In this document: positions 1 through 64,000 of the stretch, one piece after another
Numbering within the stretch: the first letter of the stretch is position 1
Layout of the letters: every line of letters begins with the position of its first letter
Source: Candidatus Bathyarchaeia archaeon
Lineage (GTDB): Archaea; Thermoproteota; Bathyarchaeia; Bathyarchaeales; Bathycorpusculaceae
Reading direction: 5' to 3'
Assembly: GCA_038727135.1 (NCBI GenBank)
Contig: JAVYWL010000001.1
Location: 448,001-512,000, forward strand
DNA: 64,000 nucleotides
Position numbers and translations under genes: made by a program
The notes under the pieces: generated by a model
Told to the model about the DNA's origin: nothing
Database searches by the model: none
What the model saw: the letters and a program-made list of their open reading frames with translations, nothing else

Positions 1-90
1 CTCGAAAGGTTGCCTCTGCCGAAAAAGCTGATGAAGCATCAATGATACTGCGTAGGTTAAAGGAGAAAGCCGCCGCAAAACATGGAAAGG

Positions 91-837
91 CTAAGCTTCA
101 AAGGCTACTTTGAGGAAAGCCATAAGCCCTATTCCAAGAAGGATTACAAAGAGTTGAATAATAGACTCGCCAGCATGTGATTTTTTATGAAGTTCTGGCA
201 TAAGGTCCGTAGCCGCTATATAAATGAAGCCGCCAGCAGCAAAAGGAACTAGAAGAGTTTCTATGCTTCTAAGGTAAGCCAGAAAATAGGTTGCCAACGC
301 TCCCAGAATAGCTGTCACGGCTGAAATGAAATTGTAAGTTAGTGCCTTTTTTCTGCTTAATCCTCCATAGACCAGCACGCCAAAGTCGCCTATCTCCTGG
401 GGGACTTCATGGAAAATCACAGCTAAAGTTGCGGCAAAACCCAGCTCAAAGCTCACCATAAAGGTTGCGGCTATGACCATCCCATCGATGAAGTTGTGGA
501 TTCCGTCTCCAAGAAGATTTAGGTAAACGAAAGTGTGAGTTGGACATTCTTTTTCGTGGCAGTGGCGCCAATAAAGGAACTTTTCTAACGTGAAGAATGA
601 TATTATCCCGACTATAACGCACCAGAAGACTGTTGTTGCGTCATTTTCGGGTGTTAGGGATTCTGGAAGTAGATGGAAGAATGCTCCGCCTATAAGAGTG
701 CCAGAGGCAAAGCCCACTAAAACCATTGTTAGACGTTTTAGTTTATCCTCTTTTAACCCGATGAAGACTATTCCTATGAAGGCGATGAGGCTTACGGCTG
801 TCACTGATGCCAAAATTGCAATTAAATCGTTCATCAA
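91..837 (-). CDS. ZIP family (ZupT-like) divalent metal transporter
   Basis: Multi-TM; motifs GDGIHNFIDG and HEVPQEIGD; His/Cys loop HCHEKECPTH. Confidence 0.9.
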   Translation of the reverse strand: MMNDLIAILASVTAVSLIAFIGIVFIGLKEDKLKRLTMVLVGFASGTLIGGAFFHLLPESLTPENDATTVFWCVIVGIISFFTLEKFLYWRHCHEKECPTHTFVYLNLLGDGIHNFIDGMVIAATFMVSFELGFAATLAVIFHEVPQEIGDFGVLVYGGLSRKKALTYNFISAVTAILGALATYFLAYLRSIETLLVPFAAGGFIYIAATDLMPELHKKSHAGESIIQLFVILLGIGLMAFLKVAFEA

Positions 838-877
838 TCCTCAATGGTTAAAGCCTAAACTTATTAGAGTATCGGTT

Positions 878-1852
878 TCAGTCCCTAACTTTCTGGAGCA
901 TTTCACAAGCCTTACACAATATTTGCGTTGTTGGCTCCCCGCAATCGCTGCATTCCCTCAAGGTTTCTGTTCTTTCGATTTTTTGTATGGCTAGTCTAAG
1001 TTTTTCCGCCGCCTTGAAAATTGTGTATTTTATGCCAGCGTGTTTTTCCTCCATTCTATTTAGAAAGTTTCGCACATCGTTCCTTAAGGCTTCTGGGGCG
1101 TAGGGACATGGAATACTTTGAAACTTTATCTTTTGGATGTAGGCGTAGAGTGCTGTTTCCTTTTCCGGAATTTCACAGAAGGGCTTTACCCGTACCACAA
1201 GTTTTAGGTGGGTTTCGTCCGTCACTGGTTTTTCCCTCGCGATTCGATAAGGATCGCCATGAAGCATGTTAAGCAGAACTGTTTGGACTTCATCATCCAA
1301 TGTGTGGGCTGTTGCAAGCTTGTCCGCATTAACCTTTCTCGCAATTATGTTTAATGCTTTCCTTCTCAAAACACCACAGTAAGCACACGGCGATAATTCG
1401 CCTTCATTTTTGCTTTTTAACCTTTTAACAATTTCATCAAGCGTAAAACCATAAAGCTCTTTAAAGGAAATTGTGTAATGTTCCACACCAAGTTTTCTGC
1501 AGTTTTCCCCAGCAATTTTTATCGCTTCGTCTCTGTATCCAGCAATTCCTTCATCCACAGAAACCGCAACAAGCGAAGCTTTCGGATAGCCTCGCTCTAT
1601 TTTGGACAAAATGTGCAAGAGGCTCACGCTGTCCTTTCCGCCAGAAACAGCCACAGCTATTCTATCGTAAAACTCAAACATGCCATATTTAGCTATGGTG
1701 GCTCTAACTTTATTTTCAATTGATTTAACGAAGCAGCCTTTACATAGCCTCTCTCCAGAGTATGGTCTAAAGAAAAAGGCTTCCTTTCGCTTGCAGATAC
1801 TACAGAGCGCTTCGTTGCCAGCATTTTCCACTTTAATCAGTCTTCCATGCAT
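878..1852 (-). CDS. tRNA 2-thiolation protein, TtuA/Ncs6 (TIGR00269) family; start uncertain (1852 ATG or 1831 GTG; ORF open to 1921)
   Basis: PP-loop SGGKDS, CAYC and CPYA motifs, N- and C-terminal zinc fingers. Confidence 0.88.
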   Translation of the reverse strand: MHGRLIKVENAGNEALCSICKRKEAFFFRPYSGERLCKGCFVKSIENKVRATIAKYGMFEFYDRIAVAVSGGKDSVSLLHILSKIERGYPKASLVAVSVDEGIAGYRDEAIKIAGENCRKLGVEHYTISFKELYGFTLDEIVKRLKSKNEGELSPCAYCGVLRRKALNIIARKVNADKLATAHTLDDEVQTVLLNMLHGDPYRIAREKPVTDETHLKLVVRVKPFCEIPEKETALYAYIQKIKFQSIPCPYAPEALRNDVRNFLNRMEEKHAGIKYTIFKAAEKLRLAIQKIERTETLRECSDCGEPTTQILCKACEMLQKVRD

Positions 1853-1943
1853 CGTGAAGTTGCTAAGGAAATACTTTTCAAGGCGAAATTTAACGCTTCT
1901 TGAACACAGAAGAGTTTTCAAGGATAAATGGAATATCTAATGG

Positions 1944-2660
1944 TTGGATGCCATGGCTAAGAAACCTTCAAGGCTTCCAGAGGCTCTGGAAGTCGTTTAC
2001 AGCACAGAACGTTGGGCTTTGCTCAAGAAACTTAGGGCAAAGGCTTTGCAATTAATGGGGGTGCTTGCAAAGTTTAATATAGAAGCCATAACCCACGGCA
2101 GCATTGCGAGAGGAGATGTGACAGAGAAAAGCGATGTTGACATTTTCATACCCCATCCACCGTCATCTTTTCTAATTGAAACAGCTCTTGAACAGGCGGG
2201 AATACCGATAAACAGGCGACTCGTTGTGCAAGCAACACCCACATATGCAATGAAAGGCTACATCGAAATTGACGAAAAAACCAGTGTCTCGTTTCCATTA
2301 ATGAATATGCGAAGGATTGAAAGGGAATTTTACAAGTTCGGTGGTGAAGCGACATTTGAAGTTTTGAAATCTGGAGCGCGAGTTGCCGGCGTGGATAAAC
2401 GCCTAATGCTCATTGAGCCCACTGAGAAAGGACATAAAGAAAGCGGGATAGTTGGCCAAGAAGAACATGTTGCCAAAACGTTGAAAATTTCTGTAGAAAC
2501 AGTTCTTGATAGGGTTCACGCCCTTCTGAGAAGGAACGAGGTGGGCAGAACTGGTGTTTTTCTCCAAAAGGAGCTAGCTGAGAGCGAAACCTTCGAGTTA
2601 GCTTTGAAAAAATTGGCAGAAGAAAATCCAGCCATTCGAAGGAGACTAAAAACCCTTTAA
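1944..2660 (+). CDS. Predicted nucleotidyltransferase (Pol-beta-like, COG2413-like)
   Basis: GSIARGDV..SDVDIF motif; C-terminal VAGVDKRL and GRTGVF. Confidence 0.8.
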   Translation: MDAMAKKPSRLPEALEVVYSTERWALLKKLRAKALQLMGVLAKFNIEAITHGSIARGDVTEKSDVDIFIPHPPSSFLIETALEQAGIPINRRLVVQATPTYAMKGYIEIDEKTSVSFPLMNMRRIEREFYKFGGEATFEVLKSGARVAGVDKRLMLIEPTEKGHKESGIVGQEEHVAKTLKISVETVLDRVHALLRRNEVGRTGVFLQKELAESETFELALKKLAEENPAIRRRLKTL

Positions 2661-3745
2661 GCCAACTGCATTGGCGGTGCAAACCTTAGAAGGGCGGCCA
2701 CACCGCCTAAAGCAACGAGTTTTGCTCCAGCCTCGTGTTCTGTGCTTATAACCATGACTTTTCCGCCTTTCTGCTCCACATCCTTCATTAATCGCTCCAA
2801 GGATAAGCGCTCCTCATCCTCTGCCCCACGCAATGTTGTGTCAGCCAAAACTAGTACATCAACAGCTCCGTACTCCGAGGCCTTACGAGCTTCGTCTAAA
2901 CCGTAAACCACTGTTCGCTCGCCTTTGCCGAGCCTTTTCAGAATTTCCTCAACAACTTCGGTTTCCTCAACGATTCTCAAGTGCTTCATAGTCTTTGTTA
3001 GGACTCCTGAGCGGATAGCCTCATAAATGCCTGCGACACCACTGTTGTTTACGCTTTTCACGTCGGCGACTGATTTGGCCATTTCTGGATCTTCTTTCTC
3101 CAGAAACTTTGCAAAGTCGTTTTTTATGAAGCCTACGCCAATTATGGCGATTGGGCTGCGGGCTTCGCTCCAGATTTGGCGCAAATTGTTAAACACGTTT
3201 TGGAAGAACTCTTTGACCGCCTCGCTTCTTTTTTCAGCCTCAAGTTTTCCCGGAAGCCTTGTATGTTCCTCCACTTTTACTTCAACGCCATACTGAGTCG
3301 TTGTGGCTATTGCGAAGCCTTCATCATCTATCGCCACAATTATTATGGGCTTTTCCGAAGTTTTCTTGGCTATCTCCAATCTTTCAAGCTGGTGACTCGC
3401 CCACTCCTCCTTTACGATAGTTACTGGCGAATTCAAAGTAATATTCAACGTGTGATGTGCACCTGTCGGGATTATTTCTGGTGCATGGCATATTGTTCCA
3501 TGAACCCTAAGTCTTCCAAGGAGCTTGTCCCAAGCAACCTTTTCCACTTTAACGCCCATGAAAACTGAAATCCTTTCGCCCCGCCTCCCCCTAGAATATT
3601 TCTCGTCCTGTTTTATCTCTCGTGACGTGTAGGCGTAAACCTCGTCGCCCACATAGATAATGTTGTAGAGATGCCACAGATCGTCAAAAGTTTCTGGGAT
3701 AACCTTTACAAAGCCCTTTTTTAAGTTCATCTCCAGAATCTTCAA
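2657..3745 (-). CDS. pelA: mRNA surveillance protein Pelota
   Basis: DDLWHLYNII, GAHHTL, LGGVAALLRF eRF1-like C-terminus; no GGQ. Confidence 0.95.
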   Translation of the reverse strand: MKILEMNLKKGFVKVIPETFDDLWHLYNIIYVGDEVYAYTSREIKQDEKYSRGRRGERISVFMGVKVEKVAWDKLLGRLRVHGTICHAPEIIPTGAHHTLNITLNSPVTIVKEEWASHQLERLEIAKKTSEKPIIIVAIDDEGFAIATTTQYGVEVKVEEHTRLPGKLEAEKRSEAVKEFFQNVFNNLRQIWSEARSPIAIIGVGFIKNDFAKFLEKEDPEMAKSVADVKSVNNSGVAGIYEAIRSGVLTKTMKHLRIVEETEVVEEILKRLGKGERTVVYGLDEARKASEYGAVDVLVLADTTLRGAEDEERLSLERLMKDVEQKGGKVMVISTEHEAGAKLVALGGVAALLRFAPPMQLA

Positions 3746-3769
3746 CGATTTTCCTCTTCCGTTAGTCGC

Positions 3770-4210
3770 TTAATTCAATACTTGCGGGTGTGGGGGTCTT
3801 ACAAGCTCTTCTAATATGCTGAGCATGTCTGGAACCTTTGTCACAATGTCGGTAAAAGTGATAATGCCCACAAGCTCATCGTTATTTCTTGTAACAAGGA
3901 GCCGCTTAATGCCTTTTTTCGCCATCAACTTGGCAGCCTCATTTATACTTGCATTCTCATCAATTGTTACCACGGGGCTTGTCATAATCTGCCTAGCCGT
4001 CAAAGTTTCCGGCGCCAAACATGGCTCAACAATCCTCCTTAAAATATCCCGCTCAGTAATTATCCCGACCGGTCTATCGCCTTGAACAACCACAACAGAG
4101 CCTATATCAAACTTGTTCATTGTAGCAACAACCTCTTTAACACTCGAGTCGGGACGCACAACGCGAACGTTCTTTGACATGACATCCCTAACAAGAACAA
4201 TTCCAGCCAA
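3770..4210 (-). CDS. CBS domain pair protein (likely TTG start at 4210 after GGAGG)
   Basis: Two CBS repeats (VRDVMS..GIITERDI; IMTSPV..GIITFTDI). Confidence 0.88.
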   Translation of the reverse strand: MAGIVLVRDVMSKNVRVVRPDSSVKEVVATMNKFDIGSVVVVQGDRPVGIITERDILRRIVEPCLAPETLTARQIMTSPVVTIDENASINEAAKLMAKKGIKRLLVTRNNDELVGIITFTDIVTKVPDMLSILEELVRPPHPQVLN

Positions 4211-4303
4211 ACCAGCAACCTCCAAACTATGGATACTGCCCAAAGTATTAAACTATTCCGACAGCAAAATCCTTAATAAACGTCCTCGTAACGTTTACAT
4301 CTT

Positions 4304-4378
4304 GGGCCGGTAGATCAGCCTGGAATGATCGCAGCGTTGGCATCGCTGAGGTCGCGGGTTCAAATCCCGCCCGGTCCA
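4304..4378 (+). tRNA. tRNA-Ala(GGC)
   Basis: Cloverleaf; anticodon loop TT-GGC-AT; G3:U70 Ala identity pair; TTCAAAT T-loop. Confidence 0.96.
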
Positions 4379-4420
4379 TTCTTCTTAACATTTAAAAAAA
4401 AGGCTTTTGACGCGTAAATT

Positions 4421-4451
4421 TTTTATATCCTTGGATGGATAATCCATCCAA
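4421..4451 (+). promoter_or_regulatory. TATA box followed by a perfect 21-bp palindrome (candidate repressor operator)
   Basis: TTTTATAT at 4421-4428, then TTGGATGGAT-A-ATCCATCCAA at 4431-4451, just upstream of the GGAG SD of the 4469 gene. Confidence 0.7.
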
Positions 4452-4468
4452 CAAAAGGAGAAATTGAC

Positions 4469-5929
4469 TTGAGAGAAAAAATACTTGTATTACTTGCAAT
4501 TGTCTGTTTTTGCACAATGGTGTATTGTCCTCAAGTAAAAATATGCGCCGCACAAGGCCTCGATTTCAAACTAGTGGATGTACTACTCGATTATGGAAAT
4601 GGAACACGCGTGTGGGCCTCATGCATACTGCAATCCGGTGCCTACACCGTATACAATGCAACACGGCTGGTCGCATCATCTTTAAATGTCACATGGTATG
4701 ATGGTTTAGCCTTTGTGGAAGCCATAGATGGTGTTTGGAATAGTTATCCCTACTTTTGGATTTGGTGGTATTGGAACAGTTCTGAATTCCGGTGGGTTAT
4801 GGGACCGGTGGCATGTAACCAGTATGTCCTTGAAGACTGCGACATAGTGGCATGGTACTATGAAGACTGTATCGGTTGGCCTCCTAGCCCTCCACCAGAT
4901 CCTCCCGTGACAAAAGTTGATGTTTTACTGGATTACGGAAATGGAACCATAACTTGGTATGAAAATTTAGAAGTGCTTGGCTTCGCTTCGGTTTTGAAAG
5001 CTACAAAGGCCGTTGCCACTGTGGAATATTCTTTGTGGGGCACCGACGTCTTTGTTGACGCCATAAACAATGTCTGGAACGACTACATCTCATTCGTCTA
5101 CTTCTGGATTTACTGGTACTGGAACCACTCGGCCAAGTGCTGGGAGGCAGGAGCTGTTGCATGCAACAAGCACCTGCTTTCTAGTGGGGACATCATAGCA
5201 TGGTACTATGAAGACTGCACCACGTGGCCGTTGGCACCGCCAACTCTAACACCGCATCCTAAAGCCAGCTTCACATGGGCGCCCGATATTCCCAAGGTTG
5301 GCCAAACTGTAACCTTTGACGCTTCAGCCTCAAAGCCTAACGGAGGCACTATAATTGACTATGCATGGAATTTTGGAGATGGAAGCGTAGCCCATGGCAA
5401 AATTGTTGCCCATACTTACAATAGTCCAGGAACATATATTGTAACGCTAAATGTCACAGACAGCAGCGGCCTATGGGACGTTGAACAGAAACAGATAATG
5501 GTAGTTCAGCCTTACGGCCCTAAAGCGAACTTTGAGGCTTTCCCAGAAACCGCAAAGGTTGGAGAAAAAATAAAGTTTGATGCTTCAGCTTCCCTCTCGG
5601 GATGGAATGGAACACACACGATGCCGATAACAGAGTACCGTTGGAACTTCGGCGACGGAAACATAACAGTCACAAACCAGCCAATAATATACCATAGCTA
5701 TAGCGCGGCGGGAAACTATTACGTAACATTGACTGTTTACGCACCCGGCGCAACCCCAGATACAGATTCTGCAACGGTGAAAGTAACAGTGTTCGCGGTG
5801 CCTGTTGGAGGCCAATCGGTTTCCGTGAAAACACCTGCCGCAGAAAAAGGCCTAGCGGTCTATCTGGTTTTGGTGGCGCTTATTACTGCCACTTTTGCAG
5901 TTTTAAAGCGCAAGTCCATAAGAAGATGA
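4469..5929 (+). CDS. Cell-surface protein: signal peptide, two DUF4430/transcobalamin-beta-like domains, two PKD domains, C-terminal anchor
   Basis: Tandem repeats VDVLLDYGNGT..FV(E/D)AI..FWI.WYW..VACN..AWYYEDC; two WNFGDG PKD motifs; PVGG + TM + KRK tail. Confidence 0.75.
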   Translation: MREKILVLLAIVCFCTMVYCPQVKICAAQGLDFKLVDVLLDYGNGTRVWASCILQSGAYTVYNATRLVASSLNVTWYDGLAFVEAIDGVWNSYPYFWIWWYWNSSEFRWVMGPVACNQYVLEDCDIVAWYYEDCIGWPPSPPPDPPVTKVDVLLDYGNGTITWYENLEVLGFASVLKATKAVATVEYSLWGTDVFVDAINNVWNDYISFVYFWIYWYWNHSAKCWEAGAVACNKHLLSSGDIIAWYYEDCTTWPLAPPTLTPHPKASFTWAPDIPKVGQTVTFDASASKPNGGTIIDYAWNFGDGSVAHGKIVAHTYNSPGTYIVTLNVTDSSGLWDVEQKQIMVVQPYGPKANFEAFPETAKVGEKIKFDASASLSGWNGTHTMPITEYRWNFGDGNITVTNQPIIYHSYSAAGNYYVTLTVYAPGATPDTDSATVKVTVFAVPVGGQSVSVKTPAAEKGLAVYLVLVALITATFAVLKRKSIRR

Positions 5930-7722
5930 TGCCTATGAAAAAGTCTGGAAACACCCATTACATGGTGGTCCTCGGCTTCCTACTCCTGTTACTGCTTTTC
6001 TCCCTTCTATTTCTTGTTGGAAAGAATAACGGGGCAACATCCGACGTTGGAGGAGAAACTTCACGAGAGAGTGATGCTGAGGATCATGTCTCCGTTTCTG
6101 AAACAACACCATTTAGTGGGGAAAACCCCCTGTCTAAAGCCTTAAACTATTTGAAAAACATTCAACAATCTGATGGCAAAATATCGGATTTCGCAACCTC
6201 ATGTTGGGCGGTTATGGCGATTGCCGCCGCTGGCGAAGACCCCCACAGCTGGAAGGGATCAAGCGGAAAATCCATAGTTGACTACCTAATCGAGAACAGA
6301 GGCCAAGTTAATTTGAACGTTCCCACGGATGTTGCACGGTTTATTTTGGCAATGACCGCCGCTGGAGAGAATCCAAGAAACATAGGCGGCACAAATTATG
6401 TTGAAATTCTTAAAGGCTTCTTTTCCAATGGTCAGATTGGAAGCGAATCGCAATTAAATGACGACTTTTGGGCTATTATGGCGCTGGTTTCAGCTGGCGA
6501 GGCTGCAAACTCAACAATTATTCAAGGGTCAGTTAACTTTATTAAAGCACATCAGAATGCTGATGGTGGTTGGAGTTGGGCTGTTGGCGAGACAAGCGAC
6601 GTGGACGACACTGCTGCAGCGATTATGGCTTTGGTTTCCGCTAGCGAAGACAGTTCAACGAGCAACATTGCAAACGCACTTCAGTATTTAAAAGGCCAAC
6701 AACAACCTAATGGCGGATTTCCATGTTTTGGCGTTATAAACAGCGCTTCCGATTCTTGGGCTATAGGCGCCATATGCAGCGCTGGGCAAAACCCAAGAGA
6801 CTGGAAAGTGAACAACATAAGCGTGATCGACCACCTCTTAAGTCTCCAAAATGCTGATGGCTCGTTCAATTGGACGTCAAGCACTCCAGCCAACAAGGCG
6901 CTTATGACGTCCTATGCCATCGTCGCTCTATGTTCGAGACAGTATCCAACCAACGGCTTACCCGTCTACGTTAGAATTGAAGGAAAGCAAATAACCATTT
7001 GGCGGCGCAAAGTTTTCGTGGCGGCATCCATAATCGTCGACGACGCCGGACAAACACACTATCTGCCAAAGCCAACGGTGCTTGGAGCCTTAGACAAGGC
7101 GTCTGAAATCGGCGGATTCGCTTATAAAGTTAGACAAACAGCCTACGGCTTATACGTCTACTTGATAGCTGGAGAGGAAGCCACTGGACTATCCGGGTGG
7201 ATGTACCGTGTAGACTATTACATGCCTAATGTTGGCATGGCTGATTTTGAATGGAATGTTACATCGCCTCCAAACCCGCCCCACAAGGAACTGCTAATTT
7301 ATTATGGTGATTGGACCAGTATGCCGCTGAAAATTTGGGTGAACAAGACTGAAGTACATCTTGGAGAAAACATAACGGTGCTTGTGATATACTACAATGA
7401 CACAAGCGGTGGTTGGCATCCCCTCCAAGGAGCAGCGGTTCACTTCCTAAACAGAAGATACACAACCAATGCAACAGGCTATGTGACCATTACCGTGAGG
7501 TACGACCCGCCCGTCTGGGCTGAAAAGGAAGGTTTCATACGAAGTGACATAATCGAAGTTAAGATAATCAACAATCCAATAAGCTCTAACACAGCAAGTA
7601 ATCAACAAAATTCTGAAAATACAACTCAAAAGAACGAAATAAACTCCTCCCTTTCTTTCGGATTTCTTGAGAGGCAGCTAGCTTGGCTAACATTTCAGTT
7701 TTGTGAAATAATAATCCGCTGA
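5926..7722 (+). CDS. Membrane-anchored protein: prenyltransferase/squalene-cyclase-like repeat barrel + DUF4430-like domain + Ig-like domain
   Basis: N-terminal TM; QxxDGG(W/F)-type repeats (QQSDG, QNADGGW, QQPNGGF, QNADGSF); GLYVYLIAG..SGWMYRV beta-domain motif. Confidence 0.75.
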   Translation: MMPMKKSGNTHYMVVLGFLLLLLLFSLLFLVGKNNGATSDVGGETSRESDAEDHVSVSETTPFSGENPLSKALNYLKNIQQSDGKISDFATSCWAVMAIAAAGEDPHSWKGSSGKSIVDYLIENRGQVNLNVPTDVARFILAMTAAGENPRNIGGTNYVEILKGFFSNGQIGSESQLNDDFWAIMALVSAGEAANSTIIQGSVNFIKAHQNADGGWSWAVGETSDVDDTAAAIMALVSASEDSSTSNIANALQYLKGQQQPNGGFPCFGVINSASDSWAIGAICSAGQNPRDWKVNNISVIDHLLSLQNADGSFNWTSSTPANKALMTSYAIVALCSRQYPTNGLPVYVRIEGKQITIWRRKVFVAASIIVDDAGQTHYLPKPTVLGALDKASEIGGFAYKVRQTAYGLYVYLIAGEEATGLSGWMYRVDYYMPNVGMADFEWNVTSPPNPPHKELLIYYGDWTSMPLKIWVNKTEVHLGENITVLVIYYNDTSGGWHPLQGAAVHFLNRRYTTNATGYVTITVRYDPPVWAEKEGFIRSDIIEVKIINNPISSNTASNQQNSENTTQKNEINSSLSFGFLERQLAWLTFQFCEIIIR

Positions 7723-7746
7723 ATCTAACATGAACTGGTGGGCTGA

Positions 7747-8304
7747 ATGGATTGCAGACGTGTTGCAATGTTGACAATACTAACGGCATTATGCGTTGCG
7801 CTTCAGATAACCCCAAGGCCACCTAACGTTGAGGCCACATCCCTCATCTCCTTTTTGGTTGGATTCTTGTTCGGCGCAAGCTTCGGAGCTATTTTAGGAG
7901 CCTTAACAATGTTTATTAACGGATTTCTTTCGCCATGGGGTCTTGCCGGGATAATAATGCCCTTCCAAATGGTTGGGATGGCCCTAATAGGGCTCGCTGG
8001 AGGAGTTTACCGCAAAGTTTTAGGTGGAAATCCCAAAGAGGTAGTCAATACCACAAAAATTTTAAAATTGGAAGTTTCATTCCTTGCGGCTTTCCTCACC
8101 CTCATATATGATATACTGACGAATATTGGCTGGGCTCTGCCTTCAGAAACACCAATTATTGCCGCATTAATCCAAGGCGTATGGTACAGCGTAATCCACG
8201 TAGTGTCAAATGCCGTGTTTTTCGGAGGAGCATTTTTTATTCTGGTTAGGATTATAGGCAATCTGCTAGGTGAAAATCTATGGATATCACAAAAAGAAGC
8301 TTAG
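7747..8304 (+). CDS. ECF transporter S component (CbrT-like, probably cobalamin)
   Basis: ~185 aa, hydrophobic; PNVEATS loop and HVVSN near C-terminus as in CbrT-type S components; DUF4430 context. Confidence 0.72.
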   Translation: MDCRRVAMLTILTALCVALQITPRPPNVEATSLISFLVGFLFGASFGAILGALTMFINGFLSPWGLAGIIMPFQMVGMALIGLAGGVYRKVLGGNPKEVVNTTKILKLEVSFLAAFLTLIYDILTNIGWALPSETPIIAALIQGVWYSVIHVVSNAVFFGGAFFILVRIIGNLLGENLWISQKEA

Positions 8305-8744
8305 TGATATTTGGCTTAGGATGGCTAACCTCCCTCGTGCTTATAGGCTGTATTGCCGGATACTATTACGTAGAATACCAAAACTTGCTCAAAAGATTTG
8401 AAGAGTACAAGCGCCAGCCCTTGTTTATGCGCGTCAATATATGCATTAATTACGCTGAGTGGAACGGAACCTCAGTTTGGTATAATAACACGTTTGTACC
8501 TTTAGGGTGCAGCCTTTTAAATGCAACCCAGATGGTTGCAGTTGTAAGCTTCACTTATTGGGAATCGTATGATGCAAGTTTTGTAGACGCTATAAACAAC
8601 ATCGCAAACAGCGGAGGTAGGTACTGGATGTGGTACCGTTGGACAGGTAGCCGTTGGGAATACGGGCATGTCGGTGCAGATAAATATGTTTTATCCCCTG
8701 AAGAGACGGTGATGTGGCGATACGAGACTCCACATTACCCATGA
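8280..8744 (+). CDS. Membrane-anchored single DUF4430/transcobalamin-beta-like domain protein
   Basis: N-terminal TM; FVDAINN..YWMWY..VGADKYVL..MWRY. Confidence 0.75.
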   Translation: MDITKRSLVIFGLGWLTSLVLIGCIAGYYYVEYQNLLKRFEEYKRQPLFMRVNICINYAEWNGTSVWYNNTFVPLGCSLLNATQMVAVVSFTYWESYDASFVDAINNIANSGGRYWMWYRWTGSRWEYGHVGADKYVLSPEETVMWRYETPHYP

Positions 8745-8757
8745 GGAGACAATGCTT

Positions 8758-10023
8758 CTACTCTTGCATTTTAAAGCGTAGAATGGCTGCTATTCCACCG
8801 AATGAATTTTTCAGCATCTGTCCCTCTTCAGTTTCTTCAGAGATTATTTCGACGTCTGTGTTTGTGTATTCGGCCAGTTGGGCGAAGTTTTCTATCAACT
8901 CCTGCTTTTCAACAATGCTTAATGATGGGGCTTTACATTTTGGGCATGGTTTCCCAACGAGGCTTTGCTCGAAACTTGTTAGCATGGGGCTTTTAACTGT
9001 ATGCTGCTCCTCATAACCGCATGCGCTGCACTTGACTTTCACACGCGCGATATCGAGACCTTCTGAAAGCAGCAAGGTCTTAACTGCGCCAGCTTCTAAG
9101 GCTTTTCTAACGGCTTCTTCCCCATAAGTGGCAAAACCAGTATCGTGACCAATTTCGTATAGGAACTGCTGCATTATTTGCCTCTCTTCTATGTAACGGA
9201 TTTTCCTCATAATCTCTGGCGCCTTGTCCACTATTTCCTTTACCCCTTGTTCGTCAACGTAAGCCGTGTCAACAGTGTCAATGATTTTCTCCTTCAGCTG
9301 GTAATTTAGGTAGTCGCCTTTCTCGAAGTCGTATTTAGTTGGTCCGGGCCCACCAATAATTATACCCTTCAAATTCTCTATGGGAAGGAAAACTTCGTTT
9401 GCATGTTCGCCTACACGCCTAAAATATTCTTGGAGGCGCATTTCCCTAAGTCTTTCAAACCTTCTGGCAGATTGCCCTCCAGCACGTGTCTTCCCCGGAA
9501 CACCAGAGGTCACTTCCCTAACTATTTCAAGTCTTCTACCTTGAAGAGTTGCAAGAGTCGCGGCTGTCGCGTCTATGAGGAGTATGCCATACGTCTCCTT
9601 TTCCCTTAAAAGCTCTTGCAAATGCTCTGTATGGAAACGAGAGTCGCATCTGTAAAGATATATATTTATGGGCTCCGGCGGTATAATCACATATGTCTCA
9701 ATTTTTTCGCTTCCGGCGCCATTTTGGGGAACCGCCCCACAAAATATTACAAGCCCGTTTTCTGGGGTTTCTTTGAAAAGTTTTAGGCGCTGCTGAACCT
9801 TTATAATGGCGTCTTGGACATTTTTGCGGGTTGTTGTGGATTTTATGTTCGAAGCGGTGCCGTATTCCTCTCTAAGCATGTTCATGACTTCGCTTATCTG
9901 CTTCCCTGGTGGAATGTAAAGCGAAATGAGCTCTGTTCCTCGTCCCTCTTTATTGGCTAGCGTGTTCAGTATCTTTTTTAACCGGAAGAGTTCGAGGGAC
10001 GTCCTTTTTTTAGGGGTGCTCAA
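8758..10023 (-). CDS. prf1: Peptide chain release factor aRF1 (likely TTG start at 10023)
   Basis: NIKS, YRCD and GGQS motifs; C-terminal CxxC..CxxC zinc minidomain. Confidence 0.96.
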   Translation of the reverse strand: MSTPKKRTSLELFRLKKILNTLANKEGRGTELISLYIPPGKQISEVMNMLREEYGTASNIKSTTTRKNVQDAIIKVQQRLKLFKETPENGLVIFCGAVPQNGAGSEKIETYVIIPPEPINIYLYRCDSRFHTEHLQELLREKETYGILLIDATAATLATLQGRRLEIVREVTSGVPGKTRAGGQSARRFERLREMRLQEYFRRVGEHANEVFLPIENLKGIIIGGPGPTKYDFEKGDYLNYQLKEKIIDTVDTAYVDEQGVKEIVDKAPEIMRKIRYIEERQIMQQFLYEIGHDTGFATYGEEAVRKALEAGAVKTLLLSEGLDIARVKVKCSACGYEEQHTVKSPMLTSFEQSLVGKPCPKCKAPSLSIVEKQELIENFAQLAEYTNTDVEIISEETEEGQMLKNSFGGIAAILRFKMQE

Positions 10024-10097
10024 ATTTTTCACACAAAGTTTAATGCCTATAAGGCTACATGGCAACGGGTCAAATAAAAATATTGGACAAATAAAGG

Positions 10098-11078
10098 TTA
10101 GGACAAGCCTAAAACTTCTCTCAGAAAAGCCTTATATGGTCCAAGTTTTCCGCCGTAGTTGCCAGCGGAGATTCGCAGAACGCCGGGAACATTTATGGCT
10201 GCTTTTATGCCTTCACCCATAGCCTTCTTGACAGCCTCAACTGTCAAGCCGTTAATGACTATTTCATAGACGGCGTTGACATCTTCTGGCAGCTGAGAGT
10301 CTTCCACAACTTTCTTCAGTGTTGGACAGAAGGGATGGTTTGTTGAAGCCTTAAGCTTATATTTTAAGGAGCCAGCCTTAGAGCCAGATCGACAAACTCC
10401 ACCTGGAAAAGGCATTATAACTCCGCTTGCGCCATTTTTTATTGCCTTTACGGCCCCTTCTGCGGCTTGCAGTCCCGAGTTTTTGTCCTTTGCCAGTATG
10501 AGAAAGTTTCCACCGGCTACAGCCTCCACAACACCAAAAGAGTCTTCTACTATGAATTCACCTTCCATAACTGGGATTCTCCAAACCTTCCTGCCACCAA
10601 TGATGCCTTTCTTTTGGAAGCCATCGCCAAAATAGCGGAGACTACGCCCGACTTTAACCCTTCTTTTCGCTTCTGGCAAAGCGTCGAAAGCCGCCGTTGT
10701 CGGGCAAGTCATTATGCACTGTCCAATACGTAAAACCATCTGATTCTTCAGGTCGAAACGGTTCCGGTTGTAGATTTGGATTAAAACACCTACTCGTCCA
10801 TCCGGAGTTTTTTCTTTGGGAACGATTCCTTCAACTCCAGCCTCAGCGGGAGCCATAATGACACTTGTGGCAAAACCAGTTGCCACTTCAGCGGCGGTTA
10901 AAGCCCATTTTTCGCTGTCCGCCGTAATAAGCATTCTTCCAGCCCACAAAGGAAACATCTCGGCGAAAGTATCGGCAATTTTTACAATGTATCCGGCTGA
11001 AGATTTCACTATGAAGCATGGTCCAAACTTATCTTTCTCGTCGTAACCAGCCACTTCGATTTTTGTCATACTTTGCAT
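10098..11078 (-). CDS. ftr: Formylmethanofuran--tetrahydromethanopterin N-formyltransferase
   Basis: DTFAEMF, TPDGR, RIGQC..CPTT, GGNF, PFPGG.CRSGSK, SAGNYGGKLG. Confidence 0.95.
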   Translation of the reverse strand: MQSMTKIEVAGYDEKDKFGPCFIVKSSAGYIVKIADTFAEMFPLWAGRMLITADSEKWALTAAEVATGFATSVIMAPAEAGVEGIVPKEKTPDGRVGVLIQIYNRNRFDLKNQMVLRIGQCIMTCPTTAAFDALPEAKRRVKVGRSLRYFGDGFQKKGIIGGRKVWRIPVMEGEFIVEDSFGVVEAVAGGNFLILAKDKNSGLQAAEGAVKAIKNGASGVIMPFPGGVCRSGSKAGSLKYKLKASTNHPFCPTLKKVVEDSQLPEDVNAVYEIVINGLTVEAVKKAMGEGIKAAINVPGVLRISAGNYGGKLGPYKAFLREVLGLS

Positions 11079-11168
11079 TGTTTCAGCCCAGCCTTGTGGA
11101 TATTTTAAAATTTAATTTTAAGGCTTTTCACTTTCATGAACAGTTTTAACATGTTAATATCGATTTCC

Positions 11169-12134
11169 TTAGGGAAGCCAATGTGGCTCTGATGAAGTTT
11201 TGCCTTTTACGCTCTCCAGCTTTTTGGTAACAGCTTCTTTGGCTATTTGGTAGGCGATCTTATAGTCAAAGATGCCCTTCGGCTCTTCTGCAGCCATCTT
11301 AATCATTTTGGCTTCTATCACACTTTTTAGGACTCCTATAGCAAGGGCGCCTATGCCAAAAACGTTTGGAATTATTTCTTTCATATCCCATGTAGGTTTT
11401 AAGCCTTCAACACCTAAAGGTGGAATAGCGTTAATGTCAGCTACAATTTTGCAGTTCTTTCCATACTCCTTAAGCGTATTCAATGGTAGAAGCTGAATGC
11501 CAGCAGCCCCAGCCGCCAGAACTATCTCGGCATCTTTTATAGCCGCCCCAATTTCTTCTGGAGTTTTGGCTTCAACCCCTTTTGCTCTTTCCTCTTTAAA
11601 TTCTTCGTTTATTTTTTCCGCCACCGCTGTAGACCTCTTGAGGTCTCTTGACGTGACGATAACTTTCGCCTTCTCAGAAGCATAAAGCCTTGCGGCGGTT
11701 TGCCCCACTGGCCCGGTTCCAGCCAAGACTGTTACTTTTTTTCCTTCAAGGCTTCCGAAGCCCTTAACCATAGAGGCTTCAAGGGTTTTTGCAACAGCGG
11801 CTGAAGCTGTTGTGTAGGCGCCCCTTGGGTCTATTACTACGCTGAGTTCGAAAGGCGGAAACATGCACTTCTTTATTCTCTCTAAAATCTCGTTTGTCAG
11901 CTCAAAGTTGCGTCCGTTAATGAAAATCTTGGTGTGTTTTGTGCCTTCGGGACCACGAGGGAACATGGCGTCATAGACAAGTCTTTCAGCATCTTCCACC
12001 GTGACATTTTCATATTTTAAAATAGCGGCTTCCGGTAGAACATCTATTGTTGCCAAAATATCAAATGGACTCGCGTGCTTATCAGTGTCTAGAAAAATGA
12101 AAACTGTTTTGAACTGTTTTGCCAAAGCCTTCAA
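11169..12134 (-). CDS. NAD(P)-dependent methylene-tetrahydromethanopterin dehydrogenase (MtdA/MtdB family)
   Basis: DTDKHASPFD, PPFELSV..DPRGAYTTA, VLAGTGPVG, ADINAIPPLG, GALAIG.LK, all matching methylotroph MtdA/B. Confidence 0.88.
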   Translation of the reverse strand: MKALAKQFKTVFIFLDTDKHASPFDILATIDVLPEAAILKYENVTVEDAERLVYDAMFPRGPEGTKHTKIFINGRNFELTNEILERIKKCMFPPFELSVVIDPRGAYTTASAAVAKTLEASMVKGFGSLEGKKVTVLAGTGPVGQTAARLYASEKAKVIVTSRDLKRSTAVAEKINEEFKEERAKGVEAKTPEEIGAAIKDAEIVLAAGAAGIQLLPLNTLKEYGKNCKIVADINAIPPLGVEGLKPTWDMKEIIPNVFGIGALAIGVLKSVIEAKMIKMAAEEPKGIFDYKIAYQIAKEAVTKKLESVKGKTSSEPHWLP

Positions 12135-12267
12135 CCTCGCCCCTTGTCTAATGCGGCCTAAACGTTTAAAAATTGCTGTTACAAAACAGTTTCTTTAAAC
12201 ATAAGAGAACACATCTGGAATACTTTAAATATTGAAAATGATTATGAAGTTCTAGAGGTAGGAAGAG

Positions 12268-12483
12268 ATGACAGAAGTCGTCGAAAAAGGTTTAAGGAAA
12301 ATTGGGATAACAGTTTCTAAACCAGTTTTAGCCATTATATGCATAGTTTTTGGCATAATAGTGATAGCGTGGAAGGAGTTCCTAAACATAATAGTTGGCA
12401 TATTTCTGATAATCGAGGGCGTCTTAATGATAACAGAATATCTGGAACTTAAAAGACAGCAACCGCCTCCCCCACCAACATAA
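12268..12483 (+). CDS. Small two-TM membrane protein with poly-Pro tail
   Basis: Own TATA and GAGG SD; two hydrophobic helices. Confidence 0.7.
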   Translation: MTEVVEKGLRKIGITVSKPVLAIICIVFGIIVIAWKEFLNIIVGIFLIIEGVLMITEYLELKRQQPPPPPT

Positions 12484-12501
12484 ATTTACTCTTCCCATTT
12501 T

Positions 12502-13755
12502 TTGGCTCTTCCGTTTCTGCAAAGTGGAGCAAGCTTGCCGTTGACAATCACAAAAATACGGAACTTCTTGGTTATAGGCATAGACACAACTTTTATTGCC
12601 GCTTCTGCAAAAAGCGCCGGATACAACGTTTACGCCGTTGACTATTTCGACGACGTTGACCTACAATGGACTTGCGACGATTACGAGTCCGCAATAAAGC
12701 ATCGCAAAAGCGAAGGTGACGGAGATAAGAGCGCCTTTTTTAACCCACAAGTTCTCTTTAAACTGGCAAAAAATTTTGTGAAAAAGCATAATATAGATGC
12801 AATTTTGCTCTCCTCAGGTCTTGACGACCAGTTCGACATCCTTTACGAGCTGAATCGCATAGCCCCAATATTGGGGAATTCGCCCAACGTTATTAGAAAA
12901 GTTCGCGAAAAGCAGAGATTCTTTAAAGAACTCAAGGCGCTAGGCATTCCCCATCCTGAAACAGTCGTTGTTAAAAGCTTTTTGAAAGCGAAGGAAGCCG
13001 CCGCCAAGATTGGGTACCCTATCGTCATTAAACCAACCAGTGGCTTTGGAGGAATAGGAATAAAAGTTGCATCGAATTTTTCAGAACTATCGGAAGCTTT
13101 GTCATCAGCGTTTAAAACGGCTGGCAGAGTTGTCGTCCAAAAACTGATTAGAGGCTTTCATGCAAGCATATCCCTTTTGGCTAATAAAAAAGAGGTTAAG
13201 ATTTTGTCCATAAATGAGCAACTGTTAGGGTTGCCATCGGTTTTTCAAGAGGAGCCTTTTGGCTATTGCGGTAATATCGTGCCTCTTCAAACAACCGAGT
13301 CACTTTTAGCAAAATGTCAATTTATAGCTGAAAAAATCGCCTTGCACTTTGGTCTTATAGGTTCGAATGGCATTGACATTGTCATTTCAGAAGATGGAAC
13401 ACCTTATGTGATAGAGGTGAATCCGCGGTTTCAGGGAACTTTGGGCTGCATGGAGAGAGTTTTAGGAATAAATCTCGTCGATGCCCATGTCAAAGCTTGC
13501 CTACATAATGAACTGCCAACAGTAAAGCCGCCCTTAAATTTTTGCACACGCCTCGTCTTGTATGCTCCTAAGCGCGCCGTGGTTCCAGACCTTACAACAA
13601 TAAAAGAGGCGCGGAATATTCCTCCTCCTCAAAGCAAAATTGAAAAGGGAGAACCTTTATGCTCAGTTTTGGCTGAAGGGGAAAGCCGAGAAACATCCTT
13701 GCAAAAGGCCAGCGACCTAGCCAAGGCGATTTACAGTAAGTTACAGCCACTTTAA
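12502..13755 (+). CDS. ATP-grasp protein (COG2232-like, type associated with H4MPT/methanofuran clusters); start uncertain
   Basis: VDYFDDVD, KPTSGFGG, GSNGID, IEVNPRFQG. Confidence 0.85.
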   Translation: MALPFLQSGASLPLTITKIRNFLVIGIDTTFIAASAKSAGYNVYAVDYFDDVDLQWTCDDYESAIKHRKSEGDGDKSAFFNPQVLFKLAKNFVKKHNIDAILLSSGLDDQFDILYELNRIAPILGNSPNVIRKVREKQRFFKELKALGIPHPETVVVKSFLKAKEAAAKIGYPIVIKPTSGFGGIGIKVASNFSELSEALSSAFKTAGRVVVQKLIRGFHASISLLANKKEVKILSINEQLLGLPSVFQEEPFGYCGNIVPLQTTESLLAKCQFIAEKIALHFGLIGSNGIDIVISEDGTPYVIEVNPRFQGTLGCMERVLGINLVDAHVKACLHNELPTVKPPLNFCTRLVLYAPKRAVVPDLTTIKEARNIPPPQSKIEKGEPLCSVLAEGESRETSLQKASDLAKAIYSKLQPL

Positions 13756-14477
13756 ACGGGTAATTTCAATTTACGTGTGGCATTAATTATTGATGGACCT
13801 ACTATGGATGTTATAACAGCGGACAAACCCACTTTTATTGGAGTTTCAACAGCCCCCAGCGCCCATATGGCTTGAAGCCCTCTGACTTCGATGCCGTAAA
13901 ATAAATTATAGGTTTGGCATGGCACAAAAATGAAGATGCGGAAGAGAACATCAGCCTCTAAGCCGATAAACACGCTTAAGGCGAGAATATAAATTAAACG
14001 TTTTTTGGAGTAGGTATCCCACAAACTTTTCCATTTTGACGTAACAACTGCCAAAAAGATTAAAGTGGCAAAGGCTAGGTAGACGTCCCACATCCCCCAA
14101 AATGGAAGTTGCCAAGAAACTGGCGCCGCGAAAAAGCCTCCCAAAAGGGCTAGGTAATATGTTAAAACTATGCCCCATCTTTTCCTAAAAGCAAATGCTG
14201 AAATCATAGCTCCAAGGGGAGCCCCAAGGGTGAAAAGAAACTCGTATACATCAATGTAATTTATGAAGTGCCCAATCATGACTCCGATGATGGTTGAAAG
14301 GAAGCCGGCCCATGGCCCAAGCAATATTCCAGTTATCGACTCAGATATGAAAATCCAGCTTAACCAGACTCCAGAATAGGGTAAAATTGGTGGAACGGCC
14401 AGTGAGTCGCAAATTATATTGAAGGCGGCGCATACAGAAATCAACGCGATGAAAGTTGACTTTTCAAGCTTTCCCAA
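13752..14477 (-). CDS. Membrane protein, ECF S-component-like, substrate unknown
   Basis: 6-7 TM; GILLGPWAGFLSTIIG pattern typical of S components. Confidence 0.55.
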   Translation of the reverse strand: MGKLEKSTFIALISVCAAFNIICDSLAVPPILPYSGVWLSWIFISESITGILLGPWAGFLSTIIGVMIGHFINYIDVYEFLFTLGAPLGAMISAFAFRKRWGIVLTYYLALLGGFFAAPVSWQLPFWGMWDVYLAFATLIFLAVVTSKWKSLWDTYSKKRLIYILALSVFIGLEADVLFRIFIFVPCQTYNLFYGIEVRGLQAIWALGAVETPIKVGLSAVITSIVGPSIINATRKLKLPV

Positions 14478-14541
14478 TTGAATTCCTTCATCGTCTTATT
14501 TTCTCCAACTAAAACATACCCGCATTTAATAATTTTCAACT

Positions 14542-15159
14542 TCAGCCTAGAAAAAGTTGGATGAGGAATATGATTAGCGCTGTTAATGCACCTACAGTTA
14601 ACATTGCTATTCCGTAGAGCCATCTGTTCTCCTTTGCTATTTTGCCCAAGTATATGCCTAAAAGGAAAAGAACCGTCAAAGAAAGTGGTGTTGAAGCAAT
14701 GTAAGCGTTAAATATGGAGATTATCCTCATGGATGCCAGAATAAAAGGTGTTAGCGAGATTATGGCTGTTAAGGCTGGCGATAATCCATCTATTAACGCT
14801 ACATAGAAAACCACGAAGCGTGCCGCTTCATAATGCACTGAATCAACATGGTTTCTTGTTTTTTCCTCCATTTCCTTTAAGTGACGTTCTCTTTCGGCTT
14901 TTTCAGCCATAAAAGCCCCGAAAAAACCGGAAACTCCCATGGCAAGGCATGCTCCAAATCCGGCTAGCAGAATAACTTCTGGCTTTGCAACTCCAGCCAT
15001 CCATGAGCCTAAAACTATGCCGAAGATTGTCATGGCGCCGTCAAAACCGTTCATTACAAAGTATCTTCTAGCCAATCCACTTGCCTTGGTTACATGGAGG
15101 TAAATCCTAGCTTTCCTAAAGAGCTTTTTAAGAGAACTACCCAACTGTTGACTTTTCAC
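14542..15159 (-). CDS. VIT1/CCC1 family transporter (TIGR00267-like)
   Basis: RRYFVMNGFDG, AMGVSG..GAFMAEKAE. Confidence 0.85.
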   Translation of the reverse strand: MKSQQLGSSLKKLFRKARIYLHVTKASGLARRYFVMNGFDGAMTIFGIVLGSWMAGVAKPEVILLAGFGACLAMGVSGFFGAFMAEKAERERHLKEMEEKTRNHVDSVHYEAARFVVFYVALIDGLSPALTAIISLTPFILASMRIISIFNAYIASTPLSLTVLFLLGIYLGKIAKENRWLYGIAMLTVGALTALIIFLIQLFLG

Positions 15160-15269
15160 CCTTTAAGGCGGATAGTTAAAGCCCATGTTTCAAACACGGT
15201 TTTAATACCACAACTGTTTAATATAAAGCTTTAGAATTCTCACTCAACTCTTTAAAAGGAGGAAAAAAT

Positions 15270-16313
15270 GTGACCCTTGCAGAAACTTTGGAAAAACTCT
15301 CAAACGCTTGCGGAGTAGCCGGGAGAGAGGAAGAAGTCAGAAAACTCATGAAAAACATGCTAAAGCCCTATGTGGACGAAGTTAAGGAAGACAAGCTTGG
15401 AAATGTTATAGGCGTTAAAAAGGGCAAAAAAGACGCGCCTAAGGTTATGCTAGCAGCTCATATGGACGAAATCGGACTGTTTGTCAAGACTATTTCAAAA
15501 GAGGGATTTCTCCAATTCACAAAAATCGGCGGCATAGACGATCGAATACTACTCGCCCAAAAAGTGATAGTCCACACGGAAAAAGGTCCCTTGCATGGAA
15601 TAATCGGCTCTAAGCCTCACCACATACAAAAGGAGGAGGAACGCAAAAAGGTCATGACCTACGACGAACTTTTCATAGACATCGGGGCGGAAAACCAGGA
15701 AGAAGCCAAAAAGATGGGCGTAAAAATCGGAGACCCTGTAAGCTTTGACATAAAATTCGCCAAAATGAGCGACGACATAGTTATCGGAAAAGCCTTCGAC
15801 GACCGAGTCGGCTGCGCAGTAATGGTTGAAGCAATGAAACAGCTCAAAGAGGCAGAATGCACAGTTTACGCTGTTGGAACAGTGCAAGAAGAGGTAGGCT
15901 TAAGAGGGGCAACAACAGCGGCATTTGGCATATACCCCGACGTGGGCATAGCCCTAGACGTTACCATAGCCGGCGACGTCCCAGGCGTAAAAGAGGTGGA
16001 AGCTCCGGTAAAGCTTCGGAAAGGTCCATCAATAACCGTTGCTGACTACGGGCTTATAACCCATCCAAAAGTTTTGCGGTTACTGGTTGACGTGGCAGAG
16101 GAAAACAAGATTCCATACCAACTTGAAACTGGTTTACAAGGCTCAACAGACGCTGCCCGCATATCCCTAACAAGGGAAGGAGTCCCTAGTGGCGTCATAT
16201 CGGTCCCGACACGCTACATTCACAGTCCGGCATCCCTATTAAGCCTAAAGGATGCTGAAAATGCCGTCAAGCTAACAGTGGCAGCCATCCAAAAAATTCC
16301 AAAATGCTTCTAA
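15270..16313 (+). CDS. M42 family (TET) aminopeptidase
   Basis: AAHMDEIG, KAFDDR, VQEEVGLRGA, RYIHS. Confidence 0.93.
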   Translation: MTLAETLEKLSNACGVAGREEEVRKLMKNMLKPYVDEVKEDKLGNVIGVKKGKKDAPKVMLAAHMDEIGLFVKTISKEGFLQFTKIGGIDDRILLAQKVIVHTEKGPLHGIIGSKPHHIQKEEERKKVMTYDELFIDIGAENQEEAKKMGVKIGDPVSFDIKFAKMSDDIVIGKAFDDRVGCAVMVEAMKQLKEAECTVYAVGTVQEEVGLRGATTAAFGIYPDVGIALDVTIAGDVPGVKEVEAPVKLRKGPSITVADYGLITHPKVLRLLVDVAEENKIPYQLETGLQGSTDAARISLTREGVPSGVISVPTRYIHSPASLLSLKDAENAVKLTVAAIQKIPKCF

Positions 16314-16400
16314 ACTTCTTCATAAAATCGCCAATCCCCTTCATTTGTTGAACATAAAACAATTTAAAATCACAAGGCTTCTACTAATATCGACAAGGCT

Positions 16401-16838
16401 ATGCCAAGGAAAAGAAACTTTGAGTTTCTTGAACATATGGCAGACGCGTATATCGCTGCCTACGGAAGAGACCTAGCTGAAGCTTTTGAAAACGCTGCCG
16501 CCGCCATGTTTGAGGTGATGACAGACATTGAGAAGGTAAACTCTGAAAACGAGGATTATGTTGAAGTTGAAGCGGCAGATGAGCATGCCCTACTTTATAA
16601 CTGGCTTGAAGAACTCCTTGTTAAATCAGAGATCAACGAAATGCTATATTCAAAATTCAAAATATTTGAGATAGCCAAAACGGCAGATGGTTTTAGGCTC
16701 AAAGCCAAAATATGGGGTGAGAAGTTTAACCCAGAAAAGCACCCTCAGAAGGTTGGCGTCAAAGCTGTCACATACCATCAAATGGAGATAATTCGGGAGC
16801 CAGATAAGACAATTGTGAAGTTCATACTTGACATTTAA
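16401..16838 (+). CDS. Archease
   Basis: EH(M)AD, VKAVTYH, C-terminal LDI. Confidence 0.93.
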   Translation: MPRKRNFEFLEHMADAYIAAYGRDLAEAFENAAAAMFEVMTDIEKVNSENEDYVEVEAADEHALLYNWLEELLVKSEINEMLYSKFKIFEIAKTADGFRLKAKIWGEKFNPEKHPQKVGVKAVTYHQMEIIREPDKTIVKFILDI

Positions 16839-17491
16839 GCTAGACCCAGCCTCTTCAATCCTTTTAAAATCTCTTGGACTATAACTTCTGGCGGTGTTTC
16901 TAGTTTTTCGCATTTAACTTCCACAAACGGAACCCTTTTCTCTCTATAATAGTCTAGTAGGGGCTGTGTTTGCTTTTCATAAACCTCTATACGCTGTTTA
17001 ACAACTTCGGGCTTGTCGTCTGAACGCTGATATAATGGTCCGCCACAGTGGTCGCAAACCATGTCGTTTTTTGGCTTTAAGAAGAGTAGGTTGTAGATAG
17101 CTCCACAGTTTTTGCATATCCTCCTTGAGGACAAACGTTCAATAATTATCCAGTCAGGCACTATGAGGTGTATTATTGCGTCTATTTTGGCTATTTCGCC
17201 AAGAGCCTTGGCTTGCTCAGTTGTTCTAGGATAGCCATCTAAAATGAAGCCTTTGCTCTTTGGAATCTTAGCCAAGTTCTCCTTTAAAACTTCAAAGGTT
17301 ATGTCATCTGGGACAAGCAAGCCCTTCTCAACATAAGCTTTCACTTTTCTTCCTAACGGCGTATCCTCTTTTATCATTTCCCGAAATATGTCGCCGGTGG
17401 CTATGACTGCAACGTTAAGTACATCTTTTAACCTTGAGGCATACGTCCCTTTCCCTGATCCCGGCGCGCCAAAGATTATTAGATTGACCAT
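16835..17491 (-). CDS. adk: Adenylate kinase (long type, zinc LID)
   Basis: GAPGSGKGT, LDGYPR, CxxC..CxxC LID, QRSDD. Confidence 0.95.
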   Translation of the reverse strand: MVNLIIFGAPGSGKGTYASRLKDVLNVAVIATGDIFREMIKEDTPLGRKVKAYVEKGLLVPDDITFEVLKENLAKIPKSKGFILDGYPRTTEQAKALGEIAKIDAIIHLIVPDWIIIERLSSRRICKNCGAIYNLLFLKPKNDMVCDHCGGPLYQRSDDKPEVVKQRIEVYEKQTQPLLDYYREKRVPFVEVKCEKLETPPEVIVQEILKGLKRLGLA

Positions 17492-17575
17492 CGCTTAACC
17501 GTATCCTTTTTAGTAGTCTTGTAAGATATTAGAATAGAATTAAAAATATTTGCTATGACCAGCGTCCCAATTGGG

Positions 17576-18052
17576 TTAACGGATGAGGAAAGATATCTCT
17601 TTAACAAGCGTTTCCGGGATTACTGCTTTACCCTTCTTTTTGCTTAGCTTAACGAAACCCATTTTTCTGAGAACCTGCAAGTCCTGATAGACATTTTTCA
17701 CGTTGCGCCTCAATTTTTTAGCCAAATCGCTTATTGATTCCACTCTTAAAGTTGCCAACTGACAAAGTAGTTCCATCCTTTTTGGCGTGAGAGTCGCCAC
17801 TTGGTCTAGTTTAAGCTCTTTCACTTCCTCAACGGCATAGTCTAAGGTTCCCTCTTCTAAATATCCTTTATAACTGTCTATGAGTTCAGCCCACTCAAAA
17901 AAGGCTCTGGCAAATTTTGTGTTAAGCCTTCCTTTGAGGAATAATTCTTCAAACTTTTCAAAACTCATTCCAAACTCATGTTCGAAATTCTTAACTCTTT
18001 CAGCAACCTCTTCTGGTGTTAAGTTTCGAACAATCCTGATAAGCATAAACAA
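17576..18052 (-). CDS. Putative HTH regulator/antitoxin-like protein (C-terminal wHTH)
   Basis: LTPKRMELL..SISDLAKKLRRNVKNVYQDLQVL. Confidence 0.7.
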   Translation of the reverse strand: MFMLIRIVRNLTPEEVAERVKNFEHEFGMSFEKFEELFLKGRLNTKFARAFFEWAELIDSYKGYLEEGTLDYAVEEVKELKLDQVATLTPKRMELLCQLATLRVESISDLAKKLRRNVKNVYQDLQVLRKMGFVKLSKKKGKAVIPETLVKEISFLIR

Positions 18053-18153
18053 TCATCGAAAGATAGAGTGTTTGCTTTCTTAAATTTTCACGCAAAACGT
18101 TTAAGGAGCACAGCAAAGCTTTAAACTTCACTAATAAAGGGATGTAGAAAAGA

Positions 18154-19071
18154 ATGAGTGTATCAAAGATAGACGAGCATATATTCATGATTGACGTTGC
18201 AGTAGCCGGGATACGACATTTTATTGCAAGCTATGTCTTGATAGGTGAAAAAATAGCCATAATCGAGACCGGCCCTACGTCTTCAATCCAAAATCTTGTT
18301 CGCAGCTTAACAAGTTTAGGCATAAAACCCGATAACGTTTCCTACATTGCCGTTTCACACGTTCACCTAGATCATGGTGGAGGCGTTGGCACTCTTGTGA
18401 AGCATTTTCCAAAAGCAAAGGTCATTGTCCATGAAAGGGGGGTGCCACACCTCGCAAATCCTGAAAAGCTTTGGCAACAGTCACAAATGGTCCTTGGAGA
18501 GTTGGCTGAAGTTTATGGGGAACCAGAACCAGTTCCAGCTGACCAAATAATTGCCGCAAAAGATGGCATGACTTTTGAGATTGGGAAAGGCATAGCACTG
18601 CAAGTTGTGGAAACACTCGGGCACGCCTCCCACCATTTAAGCTATTACGAGACGCAAAGCAATGGCATATTCGTGGGAGACGCTGCCGGAATTTATTTGA
18701 ATGATATAGACGTTATAGTTCCAACAACACCTTCGCCTTTCAGATTGGACTTGGCCCTGGCATCCCTGAAAAAGTTGGCGGATCTGGGACCTTCAGTTCT
18801 ATACTACACGCATTTTGGCAAAACGAAAAACGCTACGGAAAAACTCCACATGTATGCTGGGCAGCTTAGGCTTTGGGCTAACATTGCAAAACAATTATTG
18901 GATAAAGGTGAAGATTTAGAAAAAATTAGCCATAAAATTGCAGAAAATGATGGAGCCGTTAAAAAGGCTTTAGAGTATATTAAAGTGCACAGAGTTTTAG
19001 GTGAAACAGTTCTTAAAACAAGCGTTTTAGGCGTAGTGGAGTTTGTAAAGAATTTTGGGCTTCCATTTTAG
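18154..19071 (+). CDS. MBL-fold metallo-hydrolase
   Basis: HVHLDH, GHASHH, GDAAG, THFG. Confidence 0.9.
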   Translation: MSVSKIDEHIFMIDVAVAGIRHFIASYVLIGEKIAIIETGPTSSIQNLVRSLTSLGIKPDNVSYIAVSHVHLDHGGGVGTLVKHFPKAKVIVHERGVPHLANPEKLWQQSQMVLGELAEVYGEPEPVPADQIIAAKDGMTFEIGKGIALQVVETLGHASHHLSYYETQSNGIFVGDAAGIYLNDIDVIVPTTPSPFRLDLALASLKKLADLGPSVLYYTHFGKTKNATEKLHMYAGQLRLWANIAKQLLDKGEDLEKISHKIAENDGAVKKALEYIKVHRVLGETVLKTSVLGVVEFVKNFGLPF

Positions 19072-19136
19072 TTATTGGTTTATACGCCAAAATACTTTAT
19101 ATTTAGCGCTTGCTTGAGAGAGGCTTAGGTGAAATT

Positions 19137-20618
19137 ATGGGTGAAGAGGGCGAGGGAAGACCTCCGTCTGAAAAAGTTCCTCTTGAAAAGGTGAACGATT
19201 ATACTTGGCGTATCCCGAAATATAAACCTGGAATGCGGGTTCCAGGTATAATTTTTGCAGATAAAATGTTACTTGAGAAAATGCAGACAGACAGAACACT
19301 TGAACAGTGCGCTAATGTTGCCCACTTGCCAGGCATATACAAGTATTCTATAACTTTGCCGGATGGGCATGAGGGTTACGGTTTTCCAATTGGTGGTGTG
19401 GCGGCAACAGACCATAACGAGGGCGTAATTAGCCCGGGCGGGGTTGGCTACGACATAAACTGTGGTGTGCGCCTCCTAACAACAAACCTTTCAGAACAAG
19501 ATATTAAACCCAAACTTGTGCAGTTGACAAACGCTATTTTTGAAAACGTGCCATGCGGTCTTGGAAGTCGCAGAAAAGACTTCAAAGTGACAATTCATGA
19601 CTTGGACAGGCTTGCAATGGAAGGTGTCCAGTGGGTTATAGATCAGGGTTTGGGTTGGGACGAGGACGCGGAGCACTGCGAAGAGCATGGCTGCATGAAA
19701 AACGCCAACCCAGACAAGGTTTCGACAACTGCCAAGAACAGAGGGCTAACACAAATAGGCACGTTGGGTTCTGGAAACCACTTCTTAGAAATTCAAAAAG
19801 TTGACAAAATTTATGATGAGCGAACAGCCAAAGCCTTTGGAATAGAGCATGAGGGACAAGTAACTGTCATGATCCACTGCGGCTCCAGGGGCTTCGGACA
19901 TCAAATATGCTCAGACTATTTGCGGATCATGGAAAGGGCCGTCCACAAGTACAAGATAGTTTTGCCAGACAGAGAACTTGCATGCGCCCCCGGAAACAGC
20001 AATGAGGCTGAAGACTATTATGAGGCTATGGCATGCGCAGTAAACTATGCTTTTGCAAATAGGCAGGCAATAATGCATTGGGTCCGCCAAAGCTTCCAGC
20101 AAGTTTTCAAGGAAGACCCTGAAAAGTTCGGCCTTAAACTTGTCTATGACGTGGCACACAACATCGCAAAAATAGAAACTCATAGAGTTAATGGCGAACA
20201 GCGAAAAGTTTGGGTTCACAGAAAAGGCGCCACAAGAGCTTTTCCACCAGGACATCCAGAAATCCCAGCAGATTACAGAAGCGTCGGACAGCCGGTAATA
20301 ATACCCGGAAGCATGGGAACAAGCTCATGGGTTCTAGTCGGCACTGAAAAAGCCATGGAAATAAGCTTCGGCTCAACAGCACATGGGGCGGGCAGAATGC
20401 TAAGCCGAGCGGCCGCCAAACGAAGATTTTACGGCGGAGATGTAAAAAGGAGTCTTGAACAGCGGGGGATAGCCGTTAGAGCCGCCAGCGCAGTTGTGCT
20501 AGCCGAAGAGGCAGACCCCGCATACAAAAACGTGGACATAGTGGCAGACGTAAGCCACAAAGTCGGCATAGCCACAAAAGTCGCAAGACTCGTGCCACTA
20601 GCAGTTGTGAAAGGCTAA
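19137..20618 (+). CDS. rtcB: tRNA-splicing ligase RtcB
   Basis: PDGHEGYGFPIGG, DINCG, GNHFLE, HGAGR; no intein seen. Confidence 0.96.
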   Translation: MGEEGEGRPPSEKVPLEKVNDYTWRIPKYKPGMRVPGIIFADKMLLEKMQTDRTLEQCANVAHLPGIYKYSITLPDGHEGYGFPIGGVAATDHNEGVISPGGVGYDINCGVRLLTTNLSEQDIKPKLVQLTNAIFENVPCGLGSRRKDFKVTIHDLDRLAMEGVQWVIDQGLGWDEDAEHCEEHGCMKNANPDKVSTTAKNRGLTQIGTLGSGNHFLEIQKVDKIYDERTAKAFGIEHEGQVTVMIHCGSRGFGHQICSDYLRIMERAVHKYKIVLPDRELACAPGNSNEAEDYYEAMACAVNYAFANRQAIMHWVRQSFQQVFKEDPEKFGLKLVYDVAHNIAKIETHRVNGEQRKVWVHRKGATRAFPPGHPEIPADYRSVGQPVIIPGSMGTSSWVLVGTEKAMEISFGSTAHGAGRMLSRAAAKRRFYGGDVKRSLEQRGIAVRAASAVVLAEEADPAYKNVDIVADVSHKVGIATKVARLVPLAVVKG

Positions 20619-20635
20619 ACCCAAATTTATTGCAG

Positions 20636-20713
20636 TGGCGGGCGGGGTGGGATTTGAACCCACGATCACAAGCTTAGGAGGCTTGCGCCCTATCCTTGCT
20701 AGGCTACCCGCCC
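20636..20713 (-). tRNA. tRNA-Arg(CCT), CCA encoded
   Basis: Reverse complement folds as cloverleaf; loop CT-CCT-AA. Confidence 0.95.
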
Positions 20714-20806
20714 ACCCAAATAGAAAATAACAACAATCTCAACTTAAATGTATCTTGACACGGAAAACTTAAACATTGGAAAGCCTTTTGAGAATACTTG
20801 CCAGCG

Positions 20807-20926
20807 GCGGGGGTACCCGAGCCAGGTCTAAATAGGCTGTTAGGGGCGTAGACCAGCCTAGGATAAGGGGGAGGACTTAAGATCCTCTGGCGTAGGCCTT
20901 CGTGGGTTCAAATCCCACCCCCCGCA
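20807..20926 (+). tRNA. tRNA-Leu(TAA) with a 35-nt D-arm intron (20832-20866)
   Basis: GCGGGGG/CCCCCGC acceptor, GAGGA-CTTAAGA-TCCTC anticodon arm, long variable arm; insert folds TAGGCTG/CAGCCTA with BHB-like junction. Confidence 0.9.
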
Positions 20927-21212
20927 CTTCGATTAAAAAGCTCGGTTTTGCTGTCTTTTCCACGATACGTTTGCAAAGTGCCACATTATAGCCATTAAAT
21001 CTAATTAAGAAATTGAACAAATACCATTTTGAGGCAGTTGCAGATGTATACTTCCTTAGGTCGTGTTGGCTATCCCGTAGCTAAAATTAGACTCTTTATG
21101 TCCATTTTCTCTGCAGCCTTTTTCGGCTTCTTGCTATATTCGGCCTCAGTGTATCTCAAATGGTTTAATGTCCTTCGAGGATTTTATCTCTCCTTGGCAT
21201 TGTTGAGGTTTA

Positions 21213-21983
21213 TTGATGGGAGAGCTTGAAGCTCGAATTATAACCAACAAATTATTGAGGGAAACAGAAGTTATAGTGTGGCAAATACTTTTAATAAGCG
21301 CTGCTTTAATCGGTTTACCGCTCCTATTGGCATTAATCCTTTTTGAGGCTTCAGAGTTTTTACTTTTTGCAGCTTATCTAGTTTTGCCATTCGTCCCAGT
21401 TTATTCTGCCGCAAGCGGCTGGCGCTTTCACAGGTTTGAACAGCAAAACAAGGTTCAAGTTTTCATGTTCATTTACGGATTTAAGTTCTGGACGGAACCC
21501 ATCCTTAGCGATAGCGACAGATTATGCCATTTCATAAACGATGTGGCATCAAAGGATGCTCTAGCAATATTAAGCCAAGCAGGATACTCAAAAAAGTTAA
21601 TAGTTGCACTTCAAGAAAGGCAAGACATTGAAACGTCAACCAAGAAAGAACTGTCCAAAATTCTCCTAGTCATGAACAAATATAAACGTCAAATGTTGAC
21701 AGTATTTGCTGCGTTTTTAATCTCATGCTTTCTTCTTATAGTCTACTTTCTCGTTCTTGCGAGTACAAACATGTTTGGAATAGTGGAAATTGTAAACCAT
21801 AACGTAGTCTCGGGACAGGCTGCCAGCTTGATACTGTTATGTGTTCCAACATTCTCAGTGTTAGGCGGTGTCTTTATAGCAGCATGGCGTTTGAGAAAGC
21901 GGTATCGAAAGGTAATTTTAAGGATTTTGGAAAACTTAAACCTTGATAAGCTGTCTTCCATTTTATCGTACGACGAAATGTAG
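21213..21983 (+). CDS. Hypothetical membrane protein (about 4 TM)
   Basis: 256-aa ORF with GAGGT SD; no family recognised. Confidence 0.6.
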   Translation: MMGELEARIITNKLLRETEVIVWQILLISAALIGLPLLLALILFEASEFLLFAAYLVLPFVPVYSAASGWRFHRFEQQNKVQVFMFIYGFKFWTEPILSDSDRLCHFINDVASKDALAILSQAGYSKKLIVALQERQDIETSTKKELSKILLVMNKYKRQMLTVFAAFLISCFLLIVYFLVLASTNMFGIVEIVNHNVVSGQAASLILLCVPTFSVLGGVFIAAWRLRKRYRKVILRILENLNLDKLSSILSYDEM

Positions 21984-22009
21984 GTAATTGACGGGCTTAC
22001 TCTTTCTAA

Positions 22010-22591
22010 TTAAAACGGGTACCCTATGGTCTGAGCTAAAACTATTATTTGTTTTGGATTTAAGCCGACGGCTTTGCTGAAGGCTTCCTTGTCTATTAAT
22101 GCTCTAACAACGGTATTTATCCCTTCGGAGGCGCAGTACATGTAAACGTTTTGGGCTTTATGTCCAGCCTCCACATAAACCCACTTCAGTTTTTCTTCTT
22201 CTGAGGCTGGTCTTGGGAGGTTTTCCAGCTTTGCCATATCAGCAATATAGATTAGGTTTAATGGAGCATTGTACACGTATTCTTGTTTTCCAACAAGCCT
22301 TCTATAGTCGCCTTCAGCAACTGGCAGAAGTTGATGCCTAGTCGGGTCATATCGGTAGACGCCTTCAGGAAGCACCGCGTAAACATCTACGGGATGCTTG
22401 TCCATAGCCGAGGGTGCTGTTCGTTTGCCATCCTCCCGGTTTATGCCGTTAGCAGCCCAAAGAATCTCCGACAAGTGTTGAAGACTAAGCCTCTTATCTG
22501 AAAAGTTCCTTTCAGAACGCCTATTTTTTAGGGCTTGCATCACAGGAATTCCTTTGTCAAATCTTGGCGGGTTAAGTTTTATCGGTTCCAT
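22010..22591 (-). CDS. Nitroreductase, SagB/ThcOx family
   Basis: RRSERNF, ILWAANG, RTAPSA, EAGHKAQN. Confidence 0.9.
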   Translation of the reverse strand: MEPIKLNPPRFDKGIPVMQALKNRRSERNFSDKRLSLQHLSEILWAANGINREDGKRTAPSAMDKHPVDVYAVLPEGVYRYDPTRHQLLPVAEGDYRRLVGKQEYVYNAPLNLIYIADMAKLENLPRPASEEEKLKWVYVEAGHKAQNVYMYCASEGINTVVRALIDKEAFSKAVGLNPKQIIVLAQTIGYPF

Positions 22592-22709
22592 GAAAAAGAG
22601 GTATCAGAATCCCCTATGAATTTAATTTTTCTCTGGCCGGCATTTCAGATTAAATATCGGATAAGCCTATAATCTACTAGATAGACCGCCAGTGACAGTG
22701 CCGTTAAAA

Positions 22710-23024
22710 ATGGATGACGCGACAAAGCGCATAGCCCAACAGCGAATTCAAACCCTTTTCCGTTTGGCTAGAGAAACCTATCAGGACGACCCGCTTTTGG
22801 CTCAGCGTTATGTGGATATAGCCCGCCGTGTGGCTATGGCAGCCAAAATTCGCCTCCCAGAAGAATACAGGCGCATGGTTTGCCGCCACTGCAAAGGTTT
22901 TATCTTGCCCGGTGTTAGCTGTCGTGTCCGCATAAAACAACGACGAGAACCCCATGTGGTCATCACGTGCCTAAAGTGCGGAAAACATATGCGTATACCC
23001 CTTAAAAGGAAGAGGAAAGAATGA
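22710..23024 (+). CDS. rnp4: Ribonuclease P protein component 4 (Rpp21)
   Basis: IA..RI..LF, CRHC..CLKC, R.P. Confidence 0.93.
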   Translation: MDDATKRIAQQRIQTLFRLARETYQDDPLLAQRYVDIARRVAMAAKIRLPEEYRRMVCRHCKGFILPGVSCRVRIKQRREPHVVITCLKCGKHMRIPLKRKRKE

Positions 23025-23314
23025 GCAAACTTACCAGTAAAATGAAACGCCGCATTAAAAGCGGGTTTGGAGAAGAAAAACCCACCATCTGGATTGGTAA
23101 AAAGCAAATCTCCAACGAGTTGATTAAAGAGGTCGAAAAGCAGCTTGAGAAAAGGAAAATAGTCAAAGTCAAAATTTTGAAAAGTGCCCTACAAGAGGCA
23201 AGAGCTAGCGAAATAGCCTCAGCGATTTCCAAGCAGACAGAAGCCGACTTGGTGGAGGTTAGAGGACACACCTTCATCCTTTACAAACGTAGAAGAAAAG
23301 CTCCAAAAGAGTGA
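23021..23314 (+). CDS. YhbY/CRM-domain RNA-binding protein
   Basis: IWIGK, VKVKILK, RGHTFILY. Confidence 0.9.
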   Translation: MSKLTSKMKRRIKSGFGEEKPTIWIGKKQISNELIKEVEKQLEKRKIVKVKILKSALQEARASEIASAISKQTEADLVEVRGHTFILYKRRRKAPKE

Positions 23315-23371
23315 AAGCCTTTATATCGGGCTTGGTGAATTACTGAAGGAAAACAACGGAGAAAATGAGAA

Positions 23372-23839
23372 TTGCCAACTCCAAACGATGTGCCAGCACC
23401 AGAATTCATCCAAAAACTAGCCAACTATCTAAAGGAAAACGTCGATGAGGTGACGCCTCCAGCATGGGCAAGCATAGTTAAAACTGGTGCCCATACGCAG
23501 AGACCGCCTGACAACCCTGATTGGTGGTATGTACGATGCGCCTCGCTGTTACGGAAAATATACATTCATGGGCCGATAGGAATAGAGAGACTTCGCGCAG
23601 AGTATGGCGGCAGAAAAGACTTCGGCGTTAGACCAGAACACGCCGTCAAGGCGGGCGGAGCAATAATAAGAAAGGCCTTGCAACAGCTTGAGAACGCTGG
23701 GCTTGTTGAAAAGTTTCAGAACAAGGGAAGACGAATAACGAAGGAAGGGAGAAAACTTCTAGAGGAAATAGCTGAAGAAGTGAAGAAGGATTTGCTGAAG
23801 GAAATGCCGGAGCTGGAGAAATACCAGAAGAGTGAGTAA
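23372..23839 (+). CDS. rps19e: 30S ribosomal protein S19e
   Basis: [25 protein letters not shown]. Confidence 0.96.
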
Positions 23840-23841
23840 GA

Positions 23842-24171
23842 ATGTCGGAGGAAGAGCTTGAAGAACTTCGTCAGAAAAAACTTTTGGCGCTCCAGCGAAG
23901 GATAGCCGAAGAACAGCGAAGAGCTCAGATGGAACAGCAGCTTGAAATGCAAAAACAAGCTATATTAAAGAGCATTCTTACGCCGGAAGCGAGACAAAGG
24001 TTAGCAAACCTGAAACTTGTTAAGCCAGAGTTTACAGCGCAGCTGGAACTTCAGCTAATCCAGCTAGCCCAAATGGGAAAACTGCCAATACCCCTAACCG
24101 ACGAGCAGCTCAAGCAAATACTGATTCAGCTGCAGGCCCAAAAGCGTGAAATAAAGATAAGGAGGGTTTAG
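23842..24171 (+). CDS. PDCD5-like DNA-binding protein
   Basis: [17 protein letters not shown]; conserved position after S19e. Confidence 0.92.
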
Positions 24172-24172
24172 T

Positions 24173-24328
24173 ATGGCTAGATTCAAGCCCCCAGCCAAAA
24201 AGAGGAGACTGGCAAAAGCTGGAAAACAGAAAAGGGCTGTTCCAACATGGGTTATAGCAAAGACCGCTGGAAAATTTAGAACTCATCCAAAAAGAAGACA
24301 TTGGAGAACCCGCAAAATAAAAGCCTAA
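24173..24328 (+). CDS. rpl39e: 50S ribosomal protein L39e (not in ORF track)
   Basis: Read by hand: [51 protein letters not shown]. Confidence 0.95.
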
Positions 24329-24331
24329 AAG

Positions 24332-24865
24332 GTGAAAGGCATGAAGACAGAAAAAGCTGAAGAAAAGGCAAGCGAGGAAGTTAGGGAAGAAGCCAGCAAA
24401 GGAGAAACCAAACAGAAAGAAGAGAGAATAGTCGAAGAGGCGAAAGAGGAGACTGCAGAGAAACCTTTAGAGGAAGAATTAGAGAAGGGTGAAGCTGAAA
24501 AACCGTTAGAAGAGGAAGCAGCCGAAGAAGAGGTTAAGCCTCCAAGAGAGGAAATTGAAGAAGAAATCGTTGAAGAAAGATTTTACACAATACCGCTTGG
24601 TAAGGCTTGGCTTGTGCCCCCGAACAAGAGGGCGCCAAAAGCCATTAGGATAATACGGGATTTTATTAAGAGGCATATGAAGCTTGAAGCAAAAAGAGAG
24701 GGTGAGGAAGAGGAGGAAGCCGAGCCTAAAAAGCTCATAATAAGTAATGAGGTAAATGAAAAAGTTTGGAGCAGGGGCATAGAAAAGCCTCCACGGAAAA
24801 TACGTGTAAGAGCTGCCAGAGATAAGGATGGAAACGTTACTGTTTATTTGGCTGAAGGAGACTGA
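24332..24865 (+). CDS. rpl31e: 50S ribosomal protein L31e with long acidic N-terminal extension
   Basis: YTIPL, RAPKAI, VNEKVWSRG..KPPRKIRV. Confidence 0.92.
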   Translation: MKGMKTEKAEEKASEEVREEASKGETKQKEERIVEEAKEETAEKPLEEELEKGEAEKPLEEEAAEEEVKPPREEIEEEIVEERFYTIPLGKAWLVPPNKRAPKAIRIIRDFIKRHMKLEAKREGEEEEEAEPKKLIISNEVNEKVWSRGIEKPPRKIRVRAARDKDGNVTVYLAEGD

Positions 24866-24867
24866 GC

Positions 24868-25548
24868 TTGGCAATTTACCTAGCAAGCCTTTTCGGAAGT
24901 GCAAGTATAGGAGTATACTCACTTGCTACTGAGAAGATGCTCATAATTCCCAAGTTTGTTCCTCTCAAAAAAGCTGAAAGAATTGGAAATTGGCTCAAAG
25001 TCAAACTTGTGCACACAACCATAGGTGGCTCAATACTGGTCGGCGCCTTAGCCTGCGCTAACTCAAACGGAATTCTCTTACCCCATTTTGTAAGGGACGA
25101 TGAAATCGAAGCAATAAAAGCCGCATTCGACGGAAACATAACGGTTATGGAAACCAAAAAGACGGCTTACGGAAACATGGTTTTAGCAAACGATTACGGT
25201 GCAATTGTAGACCCAAGGCTAAAAACTTCCGAAATTAGAAAAATCGCCGACACCCTTGGTGTAGAGGCTGTTCCGGGAGAAATAGCCCAACTTCCATATG
25301 TTGGTTCTTTGGCAGTTGCAACTAATAAAGGTGTATTGGCGCATCCTATGCTGAAGGAAGAAGAGCGCAAACTTTTGGAAGATGTTCTCAAAGTGCCAGT
25401 GGATGTTGGCACCGTTAACTGCGGCATACCATATGTGGGAACCGGTCTTATAGGCAATAGCCACGCTGCTGTTGCTGGTTCTTTGACGACTGGTCCAGAA
25501 ATGTTTATAATTGGACATGCCTTGGGTGTAGTAAAGGAAGATGAGTGA
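24868..25548 (+). CDS. eif6: Translation initiation factor 6 (aIF6)
   Basis: GN..LANDYGA, GTVNCG, TTGPE. Confidence 0.95.
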   Translation: MAIYLASLFGSASIGVYSLATEKMLIIPKFVPLKKAERIGNWLKVKLVHTTIGGSILVGALACANSNGILLPHFVRDDEIEAIKAAFDGNITVMETKKTAYGNMVLANDYGAIVDPRLKTSEIRKIADTLGVEAVPGEIAQLPYVGSLAVATNKGVLAHPMLKEEERKLLEDVLKVPVDVGTVNCGIPYVGTGLIGNSHAAVAGSLTTGPEMFIIGHALGVVKEDE

Positions 25549-25780
25549 AGTGAAAGTTTTCAGAGTTACAGGCGAAATCAGAAAGCCAAATCTGAAAACC
25601 CACTTCAGAAAAGAGGTCATAGCAACCAAGCCAGAACACGCCATAGAAAAAGTCTATACCGAGTTGGGCAGCAAACACCGCGTTAAACGCTTCCACATAA
25701 AAATAACCAACGTTGACGAAATCTCACCACAAGAGATTGAGGACCCCTTGATAAGGAAAATGGTTGCAGGGGAAGTATAA
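25541..25780 (+). CDS. rpl18a: 50S ribosomal protein L18Ae/LX
   Basis: EKVYTELGSKHRVKR..IKI. Confidence 0.93.
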   Translation: MSEVKVFRVTGEIRKPNLKTHFRKEVIATKPEHAIEKVYTELGSKHRVKRFHIKITNVDEISPQEIEDPLIRKMVAGEV

Positions 25781-25781
25781 G

Positions 25782-26228
25782 TTGGCAGCAAAGGCTGAAG
25801 AAGAACTCAGAAGATTAAGTGTTGAAATGCGGATTTTAGAGCAGACAGCAGAAGCCTTGCAATCACGAATAAGCATGATAAACGCCGTAATAACGGATCT
25901 AACCTATGCAAACATGACGTTGGAAGGCTTGGAAAAACAGAAAGAAAACGCGGAACTTCTAGTACCAATAGGGGGGAACTCCTACATAAGGGCGAGGCTC
26001 GAAACCCCGGACAAGGTAACTGTTGGAATTGGAGCCGGTGTCTCAGTTGAGAAAACCTTGCAGGAGGCGAAAGAGATAATTAGGAAAAGGCTTGAAGACT
26101 TGGAAAAGAGTAGGGCTTCTCTCCAGCAGCAATTTTCACAGGTTATTGATCGAATTAACGAAGATAGGGAACGCTTTGAGGAGTTGGCAGCCCAATTAAG
26201 GAAGGAGACCCCCTCAAGGAATGTTTGA
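25782..26228 (+). CDS. pfdA: Prefoldin subunit alpha
   Basis: Coiled coils flanking LLVPIGG and VGIGAGVSVEK. Confidence 0.94.
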   Translation: MAAKAEEELRRLSVEMRILEQTAEALQSRISMINAVITDLTYANMTLEGLEKQKENAELLVPIGGNSYIRARLETPDKVTVGIGAGVSVEKTLQEAKEIIRKRLEDLEKSRASLQQQFSQVIDRINEDRERFEELAAQLRKETPSRNV

Positions 26229-27126
26229 GAAGCTTAAGTCCGGTTTAAGCAGCCTAATAAACAAGATTACGACAACAGAGCTTAAACCCGAAAACCTCCG
26301 CCCAATACTTTCTGAGTTTAAGCTAAACCTAATAGAAAATGACGTTGCGGTGCCTGTGGCAGAACGCATATGCGAGGAAATGGAAAGACGCCTAAATGGT
26401 GTTCAAGTAAAAAGGCTCGAAGACAAAAAGAAGATTGTGGAACAGCACCTCCGCGAAGTACTCTTGGAAGTCATGCTTACAAACAGCAAAATAGACCTTT
26501 TTAAGGCTATTGAAGAAAAAAGAAAGAAAAAAGAACCTTTTGTTATTGTTTTTGTTGGAATAAATGGCACCGGGAAAACGACGACTATAGCTAAAGTTGC
26601 TAAACTCTTGAACAATAGGGGTTATACTGTTGTGCTTGCGTGCAGCGACACATACAGGGCGGGTTCAATTGAGCAGTTAGAAACCCATGCCAAGCGTTTG
26701 GGCATACGAATGATAAAGCACAAGTACGGCGCAGATCCAGCAGCTGTAGCCTACGACGCAATAAACCACGCAAAGGCTCATGGAATCCACGCTGTTTTGA
26801 TAGATACCGCTGGTCGAATGCAAACAAACCGAAACTTGATGATCGAGCTGGCGAAAATTAAGCGGGTTGTAAATCCCGACCTAACCATTTTGACGGTTGA
26901 CTCCCTAACTGGCAATGATGCAGTAATGCAGGCTGAAGAGTTCCACAAGAGTGTTGGCATAGACGCAACAATACTAACAAAAGTGGACGCCGACATCAAA
27001 GGCGGCTCAGCCCTAAGCGTGACCTATGTCACACAAAAACCCATCTTGTTCGTTGGAACCGGGCAAAAGTATGATGATTTAGAGGAGTTTCAGCCAGAAA
27101 AATTTGTGGACATGATACTGAAATAA
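26221..27126 (+). CDS. ftsY: SRP receptor FtsY (NG domain only)
   Basis: GINGTGKTT, DTYRAG, DTAGR, TKVD, GTGQ. Confidence 0.96.
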   Translation: MFEKLKSGLSSLINKITTTELKPENLRPILSEFKLNLIENDVAVPVAERICEEMERRLNGVQVKRLEDKKKIVEQHLREVLLEVMLTNSKIDLFKAIEEKRKKKEPFVIVFVGINGTGKTTTIAKVAKLLNNRGYTVVLACSDTYRAGSIEQLETHAKRLGIRMIKHKYGADPAAVAYDAINHAKAHGIHAVLIDTAGRMQTNRNLMIELAKIKRVVNPDLTILTVDSLTGNDAVMQAEEFHKSVGIDATILTKVDADIKGGSALSVTYVTQKPILFVGTGQKYDDLEEFQPEKFVDMILK

Positions 27127-27133
27127 GCGGTTA

Positions 27134-27652
27134 TTATTTTTGCTTATGTTTATTCACCGTGAAGCGTAACCGCTTAAAAATCTCTTCAAAGCCCAACTTC
27201 TTAAACAGCTTTAAAGATGGAATATTATTAGAGTAAACGTCGGCTTCTACACATTCTGCGCCTTTATCTATGAACCATTCAAGCATAGCCTTTACAAGCG
27301 CCTTGCCGATGCCACGTCTTCTATAGGATTTTTCAACAAAACAGTCGCATATGTAGCCTCTCTTGCCCTTATAAGCCCAAGGCTGGCTAACCCAGCCGAG
27401 GGAGTAGCCAACTATTTTTCCTTCAACTTCGGCGACAAAAACCACCGTGTTTTCGCCTTTTATGTTCTTAAGAATCCAGCTTGGGCTTTGGAACCCGCTG
27501 GGCATGGGTGAAATCATAGAATCCATGGCGCTTTCATCTCTTCCAAGCTTCTTCGAAAGTCTAACAATCTCCTGCAAATCCTCTTCATTAGCGTGTCGAA
27601 TTTTCACATCTACAAGAGCCCCGCTTGACGACTTTGCTTTATTCGATGGCAT
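27134..27652 (-). CDS. GNAT family N-acetyltransferase
   Basis: V..SYRRRGIGKAL, N.PSLKLFKKLGF. Confidence 0.88.
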   Translation of the reverse strand: MPSNKAKSSSGALVDVKIRHANEEDLQEIVRLSKKLGRDESAMDSMISPMPSGFQSPSWILKNIKGENTVVFVAEVEGKIVGYSLGWVSQPWAYKGKRGYICDCFVEKSYRRRGIGKALVKAMLEWFIDKGAECVEADVYSNNIPSLKLFKKLGFEEIFKRLRFTVNKHKQK

Positions 27653-27674
27653 ATAACCACTTCCAAAATCTAGC

Positions 27675-28751
27675 CTACCGCAGCGTCTCGTTGACAACAT
27701 TTAATTTTTTGAGAACCTTGTGGCGTAATTGCGGATGAGTCAAATCCTCATCAAGGTCGATAAACTTAATCCTTAACTTTTTGTCCGCTCCTACTGGCAG
27801 ATTTGCCATGCCAAGCACTTCAAATCGGAACAAGGCGGATTTATACCAGTTGATTCCCGGATTTTTGTCCACTTTAAACCCTAAATTGTAAGCAAATTCT
27901 TCGTAGTTGGCAGTGCCATAATCCATCGGATACACGGAAAAGCCTTGAATAATGTCTGTAATCACACAGTTCATTTTGGCGAGCAATCTCTGAACAGCCA
28001 ACCACTTTTTCAGCGAAGCCTCGTAATTGGTCAAGCCAAAGTAGCCAACACCATTTTCCTTGAGGCAGGCTACACCCCTCATTATGAAAGCCCTTAAGCC
28101 AGAAGTTGTTTCGAGGGGCTCCGAAGAGAATACATCGAACTTTCCTCGAAGTTCTTTTGGCAAGGGTTCAGCCACGTTGTACTCCATGAATTCTATGTTA
28201 AAGCCGTGATCCTTATTGACTTCTTGTAAGAAATCGCCTAACCGCTTGTCAATGTCCAAAACGGTTATGCGGGAAGGCAAACCAGTTAAAGCTAAGGCAA
28301 CGCTCAATAGGTCGTCATCGCCTATCAAAACAATTTCCTTCCCATTCAAGTCCCCATAGTAGTGCATTAAGGCAACCCGCGCAACCACATCTTGCTCAAG
28401 CATGTAACCCTGGAAAAAGTCCAAAGACGGATTCGGTCTTTTTTCAGCAATCTTCTTGAACTTTTCAAGAACCTCTTTGAACCTTGCTTCGGGAATTATC
28501 CGTTTGCCAAGACATGAAGGGCAGATTTTTCCCTCAAAATCTAGACTCTTCGGGTTAATTTTTGCCTTGCCCTTCTCAGTTATGTAGAAGCCGTCCACAT
28601 TGGCGGTTATAAGCCCTTCACTGTTAAGCCTCTTAAGTGTGATCACAAAGTCTCTTAGTGAACAGTTCATTTTGTCAATAAGCTCCCAGAAGGTTCTCCT
28701 CGAAACTGCAAGTTCATGCAGTATTTTTGCTTCTAGTTTCTCCAACAACAT
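27675..28751 (-). CDS. bpsA: N4-bis(aminopropyl)spermidine synthase (branched-chain polyamine synthase)
   Basis: CxxC, FFQGY, IGDDDLLS, LDIDKRL, PLET; AGGAGG SD before ATG 28751. Confidence 0.87.
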   Translation of the reverse strand: MLLEKLEAKILHELAVSRRTFWELIDKMNCSLRDFVITLKRLNSEGLITANVDGFYITEKGKAKINPKSLDFEGKICPSCLGKRIIPEARFKEVLEKFKKIAEKRPNPSLDFFQGYMLEQDVVARVALMHYYGDLNGKEIVLIGDDDLLSVALALTGLPSRITVLDIDKRLGDFLQEVNKDHGFNIEFMEYNVAEPLPKELRGKFDVFSSEPLETTSGLRAFIMRGVACLKENGVGYFGLTNYEASLKKWLAVQRLLAKMNCVITDIIQGFSVYPMDYGTANYEEFAYNLGFKVDKNPGINWYKSALFRFEVLGMANLPVGADKKLRIKFIDLDEDLTHPQLRHKVLKKLNVVNETLR

Positions 28752-29079
28752 CCCTCCTAATAACGCGTTTCTCAACGCTTGTAGGCTGAAACGCCTCCAA
28801 CAGCAATTCAAAAGCCCTCAAGGCTGGACCATCATCCCCGCATGTGAAGATGTCCAAAGCCATATAACCATACTCAGGCCATGTGTGAACGCTCAAATGC
28901 GACTCGCTTAAGAGGTAAATGGCAGAAACCCCATGAGGCTCAAACTGATGAAAACTCGAAGAGACAACATGCAAACCAGATTTAGCAACTACCCTATCCA
29001 AAACCACCCGAAGATCTTCCACTCTTGAAATCTTCCGGGGATCCACACCCCGAAATTCGGCGATAATGTGGATGCCCAT
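28714..29079 (-). CDS. speD: Pyruvoyl-dependent S-adenosylmethionine decarboxylase proenzyme
   Basis: HQFEPHGVS, LSESHLSVHTWPE self-cleavage motif, DIFTCG. Confidence 0.9.
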   Translation of the reverse strand: MGIHIIAEFRGVDPRKISRVEDLRVVLDRVVAKSGLHVVSSSFHQFEPHGVSAIYLLSESHLSVHTWPEYGYMALDIFTCGDDGPALRAFELLLEAFQPTSVEKRVIRRDVVGETRSKNTA

Positions 29080-29113
29080 AGCGAACACCCAACATTATCG
29101 TCGAACTTCGGAA
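29048..29113 (-). promoter_or_regulatory. Long mRNA hairpin sequestering the speD SD and start codon
   Basis: Arms 29083-29113 and 29048-29077: 23 WC + 6 G-U pairs, 1 mismatch, 1 bulge on the mRNA strand. Confidence 0.7.
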
Positions 29114-29240
29114 GCATGTTCCGCGTAGTGCCTTAAACCAACTACGCATACGTTTTCTATCCTCTGAAATTTTCCCGAAAAATTTTCCTTTTATAAATTT
29201 TTTGCCGCAAAAGTCAGCGTTTAAAATGCACAAATGGGCC

Positions 29241-29720
29241 TTAAAGTTTAGACATAAACTCTTTAAACTTTAGCAAATCCATCGGGGCGAGAACTTCCCT
29301 CTTCAGCAACTCACATGGCCACTCTTTGCATTCATCGCAGTATCTAATTCCCCTTTTTGCGGCACATAATTTCCTTTTCGCCAGCCACTTTTCTTTGGCT
29401 TTGAGAAAATTTGAGACGCCGCGCCCCTTAATCTTCTTCATGTTACGCCAGACATCTAAAAACCATGCACTTGACTCTAACCTCTCTGCTTTGAAGAGGT
29501 CAAAAATTTTGCATGGAAAACTTGCGCAGTCTAAGCATATTTTAAGGTTTTTGTTAGCCGCGCATTTGTAGATTTTGCAATATTCTTGGTACTCTCTGCT
29601 CAAGCCTTTGCCGCTTCTGCAGCCTCCACATTCGCCACGGAGTAAGCCGGTGCACTCGCCACAATAAAGACCGCAAGGGGCAACAATGTTCCAGTCTGCT
29701 GTTTTCAAACTGCAAACCAC
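29241..29720 (-). CDS. DUF3795 family Cys-rich protein
   Basis: APCGLYCGEC..CGGC..C..CLDC..FPC. Confidence 0.8.
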   Translation of the reverse strand: MVCSLKTADWNIVAPCGLYCGECTGLLRGECGGCRSGKGLSREYQEYCKIYKCAANKNLKICLDCASFPCKIFDLFKAERLESSAWFLDVWRNMKKIKGRGVSNFLKAKEKWLAKRKLCAAKRGIRYCDECKEWPCELLKREVLAPMDLLKFKEFMSKL

Positions 29721-29732
29721 TTGACGTCTAAC

Positions 29733-30647
29733 TTAGAATTTTTCAAGCAGCTTAAGTAATATGGCTTTCGCCGAGTAGAGGCGATTTTCGCTTTGCTCGT
29801 AAATAATTGAGTTTGGGCTTTCTATGACGTCTGCGCTTATCTCGTAGCCTCTGTGGATGGGCATGTCATGCATTATGTAGGCGTTGCTCCCCCGCAGCAG
29901 CTCCTTATTTATTTGATATGGCATCATGATCTTGATGCGCTTTTCCTTTTCAGCAGCGAATTTTGGATCTGTGAAGAATTCCATGTCAACCCATGTGTCG
30001 GTGTAAACAAAGTCCGCATCCCTTAAGGCTTCCTTAACGTCCAACGTGGACTCGTAAAGCCCGGTTTTTTTGGCCTCTTCAAGAAGCTCATCGTCTCTTG
30101 AAGGCTCATTGAAAATTGGCGTAACTGTGGTTATTTTTACCCCTGTTTTGGTGCATCCTTCAATAAGGGAGTTGCACACATTATTGTGAACACCAATGTA
30201 AACCAGCTTTAAGCCCTTCAATTTGCCCTTCTTCTCTTTCATGGTCATCAGGTCTGCTATTGCTTGGCTCGGGTGATATTTTTCGTCGCAACCATTTATT
30301 ACTGGAACTCGAGAGGCTTTAGCCATTACTTGAAGGTCAGCGTTCCGCAGAAGCCTCGCCATTATACAATCGACATTCCTTGATAAGTACTGGGTTTCGT
30401 CGTATATGTCGGCTATTGTAAAGTTTGTTGTCCTCCAATCGATGTAAAGGGCGTGACCTCCAAGCTGCGTCATGGCCACTTCGAAAGAAACCCTTGTACG
30501 CGTAGAAGTCTTCTGGAATATCATGGCTAGGGATTTACCATCCAACGCTCTGCGATATTTTTCCGGGTTCTGCTTCACCTCAATAGCCTTATCAATTATT
30601 TCCAAAAGCTGCTGCCCGGACAAATTTTTAAAGTTGATCAAGTGCAT
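29733..30647 (-). CDS. argF: Ornithine carbamoyltransferase-family enzyme
   Basis: STRTR and HPSQ motifs; variant DTWVDM and HDMP. Confidence 0.85.
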   Translation of the reverse strand: MHLINFKNLSGQQLLEIIDKAIEVKQNPEKYRRALDGKSLAMIFQKTSTRTRVSFEVAMTQLGGHALYIDWRTTNFTIADIYDETQYLSRNVDCIMARLLRNADLQVMAKASRVPVINGCDEKYHPSQAIADLMTMKEKKGKLKGLKLVYIGVHNNVCNSLIEGCTKTGVKITTVTPIFNEPSRDDELLEEAKKTGLYESTLDVKEALRDADFVYTDTWVDMEFFTDPKFAAEKEKRIKIMMPYQINKELLRGSNAYIMHDMPIHRGYEISADVIESPNSIIYEQSENRLYSAKAILLKLLEKF

Positions 30648-30751
30648 TCGTCTTCCACCAGTTCTGAACCTAGAGCTTCAACAGTTTTAAGCATTATAAG
30701 TTTTATGGAAACCTTTATCCCTAAACAAGGCGTCTTGCAATTGGATAAGAG

Positions 30752-31561
30752 ATGATTCTAATAGCCGCGTCAACAAAAGATTTGGCAAGCGTAAACATCG
30801 CAAGACAGATTCTAGGCAAATATCCATTCAAGCAGGTTAAAGAAAAAGTTTACAACGCCGAGGCTTCTGGTCGAAAAGTTGAACTTGTAATGTTGGATGA
30901 GGAGTTGGTTTATGCACAGAACATAACCGCATCATATCTATCACTTGACCTTGTCATCTTCATTTCAAGGCATAGTAGCCAAAGCGGAACCCCAACGCTC
31001 TCGGTGCATACTCCCGGAAACTTCGAAAATGCAGATTTAGGCGGAATCCCAAGAAAAGTGTCTGTTTCACCGGCAAACGCCATGAAAACAGTGCTAAGCA
31101 CAATGGCAAAACTTGTCGAAGAAAAAAGTTTGAAGTATAAAGTTTCATACGAGTGTACCCATCACGGTCCATCACTGGATGTACCGGCAATGTTCGCCGA
31201 ATTAGGAAGCACCCCAAAAGAGTGGAGAGATTTGGAGGCGGCAGAGGTCGTTGCACACGCTACAATAAAAGCAGTGGCAGATTTTGACAAGCAAACTAGC
31301 AGGGCGGTGCTTGGTATCGGGGGACCTCATTATAACGAGAAGTTCACCAGAATGGCTTTGGAGGAAAATATAGCCTTTGGTCACATCGTGCCAAAATACG
31401 CCGTCGCAAAAATTGATGAGGCTATCTTAAGGCAATGTGTTGAAAGAACTTTGGAAAAAGTTGAGTTTGCTGTTTTAGATTGGAAGGGAATAAAGAGCGA
31501 AGACAAGCCAAACATCGTTGAACTGCTTAACAAAATTGGGCTGGAGTTCCAAAAAGTTTAA
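30752..31561 (+). CDS. dtdA: D-aminoacyl-tRNA deacylase (archaeal DTD2)
   Basis: SRHSS, LSVHTPGN, ECTHHGP, ELGS, GGPHY. Confidence 0.94.
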   Translation: MILIAASTKDLASVNIARQILGKYPFKQVKEKVYNAEASGRKVELVMLDEELVYAQNITASYLSLDLVIFISRHSSQSGTPTLSVHTPGNFENADLGGIPRKVSVSPANAMKTVLSTMAKLVEEKSLKYKVSYECTHHGPSLDVPAMFAELGSTPKEWRDLEAAEVVAHATIKAVADFDKQTSRAVLGIGGPHYNEKFTRMALEENIAFGHIVPKYAVAKIDEAILRQCVERTLEKVEFAVLDWKGIKSEDKPNIVELLNKIGLEFQKV

Positions 31562-31651
31562 CAGCCCAGCGTTGTTACATCGTGTTTGGATAGAAAAGTT
31601 AATAGAAATGCTTGTTTATCTGTATCAAAGCGCAACTTGCTGGTTGGCAAA

Positions 31652-31819
31652 ATGGGTTTAAGATCTTTCCTATCACAATGCGCAAGAACATTAAAACTTG
31701 CAGTTAAACCCGGAAGAAGCGAGCTGTGGCTATCGATAAAAATATGCTTTTTGGGCATCGGTGCCGTCGGACTCATAGGCTTCATAATCGCCATGCTAAC
31801 AAGACTGATACCATTCTAA
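31652..31819 (+). CDS. secE: Protein translocase SecE/Sec61-gamma
   Basis: RTLKLAVKP...E + TM GxxGxIGF; precedes spt5. Confidence 0.9.
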   Translation: MGLRSFLSQCARTLKLAVKPGRSELWLSIKICFLGIGAVGLIGFIIAMLTRLIPF

Positions 31820-31843
31820 ACTAAAAGGGAGCGATGGAAAGTC

Positions 31844-32317
31844 TTGGAAAAATTACCCACAAAAATTTTCGCCGTAAGAACCACGACAGGACAGGAGAGA
31901 AACGTGGCTAAGCTTGTTGCAGCAAGAATAGAGATGAACAAAATACCAGTGAAGGCCATTCTTGTTCCAGACACATTGAGGGGCTATATTTTCATGGAAG
32001 CGGAAGGCCCCCACTTTGTTGAGCAAGCCATAGCTGGCATAAAACATGTTAGGTCAAGGGTTCCGGACTTCGTTAGCTTTTCCGAAATTGAAAAGTATGT
32101 TGTGAGAAAGCCCATTATAGAGGAGCTGCATGAAAATGACATAGTCGAGGTTACAGACGGCCCCTTCAAGGGAATGCGAGCCAAAATCACTCGCATTGAC
32201 AGAACGAAGGAGGAGGTGACACTGGAGCTTCTCGAAGCTACTTTTACGCTTCCAATAACAGTTCATTCGGATTACGTTAAGCTTGTTGAAAGGGCAAAAA
32301 CGGAAGGAGGACCATAA
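31844..32317 (+). CDS. spt5: Transcription elongation factor Spt5
   Basis: GQE.NV, GYIF.E, KOW GPFKG. Confidence 0.96.
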
Positions 32318-32318
32318 C

Positions 32319-32813
32319 ATGAGTGAGAAAAAAGTTGTGGAATTACTTGTAAGCGGAGGACAAGCAACAGCTGGTCCACCATTGGGTCCGGCTCTGGGAC
32401 CCCTTGGCGTTAACGTCATGGCCGTTGTGAATAAAATTAATGAGCTTACGAAAGATTATGCTGGAATGAAAGTTCCGGTGAAGGTTACTGTTGACCCTGA
32501 AACAAAAACCTTTGAAGTTAGTGTCGGAACGCCCACAGCCTCAGCCCTAATTGTCAGCGAGCTTAAAATTGAGAAGGGCTCTGGAAACCCGAAAGCACAG
32601 AAGGTTGGAAATTTGACAATGCAGCAGCTTATTCGCATAGCCAAGATAAAGCGTCCAGAACTGCTTTCAAAAACATTGAAGTCTGCGGCCAAAGAAATTC
32701 TTGGAACATGTGTGAGCATGGGCGTAACCGTTGAGGGGAAAGACCCGAAAGAGGTTATGCGAGAAATCGACGAAGGGAAATATGACAAAATATTCGCTGA
32801 AAGCGAAGCGTAA
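32319..32813 (+). CDS. rpl11: 50S ribosomal protein L11
   Basis: [22 protein letters not shown]. Confidence 0.97.
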
Positions 32814-32866
32814 AGGAACATTTTTATAATGGCTTTATAATCCATCAATGGCACGGAGCCAGCAAA

Positions 32867-33520
32867 ATGCTAATAGAACAGAAAACACTGCTTTCAGCCT
32901 TAAAAGAGGCAAAAGAGAAAGGCGGCAAAAGAAACTTCACTCAGTCAGTTGAGCTCATCTTAAACTTGCAGGACATTGACATGAAATCTCCAGAAGGAAG
33001 GCTTCAAGAAAACGTGGAGTTACCTTATCCGCCGGCAGAGAAAACAAACAAGATCTGCGTGATTGCCACCGGTGAGCTCGCCCTCAAAGCTAAAAAGGCT
33101 AATGCTGACCTAGTGCTGGATAGGGTTGAGCTTGAAGGATTAGCTGGAAAGAAAAAAGACTTGCGTAAACTAGCCAACGAATATGATTTCTTCATTGCGG
33201 AAGCGCCTCTAATGCCGCTGGTTGGCAAGGTTTTAGGTCCAGCTCTCGGACCACGAGGGAAAATGCCTGTACCGGTTCCGCCTACAGCGGACATTGAAAG
33301 CTTGCTTAAAAAGTACCGCAAAACTGTTGTTGTTAGGATGCGCAACCAGCCGGTAATTCAGTGCCGCATCGGAACGGAGAACATGAAAGAGGAAGAGTTA
33401 GCGGAAAACATACAGGCGGTCTTGAGGGTTATTGAGGGGAAACTGAAAAGGGGAATGAAAAACATTAAATCAATCTGTATAAAAACAACCATGGGCGCGC
33501 CGGTAAAAATTAAGCTATAA
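32867..33520 (+). CDS. rpl1: 50S ribosomal protein L1
   Basis: RNFTQSVEL, LGPRGKMP, KTTMG. Confidence 0.97.
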   Translation: MLIEQKTLLSALKEAKEKGGKRNFTQSVELILNLQDIDMKSPEGRLQENVELPYPPAEKTNKICVIATGELALKAKKANADLVLDRVELEGLAGKKKDLRKLANEYDFFIAEAPLMPLVGKVLGPALGPRGKMPVPVPPTADIESLLKKYRKTVVVRMRNQPVIQCRIGTENMKEEELAENIQAVLRVIEGKLKRGMKNIKSICIKTTMGAPVKIKL

Positions 33521-33533
33521 AGAGGGGAAGCGT

Positions 33534-34409
33534 CTGCCGTCTCAACAAGTTCTGAAAGAAAAAATCGATGAGGTTGAAGAAATAACGAAAATTCTTAGGC
33601 AATACAAGGTAGTGGGCATAGCGAGTCTCCAAAAAGTTAGGGCATCCCAACTACAAGAGTTTAAGAAAAAGCTGGCGGCAGACGTTTACATGCGCGTCGT
33701 AAAGAACACGTTGATGAAAAGAGCCATTGAAAACTGCAAGGAAAAGCAAGGATTAGAAAAACTGGAGAAATACTTGACAGGACCAAATGTCTTCCTCTTC
33801 ACAAACCTTAACCCATTCAAATTAGCACTGCTCCTTGAAAAAGGGAAAGTTCGCCTAACAGCAAAGGCTGGTGACATAGCATCCTTCGACGTCATAGTAC
33901 CCGCTGGAAACACTGGACAACCGCCGGGACCAATAATAAGCCAGTTAAACGCTGTGGGTTTGCCGACAAGAATTGAGGCTGGAAGCGTATGGATAACAAA
34001 GGACACATTAGTGGCGCGCAAAGGCGAGGTCATTTCCGAAAGGCTCGCCAGTGTCTTGTCAAAGCTTGGAATAAAGCCTGTTGAAGCGGGACTCATAATG
34101 AAAGTTGTATATGATGAAGGCTTAATCATAGAAGGAGAGCAGCTCAAAATCGATTTGGAGGGAACCAAGAAACAGTTTGAAACTGCCCATGCTGAAGCCT
34201 TCAAGCTGTCAATAGGCGTAGCTTATCCAATAAGAGAAAACATACAAGCCTTAATTCAAATCGCCCACCAAGAGGCATACGCCCTCTCGTTGGGGGCGGC
34301 CATACCAACCAAGGAAACAATAAAAGACCTTATTAGAAAGGCTCACGCTGAAATGTTAAGCTTAAGTATGAGAATTCCCAATTTGGAAGGGGAAACCAGG
34401 CAAAATTAA
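33534..34409 (+). CDS. rpl10: 50S ribosomal protein L10 (P0), probable CTG start at 33534
   Basis: KNTL, GNTG.PPGP; frame open upstream of GTG 33612 through an L10-like N-terminus. Confidence 0.95.
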   Translation: MPSQQVLKEKIDEVEEITKILRQYKVVGIASLQKVRASQLQEFKKKLAADVYMRVVKNTLMKRAIENCKEKQGLEKLEKYLTGPNVFLFTNLNPFKLALLLEKGKVRLTAKAGDIASFDVIVPAGNTGQPPGPIISQLNAVGLPTRIEAGSVWITKDTLVARKGEVISERLASVLSKLGIKPVEAGLIMKVVYDEGLIIEGEQLKIDLEGTKKQFETAHAEAFKLSIGVAYPIRENIQALIQIAHQEAYALSLGAAIPTKETIKDLIRKAHAEMLSLSMRIPNLEGETRQN

Positions 34410-34435
34410 AAAGATTTGAATAGAGGTGAAAATGT

Positions 34436-34759
34436 ATGGAATACATTTACGCTGCAATGCTCCTCCACAAAGCTGGAAAACAAATAACCGAAGAAAACCT
34501 AACACAAGTTCTAACAGCCGCCGGAATAAACGTTGACGCCATGAGAGTTAAAGCCCTAGTGGCTTCATTGGCAGAGGTCAATATAGATGAAGTTATAAAG
34601 TCAGCTCCAACATTTATGGCAGCGCCAGTCACCGCACCAGCAGCTGCAACACCGGCAGCGGAAGCCAAGCCAAAAGAGGAAGAGAAGAAAAAGAAGGAAG
34701 AAGAGGAGAAAGCCAGAGAGGAAGCAGCGCTCGAGGGGCTTGGAGCACTCTTCGGCTAA
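34436..34759 (+). CDS. rpl12: 50S ribosomal protein L12 (P1)
   Basis: [11 protein letters not shown] ... GLGALFG. Confidence 0.97.
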
Positions 34760-34843
34760 ACATGCCTTTTATTTTTGTAGACCAGAAGTCTGTGTTTAAA
34801 AGCCTAGCAATGAATATAAACAAATTTTAAATTATCGACTATC

Positions 34844-35257
34844 ATGAAGCTCTGCAGCGCTTGCTTATTAGGAATAAGATGCAGATACGACGGAAGAGAT
34901 GCCCTTAACGAAAAAGTTATCATGCTGCTGAAAACGGAAACCCTTATACCAGTGTGCCCAGAACAACTTGGCGGCTTACCAACACCAAGGGAACCAGCAG
35001 AAATCAAGGATGGAAGGGTAATCACAAGGTCTGGAAGAGACGTAACAGAAAACTTCAAACGCGGAGCCGAAGAGGTTTTGAAAATCGCAAAATTATTCGG
35101 CGTAAAGGAGGCTGTGCTAAAGCAGGGAAGCCCCTCATGTGGCTGCGGACGCATCTACAATGGCACGTTTTCCGGCAAAACCATGAAAGGCGATGGAATT
35201 ACCACAGCCTTACTCAAAAAGCATGGAATTAAAGTGATAACTGAGGATGACCTATAG
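34844..35257 (+). CDS. DUF523 family (2-thiouracil desulfurase TudS-like)
   Basis: SACLLG..CRYDG, CPEQLGGL.TPR, SPSCG. Confidence 0.88.
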   Translation: MKLCSACLLGIRCRYDGRDALNEKVIMLLKTETLIPVCPEQLGGLPTPREPAEIKDGRVITRSGRDVTENFKRGAEEVLKIAKLFGVKEAVLKQGSPSCGCGRIYNGTFSGKTMKGDGITTALLKKHGIKVITEDDL

Positions 35258-36277
35258 ATTTTGGTTTTCGCTATACCATTTTGATGTTTTTAAAGCTTTT
35301 AGTAACAGCAGAGGCAGCCATCCGCAAATAATCATTAGGGTTCCGGGAAAAGCCCTCAAGTTGAAGGTCAAGATTAATGCTTCAAAAATGAAGAAGGATG
35401 CCGCCATAGCGACTGCCGATAAAACTGCAAGTTGCCGCCCGTATTTCTTGTAGGTTTGCACTGCTATAAGACCAGCGAAGAAGAAGTCACCTAAACCAAG
35501 GGATATATAAAGCACACCCCAACGTGTGGCTATTTCCGGGATTGTTGGAAAAGTAACAAGTACTGGAAGCCTTAGGGCAGTAACATGTGTCGCTGCCGAA
35601 ACCATTGCTCTCGTCACAAGAACAAGAATAATATCTGCAACTGTTAGAAGCCCGGCAAAGATCAGCGTTGTTTTCCACGTGAAAAGTGCTCCGAGATAGA
35701 GAATTACGAGAATAGCGAAAACTATGCCGTACATGTTGAGCAAATACGGAAACCATACTGGGCTTCTGCTGTAAAAAGCGTAAAGGATTATGAATAGAGC
35801 TGAGGGCATGATAGCCAAATACCACCGCCGCCTAAAACTTGTTCTTGTTTCCTCATAAATTAGGGCTATAAAAGAAAAACCCAGTAAGCTGAAGAGTGCC
35901 GCAGCCCCATAGGCGGGTAACCTCCCTAACACGTCCATGCTGAAGAGGCTAACCGTCGCCGCTACAAAGCTGATTGCAAAAAAGGCTCCACAAAAGAGTT
36001 GAGCCCTAATTTTTCTAAAATCTGAGAAGATATAGGTGAATATAAAGAGAAGAGATGCATAGGCGAACAGAAATATTGTCATAACAGCCATTTGCGGGAC
36101 AAAAACCATGAGCGAGATAGCCACACTTATCGCGGCTACAAGCATGACGGCATCTTTAACGCCGAACTCCCTCTCCTCAAAGGTCATCTTCAGTTTTCTC
36201 TCAACTTTATCATTTAGAAGTGTGGCTATAGTAGTGACGGCAAAAAGCGTCAGCGGCATGGCGATGTCGAAGTACAT
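35252..36277 (-). CDS. GxGD intramembrane aspartyl protease (signal peptide peptidase/presenilin-like)
   Basis: Multi-TM; ADIILV, LGLGDFFF, FPGTL. Confidence 0.78.
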   Translation of the reverse strand: MYFDIAMPLTLFAVTTIATLLNDKVERKLKMTFEEREFGVKDAVMLVAAISVAISLMVFVPQMAVMTIFLFAYASLLFIFTYIFSDFRKIRAQLFCGAFFAISFVAATVSLFSMDVLGRLPAYGAAALFSLLGFSFIALIYEETRTSFRRRWYLAIMPSALFIILYAFYSRSPVWFPYLLNMYGIVFAILVILYLGALFTWKTTLIFAGLLTVADIILVLVTRAMVSAATHVTALRLPVLVTFPTIPEIATRWGVLYISLGLGDFFFAGLIAVQTYKKYGRQLAVLSAVAMAASFFIFEALILTFNLRAFPGTLMIICGWLPLLLLKALKTSKWYSENQNL

Positions 36278-36302
36278 GAGCGCAAATAGGCTAAACGGGC
36301 AT

Positions 36303-37163
36303 TTAAACCTTAAACCCGAAACTACAATTAAAAACGGCCAAAGAGGCGATAAGCGCCTCTTCGGTTCGCACAGTTTCAGTGGACTGCCATGGGATTGTAT
36401 TAACGACAAAATCTACAATTTGGTCGAGATTTAACCCTTCCTGCTCGGCTATTTCGTACAGCCCCCTTGTTGGTGCTCCAAAGGCTACCAATATTTTTTC
36501 CGCAGTTTTCCATTTCTCAGCAATTCTTTCTTTGACATCTACAAAGGGGACGCCACACTTTGATGTGGCTATTTTCAAGTTAAAATGTCTGCGCTCTACC
36601 AGTTTCCCAAAGGGTTCTTCCCAAACGGTTACCGCATATCCCCAGTAATGAGGGACCTCATTGCGGTTTACGAGGCTTGCCGCAACATGCTTGTTTACGC
36701 CGGTGACCCTCACCGTCACTCGCTTTCCGATGGGCAAATGTAAGTCTGGAATTAGGACAAGTTTGTCCACACCTATATCCACAAGCACGCCTTCCTTCGA
36801 CTTCGCTACTGTGACGCCCTCTCTGTATTCGCCAACCTTTAGGTCTGCCGCCTTTTTGCCTAAGGGATGATGTGGTGTTCTTAGCGGCGGGAGAATGCCA
36901 GCAAAACGCAATTCGGGCTTCAACTTGAAAAGCTTCTTGCGTAAATACTGCGGAGTTTCCATGTAGCTTAGTAGCGTGGCGATTAAGTCCATGTCTGCCT
37001 TCTGATTGAGCTTTAACTCGTCCTTGTAAATTATTATCTCTTCAATTCCAAAAATGGCAGCTGCTCTCCCAATCAAGCCTATTTTTGAGGTTTTTTCTCG
37101 GAGATGCGGAGTGTCGGAAACAACAGATGCTGGAATGGCGATTGAGATGCTTTTTCTCTGCAA
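36303..37163 (-). CDS. SPOUT RNA methyltransferase (COG2106/MTH1-like)
   Basis: ETPQYLRK, GILPPL.TPHH, NTIP.Q.TETVRTEEA. Confidence 0.9.
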   Translation of the reverse strand: MQRKSISIAIPASVVSDTPHLREKTSKIGLIGRAAAIFGIEEIIIYKDELKLNQKADMDLIATLLSYMETPQYLRKKLFKLKPELRFAGILPPLRTPHHPLGKKAADLKVGEYREGVTVAKSKEGVLVDIGVDKLVLIPDLHLPIGKRVTVRVTGVNKHVAASLVNRNEVPHYWGYAVTVWEEPFGKLVERRHFNLKIATSKCGVPFVDVKERIAEKWKTAEKILVAFGAPTRGLYEIAEQEGLNLDQIVDFVVNTIPWQSTETVRTEEALIASLAVFNCSFGFKV

Positions 37164-37248
37164 CCCTTTTACACCATCCCGCGTTATTGTATGATGGTTT
37201 TAACTTAAAAGCTAAAAGCAAAAGTTACTAACTGCATACAGATGCAAA

Positions 37249-38367
37249 ATGCCAAAAGCATCAATTCTTGACAACCTTGACAAGATTAGAGAAGTAGATA
37301 AAAACGACATGCTCTCCTTTTGCGTCAACGCCGCAAAACATTATGAAAGTGCCGTTCGAATAGCTGAAAAAGTTATGATTGATTATCCAAAACCAAGATC
37401 GATAATCGTGGCTGGCATGGGTGGCTCGGCAATAGGTGGAGAACTTCTAAAAGACTGGGCAAACGACAAGCTAACAATTCCGGTGGAAGTTTGCAGGGAG
37501 TACACGCTACCGGCTCACGCCGACAAAAGGACATTAACGTTTATTGTAAGCTATTCTGGGGAAACAGAAGAAACCTTAAGCGTTTTTCTCGATGCGGTAA
37601 AGCGGAACTGCATGATAATCTGCATAAGCTCCGGAGGCACTCTCTTAAATTTTGCAGAAAAACTGAAGATTCCAAGCATACGTGTTCCAGAAGGAATCCC
37701 GCCGAGGGCAGCCCTTCCATACCTTTTCATCCCAACGCTAGTTATCCTACAGAAACTTGGCTTAGTTACAAAAGTTAGAGCTGAAATTTCTGAAGCTGTC
37801 ACAGTTTTAAGGCAGGTTTGTATTGAAAATGCGCCGGAAAAACCTTTGAAAGAAAACTTTTCTAAAAAACTTGCCACCGATATTGGCGGAACGGTTCCTG
37901 TAGTTTATGGCTTTGGGTTTTATCGTTCTGTGGCGCAGCGCTTTAAACAACAGTTCAACGAGAACAGTAAGGTTCCCTCAAAATGGGAGGTTTTCCCAGA
38001 GCTAAACCATAATGAGGTTGTGGGATGGGAAAAAGCCGAGGAACTGGTGGACCATTTTTCAGTGGTTATTATACGGGACAAGAGCGAGCCAGAGTCCATT
38101 AAATGCAGAATAGAGGCAACCAAGGAGTTGTTAAGTGGCAAAGTGGAGGGAATCTATGAGGTCTGGAGTAGGGGTGAAGGAAAGCTGGCTAAAATGTTGT
38201 CTACAACAGTTATAGGAGACTTTACAAGCGTTTATCTTGCCATTCTGCGCGGCGTGAACCCTACGCCAGTAAAGACCATTTCTGTGTTAAAGGATAAAAT
38301 TTCCAAAACAGGGCTTAAAGATAAGGTAGTTGGCGAATTACAGAACCTTGTTGGGAGAAGAGGTTAG
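37249..38367 (+). CDS. Bifunctional phosphoglucose/phosphomannose isomerase
   Basis: GMGGSAIGG, SYSGETEET, QFNENSK, PELNHNE. Confidence 0.94.
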   Translation: MPKASILDNLDKIREVDKNDMLSFCVNAAKHYESAVRIAEKVMIDYPKPRSIIVAGMGGSAIGGELLKDWANDKLTIPVEVCREYTLPAHADKRTLTFIVSYSGETEETLSVFLDAVKRNCMIICISSGGTLLNFAEKLKIPSIRVPEGIPPRAALPYLFIPTLVILQKLGLVTKVRAEISEAVTVLRQVCIENAPEKPLKENFSKKLATDIGGTVPVVYGFGFYRSVAQRFKQQFNENSKVPSKWEVFPELNHNEVVGWEKAEELVDHFSVVIIRDKSEPESIKCRIEATKELLSGKVEGIYEVWSRGEGKLAKMLSTTVIGDFTSVYLAILRGVNPTPVKTISVLKDKISKTGLKDKVVGELQNLVGRRG

Positions 38368-39431
38368 CCTTGACGTCTTTGGGCAATGAACTCTTCAAAC
38401 ATTTTCTCGGCAATCTCTAAGGAAAGCAGTTGCGGCGGGTGTTTGAAGGCGTACGCGCATATTGGGAGAATTGCCCCCTTCAAGTTTCTGTTTAAAGCGA
38501 TTTTAACAGCTCTTATAACGTCCAACAGCACTGAACCAGCATTTGGCGCGTCCACAGTTGAGAGGCGCATATCTATTTGCATTGGTGTCCCGCAGAAGTA
38601 CAAGCCCCTAATCCAGAAGTAGCTGTCCCGTCTGTTCTGCAAAAAATCAACATAGTCCGTCGAACCCGCAACCACTTCCGCTTCGTATGGCAGCGCCGCC
38701 TTAACAGTCTCGGTCTTAACAGTCCTTTTCAGTTCGCGCGTTCTGTCCAGCGCGTCAAGCGACTCTGTCCCTCCGCCAACGTCGAGCTGGTAGGTTTCAG
38801 TTATGCGCACGCCATGTCCTGAAAGAAGCTGCAACAGCGTTTTGTGCAACGTTGTGGCGCCTATCTGGTCTATGAGGTCGTCGCCGACCAAGGGCAGTCC
38901 AGCCTCTTCAAAACGCCTCGCCCAAGCTGAATCGCTTGCTATGAAAGCTGGTGTAGCGTTTATAAAGGCACATCCAGCCTCCAAAGATTGGCTGGCATAC
39001 CATTCAGAAGCCTTCACGGCACCGCCTGGAAGCAGATTAAGTACAATTTCCGCCCCGCTTTCCTTTAACACTTCTGCGACATTAGCTTCTTTTGAACCGT
39101 TTACTTTGACAACTTCTTTTGTGTATTCGCCTACACCGTCTAAAACTGGTCCCTTTTGAACTATTACGCCAGACGGAGGGACATCTACAAGTTTTGGGGC
39201 ATTATTCGGTGGTGCAAATATAGCTTCTGAAAGGTCCCTTCCAACTTTTCTGCTGTCGACGTCAAAGGCTGCGACTATTTGAATATCTCTTGGGTGAAAG
39301 CCTCCCAAGAAGAGGTTGCGTAAACCAACACATTCATCATCGCTATTAAAGTTCTTATAGTAGTGTAAGCCTTGCACAAGGGCTGATGCACAGTTTCCAA
39401 CGCCAACAACCGCTACTTTTATTTTTGGCAA
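38364..39431 (-). CDS. ino1: Myo-inositol-1-phosphate synthase
   Basis: GVGNCAS, GDDL..QIGAT, D.PNAG, AFKHPP. Confidence 0.9.
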   Translation of the reverse strand: MPKIKVAVVGVGNCASALVQGLHYYKNFNSDDECVGLRNLFLGGFHPRDIQIVAAFDVDSRKVGRDLSEAIFAPPNNAPKLVDVPPSGVIVQKGPVLDGVGEYTKEVVKVNGSKEANVAEVLKESGAEIVLNLLPGGAVKASEWYASQSLEAGCAFINATPAFIASDSAWARRFEEAGLPLVGDDLIDQIGATTLHKTLLQLLSGHGVRITETYQLDVGGGTESLDALDRTRELKRTVKTETVKAALPYEAEVVAGSTDYVDFLQNRRDSYFWIRGLYFCGTPMQIDMRLSTVDAPNAGSVLLDVIRAVKIALNRNLKGAILPICAYAFKHPPQLLSLEIAEKMFEEFIAQRRQG

Positions 39432-39508
39432 GCCTAAACCACCATTTTGTTCCTTTCATATTACATACGGATTTATAAAGTTCTATGCCAATCCATTAGC
39501 AGTTAAAA

Positions 39509-39757
39509 GTGATAGAAATGAAGACATGGTTGGATGTTTCGGTTCTACGTTGTCCAAACTGCGGCCGCCACTACGTTGAAGCCTCATGGTATGTCGTTGA
39601 AATGGAGGCAGATATTGAATGCGGGGAATGCGGAAAAGAGTTTAACAGTAAGAAGAACGCGTTGGACAGGGTACTCCTAGAATTTGAAATTGGCGAGGAT
39701 GGAAAACTCCGGAAAGTGGACGTTAAAAAACATTTAAGAATAGAAAAGGGCACGTGA
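39509..39757 (+). CDS. Small zinc-ribbon protein
   Basis: CPNCG and CGECG pairs. Confidence 0.75.
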   Translation: MIEMKTWLDVSVLRCPNCGRHYVEASWYVVEMEADIECGECGKEFNSKKNALDRVLLEFEIGEDGKLRKVDVKKHLRIEKGT

Positions 39758-39761
39758 AATG

Positions 39762-40831
39762 CTAAGTTGCTAATTTTGCTATTGGAACATACTCCACAAA
39801 AATTCCGGACCTCTGCAGCACATCGCGCCACAATTCAAGTCCCTTACTGGTAACCCACTTCTCCGGCGCCGGCAAACCCAAAACGGTCAGTCTATCCCCT
39901 TCCACAATCTTTTCAGCAGTTATACACTTACCTGTTTTTGGATGGACAGGCGTTATTATGTCAGGCGCCACAGCAGCGAGTCGTCCATCCTTATAGGCGA
40001 CCAGTACCTCGTTTTTGGCTTTAAACTCAAATCTGCTTCCGGCAAATTTGCCAGCACCTTTAAACTTCACATTAACGAAGGTGAAGCCCCCTTCCGTTCT
40101 CCTCTCGACCATGCTTACAACTCCCTCGAAAAGCCTGTAGCCTCCAGTTTCTTTCAACAGATCGTCAATTGAGCTTTTAGCCTCTCTTATAATTCTTCCA
40201 ACTTTTATAGCCTTGGACAAGCTTCGCTGCACCGGAGAAGTTTTCACTTGGACCCCGCTTAATATCCTCCTCGCAGTATAGGCTGAGTGCCCCCACTCGG
40301 CGGCTAATACACGGGCAATTCTTTCAGCAGCCCTCGCGTCAACAGTCTCCTTAACTATAACCACGTTTTTAGCGTGCACATCAGCAACAACCATCGGCGC
40401 GAGCGGAATATCATCAATTGTGTAAACTTTTAAGTGGACCTCTGGAACGGATCTGCCAGCTCCATCCGCGTCCACAACTGGAATGCCGCGTCGAGCAGCA
40501 ACATCAACAGCTGCCAATGTGTTAAATCCGCCTAATTCTACGGGGATTGTGGCGAAAGCACAGAAGCCAGCATATTCCTCTAACGCTTTTAAGGTTTTAC
40601 TGCAGCATCCGAGTCATAATCAACAGAGGTCGTCGCGCCCACACATGCAAAATTCACAACTTTGGCATTATCAGGAACCTCTAAGGGATCAACCATCTCG
40701 ACGGGGATTTTATCTGCGGCGAGGGTCTTTACTATTCTGTATCCAACTTCCGGGTCTCCACCGCCTCCAGCTGAAAATATCGCTGCCCCATCCACCAAAT
40801 CCATTAAATCTTGATAGCTCAAAGTCTTCAA
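39762..40831 (-). pseudogene. DUF917 family protein split by a frameshift near 40595-40598 (pseudogene or read error)
   Basis: N-part GAAIFSAGGGGDP; adding one base to the T4 run joins ..AAVK to TLKALEEY..ELGGFN..VDADGAGRSVPE. Confidence 0.8.
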
Positions 40832-40925
40832 GTTCGAGTCTCCACCATTTTGCTTGAAAATTTATTATTGAGGAAGCCTTTAAAGGCTTTAACCAGCCGG
40901 CTTAAAAAACGGGTGGCAAAGAAAG

Positions 40926-42683
40926 GTGAACAACCAAACACAGGACAAGTTCACAATAATTAACGAGTTAGCCCGCCGCAGAGGCTTTTTCTGGCAATCC
41001 TACGAGATATACGGGGGCGTAAGCGGTTTTGTAACCTACGGCTTTTTAGGCGCAAAATTAAAACAAAATATTGAAAACAAGCTTAGGGAAATCTTCGTTA
41101 ACAGACTTGGAATAATGGAGATAGAAGCCCCCATAATCGCGCCGGGCAAGGTTTTTGAGGCTTCGGGTCATGTTGACCACTTTAAAGAGCCTATGGTTGA
41201 ATGCCTAAAATGTAAAAGGCGATTCCGGGCAGATCATCTGCTTGAAGAAATGGTGAAGCTAAGTGCATCAGACGTTGAAAAATTAAGCTTAGAAGAGCTA
41301 AGAGAGGCTATCGAAAAACATGACGTGCGCTGTCCGGAATGCGGAGGCACTTTTAGCGAACCAAAACATTTCCTAACAATGTTCAAAACAACCATAGGTC
41401 CGTACTCTGAAGCTGTTGGTTATGGTCGCCCGGAGGCTGCTCAAGGCATATTCGTGGAGTTCAGACGTCTATATGAAATGGCGCGGGAAAAATTACCTTT
41501 CGGCGTAATGCAGATAGGCCACGCATTGCGGAATGAGATTTCGCCGAGGCAGGGTTTGATAAGGCTTAGGGAATTCACGATAGTGGATATAGAGTTTTTC
41601 TTTGACCCTGAAGATCCCAATTGTTTTCTGTTGGAGGAAGTGGGAGACGAGACCTTACGGCTTGTTCTAGCTGAAAGCAAGCTTCGCGGCTCTGAGGAAA
41701 TCGTGGAAGTTACGGTTAAAGAGGCGCTTAAAAAAGGTTATATTAAAGTTCCATGGCAAGCCGCGTTCATGGCATTAGCTAAAAGATTATTGATGGAGCT
41801 AGGTGTCCCAGCTGAAAGTCAAAGGTTTATTGAGAAACTTCCATGGGAGCGGGCGCACTACTCAGTACAAAGCTTCGACCAAGAAGTCTATGTTGACCGC
41901 TGGGGATGGATTGAGGTTTCTGGACACGCTTACAGAACGGATTACGATTTAAAGCAGCACATGCAGTTCAGCGGAACAGACACAAGGGTATTCAAAGAAT
42001 ATGAAAAGCCTGTGGTGGTGGAGAAAAAGGTTGTTAAGCCTTTAATGATGAAGCTTGGACCAGCCTTTAAAGTAGAGGCACAAAAAATTGCTGAAATGCT
42101 TTCTGAGGCTAATCCGGAAGAGGTTGAAGCCTCATTTAAGGCGAAAGGTTATTTCATGCTTAGAGAGCATAAAATTTTGCCCGAACACGTGGAAATCACA
42201 ACGTTTAAGGTGGAAGAGAGGGGTAGACGCTTTATACCACATGTTGTGGAGCCTAGTTTCGGCTCTGATAGGCTTGTTTACGTAACCCTCGAGTACGCAT
42301 ACCGTGTGAAAGATGATAGGGTGATACTAAGTTTTCCAAGGGATATAGCCCCAATACAAGTTGGAGTTTACCCGTTGGTGAGCAAAGATGGATTGCCAGA
42401 AAAAGCAATGCAAGTTTACAAGATGCTAGTCAATGAAGGTTTTACAGCAGAATATGATGAGGCTGGTTCCATTGGGAGACGCTACGCTAGAGCAGATGAG
42501 GTGGGCATACCACTGGGAATAACAATTGACTATGTCACCCTTAAAGACGACACTGTCACTATTCGAGACCGCGACACTTGGAGACAGGTCAGGAACAGCA
42601 TAGACGCTTTACCAGAGCTCCTGCACAAATACTTCCGTAAAAAAATCGAGTTTGAAGATTTGGGCACGCTTGTTAAGGAATAG
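40926..42683 (+). CDS. glyS: Glycine--tRNA ligase
   Basis: RRGFF, RPEAAQG, RNEISPRQG, EPSFG, IGRRYAR.DE. Confidence 0.96.
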   Translation: MNNQTQDKFTIINELARRRGFFWQSYEIYGGVSGFVTYGFLGAKLKQNIENKLREIFVNRLGIMEIEAPIIAPGKVFEASGHVDHFKEPMVECLKCKRRFRADHLLEEMVKLSASDVEKLSLEELREAIEKHDVRCPECGGTFSEPKHFLTMFKTTIGPYSEAVGYGRPEAAQGIFVEFRRLYEMAREKLPFGVMQIGHALRNEISPRQGLIRLREFTIVDIEFFFDPEDPNCFLLEEVGDETLRLVLAESKLRGSEEIVEVTVKEALKKGYIKVPWQAAFMALAKRLLMELGVPAESQRFIEKLPWERAHYSVQSFDQEVYVDRWGWIEVSGHAYRTDYDLKQHMQFSGTDTRVFKEYEKPVVVEKKVVKPLMMKLGPAFKVEAQKIAEMLSEANPEEVEASFKAKGYFMLREHKILPEHVEITTFKVEERGRRFIPHVVEPSFGSDRLVYVTLEYAYRVKDDRVILSFPRDIAPIQVGVYPLVSKDGLPEKAMQVYKMLVNEGFTAEYDEAGSIGRRYARADEVGIPLGITIDYVTLKDDTVTIRDRDTWRQVRNSIDALPELLHKYFRKKIEFEDLGTLVKE

Positions 42684-42759
42684 TTTTCGTTACCTTTTTT
42701 AATACTTCTGCAATATTAATGCTAGAAAAGCATAACGTGGTTTTGCGGCGGGAAGAAAC

Positions 42760-43419
42760 TTGGTGCTTCCAGCAGAAACAGAGGAACGCGTTAAACGTAG
42801 AGCTTTAAGCGTATGTCAAGAACACCTAAGGAAGGTACTAGACTTAACGCGAAAGGTTCCCCAAATGATTGAATGCTTTATAAAAAACGACAAGGCGCGG
42901 GCAAAGCAAATCTATAACGAAATCAGAATGGGCGAAGAAGACGTTGATAATGCTAGACGCCTAGTTTCCCGCGAGCTTGCAGAGATAGGCGCCATACTCC
43001 TAAGCCGCGAAGACTTCCTAAGATTCACAAATTTGGCTGGGGAAATTGCCGACTTCTCTGAGGGAATAGCCTTCCGCATCCTCGAAATAATGGAGCACAG
43101 CTGGAACGTGCCTACGGAGATAAAAAAGGACCTTTTAAAACTTTCAGAAGCCTCGCTGGAAACTGTGCTTAAACTGAGAGAAACAATGATGGTCTTGGCT
43201 TATGGTTCAGAGAAAGCTATGGAAAAAGCCAGCGAGGTTGAATCGGCGGAACGCGTTGTTGACGAGCTTTATCGGACCCTTGAAATAAAACTTCTAAACA
43301 GCAAGCTGGAAATCCCGGCGCTCATACTTTTGAGGGACATCCTACAACTTTTGGAGGATTCCGCCGACAAAGCTGAAGATGCTGCAGACGCCGCAAGAGT
43401 CTTATCCTTCATAATGTAA
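42760..43419 (+). CDS. DUF47 family (PhoU-like) protein
   Basis: Helical repeats; REDFL, LED.ADKAEDAAD. Confidence 0.85.
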   Translation: MVLPAETEERVKRRALSVCQEHLRKVLDLTRKVPQMIECFIKNDKARAKQIYNEIRMGEEDVDNARRLVSRELAEIGAILLSREDFLRFTNLAGEIADFSEGIAFRILEIMEHSWNVPTEIKKDLLKLSEASLETVLKLRETMMVLAYGSEKAMEKASEVESAERVVDELYRTLEIKLLNSKLEIPALILLRDILQLLEDSADKAEDAADAARVLSFIM

Positions 43420-43441
43420 TGCAAAGCAAAGGGACAAAACA

Positions 43442-43999
43442 GTGCCGAGAAAAATACCAGTAGAATTCATCGAAAACTTTCTGGTGGTTTGGAACCCAAG
43501 CGATGGGTCTGAACTTTACAAGATGGGTTTTTATGGCAAGCCACTTGGGATACCAAAGCCGAAAATTCCAGAGTTTAATGTTCCATTGATTTTGGATTTG
43601 ATGGAGGGTTTATACCTCGCCGAGAAGGGAATAATCACCGTTTATGAGGGCGCGGAAAAAACCCGCGTAAGTCTCAAAAAACTTCGACAGAAAGCCAGAA
43701 CATTATATGAGGAGTTTGACGAGAAATATGCTGTTTACCGTGACCTGCGGGACAGCGGAATGGTTGTCACGCCGGGAATAAAGTTTGGATGCGACTTTGC
43801 AGTCTACAAGCATGGACCGGGATTGGAACACGCCCCCTACATGGTCTCAGTTAAGAAGGCCTCATCCGAATTAACAGCCACAGAAATAGTTAAAGCTGGA
43901 AGATTGGCGACGACTGTGCGGAAAAGATTCATAATAGCGGTGCCAGATTTGGAGAAGGGGAAAATAAGGTACCTGATATTTAAGTGGTTTAAAGCATAG
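43442..43999 (+). CDS. endA: tRNA-intron endonuclease, catalytic subunit
   Basis: VYRDLR..G, GIKFG.DF.VY, GPGLEHA, GRLATTVRK (Y/H/K triad). Confidence 0.94.
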   Translation: MPRKIPVEFIENFLVVWNPSDGSELYKMGFYGKPLGIPKPKIPEFNVPLILDLMEGLYLAEKGIITVYEGAEKTRVSLKKLRQKARTLYEEFDEKYAVYRDLRDSGMVVTPGIKFGCDFAVYKHGPGLEHAPYMVSVKKASSELTATEIVKAGRLATTVRKRFIIAVPDLEKGKIRYLIFKWFKA

Positions 44000-44485
44000 C
44001 TACATCTTTCTTTCAGCACTTTTCATGATTATTTGAAGAAGCTCTTCTTCTAAAGTTAACCCCAACTTCGGATTCTCAACCATCCTTCCCAGCTCCACAC
44101 CTTCCTTGTTAAAAATCAGAATTAAGGGGATTTTGTCCACGTTAAATATTTCAACCTCTGGTGGCGACGGCGGGATGCTCCATTTCCGTTTCAGATTTAG
44201 CGGGTCCCTCTTTAGCCCTCCGAAAATCCTGACATCTAATCCTGTTGCTTCCGATAACAACGCTAAAACTGGGATGTTGGCAGCGCAGTCTTTGCACCAC
44301 TCAGCGGAGAAGGCAACCACCACAACGTTGTTTGCGAGCTTCTTTAGTTCGCTAACCGCTTCTGGGTTTAGCTTGTACGCCTTCTTCCGTTCAAGAAATT
44401 TTTCGCGGAAGGGTTCGCTGATATTTGCGATGTATTGATTTACGGACACTGTTCTCTGCTTGATCTGCTCTAAGTCGATTTTCAT
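44000..44485 (-). CDS. Thioredoxin-family protein
   Basis: WCKDC..NIP, IP, GRMVENP. Confidence 0.87.
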   Translation of the reverse strand: MKIDLEQIKQRTVSVNQYIANISEPFREKFLERKKAYKLNPEAVSELKKLANNVVVVAFSAEWCKDCAANIPVLALLSEATGLDVRIFGGLKRDPLNLKRKWSIPPSPPEVEIFNVDKIPLILIFNKEGVELGRMVENPKLGLTLEEELLQIIMKSAERKM

Positions 44486-44487
44486 TT

Positions 44488-45768
44488 TTAACCCGGCATT
44501 ATTGTCTGATTCACAAATTCGCCTCTAACATATTGGTGGGGATAAATTTTTGTCGCCTTGAGAAGGCAGCCTTCGGCTATTGTGACGTCGTCTGCTATAA
44601 CTGAAATTTCGCTTATTTTTGTTGGTTTTCTTGCACTGGAGCGGATTGTTACATGTCTCCCTATTATGCTGTCTTTTATTTCGGCTTTCGCCTCTATTAT
44701 GGCTCTGTCCATTACGGCGGAGTTTTCTATGGTCACTCCATCCTCTATTTTTGTGTAGCTGTCGATGCATGAGTTCGCGATGTGCACTCCGTCGCCTATT
44801 TTACAGTGTCGCCCAATCAAAACTGAGCCTTCAACCTCAATTTTTCCCTCTTTAATCTTCCTTATAATTTCCTTTCGACGCTTAATGGACTCTGGACTTT
44901 CACCTTGAACCCAAACCCTTGTTTCTTCACCTATTCTCCCACCAAAGTCCGTAAGTGAGGAGAAGCGTCCCTCAAGCATGTCTCTCATGGCTTCCAAATA
45001 GCGTTTTGGAGTGCCAACATCATACCAGCTTCCCTTTAGAACATAGCCATAAACTGGTCTGCCAGTCTCTATCACATATGGAATAAAGTCGTAGCCAAAG
45101 TCCAGACGGTTTCGCTCTTTCATCAGTTTTTTAACACCCTTTTCTTTGAAAATTTTCCTTATTTCTGGAGAGACCATGTATAAGCCAGTGTTAGCCAGAT
45201 TTGACGGCGCCTCCTTTGGTGTTGGCTTTTCCACAAATTTACGGATTCTCATGTCTTTGTCTATGTCAGCTATTCCATAACCCTCGACATCTTCAACTTC
45301 TCTGAGGGCTATTGTTATAATCGCTTCTTTCTTGCGGTGAAATTCAATGAGTTCTTTCAAATCGACGTCAAATATGTTGTCTCCTTGAACCGCAAACACG
45401 GGGTCCCTCACGTTGTAGTATTCTATGTTTATTCTCGCCGAGTCGGCGCTTCCCAAGTCGTCTATGTTTGGCTGGTATTTAATGTGCACACGGGGCGTTA
45501 TACCATAACGGGCTGAAAAACCGTAACCAGACTCGAAATAGTCATGCAAATCCCTATAATTTGTGTATCCTTTAACACCAAAGATGAAGTTTCTAATGCC
45601 TTGACGAGCGAGGGACAATAGCGAGAATTCTATGAGGGGTCTGTTTAGTAGGCGGATGCAAGCCTTGCTGGTTTCTGCTGTTAACGGCAGCAGCCTTGTG
45701 GCTTTACCCCCTACTGGAATTATGACTCGTAACCTCTCCGGTTCATAGTTGTGGCGCAAAAACTCCAC
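44488..45768 (-). CDS. Sugar-phosphate nucleotidyltransferase with hexapeptide-repeat C-terminus
   Basis: GGKATRLLPLT, FVEKP, WYDVGT, LbH repeats. Confidence 0.9.
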   Translation of the reverse strand: MEFLRHNYEPERLRVIIPVGGKATRLLPLTAETSKACIRLLNRPLIEFSLLSLARQGIRNFIFGVKGYTNYRDLHDYFESGYGFSARYGITPRVHIKYQPNIDDLGSADSARINIEYYNVRDPVFAVQGDNIFDVDLKELIEFHRKKEAIITIALREVEDVEGYGIADIDKDMRIRKFVEKPTPKEAPSNLANTGLYMVSPEIRKIFKEKGVKKLMKERNRLDFGYDFIPYVIETGRPVYGYVLKGSWYDVGTPKRYLEAMRDMLEGRFSSLTDFGGRIGEETRVWVQGESPESIKRRKEIIRKIKEGKIEVEGSVLIGRHCKIGDGVHIANSCIDSYTKIEDGVTIENSAVMDRAIIEAKAEIKDSIIGRHVTIRSSARKPTKISEISVIADDVTIAEGCLLKATKIYPHQYVRGEFVNQTIMPG

Positions 45769-45872
45769 CAGCTTTTACAATGCATATTATGATTAAGCGT
45801 ATTAAACTTTCTAAAGGGAAACGCGAATTTTATAACTAAAGCCAAATTATTTTAATGCGAAAGGTTTAGGTT

Positions 45873-46742
45873 ATGAACGAAATCTTTGGTTTCGTTCGTT
45901 TGATGCGCCCCGTAAACTGTTTGATGATGGGTTTTGCCGTTATAGTTGGTGCAGCCATTGCAGATCCGAAGGCCTTAACAACTCATCTATGGAGCCTCAT
46001 CTGCGGGTTTTTCACAGGTTTTTTGCTAACGGCGGCAGCTATGACCATAAACGACTATTATGATAGGGAGATAGACGCCATAAACGAGCCTTCTAGACCT
46101 ATCCCGAGCGGCGTAATTAAGCCAACAGAGGCACTTGTCTTCGCCCTTTTGCTCACAGCATCGGGCTTGGCGACAGCTGCCATCACATGCGTTGCCACAA
46201 AGTCCATTCATTGTTTTTTAATAGCTTTAATTTTTTGGCTAATTTCAGTAGCATATGCCACCGTTGGGAAGCGAACTGGGCTTCCGGGAAACTTCTTGGT
46301 TAGCGCGTGTGTTTCAGCTCCTTTTGTCTATGGAAGCTTAGCTGTAACTAACAAAGTTGTATTGAACATGTGGATTTTCGTTTCCATTGTTTTTCTGTCG
46401 AACACGGGAAGAGAAATAACGAAAGGTATTGTTGACATTGAAGGAGATAAAGCACGAAACGTGCGCACTTTAGCTGTCCTCTTTGGACCGCGCAAAGCCG
46501 CAGTTGCAGCATCCATCTTTTACTTATTAGCCGTTGCTTTGACTCCACTGCCGCCAGCCTTAAATCTCGTTTCAGCGTGGTTTATCCCCATAGTAGCCAT
46601 AACAGACATAGGATTGGCGGCATCTTCAATTTCAATTTTAAGGGACTATACAAGGGAGAACGCCAAAAAAGTGAAAAACCATGTTTTGTTATGGTTTTTT
46701 GCAGGACTTATTGCCTTCGTGGCAGGAAGTTTGTTGCGTTAA
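45873..46742 (+). CDS. Digeranylgeranylglyceryl phosphate synthase (UbiA family)
   Basis: NDYYDREIDAIN.P.RPIPSG, REITK.IVDIEGD. Confidence 0.9.
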   Translation: MNEIFGFVRLMRPVNCLMMGFAVIVGAAIADPKALTTHLWSLICGFFTGFLLTAAAMTINDYYDREIDAINEPSRPIPSGVIKPTEALVFALLLTASGLATAAITCVATKSIHCFLIALIFWLISVAYATVGKRTGLPGNFLVSACVSAPFVYGSLAVTNKVVLNMWIFVSIVFLSNTGREITKGIVDIEGDKARNVRTLAVLFGPRKAAVAASIFYLLAVALTPLPPALNLVSAWFIPIVAITDIGLAASSISILRDYTRENAKKVKNHVLLWFFAGLIAFVAGSLLR

Positions 46743-46824
46743 AATTGTTCACGCTCAATGTTCTAGAAGTTGGAATTATAAGCACTCCTAGCTATTACTT
46801 TCATTTAGACCCCAAAAATGTGAA

Positions 46825-47280
46825 GTGCTGCAATTGCATAGTGAAGAAGAAAGCAAACTTGAGTATGCCCTCCGCGGGAAGGCTTGGAAGGTTTACTGGC
46901 TTCTCTTGAAAAACGGGCGCCCAATGAGCGTGCGCGAGGTTCAAAAGGCTTTACGTTTCAGCAGTCCAAGCGTGGCACAACATCATCTTGAACAATTAAG
47001 AGAAATGGGCTTAGTTCAAAAACAGGAGGTGGGCGGCCACTACTACCTTGTAGGCGAAGTTAAAATTGGTGTACTTCGTCACTTTGTTAAGTTGGGCAAA
47101 CTTCTCTTTCCAAGATACTTGTTTTACGCTGTTTTCTCCACAACCTTCTATGCAACCTACCTCATACTTTCCATGCCCAATTTCACACGGGAAAGCCTAT
47201 TCCTCATAATTTTTGGAGCCATTGTATCAGCAATATTTTGGTATGAAACTATACGAGTATGGTTGTTAAAACCGTTCTAA
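46825..47280 (+). CDS. Membrane-anchored winged-HTH transcriptional regulator
   Basis: SVREVQKALRFSSPSVAQHHLEQL + two C-terminal TM helices. Confidence 0.8.
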   Translation: MLQLHSEEESKLEYALRGKAWKVYWLLLKNGRPMSVREVQKALRFSSPSVAQHHLEQLREMGLVQKQEVGGHYYLVGEVKIGVLRHFVKLGKLLFPRYLFYAVFSTTFYATYLILSMPNFTRESLFLIIFGAIVSAIFWYETIRVWLLKPF

Positions 47281-47350
47281 CCGTTAGACGGATTGTACCA
47301 AAAATTAGGATAAAATAAAAGAAAGCGACATTTTTAAACGGTGAAACAAT

Positions 47351-49192
47351 TTGTCAAGAGAAGTTAAAAGGCGGGCGGCAACTTACAGTCTAGCAGCAGT
47401 CTTAATCGCCCTAATATTAGGGGCATTATGCCATAACCTTGGAACACAACCATTAGGAAACCAAAACCAGAATCAGCCTACTCCACAACCATCACCGCAA
47501 CCGTCACCAGAGCCAACGCCCCAACCCTCACGACAATCCCTGAAAACCTTCTCATCGTATCAAGAACTTCTAAACTTCATAACGAAGAATGTAAATGTGG
47601 GAGTTTACCCATTCTATGGACCGGTAGACCTTAGAGTATTGGAAACAATAAGCCCAACACCTGTTTATAAAGATGTGGAATATTCAACTACAAATGTGCA
47701 AGTAGCGGGTGTTGATGAAGCAGACATTGTAAAAACTGATGGCGAATACCTCTACGTGATAGCCAACAACAACGTCTACATTTTGAAGGCTTATCCGCCG
47801 GAAAGCGCCACCTTAATTTCAAAAATAGCATTAGAAAACAATACCTACCCAGCTGGATTATTTGTAAGCTCTGATGGTAATAAGCTGGCAGTTCTTGGAA
47901 GCAAATACAGTTTTCCGCCATGGTCATACTATTACGGGCATTGTTATATTATTGATGGCAAAACGTTCATTTACGTCTATGACGTCTCAAACAAAACAAA
48001 CCCCGTTCTCGTAAGAGATTTCATGATGACTGGCAGCTATTTCAACTCAAGAATGATTGGCGAGTACATATATGCCGTCATCGGTCAACCAGTCTACGTA
48101 ATCTATGATAAGGTTATTCTCCCACAAGTCTACCTAAAGGATGGGATTAGAGAGATTGAAGCCACAAAAATATACTATTCAAACGTGTCTGAGGAACACT
48201 ACGCTTTCACGACAATCGTCGCCTTAAATATAATGAACGAAACTGAAGAACCGAACACCCTAACTATAATGATTGGAGGAACAAGCAACCTATACGTCTC
48301 ATTAAACAACATCTACATAACATTCCACAGCTTTAATTGGCGAACAAACATTACCGCACCTTGGCAAACAACCATTTACAGAATAAGGATAGAAAACAAA
48401 ACAATGAGTTGGGAAGCAACGGGCACAGTGCCAGGACATGAAATTAACCAGTTCGCCATGGACGAGTACAATAACCATTTTAGAATAGCAACCATGAAGT
48501 GGGTTGACGGGATAATTCAAAATGACCTATACATACTAGACATGAATCTAACAATAGTCGGAAACTTAACAAATATAGTACCCAACGAAACTTTAGACTC
48601 GGCAAGATTCATCGGAAACCGCTGTTACCTAACGACATCGGTTCGAAGGATAGACCCCTTCTTTGTGATAGATGTTGAAAACCCATACAAGCCAAAGATT
48701 TTAGGCAGTTTAAATATTCCTGGTTTCACAAGGTACCTACATCCATATGATGAAACGCATCTGATTGGCGTCGGCAGGGACGAAAGAAACAGTGTGCAAA
48801 TATTGCTGTTTGATGTGAGCAATGTTAGCAATCCAATAACGGTTGGTAACTTTACGGTTGTGGGGGAATATTCGGACACACCAGTTTTGTGGGAGCATAA
48901 GGCGTTTCTCTTTGATAAGGCTAAGGAATTGCTGGTTATCCCGTTGCTTATCTGCGACTATTCGAAAACCTGTTGGCAAGGCGTCTACGTATTTAACACA
49001 ACCGACTGTGCACTTACACTTAAAGGAAATGTCACACATTTAGAAGGCGACACCAGTTGGCGGTGGGACTACGCCTACCAGATTAAAAGATCCTTATACA
49101 TCGAGGACATGCTTTACACAGTGTCTGAAATGAAGCTAAAAATAAATTGGTTAGTGGACCTTTCGCCAAAAGCAGAAATTGTCTTCCCCTAA
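47351..49192 (+). CDS. Secreted/anchored beta-propeller protein (COG4880-like)
   Basis: N-terminal TM, P/Q/S/T linker, YSTTNVQVAGVDEADIVKTDG, IPGF..YLHP. Confidence 0.9.
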   Translation: MSREVKRRAATYSLAAVLIALILGALCHNLGTQPLGNQNQNQPTPQPSPQPSPEPTPQPSRQSLKTFSSYQELLNFITKNVNVGVYPFYGPVDLRVLETISPTPVYKDVEYSTTNVQVAGVDEADIVKTDGEYLYVIANNNVYILKAYPPESATLISKIALENNTYPAGLFVSSDGNKLAVLGSKYSFPPWSYYYGHCYIIDGKTFIYVYDVSNKTNPVLVRDFMMTGSYFNSRMIGEYIYAVIGQPVYVIYDKVILPQVYLKDGIREIEATKIYYSNVSEEHYAFTTIVALNIMNETEEPNTLTIMIGGTSNLYVSLNNIYITFHSFNWRTNITAPWQTTIYRIRIENKTMSWEATGTVPGHEINQFAMDEYNNHFRIATMKWVDGIIQNDLYILDMNLTIVGNLTNIVPNETLDSARFIGNRCYLTTSVRRIDPFFVIDVENPYKPKILGSLNIPGFTRYLHPYDETHLIGVGRDERNSVQILLFDVSNVSNPITVGNFTVVGEYSDTPVLWEHKAFLFDKAKELLVIPLLICDYSKTCWQGVYVFNTTDCALTLKGNVTHLEGDTSWRWDYAYQIKRSLYIEDMLYTVSEMKLKINWLVDLSPKAEIVFP

Positions 49193-50556
49193 ACTCCTTC
49201 CTTTTTTGGCTCCATGTGAACCGTGACTATGGTTTCTGTGAATCTTCGTTTCACTCCATTCTCGATTTTTGATGCTACTTTGTGGGCTTCCTCTATTGAG
49301 ATTTGGCTTGTGAAACAGCAGTCTATGTTTATGTAGCGTTTCCCGCCTACAATGTATGTGACTATTCGCTTAACTGAGAACACTTGTTGCAGGTTTTCAG
49401 CCGTTTTATAGATTACTTGCTGAATTTCCCTTTCATCCACTGCTGGGCCTCGCTGTTTCATGTCAAATGGTTCGATGTGAACTGTTACGTTGCTGACGTT
49501 TTCCAGTTTTTCGCTTAGCCTACCCTCTATCTTCTCAGCAAGCTCATGAGCTTCACTTATAGACAAAGAGGGATCAACATATGCGTGTAATGTAACGTAG
49601 AGTTTGCCATGGGAATAAACAACATTTACTTCGTGAACCTCTTTGACGCCCTCAACTTCCCTAGCCAACTTTTCCACAAGTTGAGGAGTTAAAATTTCCT
49701 TTTCTGGTGGCTCCACGTGGATTAAGACTTCAGCATTCCTCAACACTTTCTTCAGCTTATCCTCAACATGCGTTGCAAGAGTGTGGGCTTCCTCCAGCCC
49801 TATGTAGTCTGGAACTTGTATCGTAGCTTCAACAAAGGTTTTGTCTCCAGCCCTTCTAACCCTTAACCCTTTAACGTTGGAAACACCTATGGTTGAGGCT
49901 ATTTCCTTTCGCACCTTTTCTGCAACATCCCTTGAGATCGCGTCGCTCAGCTCCATTCCGCTTGTTTTCACCAGCCTAATGCTCAAGTAGCCTATAGCAG
50001 CGCTTAATATGAGAGAGGCAACAGCATCTGATACTGGAAAACCCAATGTGGCAAGTCCGAAGCCTAAAAGAGCGATGAGAGTTGAGCCTAAATCTGCCAG
50101 AGCATGATAGAAGCCAGCTTTAACGGTCACGCTTTCCATCTCCACTGAATGTAGCACCCTAACTCTTAAAATGTCTATGCAGAAGGTGTAGCCTATTGCG
50201 GCGAAACCAACTAGCTCCCACTCTTGGTTTAAAGGCTCACCATGCAAAAGCCTTTGAACAGCCCTGATAATTAGGAGAATGCCTGTGCCGAAAAGTATGA
50301 CCCCACCAATAAGCCCGCCGAGCGGCTCAATTTTCTCATGCCCATACATGTGTTCCTCGTCCGGCGGCTTTAGCGAGGCTTTGGCTGCCACCAAGAGAAT
50401 TAGCATGGTTACGGCATCCAGCAATGCGTGCACGCCGTCGCTCAGGATGGCTAGGCTGCCAACAGCCAAGCCCAAAACAACTTCTACAATCACAACGCTG
50501 GATATGGCTATGGCTGAAATTTTTAGGCTTCTAAGCCCGGTCTCTTTTAAAGGCAT
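49189..50556 (-). CDS. Cation diffusion facilitator with three C-terminal ZT-dimer domains
   Basis: HALLD, H.YGHEK.E, HALAD; three (V/I)H(V/I/M)EP endings. Confidence 0.9.
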   Translation of the reverse strand: MPLKETGLRSLKISAIAISSVVIVEVVLGLAVGSLAILSDGVHALLDAVTMLILLVAAKASLKPPDEEHMYGHEKIEPLGGLIGGVILFGTGILLIIRAVQRLLHGEPLNQEWELVGFAAIGYTFCIDILRVRVLHSVEMESVTVKAGFYHALADLGSTLIALLGFGLATLGFPVSDAVASLILSAAIGYLSIRLVKTSGMELSDAISRDVAEKVRKEIASTIGVSNVKGLRVRRAGDKTFVEATIQVPDYIGLEEAHTLATHVEDKLKKVLRNAEVLIHVEPPEKEILTPQLVEKLAREVEGVKEVHEVNVVYSHGKLYVTLHAYVDPSLSISEAHELAEKIEGRLSEKLENVSNVTVHIEPFDMKQRGPAVDEREIQQVIYKTAENLQQVFSVKRIVTYIVGGKRYINIDCCFTSQISIEEAHKVASKIENGVKRRFTETIVTVHMEPKKEGV

Positions 50557-50646
50557 TATTCATCAAATAGATTGCCCAGCCCTCGGGATTTAAGGATTGT
50601 GAAGCAGGGCTTAGCAAAACATTTAAAATAATAGCTTTTTACATGA

Positions 50647-50760
50647 TTATGTGGGTATCAAAGTGCAAGGTGAACACTTTAACCCAGCAACATAAACCCC
50701 AGAAAATTTTCACCACACTCTATAGACTTGTTTCTCCTGAACTTTTTGAAGGAGGCACAA
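50647..50760 (+). promoter_or_regulatory. Structured asnS 5' leader (hairpin, possible pseudoknot, SD-sequestering stem)
   Basis: Stems 50647-50695 and 50728-50760; the second pairs the AGGAGG SD. Confidence 0.5.
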
Positions 50761-50764
50761 AACA

Positions 50765-52057
50765 ATGAGCATAAGCGACATCCTAGACGGAAGGCTAACC
50801 GAAAACGAAGTTGAAATAAAAGGCTGGCTTGTCAACAAACGCTCAAGCGGCGGAGTCCAATTCCTAATAATACGTGACGGGACAGGCTTCATACAAGCAA
50901 CCATCCACAAAGACGAGGTTTCAACAAAAGTTTTCGAAGACGCGGAGAGGCTAACTCAGGAATCCTCCATTATATTAAGGGGTGTCGTTAAGGAGGATAA
51001 GCGTGCGCCCGGAGGCTACGAAATAAGGGTTAGTGACCTGCAGATAGTGCACTTGGCTGAACGCGAATACCCATTGGCAAAAAAGGAGCACGGCATAGAC
51101 TTCCTAATGAATTATAGGCAATTGTGGATTAGAAGCCCAAGGCAGACAGCCATCCTTAGGATTAGAGCCGAAGTGATTAAGGCTTGCAGAGACTTTCTAG
51201 ACAGCAGAGGCTTCGTCTTAACAGACGCCCCAATATTCACGCCCGCCGCTGTTGAAGGAACAACAACCCTTTTTGAAGTTCCGTACTTTGGTGAGAAGGC
51301 CTACTTAACCCAAAGCGGACAGCTTTATGTTGAGGCCACAATGGCTGCCTTTGGAAAAGTATACTGTTTCGGCCCAACATTTAGGGCTGAAAAGTCCAAA
51401 ACGCCTAGACACTTAACAGAGTTCTGGATGGTTGAGCCGGAAATGGCTTTCTGTGATTTCGAGGAGAACTTGAAAGTGCAAGAGGAAATGGTAACCTACA
51501 TTGTTAAAACTGTTCTAGAGAGGCGGCGAAGAGAGCTTGAAACCCTTAAGCGGGACATAACACCTTTACAGAAGGTTGAGCCGCCCTTCGAGAGGATAAG
51601 CTACACAGAGGCTGTGGAAATGCTGCAGAAGGCTGGCTTCCCTATCCAATGGGGAGAAGACCTTGGAGCACCCCACGAACGGCACATTTCCCTTCAGTTT
51701 GAAAAGCCGGTGTTTGTCCACAGATATCCAGCCAAGGCTAAAGCCTTCTACATGCAGCCAGACCCAGAAAACCCAGAAGTCGTATTATGTGCCGATTTGA
51801 TGGCGCCTGAGGGCTATGGCGAAATAATAGGTGGGAGCCAACGCATTCACGACCTAAAACTGCTGGAAAAACGCATAGAAGAGTTTGGCTTGCCAAAACA
51901 AGCCTACGAATGGTACTTGGATTTGCGGAGGTATGGTTCAGTGCCGCATTCAGGCTTTGGACTGGGAATTGAGCGAACAGTCATGTGGATTTGCAAACTA
52001 AAGCATATAAGAGAAGCAATACCTTTCCCGAGGACGATAACCCGTATATATCCGTAG
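50765..52057 (+). CDS. asnS: Asparagine--tRNA ligase
   Basis: [43 protein letters not shown]. Confidence 0.92.
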
Positions 52058-52071
52058 CTTTTTGACGTTTG

Positions 52072-54897
52072 TTATTCCCATTTCCAGACTTTTCTGCCCA
52101 TGAATATTTCTGGAAAGATTAAGAGACCCCAGCTAGCTACTCCTGCAACATAGGCTAGGTCTGTAAGGCTTAAGCCTGTAAGGTGGAATAGTTGCTGAGT
52201 GATTGGTATGTAGGTTATTCCAAGAGTTAGGGCAACTGACACCAAATCGGCAATGACAAAGAACTTGTTTTCGAAGGCCTTTCTACCCATTCTCCAAACG
52301 CTACGCTTTTCTGAGCGACAGTTCCAAACAACAAACAATTCGAATAAAGCTGCTTGCACAAAGGCTGTAGTGGTGGCCTCCCGGTAAGTAAGCTGTCTTG
52401 CCATCTCATCAACCGTCCCATCAGGGCGAATCCATGGGTGAGAAGGCCAGACGTAATATTCCAGGCAGAACACCAGAATGGTCCCAGTTGCTTGGAGTAT
52501 GAAGGAGGCTATTATGAATGCTCCCATTCCATGAAGTATGCCTTCTTCAGGTTTACGTGGTGGTCTATCCATGACATCAACATCTGGAGGGTCTGTTGCG
52601 AGGGCCACTGCCGGAGCCCCGTCTGTTACAAGGTTTATCCACAGTATCATCGCTGGTAGTAGCGGAAGCGGAAACAGTTCTGGTGAGAATATTCCACCGA
52701 GAATGGCGAATGTGCCTATAACCAGCAACTCATCGAAGTTGCATGATATGAGAAAACGTGCATATTTCCTTATATTGTCGTAGATAACTCTTCCTTGCTC
52801 TACAGCCTTAACTATTGTTGCGAAGTTGTCGTCTGTTAGAACAAGGTCCGACGCTTCCCGTGTAACGTCTGTCCCGCTGATGCCCATCGCGACACCGACA
52901 TCGGCGGCTTTAACAGCTGGCGCATCATTAACGCCATCACCAGTCATTGCCACTATGTGGCCTTTCTTTTTCAAAGCATTGACAATTTTTAGTTTGTGTT
53001 CTGGTGAAACGCGGGCGTAAACGGTTACTTTTTCAACTATTCCTTCAAATTCCTCGTCGCTTAGCTGGTCCATTTCAGCGCCAGTTAAGACCAAGTCGCC
53101 TTCCTTGTATATTCCAACCTCCTTTGCAACAGCAATGGCGGTCAGCTTGTGGTCGCCTGTTATCATAACCGTCTTTATGCCGGCCTTTTGGCATTTCTTG
53201 TTGGCTTCTATGGCTTCCTCTCTTGGAGGGTCTATCATTCCTTGAAGCCCAACAAAAACCATTCCTTTTTCAACTGTTTCAGCTTCATACTTTGTCATGG
53301 TTGGCGGCAAGCGCTTATACGCCATAGCAAGAACCCTTAGGGCGTTTCCAGCCAATTGCTCGTTCACAGCTAGGATCTCTTTTTTCCGTTCTTCCGTAAG
53401 TCTCCTTTCTTTTCCTCCCTCAAATACGTGGGTACATCTTTCCAGAACGACTTCAGGCGCGCCCTTCATGTAGGCGTGAACTTCGCCTTCCGGAGTCTTG
53501 TGGATTGTGGTCATACGTTTCCTTTCAGAAGTGAAGGGTATTTCACCAACGCGTGGATAACTATTTTCTAAAGCCTCTTTGCTAAATCCAGCCTTGGCAG
53601 CCGCTACAACAAGTGCTCCTTCTGTCGGATCGCCGAAGATTTCCCAACTGTTGTTTTGCTCATTTTTTCTTAAGCTGGCATTGTTGCATAGGGCACCTAT
53701 CCTTAAAACAAATTCAAGACTGCTATCAGGCTTTACAGGGTCTCCTTCAATGCGAAACTCACCCTTAGGCTCATAACCAACCCCAGTCACTTCAACAAGT
53801 TTTCCATCAACATAGATTTGGCGAACAGTCATTTCGCCTTTAGTTATCGTCCCAGTTTTGTCAGAGCATATGACCGTCACCGCGCCGAGACTTTCTGCCG
53901 ATGAAAGCCGCCTCACTATGGCGTTGCGCTTCGCAAATTCCCTTGCCCCTAGTGCCAGCGCTATAGTAACAATGGCTGGTAGGCCCTCAGGAACTGCGGA
54001 TATTGCCAATGAGATTGAGGACATAAAAGCTTGAATGAAGCCTTCGGGTTCAAAGTGCATCTTCATTATTACCTCAAATGCTTCCAAAGCAAAAATAAGC
54101 ACACAGACGGCGATTACAACCTTGGCAATTTTGCTGGCGAATCTGTCTAATTTCTTCTGAAGTGGCGTTTCTTCCTCTTCAGCGGTCTGAACCATCTCGG
54201 CAATTTTGCCAAATTCTGTGTTCATTCCTGTGGCGGTTACAACCGCTTTGCCCCTGCCGTAAACAATGTGGGTAGCGGAGAAAACCATGTTTCTTCTTTC
54301 TGAAACGGGAGTATCCTCCTTAAGAACCGCCAACTCTTTCTCGACGGGTGTGGATTCACCGGTTAGAACAGCCTCATTCGCCTTTAACTCAACAACCTCA
54401 ATGAGCCTAGCGTCAGCGGGAACATGGTCGCCTTCCTCAAGTGCCAGAATGTCGCCTGGAACAACTTCGCTGGCTGGAATAATAATTTCCTTTCCATCTC
54501 TAATTACACGGGCTTTAGGAGCTGCCAACTTTTTAAGGGCTTCAACAGCCTTTTCCGCCCTATACTCCTGAACAAAGCCTGTGATGGCACATAAAAGGAC
54601 TATGGCGCCTATCGTTATTGAGTCTGCGTAGGCCTCAAGGAACTCGCGGCCCTCAAGCATTTCGTAGTATCCAACAATAACCGAACATATGGCCGCCGCG
54701 ATCAACAATAAAATGAAGACGTCTTTAAATTCGTCTAAAAACATGTGGAGGGCTGTTCGCCGCTTCACCTTCCTAATCTCGTTTGGCCCATATTTCTTAA
54801 GCCTTTCAAGGGCTTCAGATGAGGATAAACCGTTACGGCTTACCCCTAACTCACTCAAGACTTTGTCAACTTCCATGGCATGCCAAGGCCTTGACAT
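52072..54897 (-). CDS. P-type ATPase, P2A (Ca2+-transporting-like)
   Basis: TGES, PEGLP, DKTGT, KGAPE, GDGVND, WINLVTDG. Confidence 0.93.
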   Translation of the reverse strand: MSRPWHAMEVDKVLSELGVSRNGLSSSEALERLKKYGPNEIRKVKRRTALHMFLDEFKDVFILLLIAAAICSVIVGYYEMLEGREFLEAYADSITIGAIVLLCAITGFVQEYRAEKAVEALKKLAAPKARVIRDGKEIIIPASEVVPGDILALEEGDHVPADARLIEVVELKANEAVLTGESTPVEKELAVLKEDTPVSERRNMVFSATHIVYGRGKAVVTATGMNTEFGKIAEMVQTAEEEETPLQKKLDRFASKIAKVVIAVCVLIFALEAFEVIMKMHFEPEGFIQAFMSSISLAISAVPEGLPAIVTIALALGAREFAKRNAIVRRLSSAESLGAVTVICSDKTGTITKGEMTVRQIYVDGKLVEVTGVGYEPKGEFRIEGDPVKPDSSLEFVLRIGALCNNASLRKNEQNNSWEIFGDPTEGALVVAAAKAGFSKEALENSYPRVGEIPFTSERKRMTTIHKTPEGEVHAYMKGAPEVVLERCTHVFEGGKERRLTEERKKEILAVNEQLAGNALRVLAMAYKRLPPTMTKYEAETVEKGMVFVGLQGMIDPPREEAIEANKKCQKAGIKTVMITGDHKLTAIAVAKEVGIYKEGDLVLTGAEMDQLSDEEFEGIVEKVTVYARVSPEHKLKIVNALKKKGHIVAMTGDGVNDAPAVKAADVGVAMGISGTDVTREASDLVLTDDNFATIVKAVEQGRVIYDNIRKYARFLISCNFDELLVIGTFAILGGIFSPELFPLPLLPAMILWINLVTDGAPAVALATDPPDVDVMDRPPRKPEEGILHGMGAFIIASFILQATGTILVFCLEYYVWPSHPWIRPDGTVDEMARQLTYREATTTAFVQAALFELFVVWNCRSEKRSVWRMGRKAFENKFFVIADLVSVALTLGITYIPITQQLFHLTGLSLTDLAYVAGVASWGLLIFPEIFMGRKVWKWE

Positions 54898-55008
54898 CTA
54901 AGCGCCTCTTCCAAATTTCAATGGTTAAAAGACTCATACAGCAACTTATTTATAAAATTCGCTATCCACAAGCCTTTTTAATGCATGTTTCAGAGAAAGG
55001 GAGGAAGC

Positions 55009-57069
55009 TTAAGCGATTAGCAGGAGAATCAGTGGAGCGAAGACTTCGGCTACCAGCGACATAACTGTAATCATTGTGTTTAGTGACGGCCCAGCCGTGT
55101 CCTTAAAGGGGTCTCCAACGGTATCGCCGGTCACAGCAGCCTTGTGAGCCTCTGAGCCTTTTCCGCCGTGTGCCCCAGCCTCTATATATTTTTTCGCGTT
55201 GTCCCAAAGCCCGCCGGCATTCGCCATAAACAAGGCGAAGATTATGCCAGTAACAATGCTTCCAGCCAAAAAGCCCGCTAAAGCCTCTTTTCCAAGCGCT
55301 ATCAGTGTTATGATGGGGACTATTATGGCTAGTAGGCATGGCAGCATTAGCTCTTTTATGGCTCCCTTTGTGGCAATATCCACACATTTAGCATAATCTG
55401 GCTTGGCTTTGCCTTCCATAAGCCCAGGAATCTCCCTAAACTGGCGCCTAACCTCCTCAACCATACGTTCGGCATTTCGCCCCACAGCCAAAATCAGCAA
55501 TGCTGAAAGCAGCGGAGGCATCATACCGCCCAAGAAAATCCCGGCAACAACTTCAGGCTTCATTAGGTCTAACGAGGTTATGTCAACCAGATGAGCATAA
55601 GCCCCAAACAGCGCAAGCACAGTCAGTGCAGCGGCACCAATGGCAAACCCTTTTGTTATGGCCTTTGTGGTATTACCCGCGGCGTCCAACCTATCAGCAA
55701 TTTCAATAACCTCTTCGCCTAATCCAGACTGTTCGGCTATGCCCTTCGCGTTGTCGGAAACCGGTCCATAAGCATCCGCAGATATTGTCATCCCAACAGT
55801 GGCAAGCATCCCAACGGCTGATATGGCAATTCCATAGAAGGATGGAACATTAAACGCGGCTGCAAGATACCAAGCAGCCAAAGTGGCAACGCAAATACCG
55901 AGTATTGGTGGAACAATGCTAATCACCCCGTAAGAGAAGCCAGTAAGGATGTTGATAGCAGCCCCCGTTGTGGAGGCTTGAGCCACCTTTTGCGCCGGTC
56001 CCCTATCAATAGACGTGAAGTAGTCAGAGGTTATTCCAATAACAACCCCCGCAGCCAGCCCTGCAACCGTGGGCAAGAAAACTCCAAGCCATCGGTCACC
56101 TAGACCAGAAAAGTATGTGACCAAGAATAGAAAAACCGCAAAGATAATCCATGTTGCAAACGAGCCGCGGTTAAGAGCCGCCCCAGGATTGCTCTTTATG
56201 CTAAGTTTAACAACAAAGGCGCCAATTATTGAGGCGAAAAGCCCAACAGCAGCTATTATGAGCGGCAAAGCCACTAACACGCCTAAATTGGAATCGAGGA
56301 GCGCGATCTCTGCGCCAATTATCATGGCAGCTACAATGCTGGCGATGTACGAGTCTATTAGGTCGGCGCCCATTCCAGCGACGTCGCCCACATTGTCTCC
56401 AACATTGTCAGCTATGACCGCTGGGTTCCGTGGGTCGTCTTCAGGAATTCCAAGCTCAACCTTCCCTACAAGATCTGCACTGATATCAGCTGTTTTTGTG
56501 TATATGCCCCCACCAGCCTTAGCAAAAAGTGCCAATGCGCTGGCTCCAAAGCTGAAACCAAGAACCACATTTGCGGCGTCCTCAGCCTTCCAGCCTAAAA
56601 CTACATTGTAAATGTAGAAAAGCAAACTGATGCCCAGCAAGGCCAAACCTACAACAAACAATCCCATAACTGCCCCGCCATAGAAAGCCACTGGAAACGC
56701 CCTCTTCAATCCCTGTTTGGCGGCGTTTGCCGTTCGAACATTAGCCTCAACAGCAGCCATCATACCAATATAAGCCGCAACGGTGGTGCAAACCGAACCA
56801 AAAATATAAGCCAAAGCAATGCTTCCACCATAGGCAAAACCTCCGCGAATAGCGTAAAGCACACCAAGAGTCGCTGCCATTATGACAACAAAGATGGCCA
56901 ATGTCATATTCTGCCTTCTAAGGTAGGCTTTTGCACCCTCCTTTATGGCGTTGGCGATTTCTCTCATCCTCTCAGTGCCGCTGTCTTGTTTTGTAACATA
57001 TTTGTATAGGTAGATGGCCAAACCAACAGCAGCCAAGCCAGCTATAGGCGTAATATAGAACCACTCCAT
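55009..57069 (-). CDS. hppA: Membrane-bound pyrophosphatase, K+-independent type
   Basis: [42 protein letters not shown]. Confidence 0.94.
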
Positions 57070-57215
57070 ATACTAAACCACCATCAGCTACCCGCCTTTA
57101 CAAACCGTTTGAGATAAAACCACAAGCTTATAAATCTACTGTGAGCAAAAGCCAAAAAGGCTTTTCTACCCAAAGAAGTTTATTTGCAAAGCAAGCACTG
57201 TTTACAGCGGAGGGT

Positions 57216-58369
57216 ATGCCTTTGAGTTCAGAAGAAGTTAACCTACTATCAAAACTCGTGTCCATAGACACCACATCCACGGAACGAAAAAATTATGAAA
57301 CGTTTGCAGACTTACTTATGGAAGAGACACAAAAACGCGGTTTAACGGCTGAAAAAGTAGTTGATAAGAAGGGAATTCCACACATCATCGTAACGATCCC
57401 CACAGCCCCTAAAAAAGCGAAAAAAGTCGTTTTCATAACCCATTACGATGTCGTCCCAGCTGGCGAAGGTTGGGACTTCGACCCATTTAAACCATTTGTA
57501 AAAGACGGCAGGCTTTATGGGAGAGGGGCTGCTGACAACAAATCAAATATTGTAGCCGCAGTCACAGCTTTCCATGAAACTTTAAAAGAAAAGCTACCGT
57601 TGAAAGTCTATCCGATTTTAGCTGTGGCAGGCGGAGAAGAAACAGGCGAGTCAGAGGACTTCTTTGAAACATTAGAGGGAGACCTAGCTGTGGTACTTGA
57701 TGTGGGTTGTGAATCCATTTCTATCGGTTCCTCCGGACTGGCGCGTTTAACAGTTAAAGTATTAGGCAGACAGGCGCATTCCGCATGCCCCTATAAAGGG
57801 ATAAACGCCATATATGAAACGGTAAAAGTGATAGAGTTCGTAAAGAGAAAGGCTAAAGAGTTTGAGGAAAATATTCTTTCAAAGTTTCCAGCTTCAACAT
57901 ACTACAAGAGACTACCAAGAAGAATGAGCGTTACAATGATAAATGGTGGCGTTGCAGCCAACATAATTCCCGGTGAGTGTACACTAACTATTGACGTAAG
58001 AACAATTCCGGAAGAAAAAGCGTAAAAGCAGCTGAAGAAGTTAAAGCCATGCTAGAAAATTTTGCAAAAAGGGAAGGAATAAACATTGACGTTCAAGTTC
58101 AATCTTTTTCAGATGGGTGGTACACCACCAACAAAAAGGTCGTAAACACCATTAAAAAAATAGCTGAAAGCGTCGTTGGAGAAAAATTAAAGCTAAGCGT
58201 CGAGTTAGGCGGAACAGATGGAAGATATCTTATTGAAAGAATGCCTGTGGTTCAATTCGGCACATTAAGGGAAGATACAAACATCCATGGCAAAAACGAG
58301 TTTGTATACCTTGCAGACTTAGATGTCGTGAAAAGGTTCATTAAAAAAGTGTTAACAGTTCAGCTTTAA
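57216..58369 (+). pseudogene. M20/ArgE/DapE metallopeptidase split by a frameshift near 58015-58019 (pseudogene or read error)
   Basis: HYDVVP, GRGAADNK, EE, GRQAHS in first ORF; GGTDG and IHG.NE in second; one extra A restores one frame. Confidence 0.8.
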
Positions 58370-58507
58370 AGAAACGGAATTCAAAATGGTTGCATAACAG
58401 TAGATGCAACAACATTTTGACAGTTTGCGCAAATGCAGTGGAGCATACCTATTTCAGTATACCCCCAATAGAGAGAAGCCAAGCTCAAGTATTTTTAACC
58501 GGTAAAT

Positions 58508-58631
58508 TGGCGCCGGGGAGGGGATTCGAACCCCTGCGAGCCCGAAGGCCCACTGGCTCCCTTGTCAAAGCCCCATTCTGAACGGCGGGCAGATCTCGAG
58601 GCCAGCGCGTTAACCACTCCGCCACCCCGGC
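58508..58631 (-). tRNA. tRNA-Ser(CGA) with a 36-nt canonical 37/38 intron (58559-58594), CCA encoded
   Basis: GCCGGGG/CCCCGGC acceptor, CTGGC/GCCAG anticodon stem, long variable arm. Confidence 0.92.
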
Positions 58632-58666
58632 CCTCACAAGTTAAAAGGAATTAGGTTCTTAAAGGG

Positions 58667-59470
58667 TTATGCCTTCATAAGCGATGGGAAAAGCCACCTC
58701 TTACCTTTAGCTTTCTTCTTTTCATCCCATTCGTTTAAAATTTTCACCGCTTCGTTGGCCACTTTTATGGCGTTTTCCTCGCCCTCTCCTGGTTTAAAAT
58801 CGCCAGTGCACCTATTAGCGTAGATTGCGCAGACCGCCCCAGCCCTTAAACCATAGAGGTTTGCAAGCGTATAGAGCGTCGCGGTTTCCATCTCAAAATT
58901 GAGCACACCGGCCTCTCGCAAGACTTGAAGAATGTTGGCTGTTTTAGTTTTGGTTGGGCGGTTCTGGCCGGCATAAAAGTCTGATGTTGTGGCTGTTACG
59001 CCTACATGGTAATTGTTTATGCCGAGGCTTTCAGCCGCCTCAATCAAAGCCAACAAAACCTCGTAGCTGGCTGTAGCTGGATATTCCGGCATAATGTAGC
59101 AGATGCTCGTCCCATCAAGGCGAACAGCAGCCGACGAAATAACAAGGTCCCCGCATTCTATGTCCCTTTGAATTGCTCCTGAACTTCCCACACGTATAAA
59201 GGTATGGACGCCTATGGCCGACGCCTCATTAACAACTATCGCCATGCACGCCGGACCAATACCACTTGAAATTGCCGATATTAGGACACCTTTGTAGGTG
59301 CCTGTGAAGCTTCGGAACTCCCGATGGCAAGAGACTTCTCTGGCTGAATCCCAGAATTTTGCAATTTTTGGAACACGGTCAGGGTCGCCTGGAACCAGCA
59401 GATATTCCGCCAAGTCGCCCTTTCCGCATGCTATATGGTACTGTTTACCGCTTTCCAATGTATGATGCAA
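58667..59470 (-). CDS. udp: Uridine/nucleoside phosphorylase
   Basis: PGDPDRV, HREF, IRVGSSG, FYAGQ.R, NFEME. Confidence 0.88.
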   Translation of the reverse strand: MHHTLESGKQYHIACGKGDLAEYLLVPGDPDRVPKIAKFWDSAREVSCHREFRSFTGTYKGVLISAISSGIGPACMAIVVNEASAIGVHTFIRVGSSGAIQRDIECGDLVISSAAVRLDGTSICYIMPEYPATASYEVLLALIEAAESLGINNYHVGVTATTSDFYAGQNRPTKTKTANILQVLREAGVLNFEMETATLYTLANLYGLRAGAVCAIYANRCTGDFKPGEGEENAIKVANEAVKILNEWDEKKKAKGKRWLFPSLMKA

Positions 59471-59480
59471 ACTTTCACCC

Positions 59481-60470
59481 TCAGGTCGGCAGTTTCTTCG
59501 GCATAGCTAAGTCCGCAATGTCGACACTGTGCTCATATATTTGGTGTAGGGTTGAAACCGCGGCTAGGAGATGGGGCATCACTTCAAGGCTTTGCCCTTT
59601 AGCACTTTTCTCGATGGCTGCTAAGGCTTTTTCCACCTTCTCCCTCATGGTTCGCACATCTTCTGCCAAGCCAGTATCGCCGGTAAAGAAAGCTTTTAGG
59701 GCGTTTTCGTGAGCCTCAAAGCAGAGGGAATGAAACTCAACAATAAGCTTCTTCAAATCCTCATTTAACTTAGCCCCTTTTAGTTCTGACACTTTAAGGG
59801 CTGTGCGTACGCATTCGTCCCCGATAGTTTCTACAAGGCTCGCGGCTAAACGGTAGTCAAGGCATTCTATTGGTTGCACCCCAAGCTTTTCACTAAGGCT
59901 CGGATTTTGAATAATGGTTCGGAGAATCCTTACGAGGAGAAAGTAAAGCCTATTGACCTCCTCGTCGCGGGCGATTACACTTTTTGCCATGTGCACATCA
60001 CCGTCAACAAGGGCGTTTACGACATCCCGATGCATACCCGCAACTATCGAGTAGCCCCTCCGAAGAATCTTCTCAGGTGGGAAACTGGAAGGCTCAAGTA
60101 AGCACTGTAAAACAATCTTTGAATAGTCTTCTTCAATTATCTCGAGGCCCACTAGGCGGCTAGCCGCTTTCTTAACATTTTCCCGAACCTCAATGCTTAT
60201 TGCCTCTTTCCCTTCCACACGGATGATGTCATACCCGAGCAAATACTTTCCAACGACTTCACGGCTTAAATATGGTCCAGGCTTTAAAACAATAGTGCGG
60301 GGGGAGGGGGCCGCCCCATATTCCGGATCTATAAGAAGTTTACCGTCGCTGGTCTCATTTACCGCTACAACAGATCCACGTTTAAGTCCATAACGTTCAG
60401 CCCAATCTTTTGGTATGCAAACGAAGAAGGTGCCGCTTGGTGTTCTCTGAATCTTACGGATCGTTCCCAA
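59481..60470 (-). CDS. Phosphate uptake regulator PhoU with N-terminal AbrB-like domain
   Basis: RKIQRT..GTFFV.IPKDWA; PhoU repeats (D.EVNRLYFL). Confidence 0.88.
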   Translation of the reverse strand: MGTIRKIQRTPSGTFFVCIPKDWAERYGLKRGSVVAVNETSDGKLLIDPEYGAAPSPRTIVLKPGPYLSREVVGKYLLGYDIIRVEGKEAISIEVRENVKKAASRLVGLEIIEEDYSKIVLQCLLEPSSFPPEKILRRGYSIVAGMHRDVVNALVDGDVHMAKSVIARDEEVNRLYFLLVRILRTIIQNPSLSEKLGVQPIECLDYRLAASLVETIGDECVRTALKVSELKGAKLNEDLKKLIVEFHSLCFEAHENALKAFFTGDTGLAEDVRTMREKVEKALAAIEKSAKGQSLEVMPHLLAAVSTLHQIYEHSVDIADLAMPKKLPT

Positions 60471-60556
60471 TTCATATCACACCATAACGGTGTATGGATT
60501 AAACAGCGAGTATTAACAAATTTAAACAAAGCTTCAATATATAAACTTAAGCGTAA

Positions 60557-61153
60557 GTGTTGAAATTGGAAAACAAAGTTATAATTGGTATAGACTTGGC
60601 GGGTAAAGAGGAAAACCCTACGGGTTTAGCGGTCTGGCGAAACAAAAGCGTGGAAACATGCCTAATTTACACGGATAAGGAAATTTTGGAAAATGTTGCA
60701 CGTACAAACCCAAAAATTGTGGCAATAGATGCGCCACTGAAACCCCCGAAAAGTGGGATTTTTAGAAAAGCAGACAAGGAGCTAATCAAAAAAGGTTACC
60801 GCGTTTTTCCACCAGGCCTGCCAGCTATGAAAACGTTAACCCTTCGGGCAATTAGGCTAAATAGGTTAATAATAGAGATGGGTGTACAAACAATAGAAGT
60901 GCACCCAACCTCGACAAGAAAGGCTCTAGGCATGCCAGCAAAAGACTGGAAAACAATACAAAACATTCTAAACCGTATCGGCCTAGCTGGGTCTATAAGC
61001 CAGCGTATATTGGCGCCGCACGAGATAGACGCTGTAACAGCAGCCCTAACGGGTTACTTTTACGTGAAAGGCTTAACAGAAAGCGTGGGCGACCGTGAGG
61101 AAGGCTTCATCGTGGTTCCAATAAAGCGAGATTGGAGAGAAATAAGGCTATGA
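60557..61153 (+). CDS. DUF429 family RNase H-fold protein
   Basis: GIDLAG, AIDAPL, IEVHP, HEIDA. Confidence 0.87.
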   Translation: MLKLENKVIIGIDLAGKEENPTGLAVWRNKSVETCLIYTDKEILENVARTNPKIVAIDAPLKPPKSGIFRKADKELIKKGYRVFPPGLPAMKTLTLRAIRLNRLIIEMGVQTIEVHPTSTRKALGMPAKDWKTIQNILNRIGLAGSISQRILAPHEIDAVTAALTGYFYVKGLTESVGDREEGFIVVPIKRDWREIRL

Positions 61154-62730
61154 GCTTTCCGGAGAAGCTTCAAAAGGCTGTCGAGCTTACTATAGCAGCG
61201 GGTTACCAGCTTAATAAAGAGGCCTTTGAGTTCTTAAATGAGGCATCTGCAACTGAAGACCCCGTAGAAATTATGAGCAAGGCACTGGCCAAAATAGAAA
61301 CATTAAAGGATAAACCCCTTTTCATTGAAAGAAGCCTTTTAGAAGAGCTTGTAAAAAAGCCTGAACGCGTTGAAACCCCTTCTTTAGCACCGCAGACAAA
61401 GGAGGAGTCTCTACACGCAATCCTTCAAGAAACACACGTGCAGTCGCAATTAGTCCTTGAGGGGAGGAGACTTTTCCGTCCATACGCCAAAGAGGTAGAA
61501 GCTGAAATTAAGATTATTGAGGACGCTGGCAGTAAACTAAGCTCAAGCGGAACATTAGAAGATTATCTTGAATATTTCCGAGATAGGTTTAACCGAATCG
61601 AAAAACTGCTAAAGCAAAGGATAGACGTAAGAGGCGCGGTTTCAATTGCCGACGCGGTAAGAGCCTCACCTAACACAAAACTCAAAGTAATTGGCATGAT
61701 AACAGAGAAAAGGGAAGCCAAACAAAAAATTCTTTTAACGTTAGAAGATCTCAGCGCAAGCGCCACTGTTCTGGTGCCACAAAACGCTCCTCCCGACCTT
61801 TTGACCAAAGCAAGGGCACTCTTGTTGGACCAAGTTATTTGTGTTAGCGTAACTAAGACACGAGGAAACTTGTTAATAGTTGAAGACATCATCCTCCCAG
61901 ATATCGCCCCTAAAAATCCGAATAGGGCTGATGTCCCTGTTTACGCCGTGCTCACTTCAGATTTGCATGTGGGCAGTGCAAAATTCCAAGATCACCTTTT
62001 TAACAGGTTTGTTTTGTGGCTAAAAGGGGAATATGGAAATGGGCAAATGCGGGAAATGGCTAGCCATGTAAAATATGTTTTGATAGCCGGCGACATCGTT
62101 GACGGTATAGGCGTGTACCCAAATCAAGTTAAGGAACTTGCAATAAGAGACATTTATGGGCAATACAGGTTGGCCTCAAAGCTCATTAAGCAAATTCCGG
62201 ATTACATTGAAATCACAATTATTCCGGGAAACCATGACGCCCCAAGAAAGGCCTTACCTCAACCGTCAATACCCGACGCCTTTTTAGAGAAGCTTCATGA
62301 TGTAAGCAACATCCACCTTGTTGGAAACCCATGCCTTCTTAGCCTCCACGGTGTTGAGGTTCTCATGTACCATGGTCGAAGCCTCGACGACATAATCTCC
62401 ACAGTCCCGGGAATAAGTTACACTCAGCCAGAAAAAGCCATGACCCTACTTTTGCAGTGTCGCCACCTGGCACCAGTTTATGGAGGAAAAACCCCCATCG
62501 CGCCTGAAAGCAAAGATCGCCTCGTCATAGAACGGGTACCCGATATTTTCCATGCCGGGCACATTCACACGGTCGGCCATACAAATTACAGAGGTGTCAC
62601 CGTCATTAACTCTGGGTGCTGGCAGGAGCAGACCGAATACATGCGAAGGCAAGGGTTAACCCCAATGCCGGGCCTAGCGCCAGTGGTAAACCTTCAAACA
62701 TTGGATGTAAAAATTATTTCATTTGTCTAA
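61150..62730 (+). CDS. polB: DNA polymerase D small subunit (DP1)
   Basis: SDLHVGS, GDIVDG.G.YP.Q, PGNHD, HGRS, RHLAP, GHIH. Confidence 0.95.
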   Translation: MSFPEKLQKAVELTIAAGYQLNKEAFEFLNEASATEDPVEIMSKALAKIETLKDKPLFIERSLLEELVKKPERVETPSLAPQTKEESLHAILQETHVQSQLVLEGRRLFRPYAKEVEAEIKIIEDAGSKLSSSGTLEDYLEYFRDRFNRIEKLLKQRIDVRGAVSIADAVRASPNTKLKVIGMITEKREAKQKILLTLEDLSASATVLVPQNAPPDLLTKARALLLDQVICVSVTKTRGNLLIVEDIILPDIAPKNPNRADVPVYAVLTSDLHVGSAKFQDHLFNRFVLWLKGEYGNGQMREMASHVKYVLIAGDIVDGIGVYPNQVKELAIRDIYGQYRLASKLIKQIPDYIEITIIPGNHDAPRKALPQPSIPDAFLEKLHDVSNIHLVGNPCLLSLHGVEVLMYHGRSLDDIISTVPGISYTQPEKAMTLLLQCRHLAPVYGGKTPIAPESKDRLVIERVPDIFHAGHIHTVGHTNYRGVTVINSGCWQEQTEYMRRQGLTPMPGLAPVVNLQTLDVKIISFV

Positions 62731-63260
62731 GACAAGCCACGAGCAATTAGTCTAGCAACGCGAAGCGGTTCCGGCACACGGCCACAAACAATAAAACTTG
62801 TTATAAACTGGCTGGCCCACTCCGCATTTGCCCCAACAACCTCAAAATATAATGGAGCCTCTTTATCAAACACCTTAACTTTATGAATTGGCCCCAATTT
62901 TGCAAAAACTTCCCAGTGTCTTTTCCAGTCTTCGAAATGTCGCATAAGTGCCCTTTTAACAGCCCTATTATCAGGCTTTGCCCTTGCCACAATGACTATT
63001 GGTCTATGAAAGGCGCCAGAAAGAGCCAAAGGGTCTATAACGTTGAAGCCGGCAAAGGACACCCCAGCAAGCATGACCGCCTCAAAATCCCAACACTTCA
63101 AGATTTCTGCAGCTTTTTCTGTCGCATCTAATCCATCAACAGTTATCCACTTGAAAGCTACATCCTCAATCCTTAACCCCTTAAAAAGGACAGCGACCAA
63201 AAGAGCCTTTTTATCAACGCCTTTTACAAAGCTTCCATCTTCAATTCCTACTACTCGCAT
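62727..63260 (-). CDS. DUF99 family (endonuclease V-like) protein
   Basis: GIEDG, VDGLDAT, FAGFNVID, PEPLRVA. Confidence 0.88.
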   Translation of the reverse strand: MRVVGIEDGSFVKGVDKKALLVAVLFKGLRIEDVAFKWITVDGLDATEKAAEILKCWDFEAVMLAGVSFAGFNVIDPLALSGAFHRPIVIVARAKPDNRAVKRALMRHFEDWKRHWEVFAKLGPIHKVKVFDKEAPLYFEVVGANAEWASQFITSFIVCGRVPEPLRVARLIARGLS

Positions 63261-64000
63261 TCTTTGAAAGGCATCTGGGCTCATAATCAATCAAGCGTCC
63301 AAGCCTACTGTCATTAGAGAAGGCTTCTTTAATAAGGGTGCGCGTCACTTCCATGCGGATCTTTTTCGTCCGTCCATAGCGCCCCATGCTTACAACTTGA
63401 GCGTTCAGCAAACCCAAAGCATCAAGCTCGTTGACCAAAGTGCTAACACGCCTTTGAGTTAAAGGTGTTACAGCCAGCTCACTGCAAAGCTCATTATATA
63501 CTTCATATATCTCACCCGTAACCGCACGGTAACCATTAGCCCTAACAAGGTGATAGACGCTCAACATCACAAGCTTAGAGTGCAAGGTTAAATTTGCCAA
63601 GGCGTCAACAACCCTATTATGCTCTATAAGCCTTTCAGCCTCACGGACATGTTCCTCGGTGACGACGCCTGCACCCTTACGTTCTGCAACCTCGCCTGCC
63701 ACTCTGAGCAAATCCAAAGCCCTCCGCGCATCACCATGCTCAGCAGCAGCCAAAGCCGCACAAAGGCTCAAGGCTCCCTCGCTAAGGGCTCCCTCTCTGA
63801 AGGCTATCTGCGCCCGCTCAGCCAAAATATTCCGCAGTTCAGCCGCATTATAGGGCCTAAAGACAATTTCCTCCTCACTTAGAGAGCTTAAAACTCGGGG
63901 ATCTAAGAACTCCTTTAGACGTAAATCATTTGAAATGCCAATTATGGAGACTTTACTGCGCTTTAATGTTTCGTTAATCCTTGTAAGTTCGTATAAGAGA
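63241..64000 (-). CDS. cdc6: Orc1/Cdc6 replication initiator, partial (5' part beyond the window)
   Basis: IIGISND, LDPRV.SSL, F.PY.A.EL, GDARRALDLLR, C-terminal wHTH with G.YGRT. Confidence 0.93.
   Translation of the reverse strand, partial: LLYELTRINETLKRSKVSIIGISNDLRLKEFLDPRVLSSLSEEEIVFRPYNAAELRNILAERAQIAFREGALSEGALSLCAALAAAEHGDARRALDLLRVAGEVAERKGAGVVTEEHVREAERLIEHNRVVDALANLTLHSKLVMLSVYHLVRANGYRAVTGEIYEVYNELCSELAVTPLTQRRVSTLVNELDALGLLNAQVVSMGRYGRTKKIRMEVTRTLIKEAFSNDSRLGRLIDYEPRCLSKNASSRN

What the first reader, a model, noticed from the sequence alone, without database searches (positions are those of the whole stretch)
4469..8744. Candidate archaeal transcobalamin-like B12 capture system feeding an ECF S component
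Seen: four co-directional, tightly packed genes carrying four copies of one beta-domain in three surface-anchored formats (2x + PKD stalk; alpha-barrel + 1x; TM + 1x), around an S-component gene. Known: DUF4430 resembles the C-terminal beta-domain of animal transcobalamin/intrinsic factor, whose N-terminal half is an alpha6/alpha6 barrel of the prenyltransferase/squalene-cyclase fold; CbrT is a cobalamin S component. Inference: the 598-aa protein is a two-domain transcobalamin-like binder rather than a cyclase, and the operon is a corrinoid-scavenging relay. No ECF ATPase/T genes are adjacent, so it would use a shared (group II) module.
Basis: partly seen in the sequence, partly recalled or inferred. 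Interest (0 to 1): 0.85.

Follow-up and report, generated by a model that had tools for sequence, protein, structure and literature searches.

The report
Archaeal vitamin B12 capture-and-import operon
A hot-spring archaeon that seems unable to make vitamin B12 carries four genes for surface proteins resembling the human B12 carrier transcobalamin beside a B12-type importer subunit; this design was predicted years ago for bacteria, so it is a new archaeal example, not a new system.

Summary
Window 4469-8744 (+) carries four overlapping or nearly abutting genes. They encode a secreted, C-anchored protein with two SLBB/DUF4430 beta-domains and two PKD domains; an N-anchored alpha/alpha-toroid + beta-domain + beta-sandwich protein; a 185-aa ECF S component; and a single-pass-anchored beta-domain. 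The host is a Bathyarchaeia archaeon.

The corrinoid reading is supported by independent but indirect lines:
- The S family matches only CbrT among solved structures.
- Both folded proteins hit transcobalamin, intrinsic factor and haptocorrin first.
- Bacterial homologues sit behind B12 riboswitches in 5 of 58 loci.
- The operon's promoter palindrome heads BtuF-, BtuC-, CobD- and CobN-type genes in sister genomes.
- The genome has B12 enzymes and adenosyltransferases but no CbiB, CobS, CbiC or BtuC match, and one distant EcfAA'T module.

Two points count against the transcobalamin analogy. By sequence and rigid fit the toroid is nearer squalene-hopene cyclase than transcobalamin. A closed ligand cleft was not reproduced.

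The kind was predicted in 2007-2009, and this scan has met it eight times in bacteria. This is an archaeal, group-II member. In the literature searches run here I found no binding test of such surface proteins.

The parts
4420..4428 (+). TATA-like box (TTTTTATAT) of the operon promoter
   Evidence: Read from the sequence. An A/T-rich box sits at the same place in 16 aligned transcription-unit heads (A5). No transcript data are available.
4431..4451 (.). Perfect 21-bp palindrome TTGGATGGATAATCCATCCAA, a candidate operator of an archaeal cobamide regulon
   Evidence: Read from the sequence. The 17-nt core is unique in the genome even at 3 mismatches. It is conserved at the head of all 16 units in 13 related loci plus the window. 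It occurs in 88 of 201 class genomes; the reversed control occurs in 2. Elsewhere it lies next to BtuF-, FecCD-, CobD- and CobN-type genes.
4469..5929 (+). Gene 1, 486 aa: signal-like N-terminus, two SLBB/DUF4430 beta-domains (aa 33-138 and 148-254), two PKD domains (best stretch aa 264-341), C-terminal hydrophobic anchor with basic tail
   Evidence: The start is TTG, preceded by GGAG at 4457-4460.
5926..7722 (+). Gene 2, 598 aa: anchor helix aa 10-30, disordered linker, alpha/alpha toroid aa 68-335, beta-grasp aa 345-461, beta-sandwich aa 466-550, disordered tail
   Evidence: AlphaFold2 model with pLDDT 84.5 and pTM 0.79. Foldseek result. VIA-align result. Pfam and NCBIfam scans.
7747..8304 (+). 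Gene 3, 185 aa: CbrT-like ECF S component
8280..8744 (+). Gene 4, 154 aa: long N-terminal helix (membrane anchor plus stalk) and one SLBB/DUF4430 beta-domain (aa 48-154). It is the counterpart of the small DUF4430 'additional component' next to cbrT in Lactobacillales.
   Evidence: It follows the S gene directly in 13 of 13 related Bathyarchaeial loci that have room for it. A complex model with gene 3 was obtained.

Best explanation
The operon encodes the substrate-side half of an ECF-type cobamide (vitamin B12 family) importer, plus cell-surface capture proteins.

Shown:
- The four genes and their domain make-up.
- Their likeness to CbrT and to the two domains of transcobalamin.
- The conserved gene order.
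- The regulatory links of relatives to B12.
- A single distant EcfAA'T module.

Inferred mechanism:
1. The surface-anchored toroid + beta protein (gene 2) and the tandem-beta protein on a PKD stalk (gene 1) bind free corrinoids outside the cell.
2. The membrane-tethered beta-domain (gene 4) docks by its transmembrane helix on the CbrT-like S component (gene 3) and holds a binding domain over the entry site.
3. The loaded S component then uses the shared EcfAA'T motor to bring the corrinoid in.
4. Inside, CobA-type adenosyltransferases and corrinoid proteins use it (methylmalonyl-CoA mutase, MttB/MttC-type methyltransferases).
5. Expression is probably set by a protein that binds the promoter palindrome, where bacteria would use a B12 riboswitch.
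For: (1) S component. A profile of 24 family members hits only 6fnp_A (ECF-CbrT) in the PDB, at E 9.5e-9, aligning 3-176 to 9-179. No other S component appears at E<=10. The single sequence gives E 0.0055. 6FNP is ECF-CbrT, which transports cobalamin and cobinamide (PMC5997447 passages).

(2) Gene 4 fold. The model has pLDDT 89.6. The top 17 Foldseek hits are all transcobalamin, haptocorrin or intrinsic-factor beta domains. Next comes a bacterial DUF4430 structure, then a drop to E>0.02.

(3) Gene 2 fold. The top 15 Foldseek hits are transcobalamin, haptocorrin and intrinsic factor, over 440-460 columns.

(4) Neighbourhood. Among loci with at least 5.5 kb downstream, 11 of 12 archaeal loci have a beta-domain gene and 10 of 12 an S gene. 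Of 31 bacterial loci, 28 have a beta-domain gene and 23 have EcfT and EcfA.

(5) Riboswitches. In 58 bacterial loci, 5 carry a cobalamin-clan riboswitch directly upstream on the same strand: L062, L042, L051, L050 and L080. These were the only such hits in about 730 kb scanned. L062 also holds a CobA/BtuR adenosyltransferase (E 6e-56) inside the operon. The S genes of L051 and L042 hit only 6fnp_A, at E 8e-11 and 1e-11.

(6) Operator. The palindrome heads this operon and its relatives. In other Bathyarchaeia it lies next to 27 scanned neighbour proteins:
- 15 BtuF-like binding proteins
- 2 FecCD permeases
- 3 CobD-type aminotransferases
- 2 CobN halves
- 5 others

(7) Genome, 94.7% complete. 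There is no match to CbiB, CobS, CbiC or FecCD. There are three B12-binding domains, in two MttC-like proteins beside three MttB genes and in methylmalonyl-CoA mutase with MeaB. There are two CobA-type adenosyltransferases.

(8) Other S components. The riboflavin-type S component is a different gene (E 3e-29).

(9) Complex of gene 3 with gene 4. The model supports binding but does not show it. The score is 0.70 and the best of 3 controls is 0.00. That mark was reached by 58 of 80 solved complexes and 2 of 110 mismatched pairs; these counts hold only roughly because my own alignments were used. Runs agree in at least 96% of contacts, and partner pLDDT is at least 82. The interface is helix 6-31 of gene 4 against S residues 91-92, 105-119 and 141-152.
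Against: - No binding or transport datum exists for any of these proteins.
- All three DUF4430 hits by hmmscan are below Pfam's cut-off: 22.7, 19.2 and 19.1 bits against 23.8.
- There is no hit to the eukaryotic Cobalamin_bind family at E<=0.1.
- Foldseek's two-domain alignments have rmsd of about 24 A. The closed sandwich of holo-transcobalamin is therefore not reproduced.
- The toroid keeps S224-D-V-D-D-T-A230, a class II cyclase-like motif that is invariant or nearly so in 30 relatives.
- 53 of 58 bacterial loci have no riboswitch at gathering score.
- A homologous Lactobacillus sakei system was assigned to heme (bioRxiv 10.1101/864751, passages).
- BtuF- and FecCD-type genes beside the palindrome could in principle serve iron chelates.
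- Absence of biosynthesis genes in a 94.7%-complete genome is not proof.
- Burroughs et al. cautioned that archaea with these proteins often make B12 themselves.
Confidence: 0.78

Rival explanations
1. The system captures and imports heme or another iron tetrapyrrole, as proposed for the homologous Lsa1836-1840 system of Lactobacillus sakei.
For: The L. sakei preprint (10.1101/864751, passages read) links an ECF system with transcobalamin alpha- and beta-like subunits to heme uptake. Its evidence is mutants and docking. Several binding proteins next to the palindrome score for heme-type IsdE as well as BtuF; L125 gives IsdE E 1e-21 against BtuF 3e-12.
Against: - Five bacterial homologue operons are under B12 riboswitches, and one contains a corrinoid adenosyltransferase.
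- The palindrome also heads CobD-type and CobN genes.
- The S family matches CbrT only.
- The genome lacks a B12 pathway but needs B12.
- No heme-related gene was seen in the operon or its relatives.
Confidence: 0.07
2. The system imports incomplete corrinoids (cobinamide, cobyric acid) or another cobalt or nickel tetrapyrrole rather than finished cobamides. This follows the suggestion by Burroughs et al. for archaea of 'a distinct metabolite'.
For: ECF-CbrT carries cobinamide as well as cobalamin (PMC5997447 passages). Burroughs et al. raise a different metabolite for archaea. Haptocorrin-type binders accept many corrinoids; that point is recalled, and the only support seen here is a title in a reference list.
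Against: The genome shows no CbiB and no CobS, so it could not finish cobinamide. It does have adenosyltransferases and B12 enzymes that need a complete cofactor. CobU/CobY, CobT and CbiZ were not searched.
Confidence: 0.1
3. Gene 2 is a surface enzyme or glycan/isoprenoid binder of the cyclase/prenyltransferase superfamily. The S component imports an unrelated vitamin, and the gene linkage reflects cell-envelope function only.
For: - The best sequence and rigid-structure matches of the toroid are squalene-hopene cyclase and drimenyl diphosphate synthase.
- The DVDDTA motif and the QxxxGGW-type repeats are conserved.
- NCBIfam's best hit is the SCO2321 membrane protein family (E 1e-19, below cut-off).
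Against: - There is only one toroid, whereas class II cyclases have two, with the active site between them (the cyclase architecture is recalled).
- Cyclase equivalog scores are far below their cut-offs: 41 against 322.7 and 39.6 against 431.1.
- The protein is predicted to lie outside the cell.
- The fusion to a transcobalamin-type beta domain and the linkage to ECF genes are conserved across both domains of life.
- The B12 riboswitches lie directly before the gene-2 homologue itself.
Confidence: 0.03

Closest known systems
ECF-CbrT of Lactobacillus delbrueckii with the nrdJ-cbrS-cbrT-pduO cluster (PDB 6FNP; Santos et al. 2018, PMC5997447; prediction by Rodionov et al. 2009, not held)
   Same: The S component is of the same family. 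It uses a shared EcfAA'T module and lies in a B12-auxotroph context. A small DUF4430 protein is encoded next to the S gene. [quoted passage not shown]
   Different: This system is archaeal. The small partner is anchored by a transmembrane helix, not a lipid. Two further large surface proteins are present, a toroid + beta fusion and a tandem beta + PKD protein. There is no nrdJ or pduO in the cluster. Identity to CbrT is low. That cbrS itself is the DUF4430 gene is my inference, not stated in the passages read.
Prokaryotic transcobalamin-like SLBB proteins with alpha/alpha toroids in CbiO/CbiQ operons (Burroughs, Balaji, Iyer, Aravind 2007, PMC1796856)
   Same: The domain set is the same: SLBB fused to a toroid, Ig-type domains in archaeal members, and a second paralogous SLBB protein in the operon. 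The linkage to ECF genes and the predicted B12 or precursor scavenging are also the same.
   Different: In the family studied here the close Bathyarchaeial members have lost the dedicated EcfT/EcfA genes. This host appears to be a B12 auxotroph, which removes the paper's reservation about archaea. The paper's additional files, which may list related archaeal loci, could not be seen.
Lsa1836-1840 of Lactobacillus sakei (bioRxiv 10.1101/864751)
   Same: It is an ECF transporter with separate transcobalamin alpha-like and beta-like surface subunits.
   Different: The alpha and beta parts are split into two proteins there and fused here. The substrate claimed there is heme. It has a dedicated ECF module.
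Animal transcobalamin, intrinsic factor and haptocorrin
   Same: An N-terminal alpha6/alpha6 toroid is followed by a C-terminal beta-grasp domain. These are the top Foldseek matches for gene 2 and gene 4.
   Different: Identity is 13-17%. There is no Pfam Cobalamin_bind hit. The toroid keeps cyclase/prenyltransferase-type repeats. The inter-domain linker is short. A beta-sandwich domain and a membrane anchor are extra. The closed ligand sandwich is not reproduced in the model.
Squalene-hopene cyclase and other class II terpene cyclases; protein prenyltransferase beta subunits
   Same: These give the best rigid fit and the best sequence hits for the toroid. A DxDDTA-like motif is present.
   Different: There is a single toroid, it is extracytoplasmic, and it is fused to an SLBB domain. 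It lies far below the family cut-offs.
BtuG/BtuH surface B12-binding lipoproteins of Bacteroides (only a search listing was seen; otherwise recalled)
   Same: The logic is the same: surface-exposed high-affinity capture proteins feeding a membrane importer.
   Different: The folds are unrelated, and the importer there is an outer-membrane TonB-dependent transporter.

Membership tests
ECF transporter S component, CbrT family | Small polytopic S-component protein recognised by ECF S-component profiles | tested here: met
   PF07155 scores 29.5 bits against a cut-off of 26.7. PF12822 gives E 1.9e-5, below its cut-off. All 24 aligned relatives match PF12822 and 22 match PF07155 at E<=0.01.
ECF transporter S component, CbrT family | Sequence relationship to CbrT rather than to other S-component families | tested here: met
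   The profile hits 6fnp_A only, at E 9.5e-9 over the full length. No other solved S component appears at E<=10. The genome's RibU-like S component is a separate gene. Unsolved S families were not compared.
ECF transporter S component, CbrT family | An EcfA-EcfA'-EcfT energising module is available | tested here: met
   There is one CbiQ/EcfT match in the genome (E 3e-34), preceded by two ABC ATPase genes, on the same contig about 250 kb away.
ECF transporter S component, CbrT family | Transports cobalamin or cobinamide | not testable with these tools
   This needs a transport or complementation assay.
SLBB / DUF4430 (transcobalamin-like beta domain) | Match to Pfam PF14478 at its curated cut-off | tested here: inconclusive
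   hmmscan gives 22.7, 19.2 and 19.1 bits against a cut-off of 23.8. The six-frame search gives 22.1 bits, or 24.4 'with its neighbours', for gene 4. More distant relatives in the same family pass, for example the L062 protein at 42.1 bits.
SLBB / DUF4430 (transcobalamin-like beta domain) | Beta-grasp fold of the transcobalamin type | tested here: met
   For gene 4 the top 17 Foldseek hits are transcobalamin, haptocorrin or intrinsic-factor beta domains. 5np4 gives TMt 0.77 and rmsd 2.3 A over 109 columns. Next is 3u7z (DUF4430), then a gap to E>0.02. Genes 1 and 2 are assigned by homology or alignment only.
SLBB / DUF4430 (transcobalamin-like beta domain) | Secreted or surface-anchored | tested here: met
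   Hydrophobic N-terminal segments occur in all three proteins, and gene 1 has a C-terminal anchor. No dedicated signal-peptide predictor was run.
Transcobalamin / intrinsic factor / haptocorrin (Pfam Cobalamin_bind) | Toroid followed by beta domain in one chain | tested here: met
   The model shows the toroid at 68-335 and the beta-grasp at 345-461. Foldseek aligns both domains.
Transcobalamin / intrinsic factor / haptocorrin (Pfam Cobalamin_bind) | Sequence membership in the eukaryotic family | tested here: not met
   Gene 2 gives no Cobalamin_bind hit at E<=0.1. phmmer to full transcobalamin gives E 0.52, in the beta domain only.
Transcobalamin / intrinsic factor / haptocorrin (Pfam Cobalamin_bind) | The two domains close over one corrinoid | tested here: inconclusive
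   In the ligand-free model, rmsd to holo structures is about 24 A over both domains. The rigid alignment to intrinsic factor covers 66-345 only. Model coordinates could not be inspected.
Class II terpene cyclase (squalene-hopene cyclase type) | Score at family cut-offs | tested here: not met
   TIGR01787 scores 41.1 against 322.7, and TIGR01507 scores 39.6 against 431.1.
Class II terpene cyclase (squalene-hopene cyclase type) | Two toroid domains with the active site between them (feature recalled) | tested here: not met
   There is one toroid of about 270 residues, and the rest is beta structure.
Class II terpene cyclase (squalene-hopene cyclase type) | DxDD acid motif | tested here: inconclusive
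   DVDD at 225-228 is conserved in 30 relatives. Whether it is equivalent to the catalytic motif was not established, because phmmer aligns 198-265 to a different repeat of the cyclase.
Group II ECF system (S component sharing a module) | S gene not linked to EcfA/EcfT genes, with several S components per module | tested here: met
   There are four S-like matches in the genome, two of them weak, and a single EcfT.

The most novel reading that the evidence does not exclude
ECF transporters are defined as working without outside binding proteins. Here the S component may work as an obligate complex with a membrane-tethered transcobalamin-type domain, fed by two further surface binders. That would make it an ECF importer with its own extracellular capture layer. 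The whole unit belongs to a protein-operated B12 regulon, marked by the palindrome and perhaps read by the wHTH-DUF4443 protein. This regulon would do in archaea what the B12 riboswitch does in bacteria.
Probability: 0.4. Interest if true: 0.7.

Novelty: new member of a known kind. Interest (0 to 1): 0.45.

Why it matters
How archaea acquire and sense vitamin B12 is poorly known. Bathyarchaeia are abundant in sediments and hot springs, and many lack the pathway (PMC7110647 passages).

This locus gives a compact, testable set:
- three soluble domains to assay for cobamide binding;
- a predicted S-component/tethered-binder pair;
- a sharply defined operator shared with BtuF-, CobD- and CobN-type genes.

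If binding is shown, it would give the first biochemical support for a 2007 prediction about the prokaryotic relatives of transcobalamin. It would also show that ECF importers can have extracellular capture subunits.

As a genome feature it is not new. The same design has been described in print and has been met repeatedly in this scan.

Tried and rejected
- Rfam at gathering score on the whole window found only three tRNAs and no riboswitch. The same holds for the 4 archaeal loci scanned.
- Pairwise BLAST of the gene 4 domain against the gene 2 beta domain found nothing.
- The look-up of sequencing runs listed no RNA holder. Holders are hot-spring metagenomes in 7 studies, and two runs labelled metatranscriptomic are marked 'probably DNA'.
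- The first tree run (mixture model) did not finish. It was repeated with FastTree. That tree is unrooted, so no donor can be named.
- A search for a conserved regulator gene next to the cluster in 16 Bathyarchaeial loci found only syntenic housekeeping genes and a CBS-pair protein.
- Co-occurrence of DUF4443 with the palindrome is uninformative, because DUF4443 is in 169 of 201 genomes.
- There is no palindrome before the DUF4443 gene of this genome.
- A 'TGGAT..ATCCA' short-core scan gave 17 sites of no clear meaning.
- The literature searches turned up no binding study of a prokaryotic DUF4430 or toroid protein with B12. This covers only the library searched.
- The search of earlier findings by place and by protein sequence returned nothing.

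Full report
OBSERVATION

Four ORFs lie on the + strand at 4469-5929, 5926-7722, 7747-8304 and 8280-8744. The junctions are a 4-nt overlap, a 24-nt gap and a 25-nt overlap. A tRNA-Ala gene ends 90 nt upstream, and a convergent aRF1 gene starts 14 nt downstream, so this is a self-contained unit.

- Gene 1 (486 aa) has a hydrophobic N-terminus and two strong PKD domains (E 6e-37). It has a weak DUF4430 hit and a C-terminal hydrophobic stretch followed by KRKSIRR.
- Gene 2 (598 aa) has prenyltransferase/squalene-cyclase repeat hits (E 5e-10 to 2e-10) and a weak DUF4430 hit at 385-440.
- Gene 3 (185 aa) is an ECF S component: PF07155 scores 29.5 bits against a cut-off of 26.7.
- Gene 4 (154 aa) has an N-terminal helix and a DUF4430 hit at 22.7 bits, just under the 23.8 cut-off.

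A six-frame DUF4430 search of the whole genome finds four matches, all in this operon. The two copies in gene 1 are 51% identical (E 3e-32). Copy 2 and gene 4 are 38% identical (E 3e-17). The copy in gene 2 has no pairwise likeness to them and is connected by profile and fold only.

So 'four copies of one domain' is right at superfamily level. Three of the copies are recent paralogues.

ORGANISM AND GENOME

Close homologues are named Bathyarchaeia/Bathyarchaeota by their sources. The assembly has 1.55 Mb in 7 contigs and is 94.7% complete. Near-identical DNA occurs in hot-spring metagenomes of 7 studies.

FOLDS

Gene 2 was modelled with a 30-sequence alignment and gave pLDDT 84.5 and pTM 0.79. 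Its parts are:
- an anchor helix at 10-30;
- a disordered linker;
- an alpha/alpha toroid at 68-335;
- a beta-grasp at 345-461;
- a further beta-sandwich at 466-550;
- a disordered tail.

Foldseek against the PDB ranks transcobalamin, haptocorrin and intrinsic factor in places 1-15. E-values run from 6e-12 to 1e-9 over 440-460 columns, so both domains align in the same order. However, rmsd is about 24 A and target TM-scores are 0.42-0.47.

The toroid keeps S224-DVDDTA, invariant or nearly so among 30 relatives. I could not establish whether this corresponds to the catalytic DxDD of cyclases.

Gene 4 was modelled with 22 sequences and gave pLDDT 89.6. Its Foldseek list is clean. All 17 top hits are beta domains of transcobalamin, haptocorrin or intrinsic factor. 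The isolated human beta domain 5np4 gives TM 0.77 and 2.3 A over 109 columns. Next is the bacterial DUF4430 structure 3u7z, then ubiquitin-like folds at E>0.02.

S COMPONENT

The single sequence finds 6fnp_A at E 0.0055. A profile of 24 relatives finds it at E 9.5e-9 across the whole length, and finds no other S component at E<=10. 6FNP is ECF-CbrT of Lactobacillus delbrueckii, shown to carry cobalamin and cobinamide (PMC5997447, passages).

The genome has a separate, strong riboflavin-type S component and a generic one. It has a single EcfA-EcfA'-EcfT set about 250 kb away.

NEIGHBOURHOOD SURVEY

I scanned 80 loci encoding relatives of gene 2, 22 archaeal and 58 bacterial. I used profiles of my own for the toroid protein, the beta domain, the S family and this genome's EcfA and EcfT.

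- Close Bathyarchaeial relatives repeat the window's order: a protein with two or three beta domains, the toroid protein, S, then an anchored beta domain. They have no EcfA or EcfT.
- In 13 of 13 such loci with room, the anchored beta gene follows the S gene directly, even where the order of the other genes differs (L011, L057, L058).
- Most Chloroflexota/Dehalococcoidia and two Myxococcota-labelled loci, plus four archaeal loci, have a different order: toroid protein, a beta-domain protein of about 320 aa, EcfT, fused EcfAA', then an S component of about 240 aa.

Counts among loci with at least 5.5 kb downstream:

| Loci | n | Beta gene | S | EcfT | EcfA |
|---|---|---|---|---|---|
| Archaeal | 12 | 11 | 10 | 1 | not reported |
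| Bacterial | 31 | 28 | 19 | 23 | 23 |

One locus (L060) had no toroid ORF by my criteria and is left out of these counts.

A FastTree of 68 toroid proteins puts a 13-row Bathyarchaeial clade next to a 32-row Chloroflexota clade. Archaea are not one group. The tree is unrooted, so no direction of transfer can be given.

REGULATORY EVIDENCE, BACTERIA

I scanned all 58 bacterial loci and 4 archaeal ones, about 730 kb, against Rfam at gathering score. The only riboswitches found were five of the cobalamin clan. Each lies on the coding strand just upstream of the gene-2 homologue:

| Locus | Rfam family | Bits |
|---|---|---|
| L062 | AdoCbl | 74.6 |
| L051 | Cobalamin | 52.1 |
| L080 | AdoCbl-II | 37.3 |
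| L042 | Cobalamin | 32.7 |
| L050 | Cobalamin | 32.5 |

The last three are close to their thresholds. The other 53 bacterial loci have none.

In L062 the operon also contains a CobA/BtuR corrinoid adenosyltransferase (E 6e-56) and a DUF4430 protein above the Pfam cut-off. The S components of the L051 and L042 operons hit only 6fnp_A, at E 8e-11 and 1e-11.

REGULATORY EVIDENCE, ARCHAEA

A perfect palindrome, TTGGATGGATAATCCATCCAA (4431-4451), lies between a TATA-like box (4420-4428) and the ribosome-binding site (GGAG, 4457-4460).

- Its 17-nt core is unique in the genome even at three mismatches.
- The same element, with symmetric variants, heads all 16 transcription units of the cluster in 13 related loci and the window. 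There are two copies where the cluster is split in two.
- In 201 genomes of the class, 88 carry it at one mismatch or fewer, mostly once. The reversed control occurs in 2.

I scanned 27 different proteins encoded next to it in other genomes:
- 15 are BtuF-like class III binding proteins.
- 2 are FecCD permeases.
- 3 are CobD-type aminotransferases. Two reach the NCBIfam cut-off for threonine-phosphate decarboxylase CobD and also the cut-off for HisC.
- 2 are halves of a CobN cobaltochelatase.
- 2 are ApgM-like.
- 3 are others.

Nine further sites lie next to toroid, beta or S genes.

Notes e1-1886270 and e1-5396415 point to a winged-helix/DUF4443 protein as its reader. I checked only the following:
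- This genome has one such protein, of 209 aa.
- The family is in 169 of 201 class genomes, so co-occurrence says nothing.
- In 8 genomes its gene lies within 3 kb of a palindrome.

The position next to the TATA box suggests a DNA operator. The symmetric substitutions would also fit a hairpin. No transcript data are available.

PHYSIOLOGY

The genome gives no match to CbiB, CobS, CbiC or FecCD/BtuC. It does have:
- two MttC-like corrinoid proteins beside three MttB-family methyltransferases;
- methylmalonyl-CoA mutase with its B12 subunit and MeaB;
- two CobA-type adenosyltransferases, one in the mutase cluster, and no PduO type.

It therefore looks like a user that must import finished cobamides, and it has no other recognisable B12 importer. 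Absence in a 94.7%-complete assembly is not proof. CobU/CobY, CobT and CbiZ were not searched.

HOW IT LIKELY WORKS

Genes 1 and 2 would be surface binders. Gene 1 carries two beta domains held away from the membrane on PKD domains. Gene 2 is a full toroid + beta binder.

Gene 4 would sit on the S component. A complex prediction with family alignments supports binding but does not show it:
- The score is 0.70 and the best of 3 controls is 0.00.
- That mark was reached by 58 of 80 solved complexes and 2 of 110 mismatched pairs. These counts hold only roughly here because my own alignments were used.
- Runs agree in at least 96% of contacts, and partner pLDDT is at least 82.
- The contact is between the gene 4 helix (6-31) and S residues 91-92, 105-119 and 141-152.

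In the PDB sequence searches run here, the only S-component entry found was 6FNP itself, and I know of no solved complex of an S component with such a partner. Hand-over between binders, and from gene 4 to the S component, is inference.

WHAT IS KNOWN

Burroughs et al. 2007 (PMC1796856; abstract and passages of sections 5-7 read) defined the SLBB superfamily. They described bacterial and archaeal transcobalamin-like members fused to toroids or Ig domains, paralogous pairs in one operon and linkage to CbiO/CbiQ. They predicted scavenging of B12 or precursors, with a reservation for archaea that make B12.

Rodionov et al. 2009 predicted CbrT. That paper is not held and is cited as reported in PMC5997447.

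A preprint on L. sakei assigns a homologous system to heme.

This scan has reported the bacterial versions eight times. In my searches I found no binding study of a prokaryotic member. Supplementary files, which may list further loci, were closed.

VERDICT

The feature is real and correctly read, and it is a new archaeal, group-II member of a known, predicted but biochemically untested kind.

Noticed in passing
window 4431-4451 (and L002-L011, L043, L053, L057, L058, L073; L087-L132): A 21-bp palindrome abuts the TATA box of the operon. It is unique in this genome. It is conserved at every unit of the cluster in relatives, and is present in 88 of 201 class genomes. There it sits next to BtuF-, FecCD-, CobD- and CobN-type genes. 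It is probably the operator of an archaeal cobamide regulon.
   Followed up: partly
L086 1486-2115 (-) = contig 1 about 603.2-603.8 kb: A 209-aa protein with an N-terminal CggR/PH0730-type DNA-binding domain and DUF4443. It is a candidate reader of the palindrome according to earlier scan notes. The family is near-universal in the class (169 of 201). In 8 genomes its gene lies within 3 kb of a palindrome.
   Followed up: partly
window 5926-7722, residues 224-230: An SDVDDTA motif, like the acid motif of class II terpene cyclases, is conserved in all 30 aligned relatives of an apparently non-enzymatic surface toroid. Together with D179/D180 it may form an acidic ring at the toroid mouth.
   Followed up: no
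L047, L048, L050, L056, L062, L071 (Patescibacteria and unclassified bacteria): In these small-genome bacteria the toroid gene is followed by a secreted Ig-like protein of about 190 aa and a 144-aa DUF4430 protein. No S or Ecf gene was detected by my profiles. L062 and L050 carry B12 riboswitches, and L062 has a CobA gene inside the operon.
   Followed up: partly
L012-L079 and the tree: Toroid proteins of Bathyarchaeia and Chloroflexota/Dehalococcoidia are about 50% identical and form neighbouring clades. This suggests transfer between the domains. The basal Bathyarchaeial member (L013) still has a dedicated EcfT/EcfAA'.
   Followed up: partly
window 13752-14477 (-): A 241-aa ORF gives a weak ECF S-component match in the six-frame search (E 2.5e-4) but no Pfam hit at 0.01 when scanned as a protein.
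   Followed up: no
window 2657-3745 (-) and 8758-10065 (-): Two eRF1-family genes flank the operon. The downstream one has all three domains strongly. The upstream one has a weak middle domain, so it is probably a Pelota-like paralogue.
   Followed up: no
window 10098-12134 (-); L084: These are tetrahydromethanopterin-pathway genes: formyltransferase Ftr, an Mtd-like dehydrogenase and, elsewhere in the genome, Mch.
   Followed up: no
window 58511-58631 (-): A tRNA match spans 121 nt, which suggests an intron-containing tRNA gene, as is usual in archaea.
   Followed up: no
L119 5692-9451 (-) (genome G098): A CobN cobaltochelatase is read as two adjacent ORFs of 739 and 533 aa behind a palindrome. 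It is either a split gene or a frameshift in the assembly.
   Followed up: no

Follow-up and report, generated by a model that had tools for sequence, protein, structure and literature searches.

The window, a stretch of 64,000 nucleotides from a Bathyarchaeia genome, carries speD on its minus strand, with a bpsA-like aminopropyltransferase gene overlapping its 3' end and a GNAT acetyltransferase gene overlapping that of bpsA in turn. speD, whose ATG lies at 29079-29077, is the sole PF02675 match in the genome. Some SpeD homologues are described as ornithine or arginine decarboxylases (PMC10407285). By its PF02675 match, the ESH self-cleavage serine site in its translation, its context beside bpsA, which would call for dcSAM, and the presence of a separate arginine decarboxylase gene (a PF01862 pyruvoyl enzyme, encoded elsewhere in the genome, as are two PF00491 genes), the gene studied here can be classed as one for S-adenosylmethionine decarboxylase. 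A bpsA homologue directly follows speD in 61 of 62 archaeal loci, and a GNAT homologue follows bpsA in at least 31 of the 62, counted on short flanks; GNAT is a possible third operon gene. The features of the locus, all on the minus strand, are as follows.

29189..29205 (-): archaeal promoter, an A-rich BRE-like stretch and a TATA box, about -118 from the speD AUG
29162..29168 (-): transcription start predicted from the TATA spacing, about -86, a pyrimidine-A just before AGAGG
29161..29164 (-): GAGG box, Shine-Dalgarno (SD)-like site of the leader ORF, within the conserved AGAGGAUAGAAA, 15 nt before the ORF's AUG
28994..29149 (-): leader ORF (uORF), AUG 29149-29147, 51 codons, stop UAG 28996-28994
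29083..29113 (-): 5' arm of the hairpin, conserved core 29111-29083, stem extendable to 29118 in this genome
29101 (-): A of the conserved A.C mismatch, partner C at 29060
29091 (-): U, the conserved one-base bulge, kept in nearly all aligned rows
29086..29090 (-): SD of speD, GGGUG, -11 to -7, in the 5' arm and paired within the apical stem
29078..29082 (-): hairpin loop GCUAU, carrying the A and U of the speD start codon
29048..29077 (-): 3' arm of the hairpin, the G of the AUG and speD codons 2-11, extending to 29044 here
28714..29079 (-): speD, S-adenosylmethionine decarboxylase proenzyme, class 1b-like, 121 aa (PF02675, E 1.3e-35)
27675..28751 (-): bpsA-like aminopropyltransferase (PF01861, E 7.8e-72), start codon approximate
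27134..27700 (-): GNAT acetyltransferase (PF00583, E 1.7e-22)

The hairpin at the speD start

An earlier note on this DNA had described a long helix burying the SD, part of the AUG and the first codons of speD, with 23 Watson-Crick pairs, 6 G-U pairs, one mismatch and one bulge. A base-by-base count of 29113-29083 against 29077-29048 gives identical figures, the mismatch being A.C and the bulged base a U, and places the G of the AUG and codons 2-11 in the 3' arm. Folding, which the note had named as a check, returns this helix as the minimum free energy (MFE) structure of 29040-29200 (-56.8 kcal/mol, z = -5.94; ViennaRNA), and none of 200 shuffles is equally stable. The SD is paired in both the MFE and the consensus fold, and a repeat search recovers the core of the hairpin as an inverted repeat. 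By itself, the 67-nt hairpin has a folding energy of -38.6 kcal/mol. Windows of 67 nt at 1514 ORF starts of the same genome, which are crude calls, have a mean of -10.5, a standard deviation of 4.05 and a minimum of -26.8 kcal/mol, so that the speD hairpin is about 7 standard deviations more stable than these other gene starts. A 7-bp hairpin that had been noticed further upstream (29146-29122) does fold in this sequence, but is conserved only among the closest relatives. The 5-bp hairpin (29109-29123) that the note regarded as competing is also present in the sequence.

Conservation was followed in 61 archaeal loci gathered by an unbiased scan and an N-terminal peptide pattern scan. A start-codon-capped helix of at least 20 pairs is formed in 56 of them, one of 8-13 pairs in four and none in one; in the 11 bacterial loci this helix has 0-11 pairs. 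The start-capped count was used because a crude count of cross-pairs does not discriminate, giving 18-25 in the bacterial controls. One of the two gathering peptide patterns encodes the 3' arm itself, so the set is biased to conserved 3' arms, though not to complementary 5' arms. At the family level, all 10 speD loci found in 61 genomes fold the hairpin. Across loci the stem is imperfect and 27-36 bp long. All lineages have it centred exactly on the SD and AUG, including those whose sequence differs on both sides (rows labelled Aenigmatarchaeota), and the SD-AUG pairing is its best-conserved part.

Covariation, also named in the note as a check, reveals conserved pairing with compensatory changes. 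Of the 1625 cells in the 61 distinct rows, 89.8% pair, whereas slid registers give 40-49%, and double changes occur in 11 of 27 pairs (73 cells); none of 500 shuffles matches the observed paired percentage or covariation score. Because of relatedness among the loci, and because several of the MAG sets share similar habitats, such counts overstate independence even after clustering. The note had also argued for selection at the RNA level, and this is borne out by the alignment: the sense strand has 311 G-U cells and only 40 A.C cells, and the share of cells that can pair is 89.8% for the mRNA strand but 73.1% for its complement. The mismatch position is A.C in 52 of the 61 rows and G-C in four. 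In codons 2-10 of speD the codon entropy is 0.42 bit, while 44 conserved codons elsewhere in the gene have 1.28 bit (Mann-Whitney p = 4e-5), and the synonymous variants that occur in them (C to U opposite G, A to G opposite U) preserve pairing. An additional metagenome set, collected with an apical-stem pattern, has its lower stems paired in 73.2% of cells against 35-47% in slid registers; it adds little, since new lineages are few and several of the matches are chance ones within unrelated genes (80 of 105 stretches examined, 68 with full flanks, 41 distinct new rows). The hairpin is a non-chance, RNA-level element of the mRNA strand.

Pairing over the SD and/or the AUG, one of the features expected of RNA thermometers, is present in both the MFE and the consensus folds as well as across the 61 rows. 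The predicted probability that the SD is open in this genome rises from 0.02 at 75 C through 0.30 at 85 C to 0.56 at 90 C. Of 55 loci, 52 have a predicted T50 of 93.4 +/- 3.6 C, and the other three stay below half-opening even at 100 C. Half-opening of the SD is therefore predicted at about 85-93 C, on nearest-neighbour parameters extrapolated far above 37 C and at 1 M salt. The G+C content of the tRNAs (65.7%, against 44.5% for the genome) points to a thermophile as the source, for which melting near 85-93 C is plausible. Given the high T50, the stem may also stay closed in vivo.

The leader and its open reading frame

The TATA box reported in the earlier note at 29189-29197 is present (TTTATAAAA, 29197-29189) and conserved: in 10 family loci its columns do not vary, most loci of the clade have a TATA-like word between -113 and -126, and the spacing between TATA and GAGG box is also conserved. 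Both this conserved TATA at -118 and RNA reads agree with the leader of roughly 85 nt proposed in that note. In the RNA run X5, whose reads derive from a relative that is 95-99+% alike, seven read records (four first and three second mates) were found, all with the orientation that transcription of the minus-strand genes would give; one fragment covers the hairpin and extends to about 29154, and 29182-29336 has no reads. Runs X3 and X4 gave no reads at a sampling of about 3%, a depth too low to be informative. The speD leader is transcribed and, since the read pair reaches 29154, transcription does not begin downstream of 29083. Contigs of X1, labelled metatranscriptomic but probably DNA, stop at 29169/29170 with no depth past 29212, and cannot prove a start. 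A reading of the hairpin as terminator of the upstream gene was rejected, because the two are separated by the promoter and a U-tract is absent. Folding of the 5' leader part in 25 representatives gave heterogeneous structures with a mean z of about -1 and no common fold; the GAGG box is paired by a different stem in six lineages (L044, L046, L050, L054, L055, L057).

This leader contains a conserved, overlapping ORF that the earlier note did not mention and that changes the likely mechanism. Read in another frame than speD, the ORF passes through both hairpin arms and reaches its stop 83 nt into speD; across loci it has about 45-55 codons and its stop lies 59-106 nt inside the gene. Its AUG is about 16 nt from the predicted 5' end of the transcript, and its SD and AUG are unpaired in the MFE structure. 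The GAGG box is invariant in 10 of 10 family loci and matched by a regular expression in 46 of 59 clade loci, and 12 of the 13 loci without such a match still carry a spanning ORF. Among SD-like words, GAGG is the one most often found ahead of ORF starts in this genome (327 of 1514; the in-gene control has 83). Its enrichment falls at -17 to -11, 26 cases being at -15, and that of GGUG at -12 to -9. The 3' end of 16S rRNA, sought for its anti-SD, was not found in the assembly, and SD usage is accordingly taken from this word enrichment.

The frame of the leader ORF is kept open across relatives. In the 46 loci with GAGG and an AUG or GUG, it is stop-free through the variable linker in all 46, compared with 23 and 13 for the two other frames; it is also stop-free in 25 of 25 clusters, where the product of shuffle probabilities is 1.4e-6. 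Between -33 and +80 it contains eight stops, all at +59 or later, against 37 in the other alternative frame, many of them at +34/+35. An alternative-frame ORF spanning -40 or further upstream to +59 or beyond is found in 58 of 59 loci, compared with 99 of 1510 background starts (6.6%). Asp28 is encoded by GAT, which creates the frame-2 stop, in 24 of 25 representatives, whereas Asp76 is GAC in 43 cases and GAT in 17. Stop avoidance, together with an SD-like box at a distance used in this genome, suggests that the leader ORF is translated, and start signals and an open frame retained in this way are what defines a regulatory uORF. The frame is +1 or +2 depending on the lineage, and the encoded peptides are unrelated across the hairpin, with only the first 4-5 codons loosely alike. 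As the frame switches between lineages, it would be the act of translation that is conserved and not the peptide; a conserved nascent peptide, as in the arrest peptides MAGDIS, SpeFL, ErmCL and TnaC, was not found in the leader ORF. Programmed frameshifting from the leader ORF into speD was rejected, given the variation of frame among lineages and an in-frame stop at -18.

Distribution and comparison with known systems

A model of the hairpin, R1, gives one match per genome in 17 of 151 Bathyarchaeia genomes, and every match falls on the 5' end of a PF02675 match. All 17 positive genomes have bpsA, and BpsA-positive genomes in which, from the coordinates, bpsA precedes speD gave no R1 match; the element is found only before a speD that heads a speD-bpsA operon. 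Two weak R1 matches, L105 and L119, have stems of at most 12 bp. No comparable hairpin was found in the other Bathyarchaeia speD subfamilies (19 loci without R1 match, z from -3.6 to +2.0, differing structures). With a single copy per genome, the element was rejected as a mobile-element repeat. It occurs in several phyla together with the gene. A cmscan of 28600-29400 against Rfam at E up to 10 returned only sub-threshold noise resembling microRNA-precursor hairpins. ROSE, fourU and other curated thermometer families gave neither covariance-model nor signature matches in Rfam, and no match was obtained there for SAM, SAM/SAH or other ligand aptamers, the element being a single long helix; nor did the leader show any structure resembling an aptamer for SAM or dcSAM. 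The earlier note knew of no described archaeal example, and the searches of Rfam and the literature likewise found none. A 2026 review on branched-chain polyamines reports, in its available part, no regulation of speD or bpsA at the level of RNA (PMC12979288).

The hairpin has the same layout as bacterial RNA thermometers (ROSE, fourU, hsp17-type), in which a cis hairpin with weak G-U pairs, a mismatch and a bulge covers the SD and start codon and opens on heating to permit initiation, and the same would be expected of it. However, it is archaeal, much longer (27-36 bp), made half of coding sequence, without ROSE or fourU signatures, predicted to melt at about 85-93 C and supplemented by an overlapping ORF. 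A short ORF lying ahead of or across a gene with a locked ribosome-binding site that the leader ribosome must melt is also known from ermCL-ermC, the cat/cmlA leaders and the coat-replicase junction of RNA phages. Unlike ermCL-ermC and cat/cmlA, the archaeal speD leader has two segments rather than four, and its ORF stops 59-106 nt inside the gene and not before it; the switches of frame between lineages mean that it has no conserved arrest peptide.

Control by a leader uORF would be shared with the eukaryotic form of the same enzyme, AdoMetDC (the mammalian MAGDIS uORF and the plant small uORF of about 50 codons, which the speD leader ORF resembles in length). The eukaryotic uORFs lie upstream of the main AUG and act via conserved peptides and scanning ribosomes. 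In the archaeal leader, by contrast, the peptide is unconserved, initiation is SD-based and a start-site hairpin is central, a likeness without sign of homology. SpeFL, a leader ORF governing the gammaproteobacterial speF operon of the polyamine pathway, is an ornithine sensor that relies on a conserved arrest peptide and on Rho-dependent termination. The enzyme under its control is another one, and speD shows no sign of either mechanism.

Models for the control of speD-bpsA

The reading that we favour, at somewhat better than even chances, is that leader and hairpin form a translational lock on speD-bpsA, which would be opened by heat or low polyamine together with ribosomes on the leader ORF. 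The cis-acting control element would comprise the leader of about 86 nt and the first 31 nt of speD, and serve the speD-bpsA(-GNAT) operon of thermophilic Bathyarchaeia and some other archaea of hot habitats. Its two conserved parts would be the hairpin locking the SD, start codon and codons 2-11, and the out-of-frame leader ORF with its accessible GAGG box. At growth temperature the full hairpin would seldom open because of its stability, making direct initiation at speD rare. Ribosomes on the leader ORF would unwind it and, while an arm is covered, leave only the weak, G-U-rich apical stem; capture of the speD site by a new small subunit would then be set by the speed at which this remnant re-pairs, which would depend on temperature and on duplex-stabilising polyamines. 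SpeD output would thereby rise with heat and fall as product accumulates, as would that of BpsA, whose gene overlaps speD and is probably coupled to it. Both the direction of the leader ORF's effect and the nature of the signal, heat or polyamine, are deduced in this scheme: since a ribosome covering either arm lies no more than about 30 nt from the speD start, steric occlusion could instead make the leader ORF a repressor.

Two other readings are both unlikely. In one, the hairpin is purely a zipper-type RNA thermometer or a polyamine-stabilised helix, and the overlapping ORF has no control role or is untranslated. The sequestered SD and AUG, the G-U-rich apical stem, the mismatch and bulge conserved as in tuned thermometers, and the steep opening predicted at 80-90 C in a thermophilic-looking genome would suit such a device, as would products that are heat-protective polyamines, as described in part of a review (PMC12979288). 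It leaves unexplained, however, the frame-specific avoidance of stops over about 150 nt (58 of 59 loci against 6.6% of the background), the GAGG-AUG module and the synonymous constraint that keeps the ORF's stop, and a T50 near 93 C leaves almost no opening at 70-80 C. In the other, the leader ORF works in the opposite sense, its ribosomes occluding the speD start, or stalling or queuing with polyamines in the manner of eukaryotic AdoMetDC uORFs or bacterial SpeFL, with the hairpin mainly as pause site or roadblock. The conserved ORF does overlap the speD start out of frame, so that its ribosomes cannot feed speD by termination-reinitiation, and the hairpin sits in mid-ORF; to our knowledge, polyamine-sensing uORFs are the rule for this enzyme in eukaryotes. 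However, arrest needs a conserved peptide, and here the switch between +1 and +2 frames leaves peptides that differ entirely after the first few residues; nor would a mere roadblock need the SD-AUG pairing, which is the best-conserved part.

It is decidedly improbable that the helix is an operator recognized by a protein (SpeD, BpsA or a general regulator) through its fixed A.C and bulge. The A.C mismatch is kept in 52 of 61 rows even though, from the codons, a G would pair and suit both ORF frames, and the one-base bulge is kept as well, but tuning of stability would equally lead one to expect both, and no candidate protein is encoded beside the element. Its occurrence in several phyla together with the gene argues for a self-contained device and against such an operator. 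Long stems are able to stabilise mRNAs. That the helix is a protective 5' stem or a cleavage site acting on mRNA stability or processing, with no role in initiation, we regard as very improbable, with about 50 nt preceding the stem and its exact centring on SD and AUG in every lineage. Scarcely credible is a DNA-level palindrome (an operator or mobile-element end) or a chance inverted repeat, for which recovery by the repeat search would speak. Against it stand the strand asymmetry (89.8% against 73.1%), the compensatory changes, the single copy per genome, the position downstream of the promoter and a stability far outside the genome background.

A bolder form of the translational lock, which we put forward only tentatively and judge doubtful, is a homeostat in which the hairpin senses the RNA helix stability that the operon's own products control and ORF ribosomes repeatedly reset it. 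The products of the operon would be long or branched polyamines derived from dcSAM that control helix stability at high temperature, and the re-pairing rate of the helix would set SpeD-BpsA synthesis; the leader would then be the first natural thermo- and polyamine-sensing mRNA of archaea.

Natural cis-regulatory mRNA devices are barely documented in archaea. The conserved hairpin, with the leader ORF running through it, has the appearance of such a device for translational control, of a type almost unknown in these organisms. The leader ORF, switching frame and yet always open, is an unusually clean comparative sign of selection on translation and not on the peptide. A thermostable SD-locking module tuned near 85-90 C could serve as a genetic tool in hyperthermophiles. 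For the organisms themselves, the element provides a concrete and compact hypothesis, of about 150 nt, for how thermophiles may raise long and branched polyamines with temperature.

Structure and stability of the hairpin at the speD start

In mRNA sense (minus strand), nucleotides 29113-29083 pair with 29077-29048 around a loop at 29082-29078. Counted base by base, the helix has the composition given in the earlier note, namely 23 Watson-Crick pairs plus 6 G-U pairs, interrupted by an A.C mismatch at 29101/29060 and a single bulged U at 29091. The 5' arm contains GGGUG (29090-29086), and the 3' arm contains the G of the AUG and speD codons 2-11. This helix is also the minimum free energy (MFE) structure of 29040-29200 (ViennaRNA; -56.8 kcal/mol, z -5.94), and none of 200 shuffles equals it. 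The 67-nt hairpin by itself reaches -38.6 kcal/mol; among 1514 ORF starts called crudely in the source genome (G000), the equivalent window averages -10.5 (SD 4.05, minimum -26.8). No Rfam family matches the hairpin, only sub-threshold generic hairpin noise being returned.

Features of the speD leader and operon
29197-29189, minus strand: TATA box at -118, conserved across loci
29165-29147, minus strand: block AGAGGAUAGAAA-ACGUAUG, conserved across loci
29079-29077 (ATG) to 28714, minus strand: speD (PF02675, E 1.3e-35)
Overlapping the speD 3' end, minus strand: bpsA-like aminopropyltransferase gene (PF01861, E 7.8e-72)
27134-27700, overlapping the bpsA 3' end, minus strand: GNAT acetyltransferase gene (profile match)

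Conservation and distribution of the hairpin

G000 comprises 1.55 Mb in 7 contigs (44.5% G+C) with 36 tRNAs of mean G+C 65.7%, and two sequencing runs in which part of the window occurs (roughly a third of the words sampled from it) carry the label hot springs metagenome. This speD is present in 10 of 61 family genomes, G000 counted; the hairpin is folded by all ten loci and is the only consensus structure returned for them by RNAalifold. A wider scan of one genome per species, using two peptide patterns of which one encodes the hairpin 3' arm, yielded 80 loci: 62 archaeal-labelled (mostly Bathyarchaeia, also Hadarchaeales, Aenigmatarchaeota and Nitrososphaeria-labelled MAGs), one cyanobacterial-labelled and 17 of Desulfobacter-type bacteria. 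The 72 loci with a match from residue 1 (61 archaeal, 11 other) were folded, excluding the 5'-truncated L058 and seven bacterial loci whose match begins at a later residue. A helix capped by the start codon has at least 20 pairs in 56 of the 61 archaeal loci and at least 25 in 51; only 8-13 apical pairs are left in L051, L053, L056 and L070, and none in L064. The 11 non-archaeal loci form 0-11 pairs at the speD start.

Covariation in the speD leaders of relatives, a check proposed in the earlier note, is present. In A3, a MAFFT alignment of 61 distinct hairpin rows (the window's and 60 others, leaving out L043 as a duplicate along with L058, L072 and the bacterial rows), 89.8% of the 1625 cells of a 27-pair core are paired; shifting the partner by 1-3 columns lowers this to 40-49%. 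Double-sided changes occur in 11 of the core pairs (73 cells), and none of 500 column shuffles attains the paired percentage or the covariation score of the real alignment. Aenigmatarchaeota-labelled rows are altered in both arms throughout and retain the pairing. Of the 61 rows, 52 retain the A.C mismatch and four have G-C there; since the mismatched C occupies the second position of an Ala codon, the mismatch is upheld from the 5'-arm side.

The core holds 311 G-U cells against 40 A.C cells, and pairing is 89.8% on the sense strand versus 73.1% on the antisense strand. This G-U excess and strand difference support an RNA element on the mRNA strand, bearing out the RNA-level selection suggested earlier, and the strand difference disfavours a DNA palindrome or an antisense RNA. 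Codon choice is narrow within the hairpin: entropy is 0.42 bit at codons 2-10 versus 1.28 bit in 44 other amino-acid-conserved codons (codons 11-80, 60 sequences; Mann-Whitney p 4e-5). Gly2 is GGC in 56/56 and Ala7 is GCC in 54/55, and the minority codons ATT, CAT and GAG are ones that preserve a G-U pair.

R1, a covariance model built from A3, matches 17 of 151 sampled Bathyarchaeia genomes, at a single place in each (G069 gives a second match, which is that place read on the opposite strand) and always abutting the 5' end of a PF02675 match. PF02675 was found in 77 of the 151 genomes and BpsA above the Pfam cut-off in 28, including all 17 R1-positive ones. R1 has no match in ten BpsA-positive genomes ordered bpsA then speD, which carry another speD subfamily (coordinates read by eye), nor, at E 0.001, in G075, where the order is speD then bpsA; among other speD subfamilies, 19 more loci were examined and show no comparable start hairpin. 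In a phylum-level sample R1 was found in 7 of 151 genomes, one alone (G316, 80% complete) lying outside Bathyarchaeia.

In the bpsA-then-speD design (G102, G118, G120, G133, G138, G160, G166, G173, G179), the speD N-terminus is of LLIDLYGC type, without an R1 match. Six genomes (G069, G093, G089, G095, G123, G131) have a second, shorter-matching PF02675 paralogue elsewhere, which may be a neofunctionalised decarboxylase; there the hairpin precedes only the full-length speD copy adjoining bpsA.

The transcribed leader and its ORF

In archaea the centre of the TATA box usually lies some 26 nt before the transcription start. The box noticed earlier at 29189-29197 is present and conserved, so the leader 5' end is predicted at about 29165. 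In X5, a metatranscriptome run of which about 5% of the raw reads were sampled, seven read records (four first and three second mates) lie on 28500-29400, all with the orientation that a standard stranded library gives for minus-strand RNA, and none in 29182-29336. One fragment runs across the hairpin and into the leader as far as about 29154; in a close relative at least, speD and the hairpin 5' arm are therefore transcribed together. An 18-nt inverted repeat (29195-29212 and 29355-29372, 89% complementary, 142 nt apart) has one arm in the promoter region of speD and the other within the 3' portion of the upstream DUF3795 gene.

From a conserved AUG at 29149, a leader ORF of 51 codons runs through the hairpin in a frame different from that of speD to a stop at 28996-28994. 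Across loci its length is 37-61 codons and its stop lies at +59 to +106, with the frame (+1 or +2) differing by lineage. A regular expression for a GAGG box and a subsequent AUG or GUG picked out 46 of 59 loci. GAGG is the most frequent SD-like word before G000 ORF starts (327/1514; control window, 83) and is enriched at -17 to -11, 26 of its occurrences lying at -15; the MFE structure leaves both the box and the leader AUG unpaired. In the leaders of L044, L046, L050, L054, L055 and L057 (about -86 to -45) the box is paired with a downstream CCUC-containing segment (z -1.4 to -4.9), a further predicted stem, lineage-specific, which would hide the start signals of the leader ORF.

The linker from start to hairpin is stop-free in the start's frame in 46/46 loci, compared with 23/46 and 13/46 in the other two frames (29 and 53 stops). 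After clustering at 60% identity the figures are 25/25 representatives versus 12/25 and 9/25, and the product of the per-sequence shuffle probabilities for the 25 representatives is 1.4e-6. From -33 to +80 the leader-ORF frame has 8 stops, none before +59, and is stop-free in 18/25 representatives; the other alternative frame has 37, often at +34/+35, and is stop-free in 4/25. With no box assumed, an alternative-frame ORF starting at or before -40 and ending at or beyond +59 occurs in 58/59 loci versus 99/1510 G000 ORF starts, the exception, L045, ending at +41. Asp28 is GAT in 24/25 representatives, making a frame-2 stop, and Asp76 is GAC in 43 and GAT in 17; in a codon reading by eye, an Ala7 codon ending in U would make UGA in frame 2.

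The frame of the leader ORF, and hence its peptide, varies between lineages, which makes an arrest-peptide sensor unlikely. As the peptide is not conserved, comparison of these sequences indicates that the selected feature is ribosome passage through the hairpin.

The speD-bpsA operon and its proposed control

The upstream neighbours of speD in the window are the DUF3795 gene and a carbamoyltransferase gene. Downstream, bpsA directly follows and overlaps speD in 61 of 62 archaeal loci (the exception is L036), and its match begins about 30 nt before the speD end in most related loci. Because bpsA starts within the last ~35 nt of speD, right after a GGAGG word at 28757-28753 (minus strand, within 28714-28760), synthesis of SpeD and BpsA is probably translationally coupled, and the leader would govern both. 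A GNAT gene follows bpsA in at least 31 of the 62 loci and could encode a polyamine acetyltransferase; an acetylated branched polyamine is mentioned in passages of a review (PMC12979288).

Certain SpeD homologues are described as ornithine or arginine decarboxylases (PMC10407285). G000 has a pyruvoyl (PdaD-type) arginine decarboxylase gene at a separate place, two agmatinase-family genes and only one SpeD homologue; given the separate decarboxylase, the single homologue and the adjoining bpsA, the speD product is most likely a true AdoMetDC supplying BpsA. PF01564 spermidine synthase has no match in G000 (94.7% completeness), and the BpsA-like enzyme may be its sole aminopropyltransferase.

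Folding across temperatures, also proposed earlier as a check, predicts that SD opening rises with heat: in the 147-nt leader the values are 0.009 (70 C), 0.02 (75 C), 0.07 (80 C), 0.30 (85 C) and 0.56 (90 C). Half-opening is predicted at 93.4 +/- 3.6 C in 52/55 loci and not by 100 C in the other three, all values being rough, with parameters extrapolated from those for 37 C and 1 M salt. These predictions suggest that the full lock is mostly closed at a thermophile's growth temperature, opening only near the upper range, which is the reason for preferring a two-key model.

In the two-key model, ribosomes on the leader ORF would melt the long stem, and with one arm covered only a weak apical stem (8 pairs, 3 G-U) would re-form; heat or low polyamine would then decide whether a new small subunit captures the speD SD and AUG. 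We infer the sign of the leader ORF's effect on speD; ribosomes on it could also repress speD by steric occlusion. Under the two-key model the hairpin over the SD and AUG would work like an RNA thermometer, with the addition of a start site unlocked by a leader ORF, and that ORF parallels the uORF control of eukaryotic AdoMetDC.

None of the curated Rfam families tested includes the element, and no description of a speD hairpin/leader-ORF element was found in the parts of the published literature consulted. The speD element is real, conserved and not previously described, a variant on a known type of control element. Branched polyamines stabilise nucleic acids and are required at very high temperature, according to passages of the same review (PMC12979288). 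As a proposal for the heat or polyamine signal and the direction of control, SpeD-BpsA would go up when helices are unstable and down when polyamines stabilise them.
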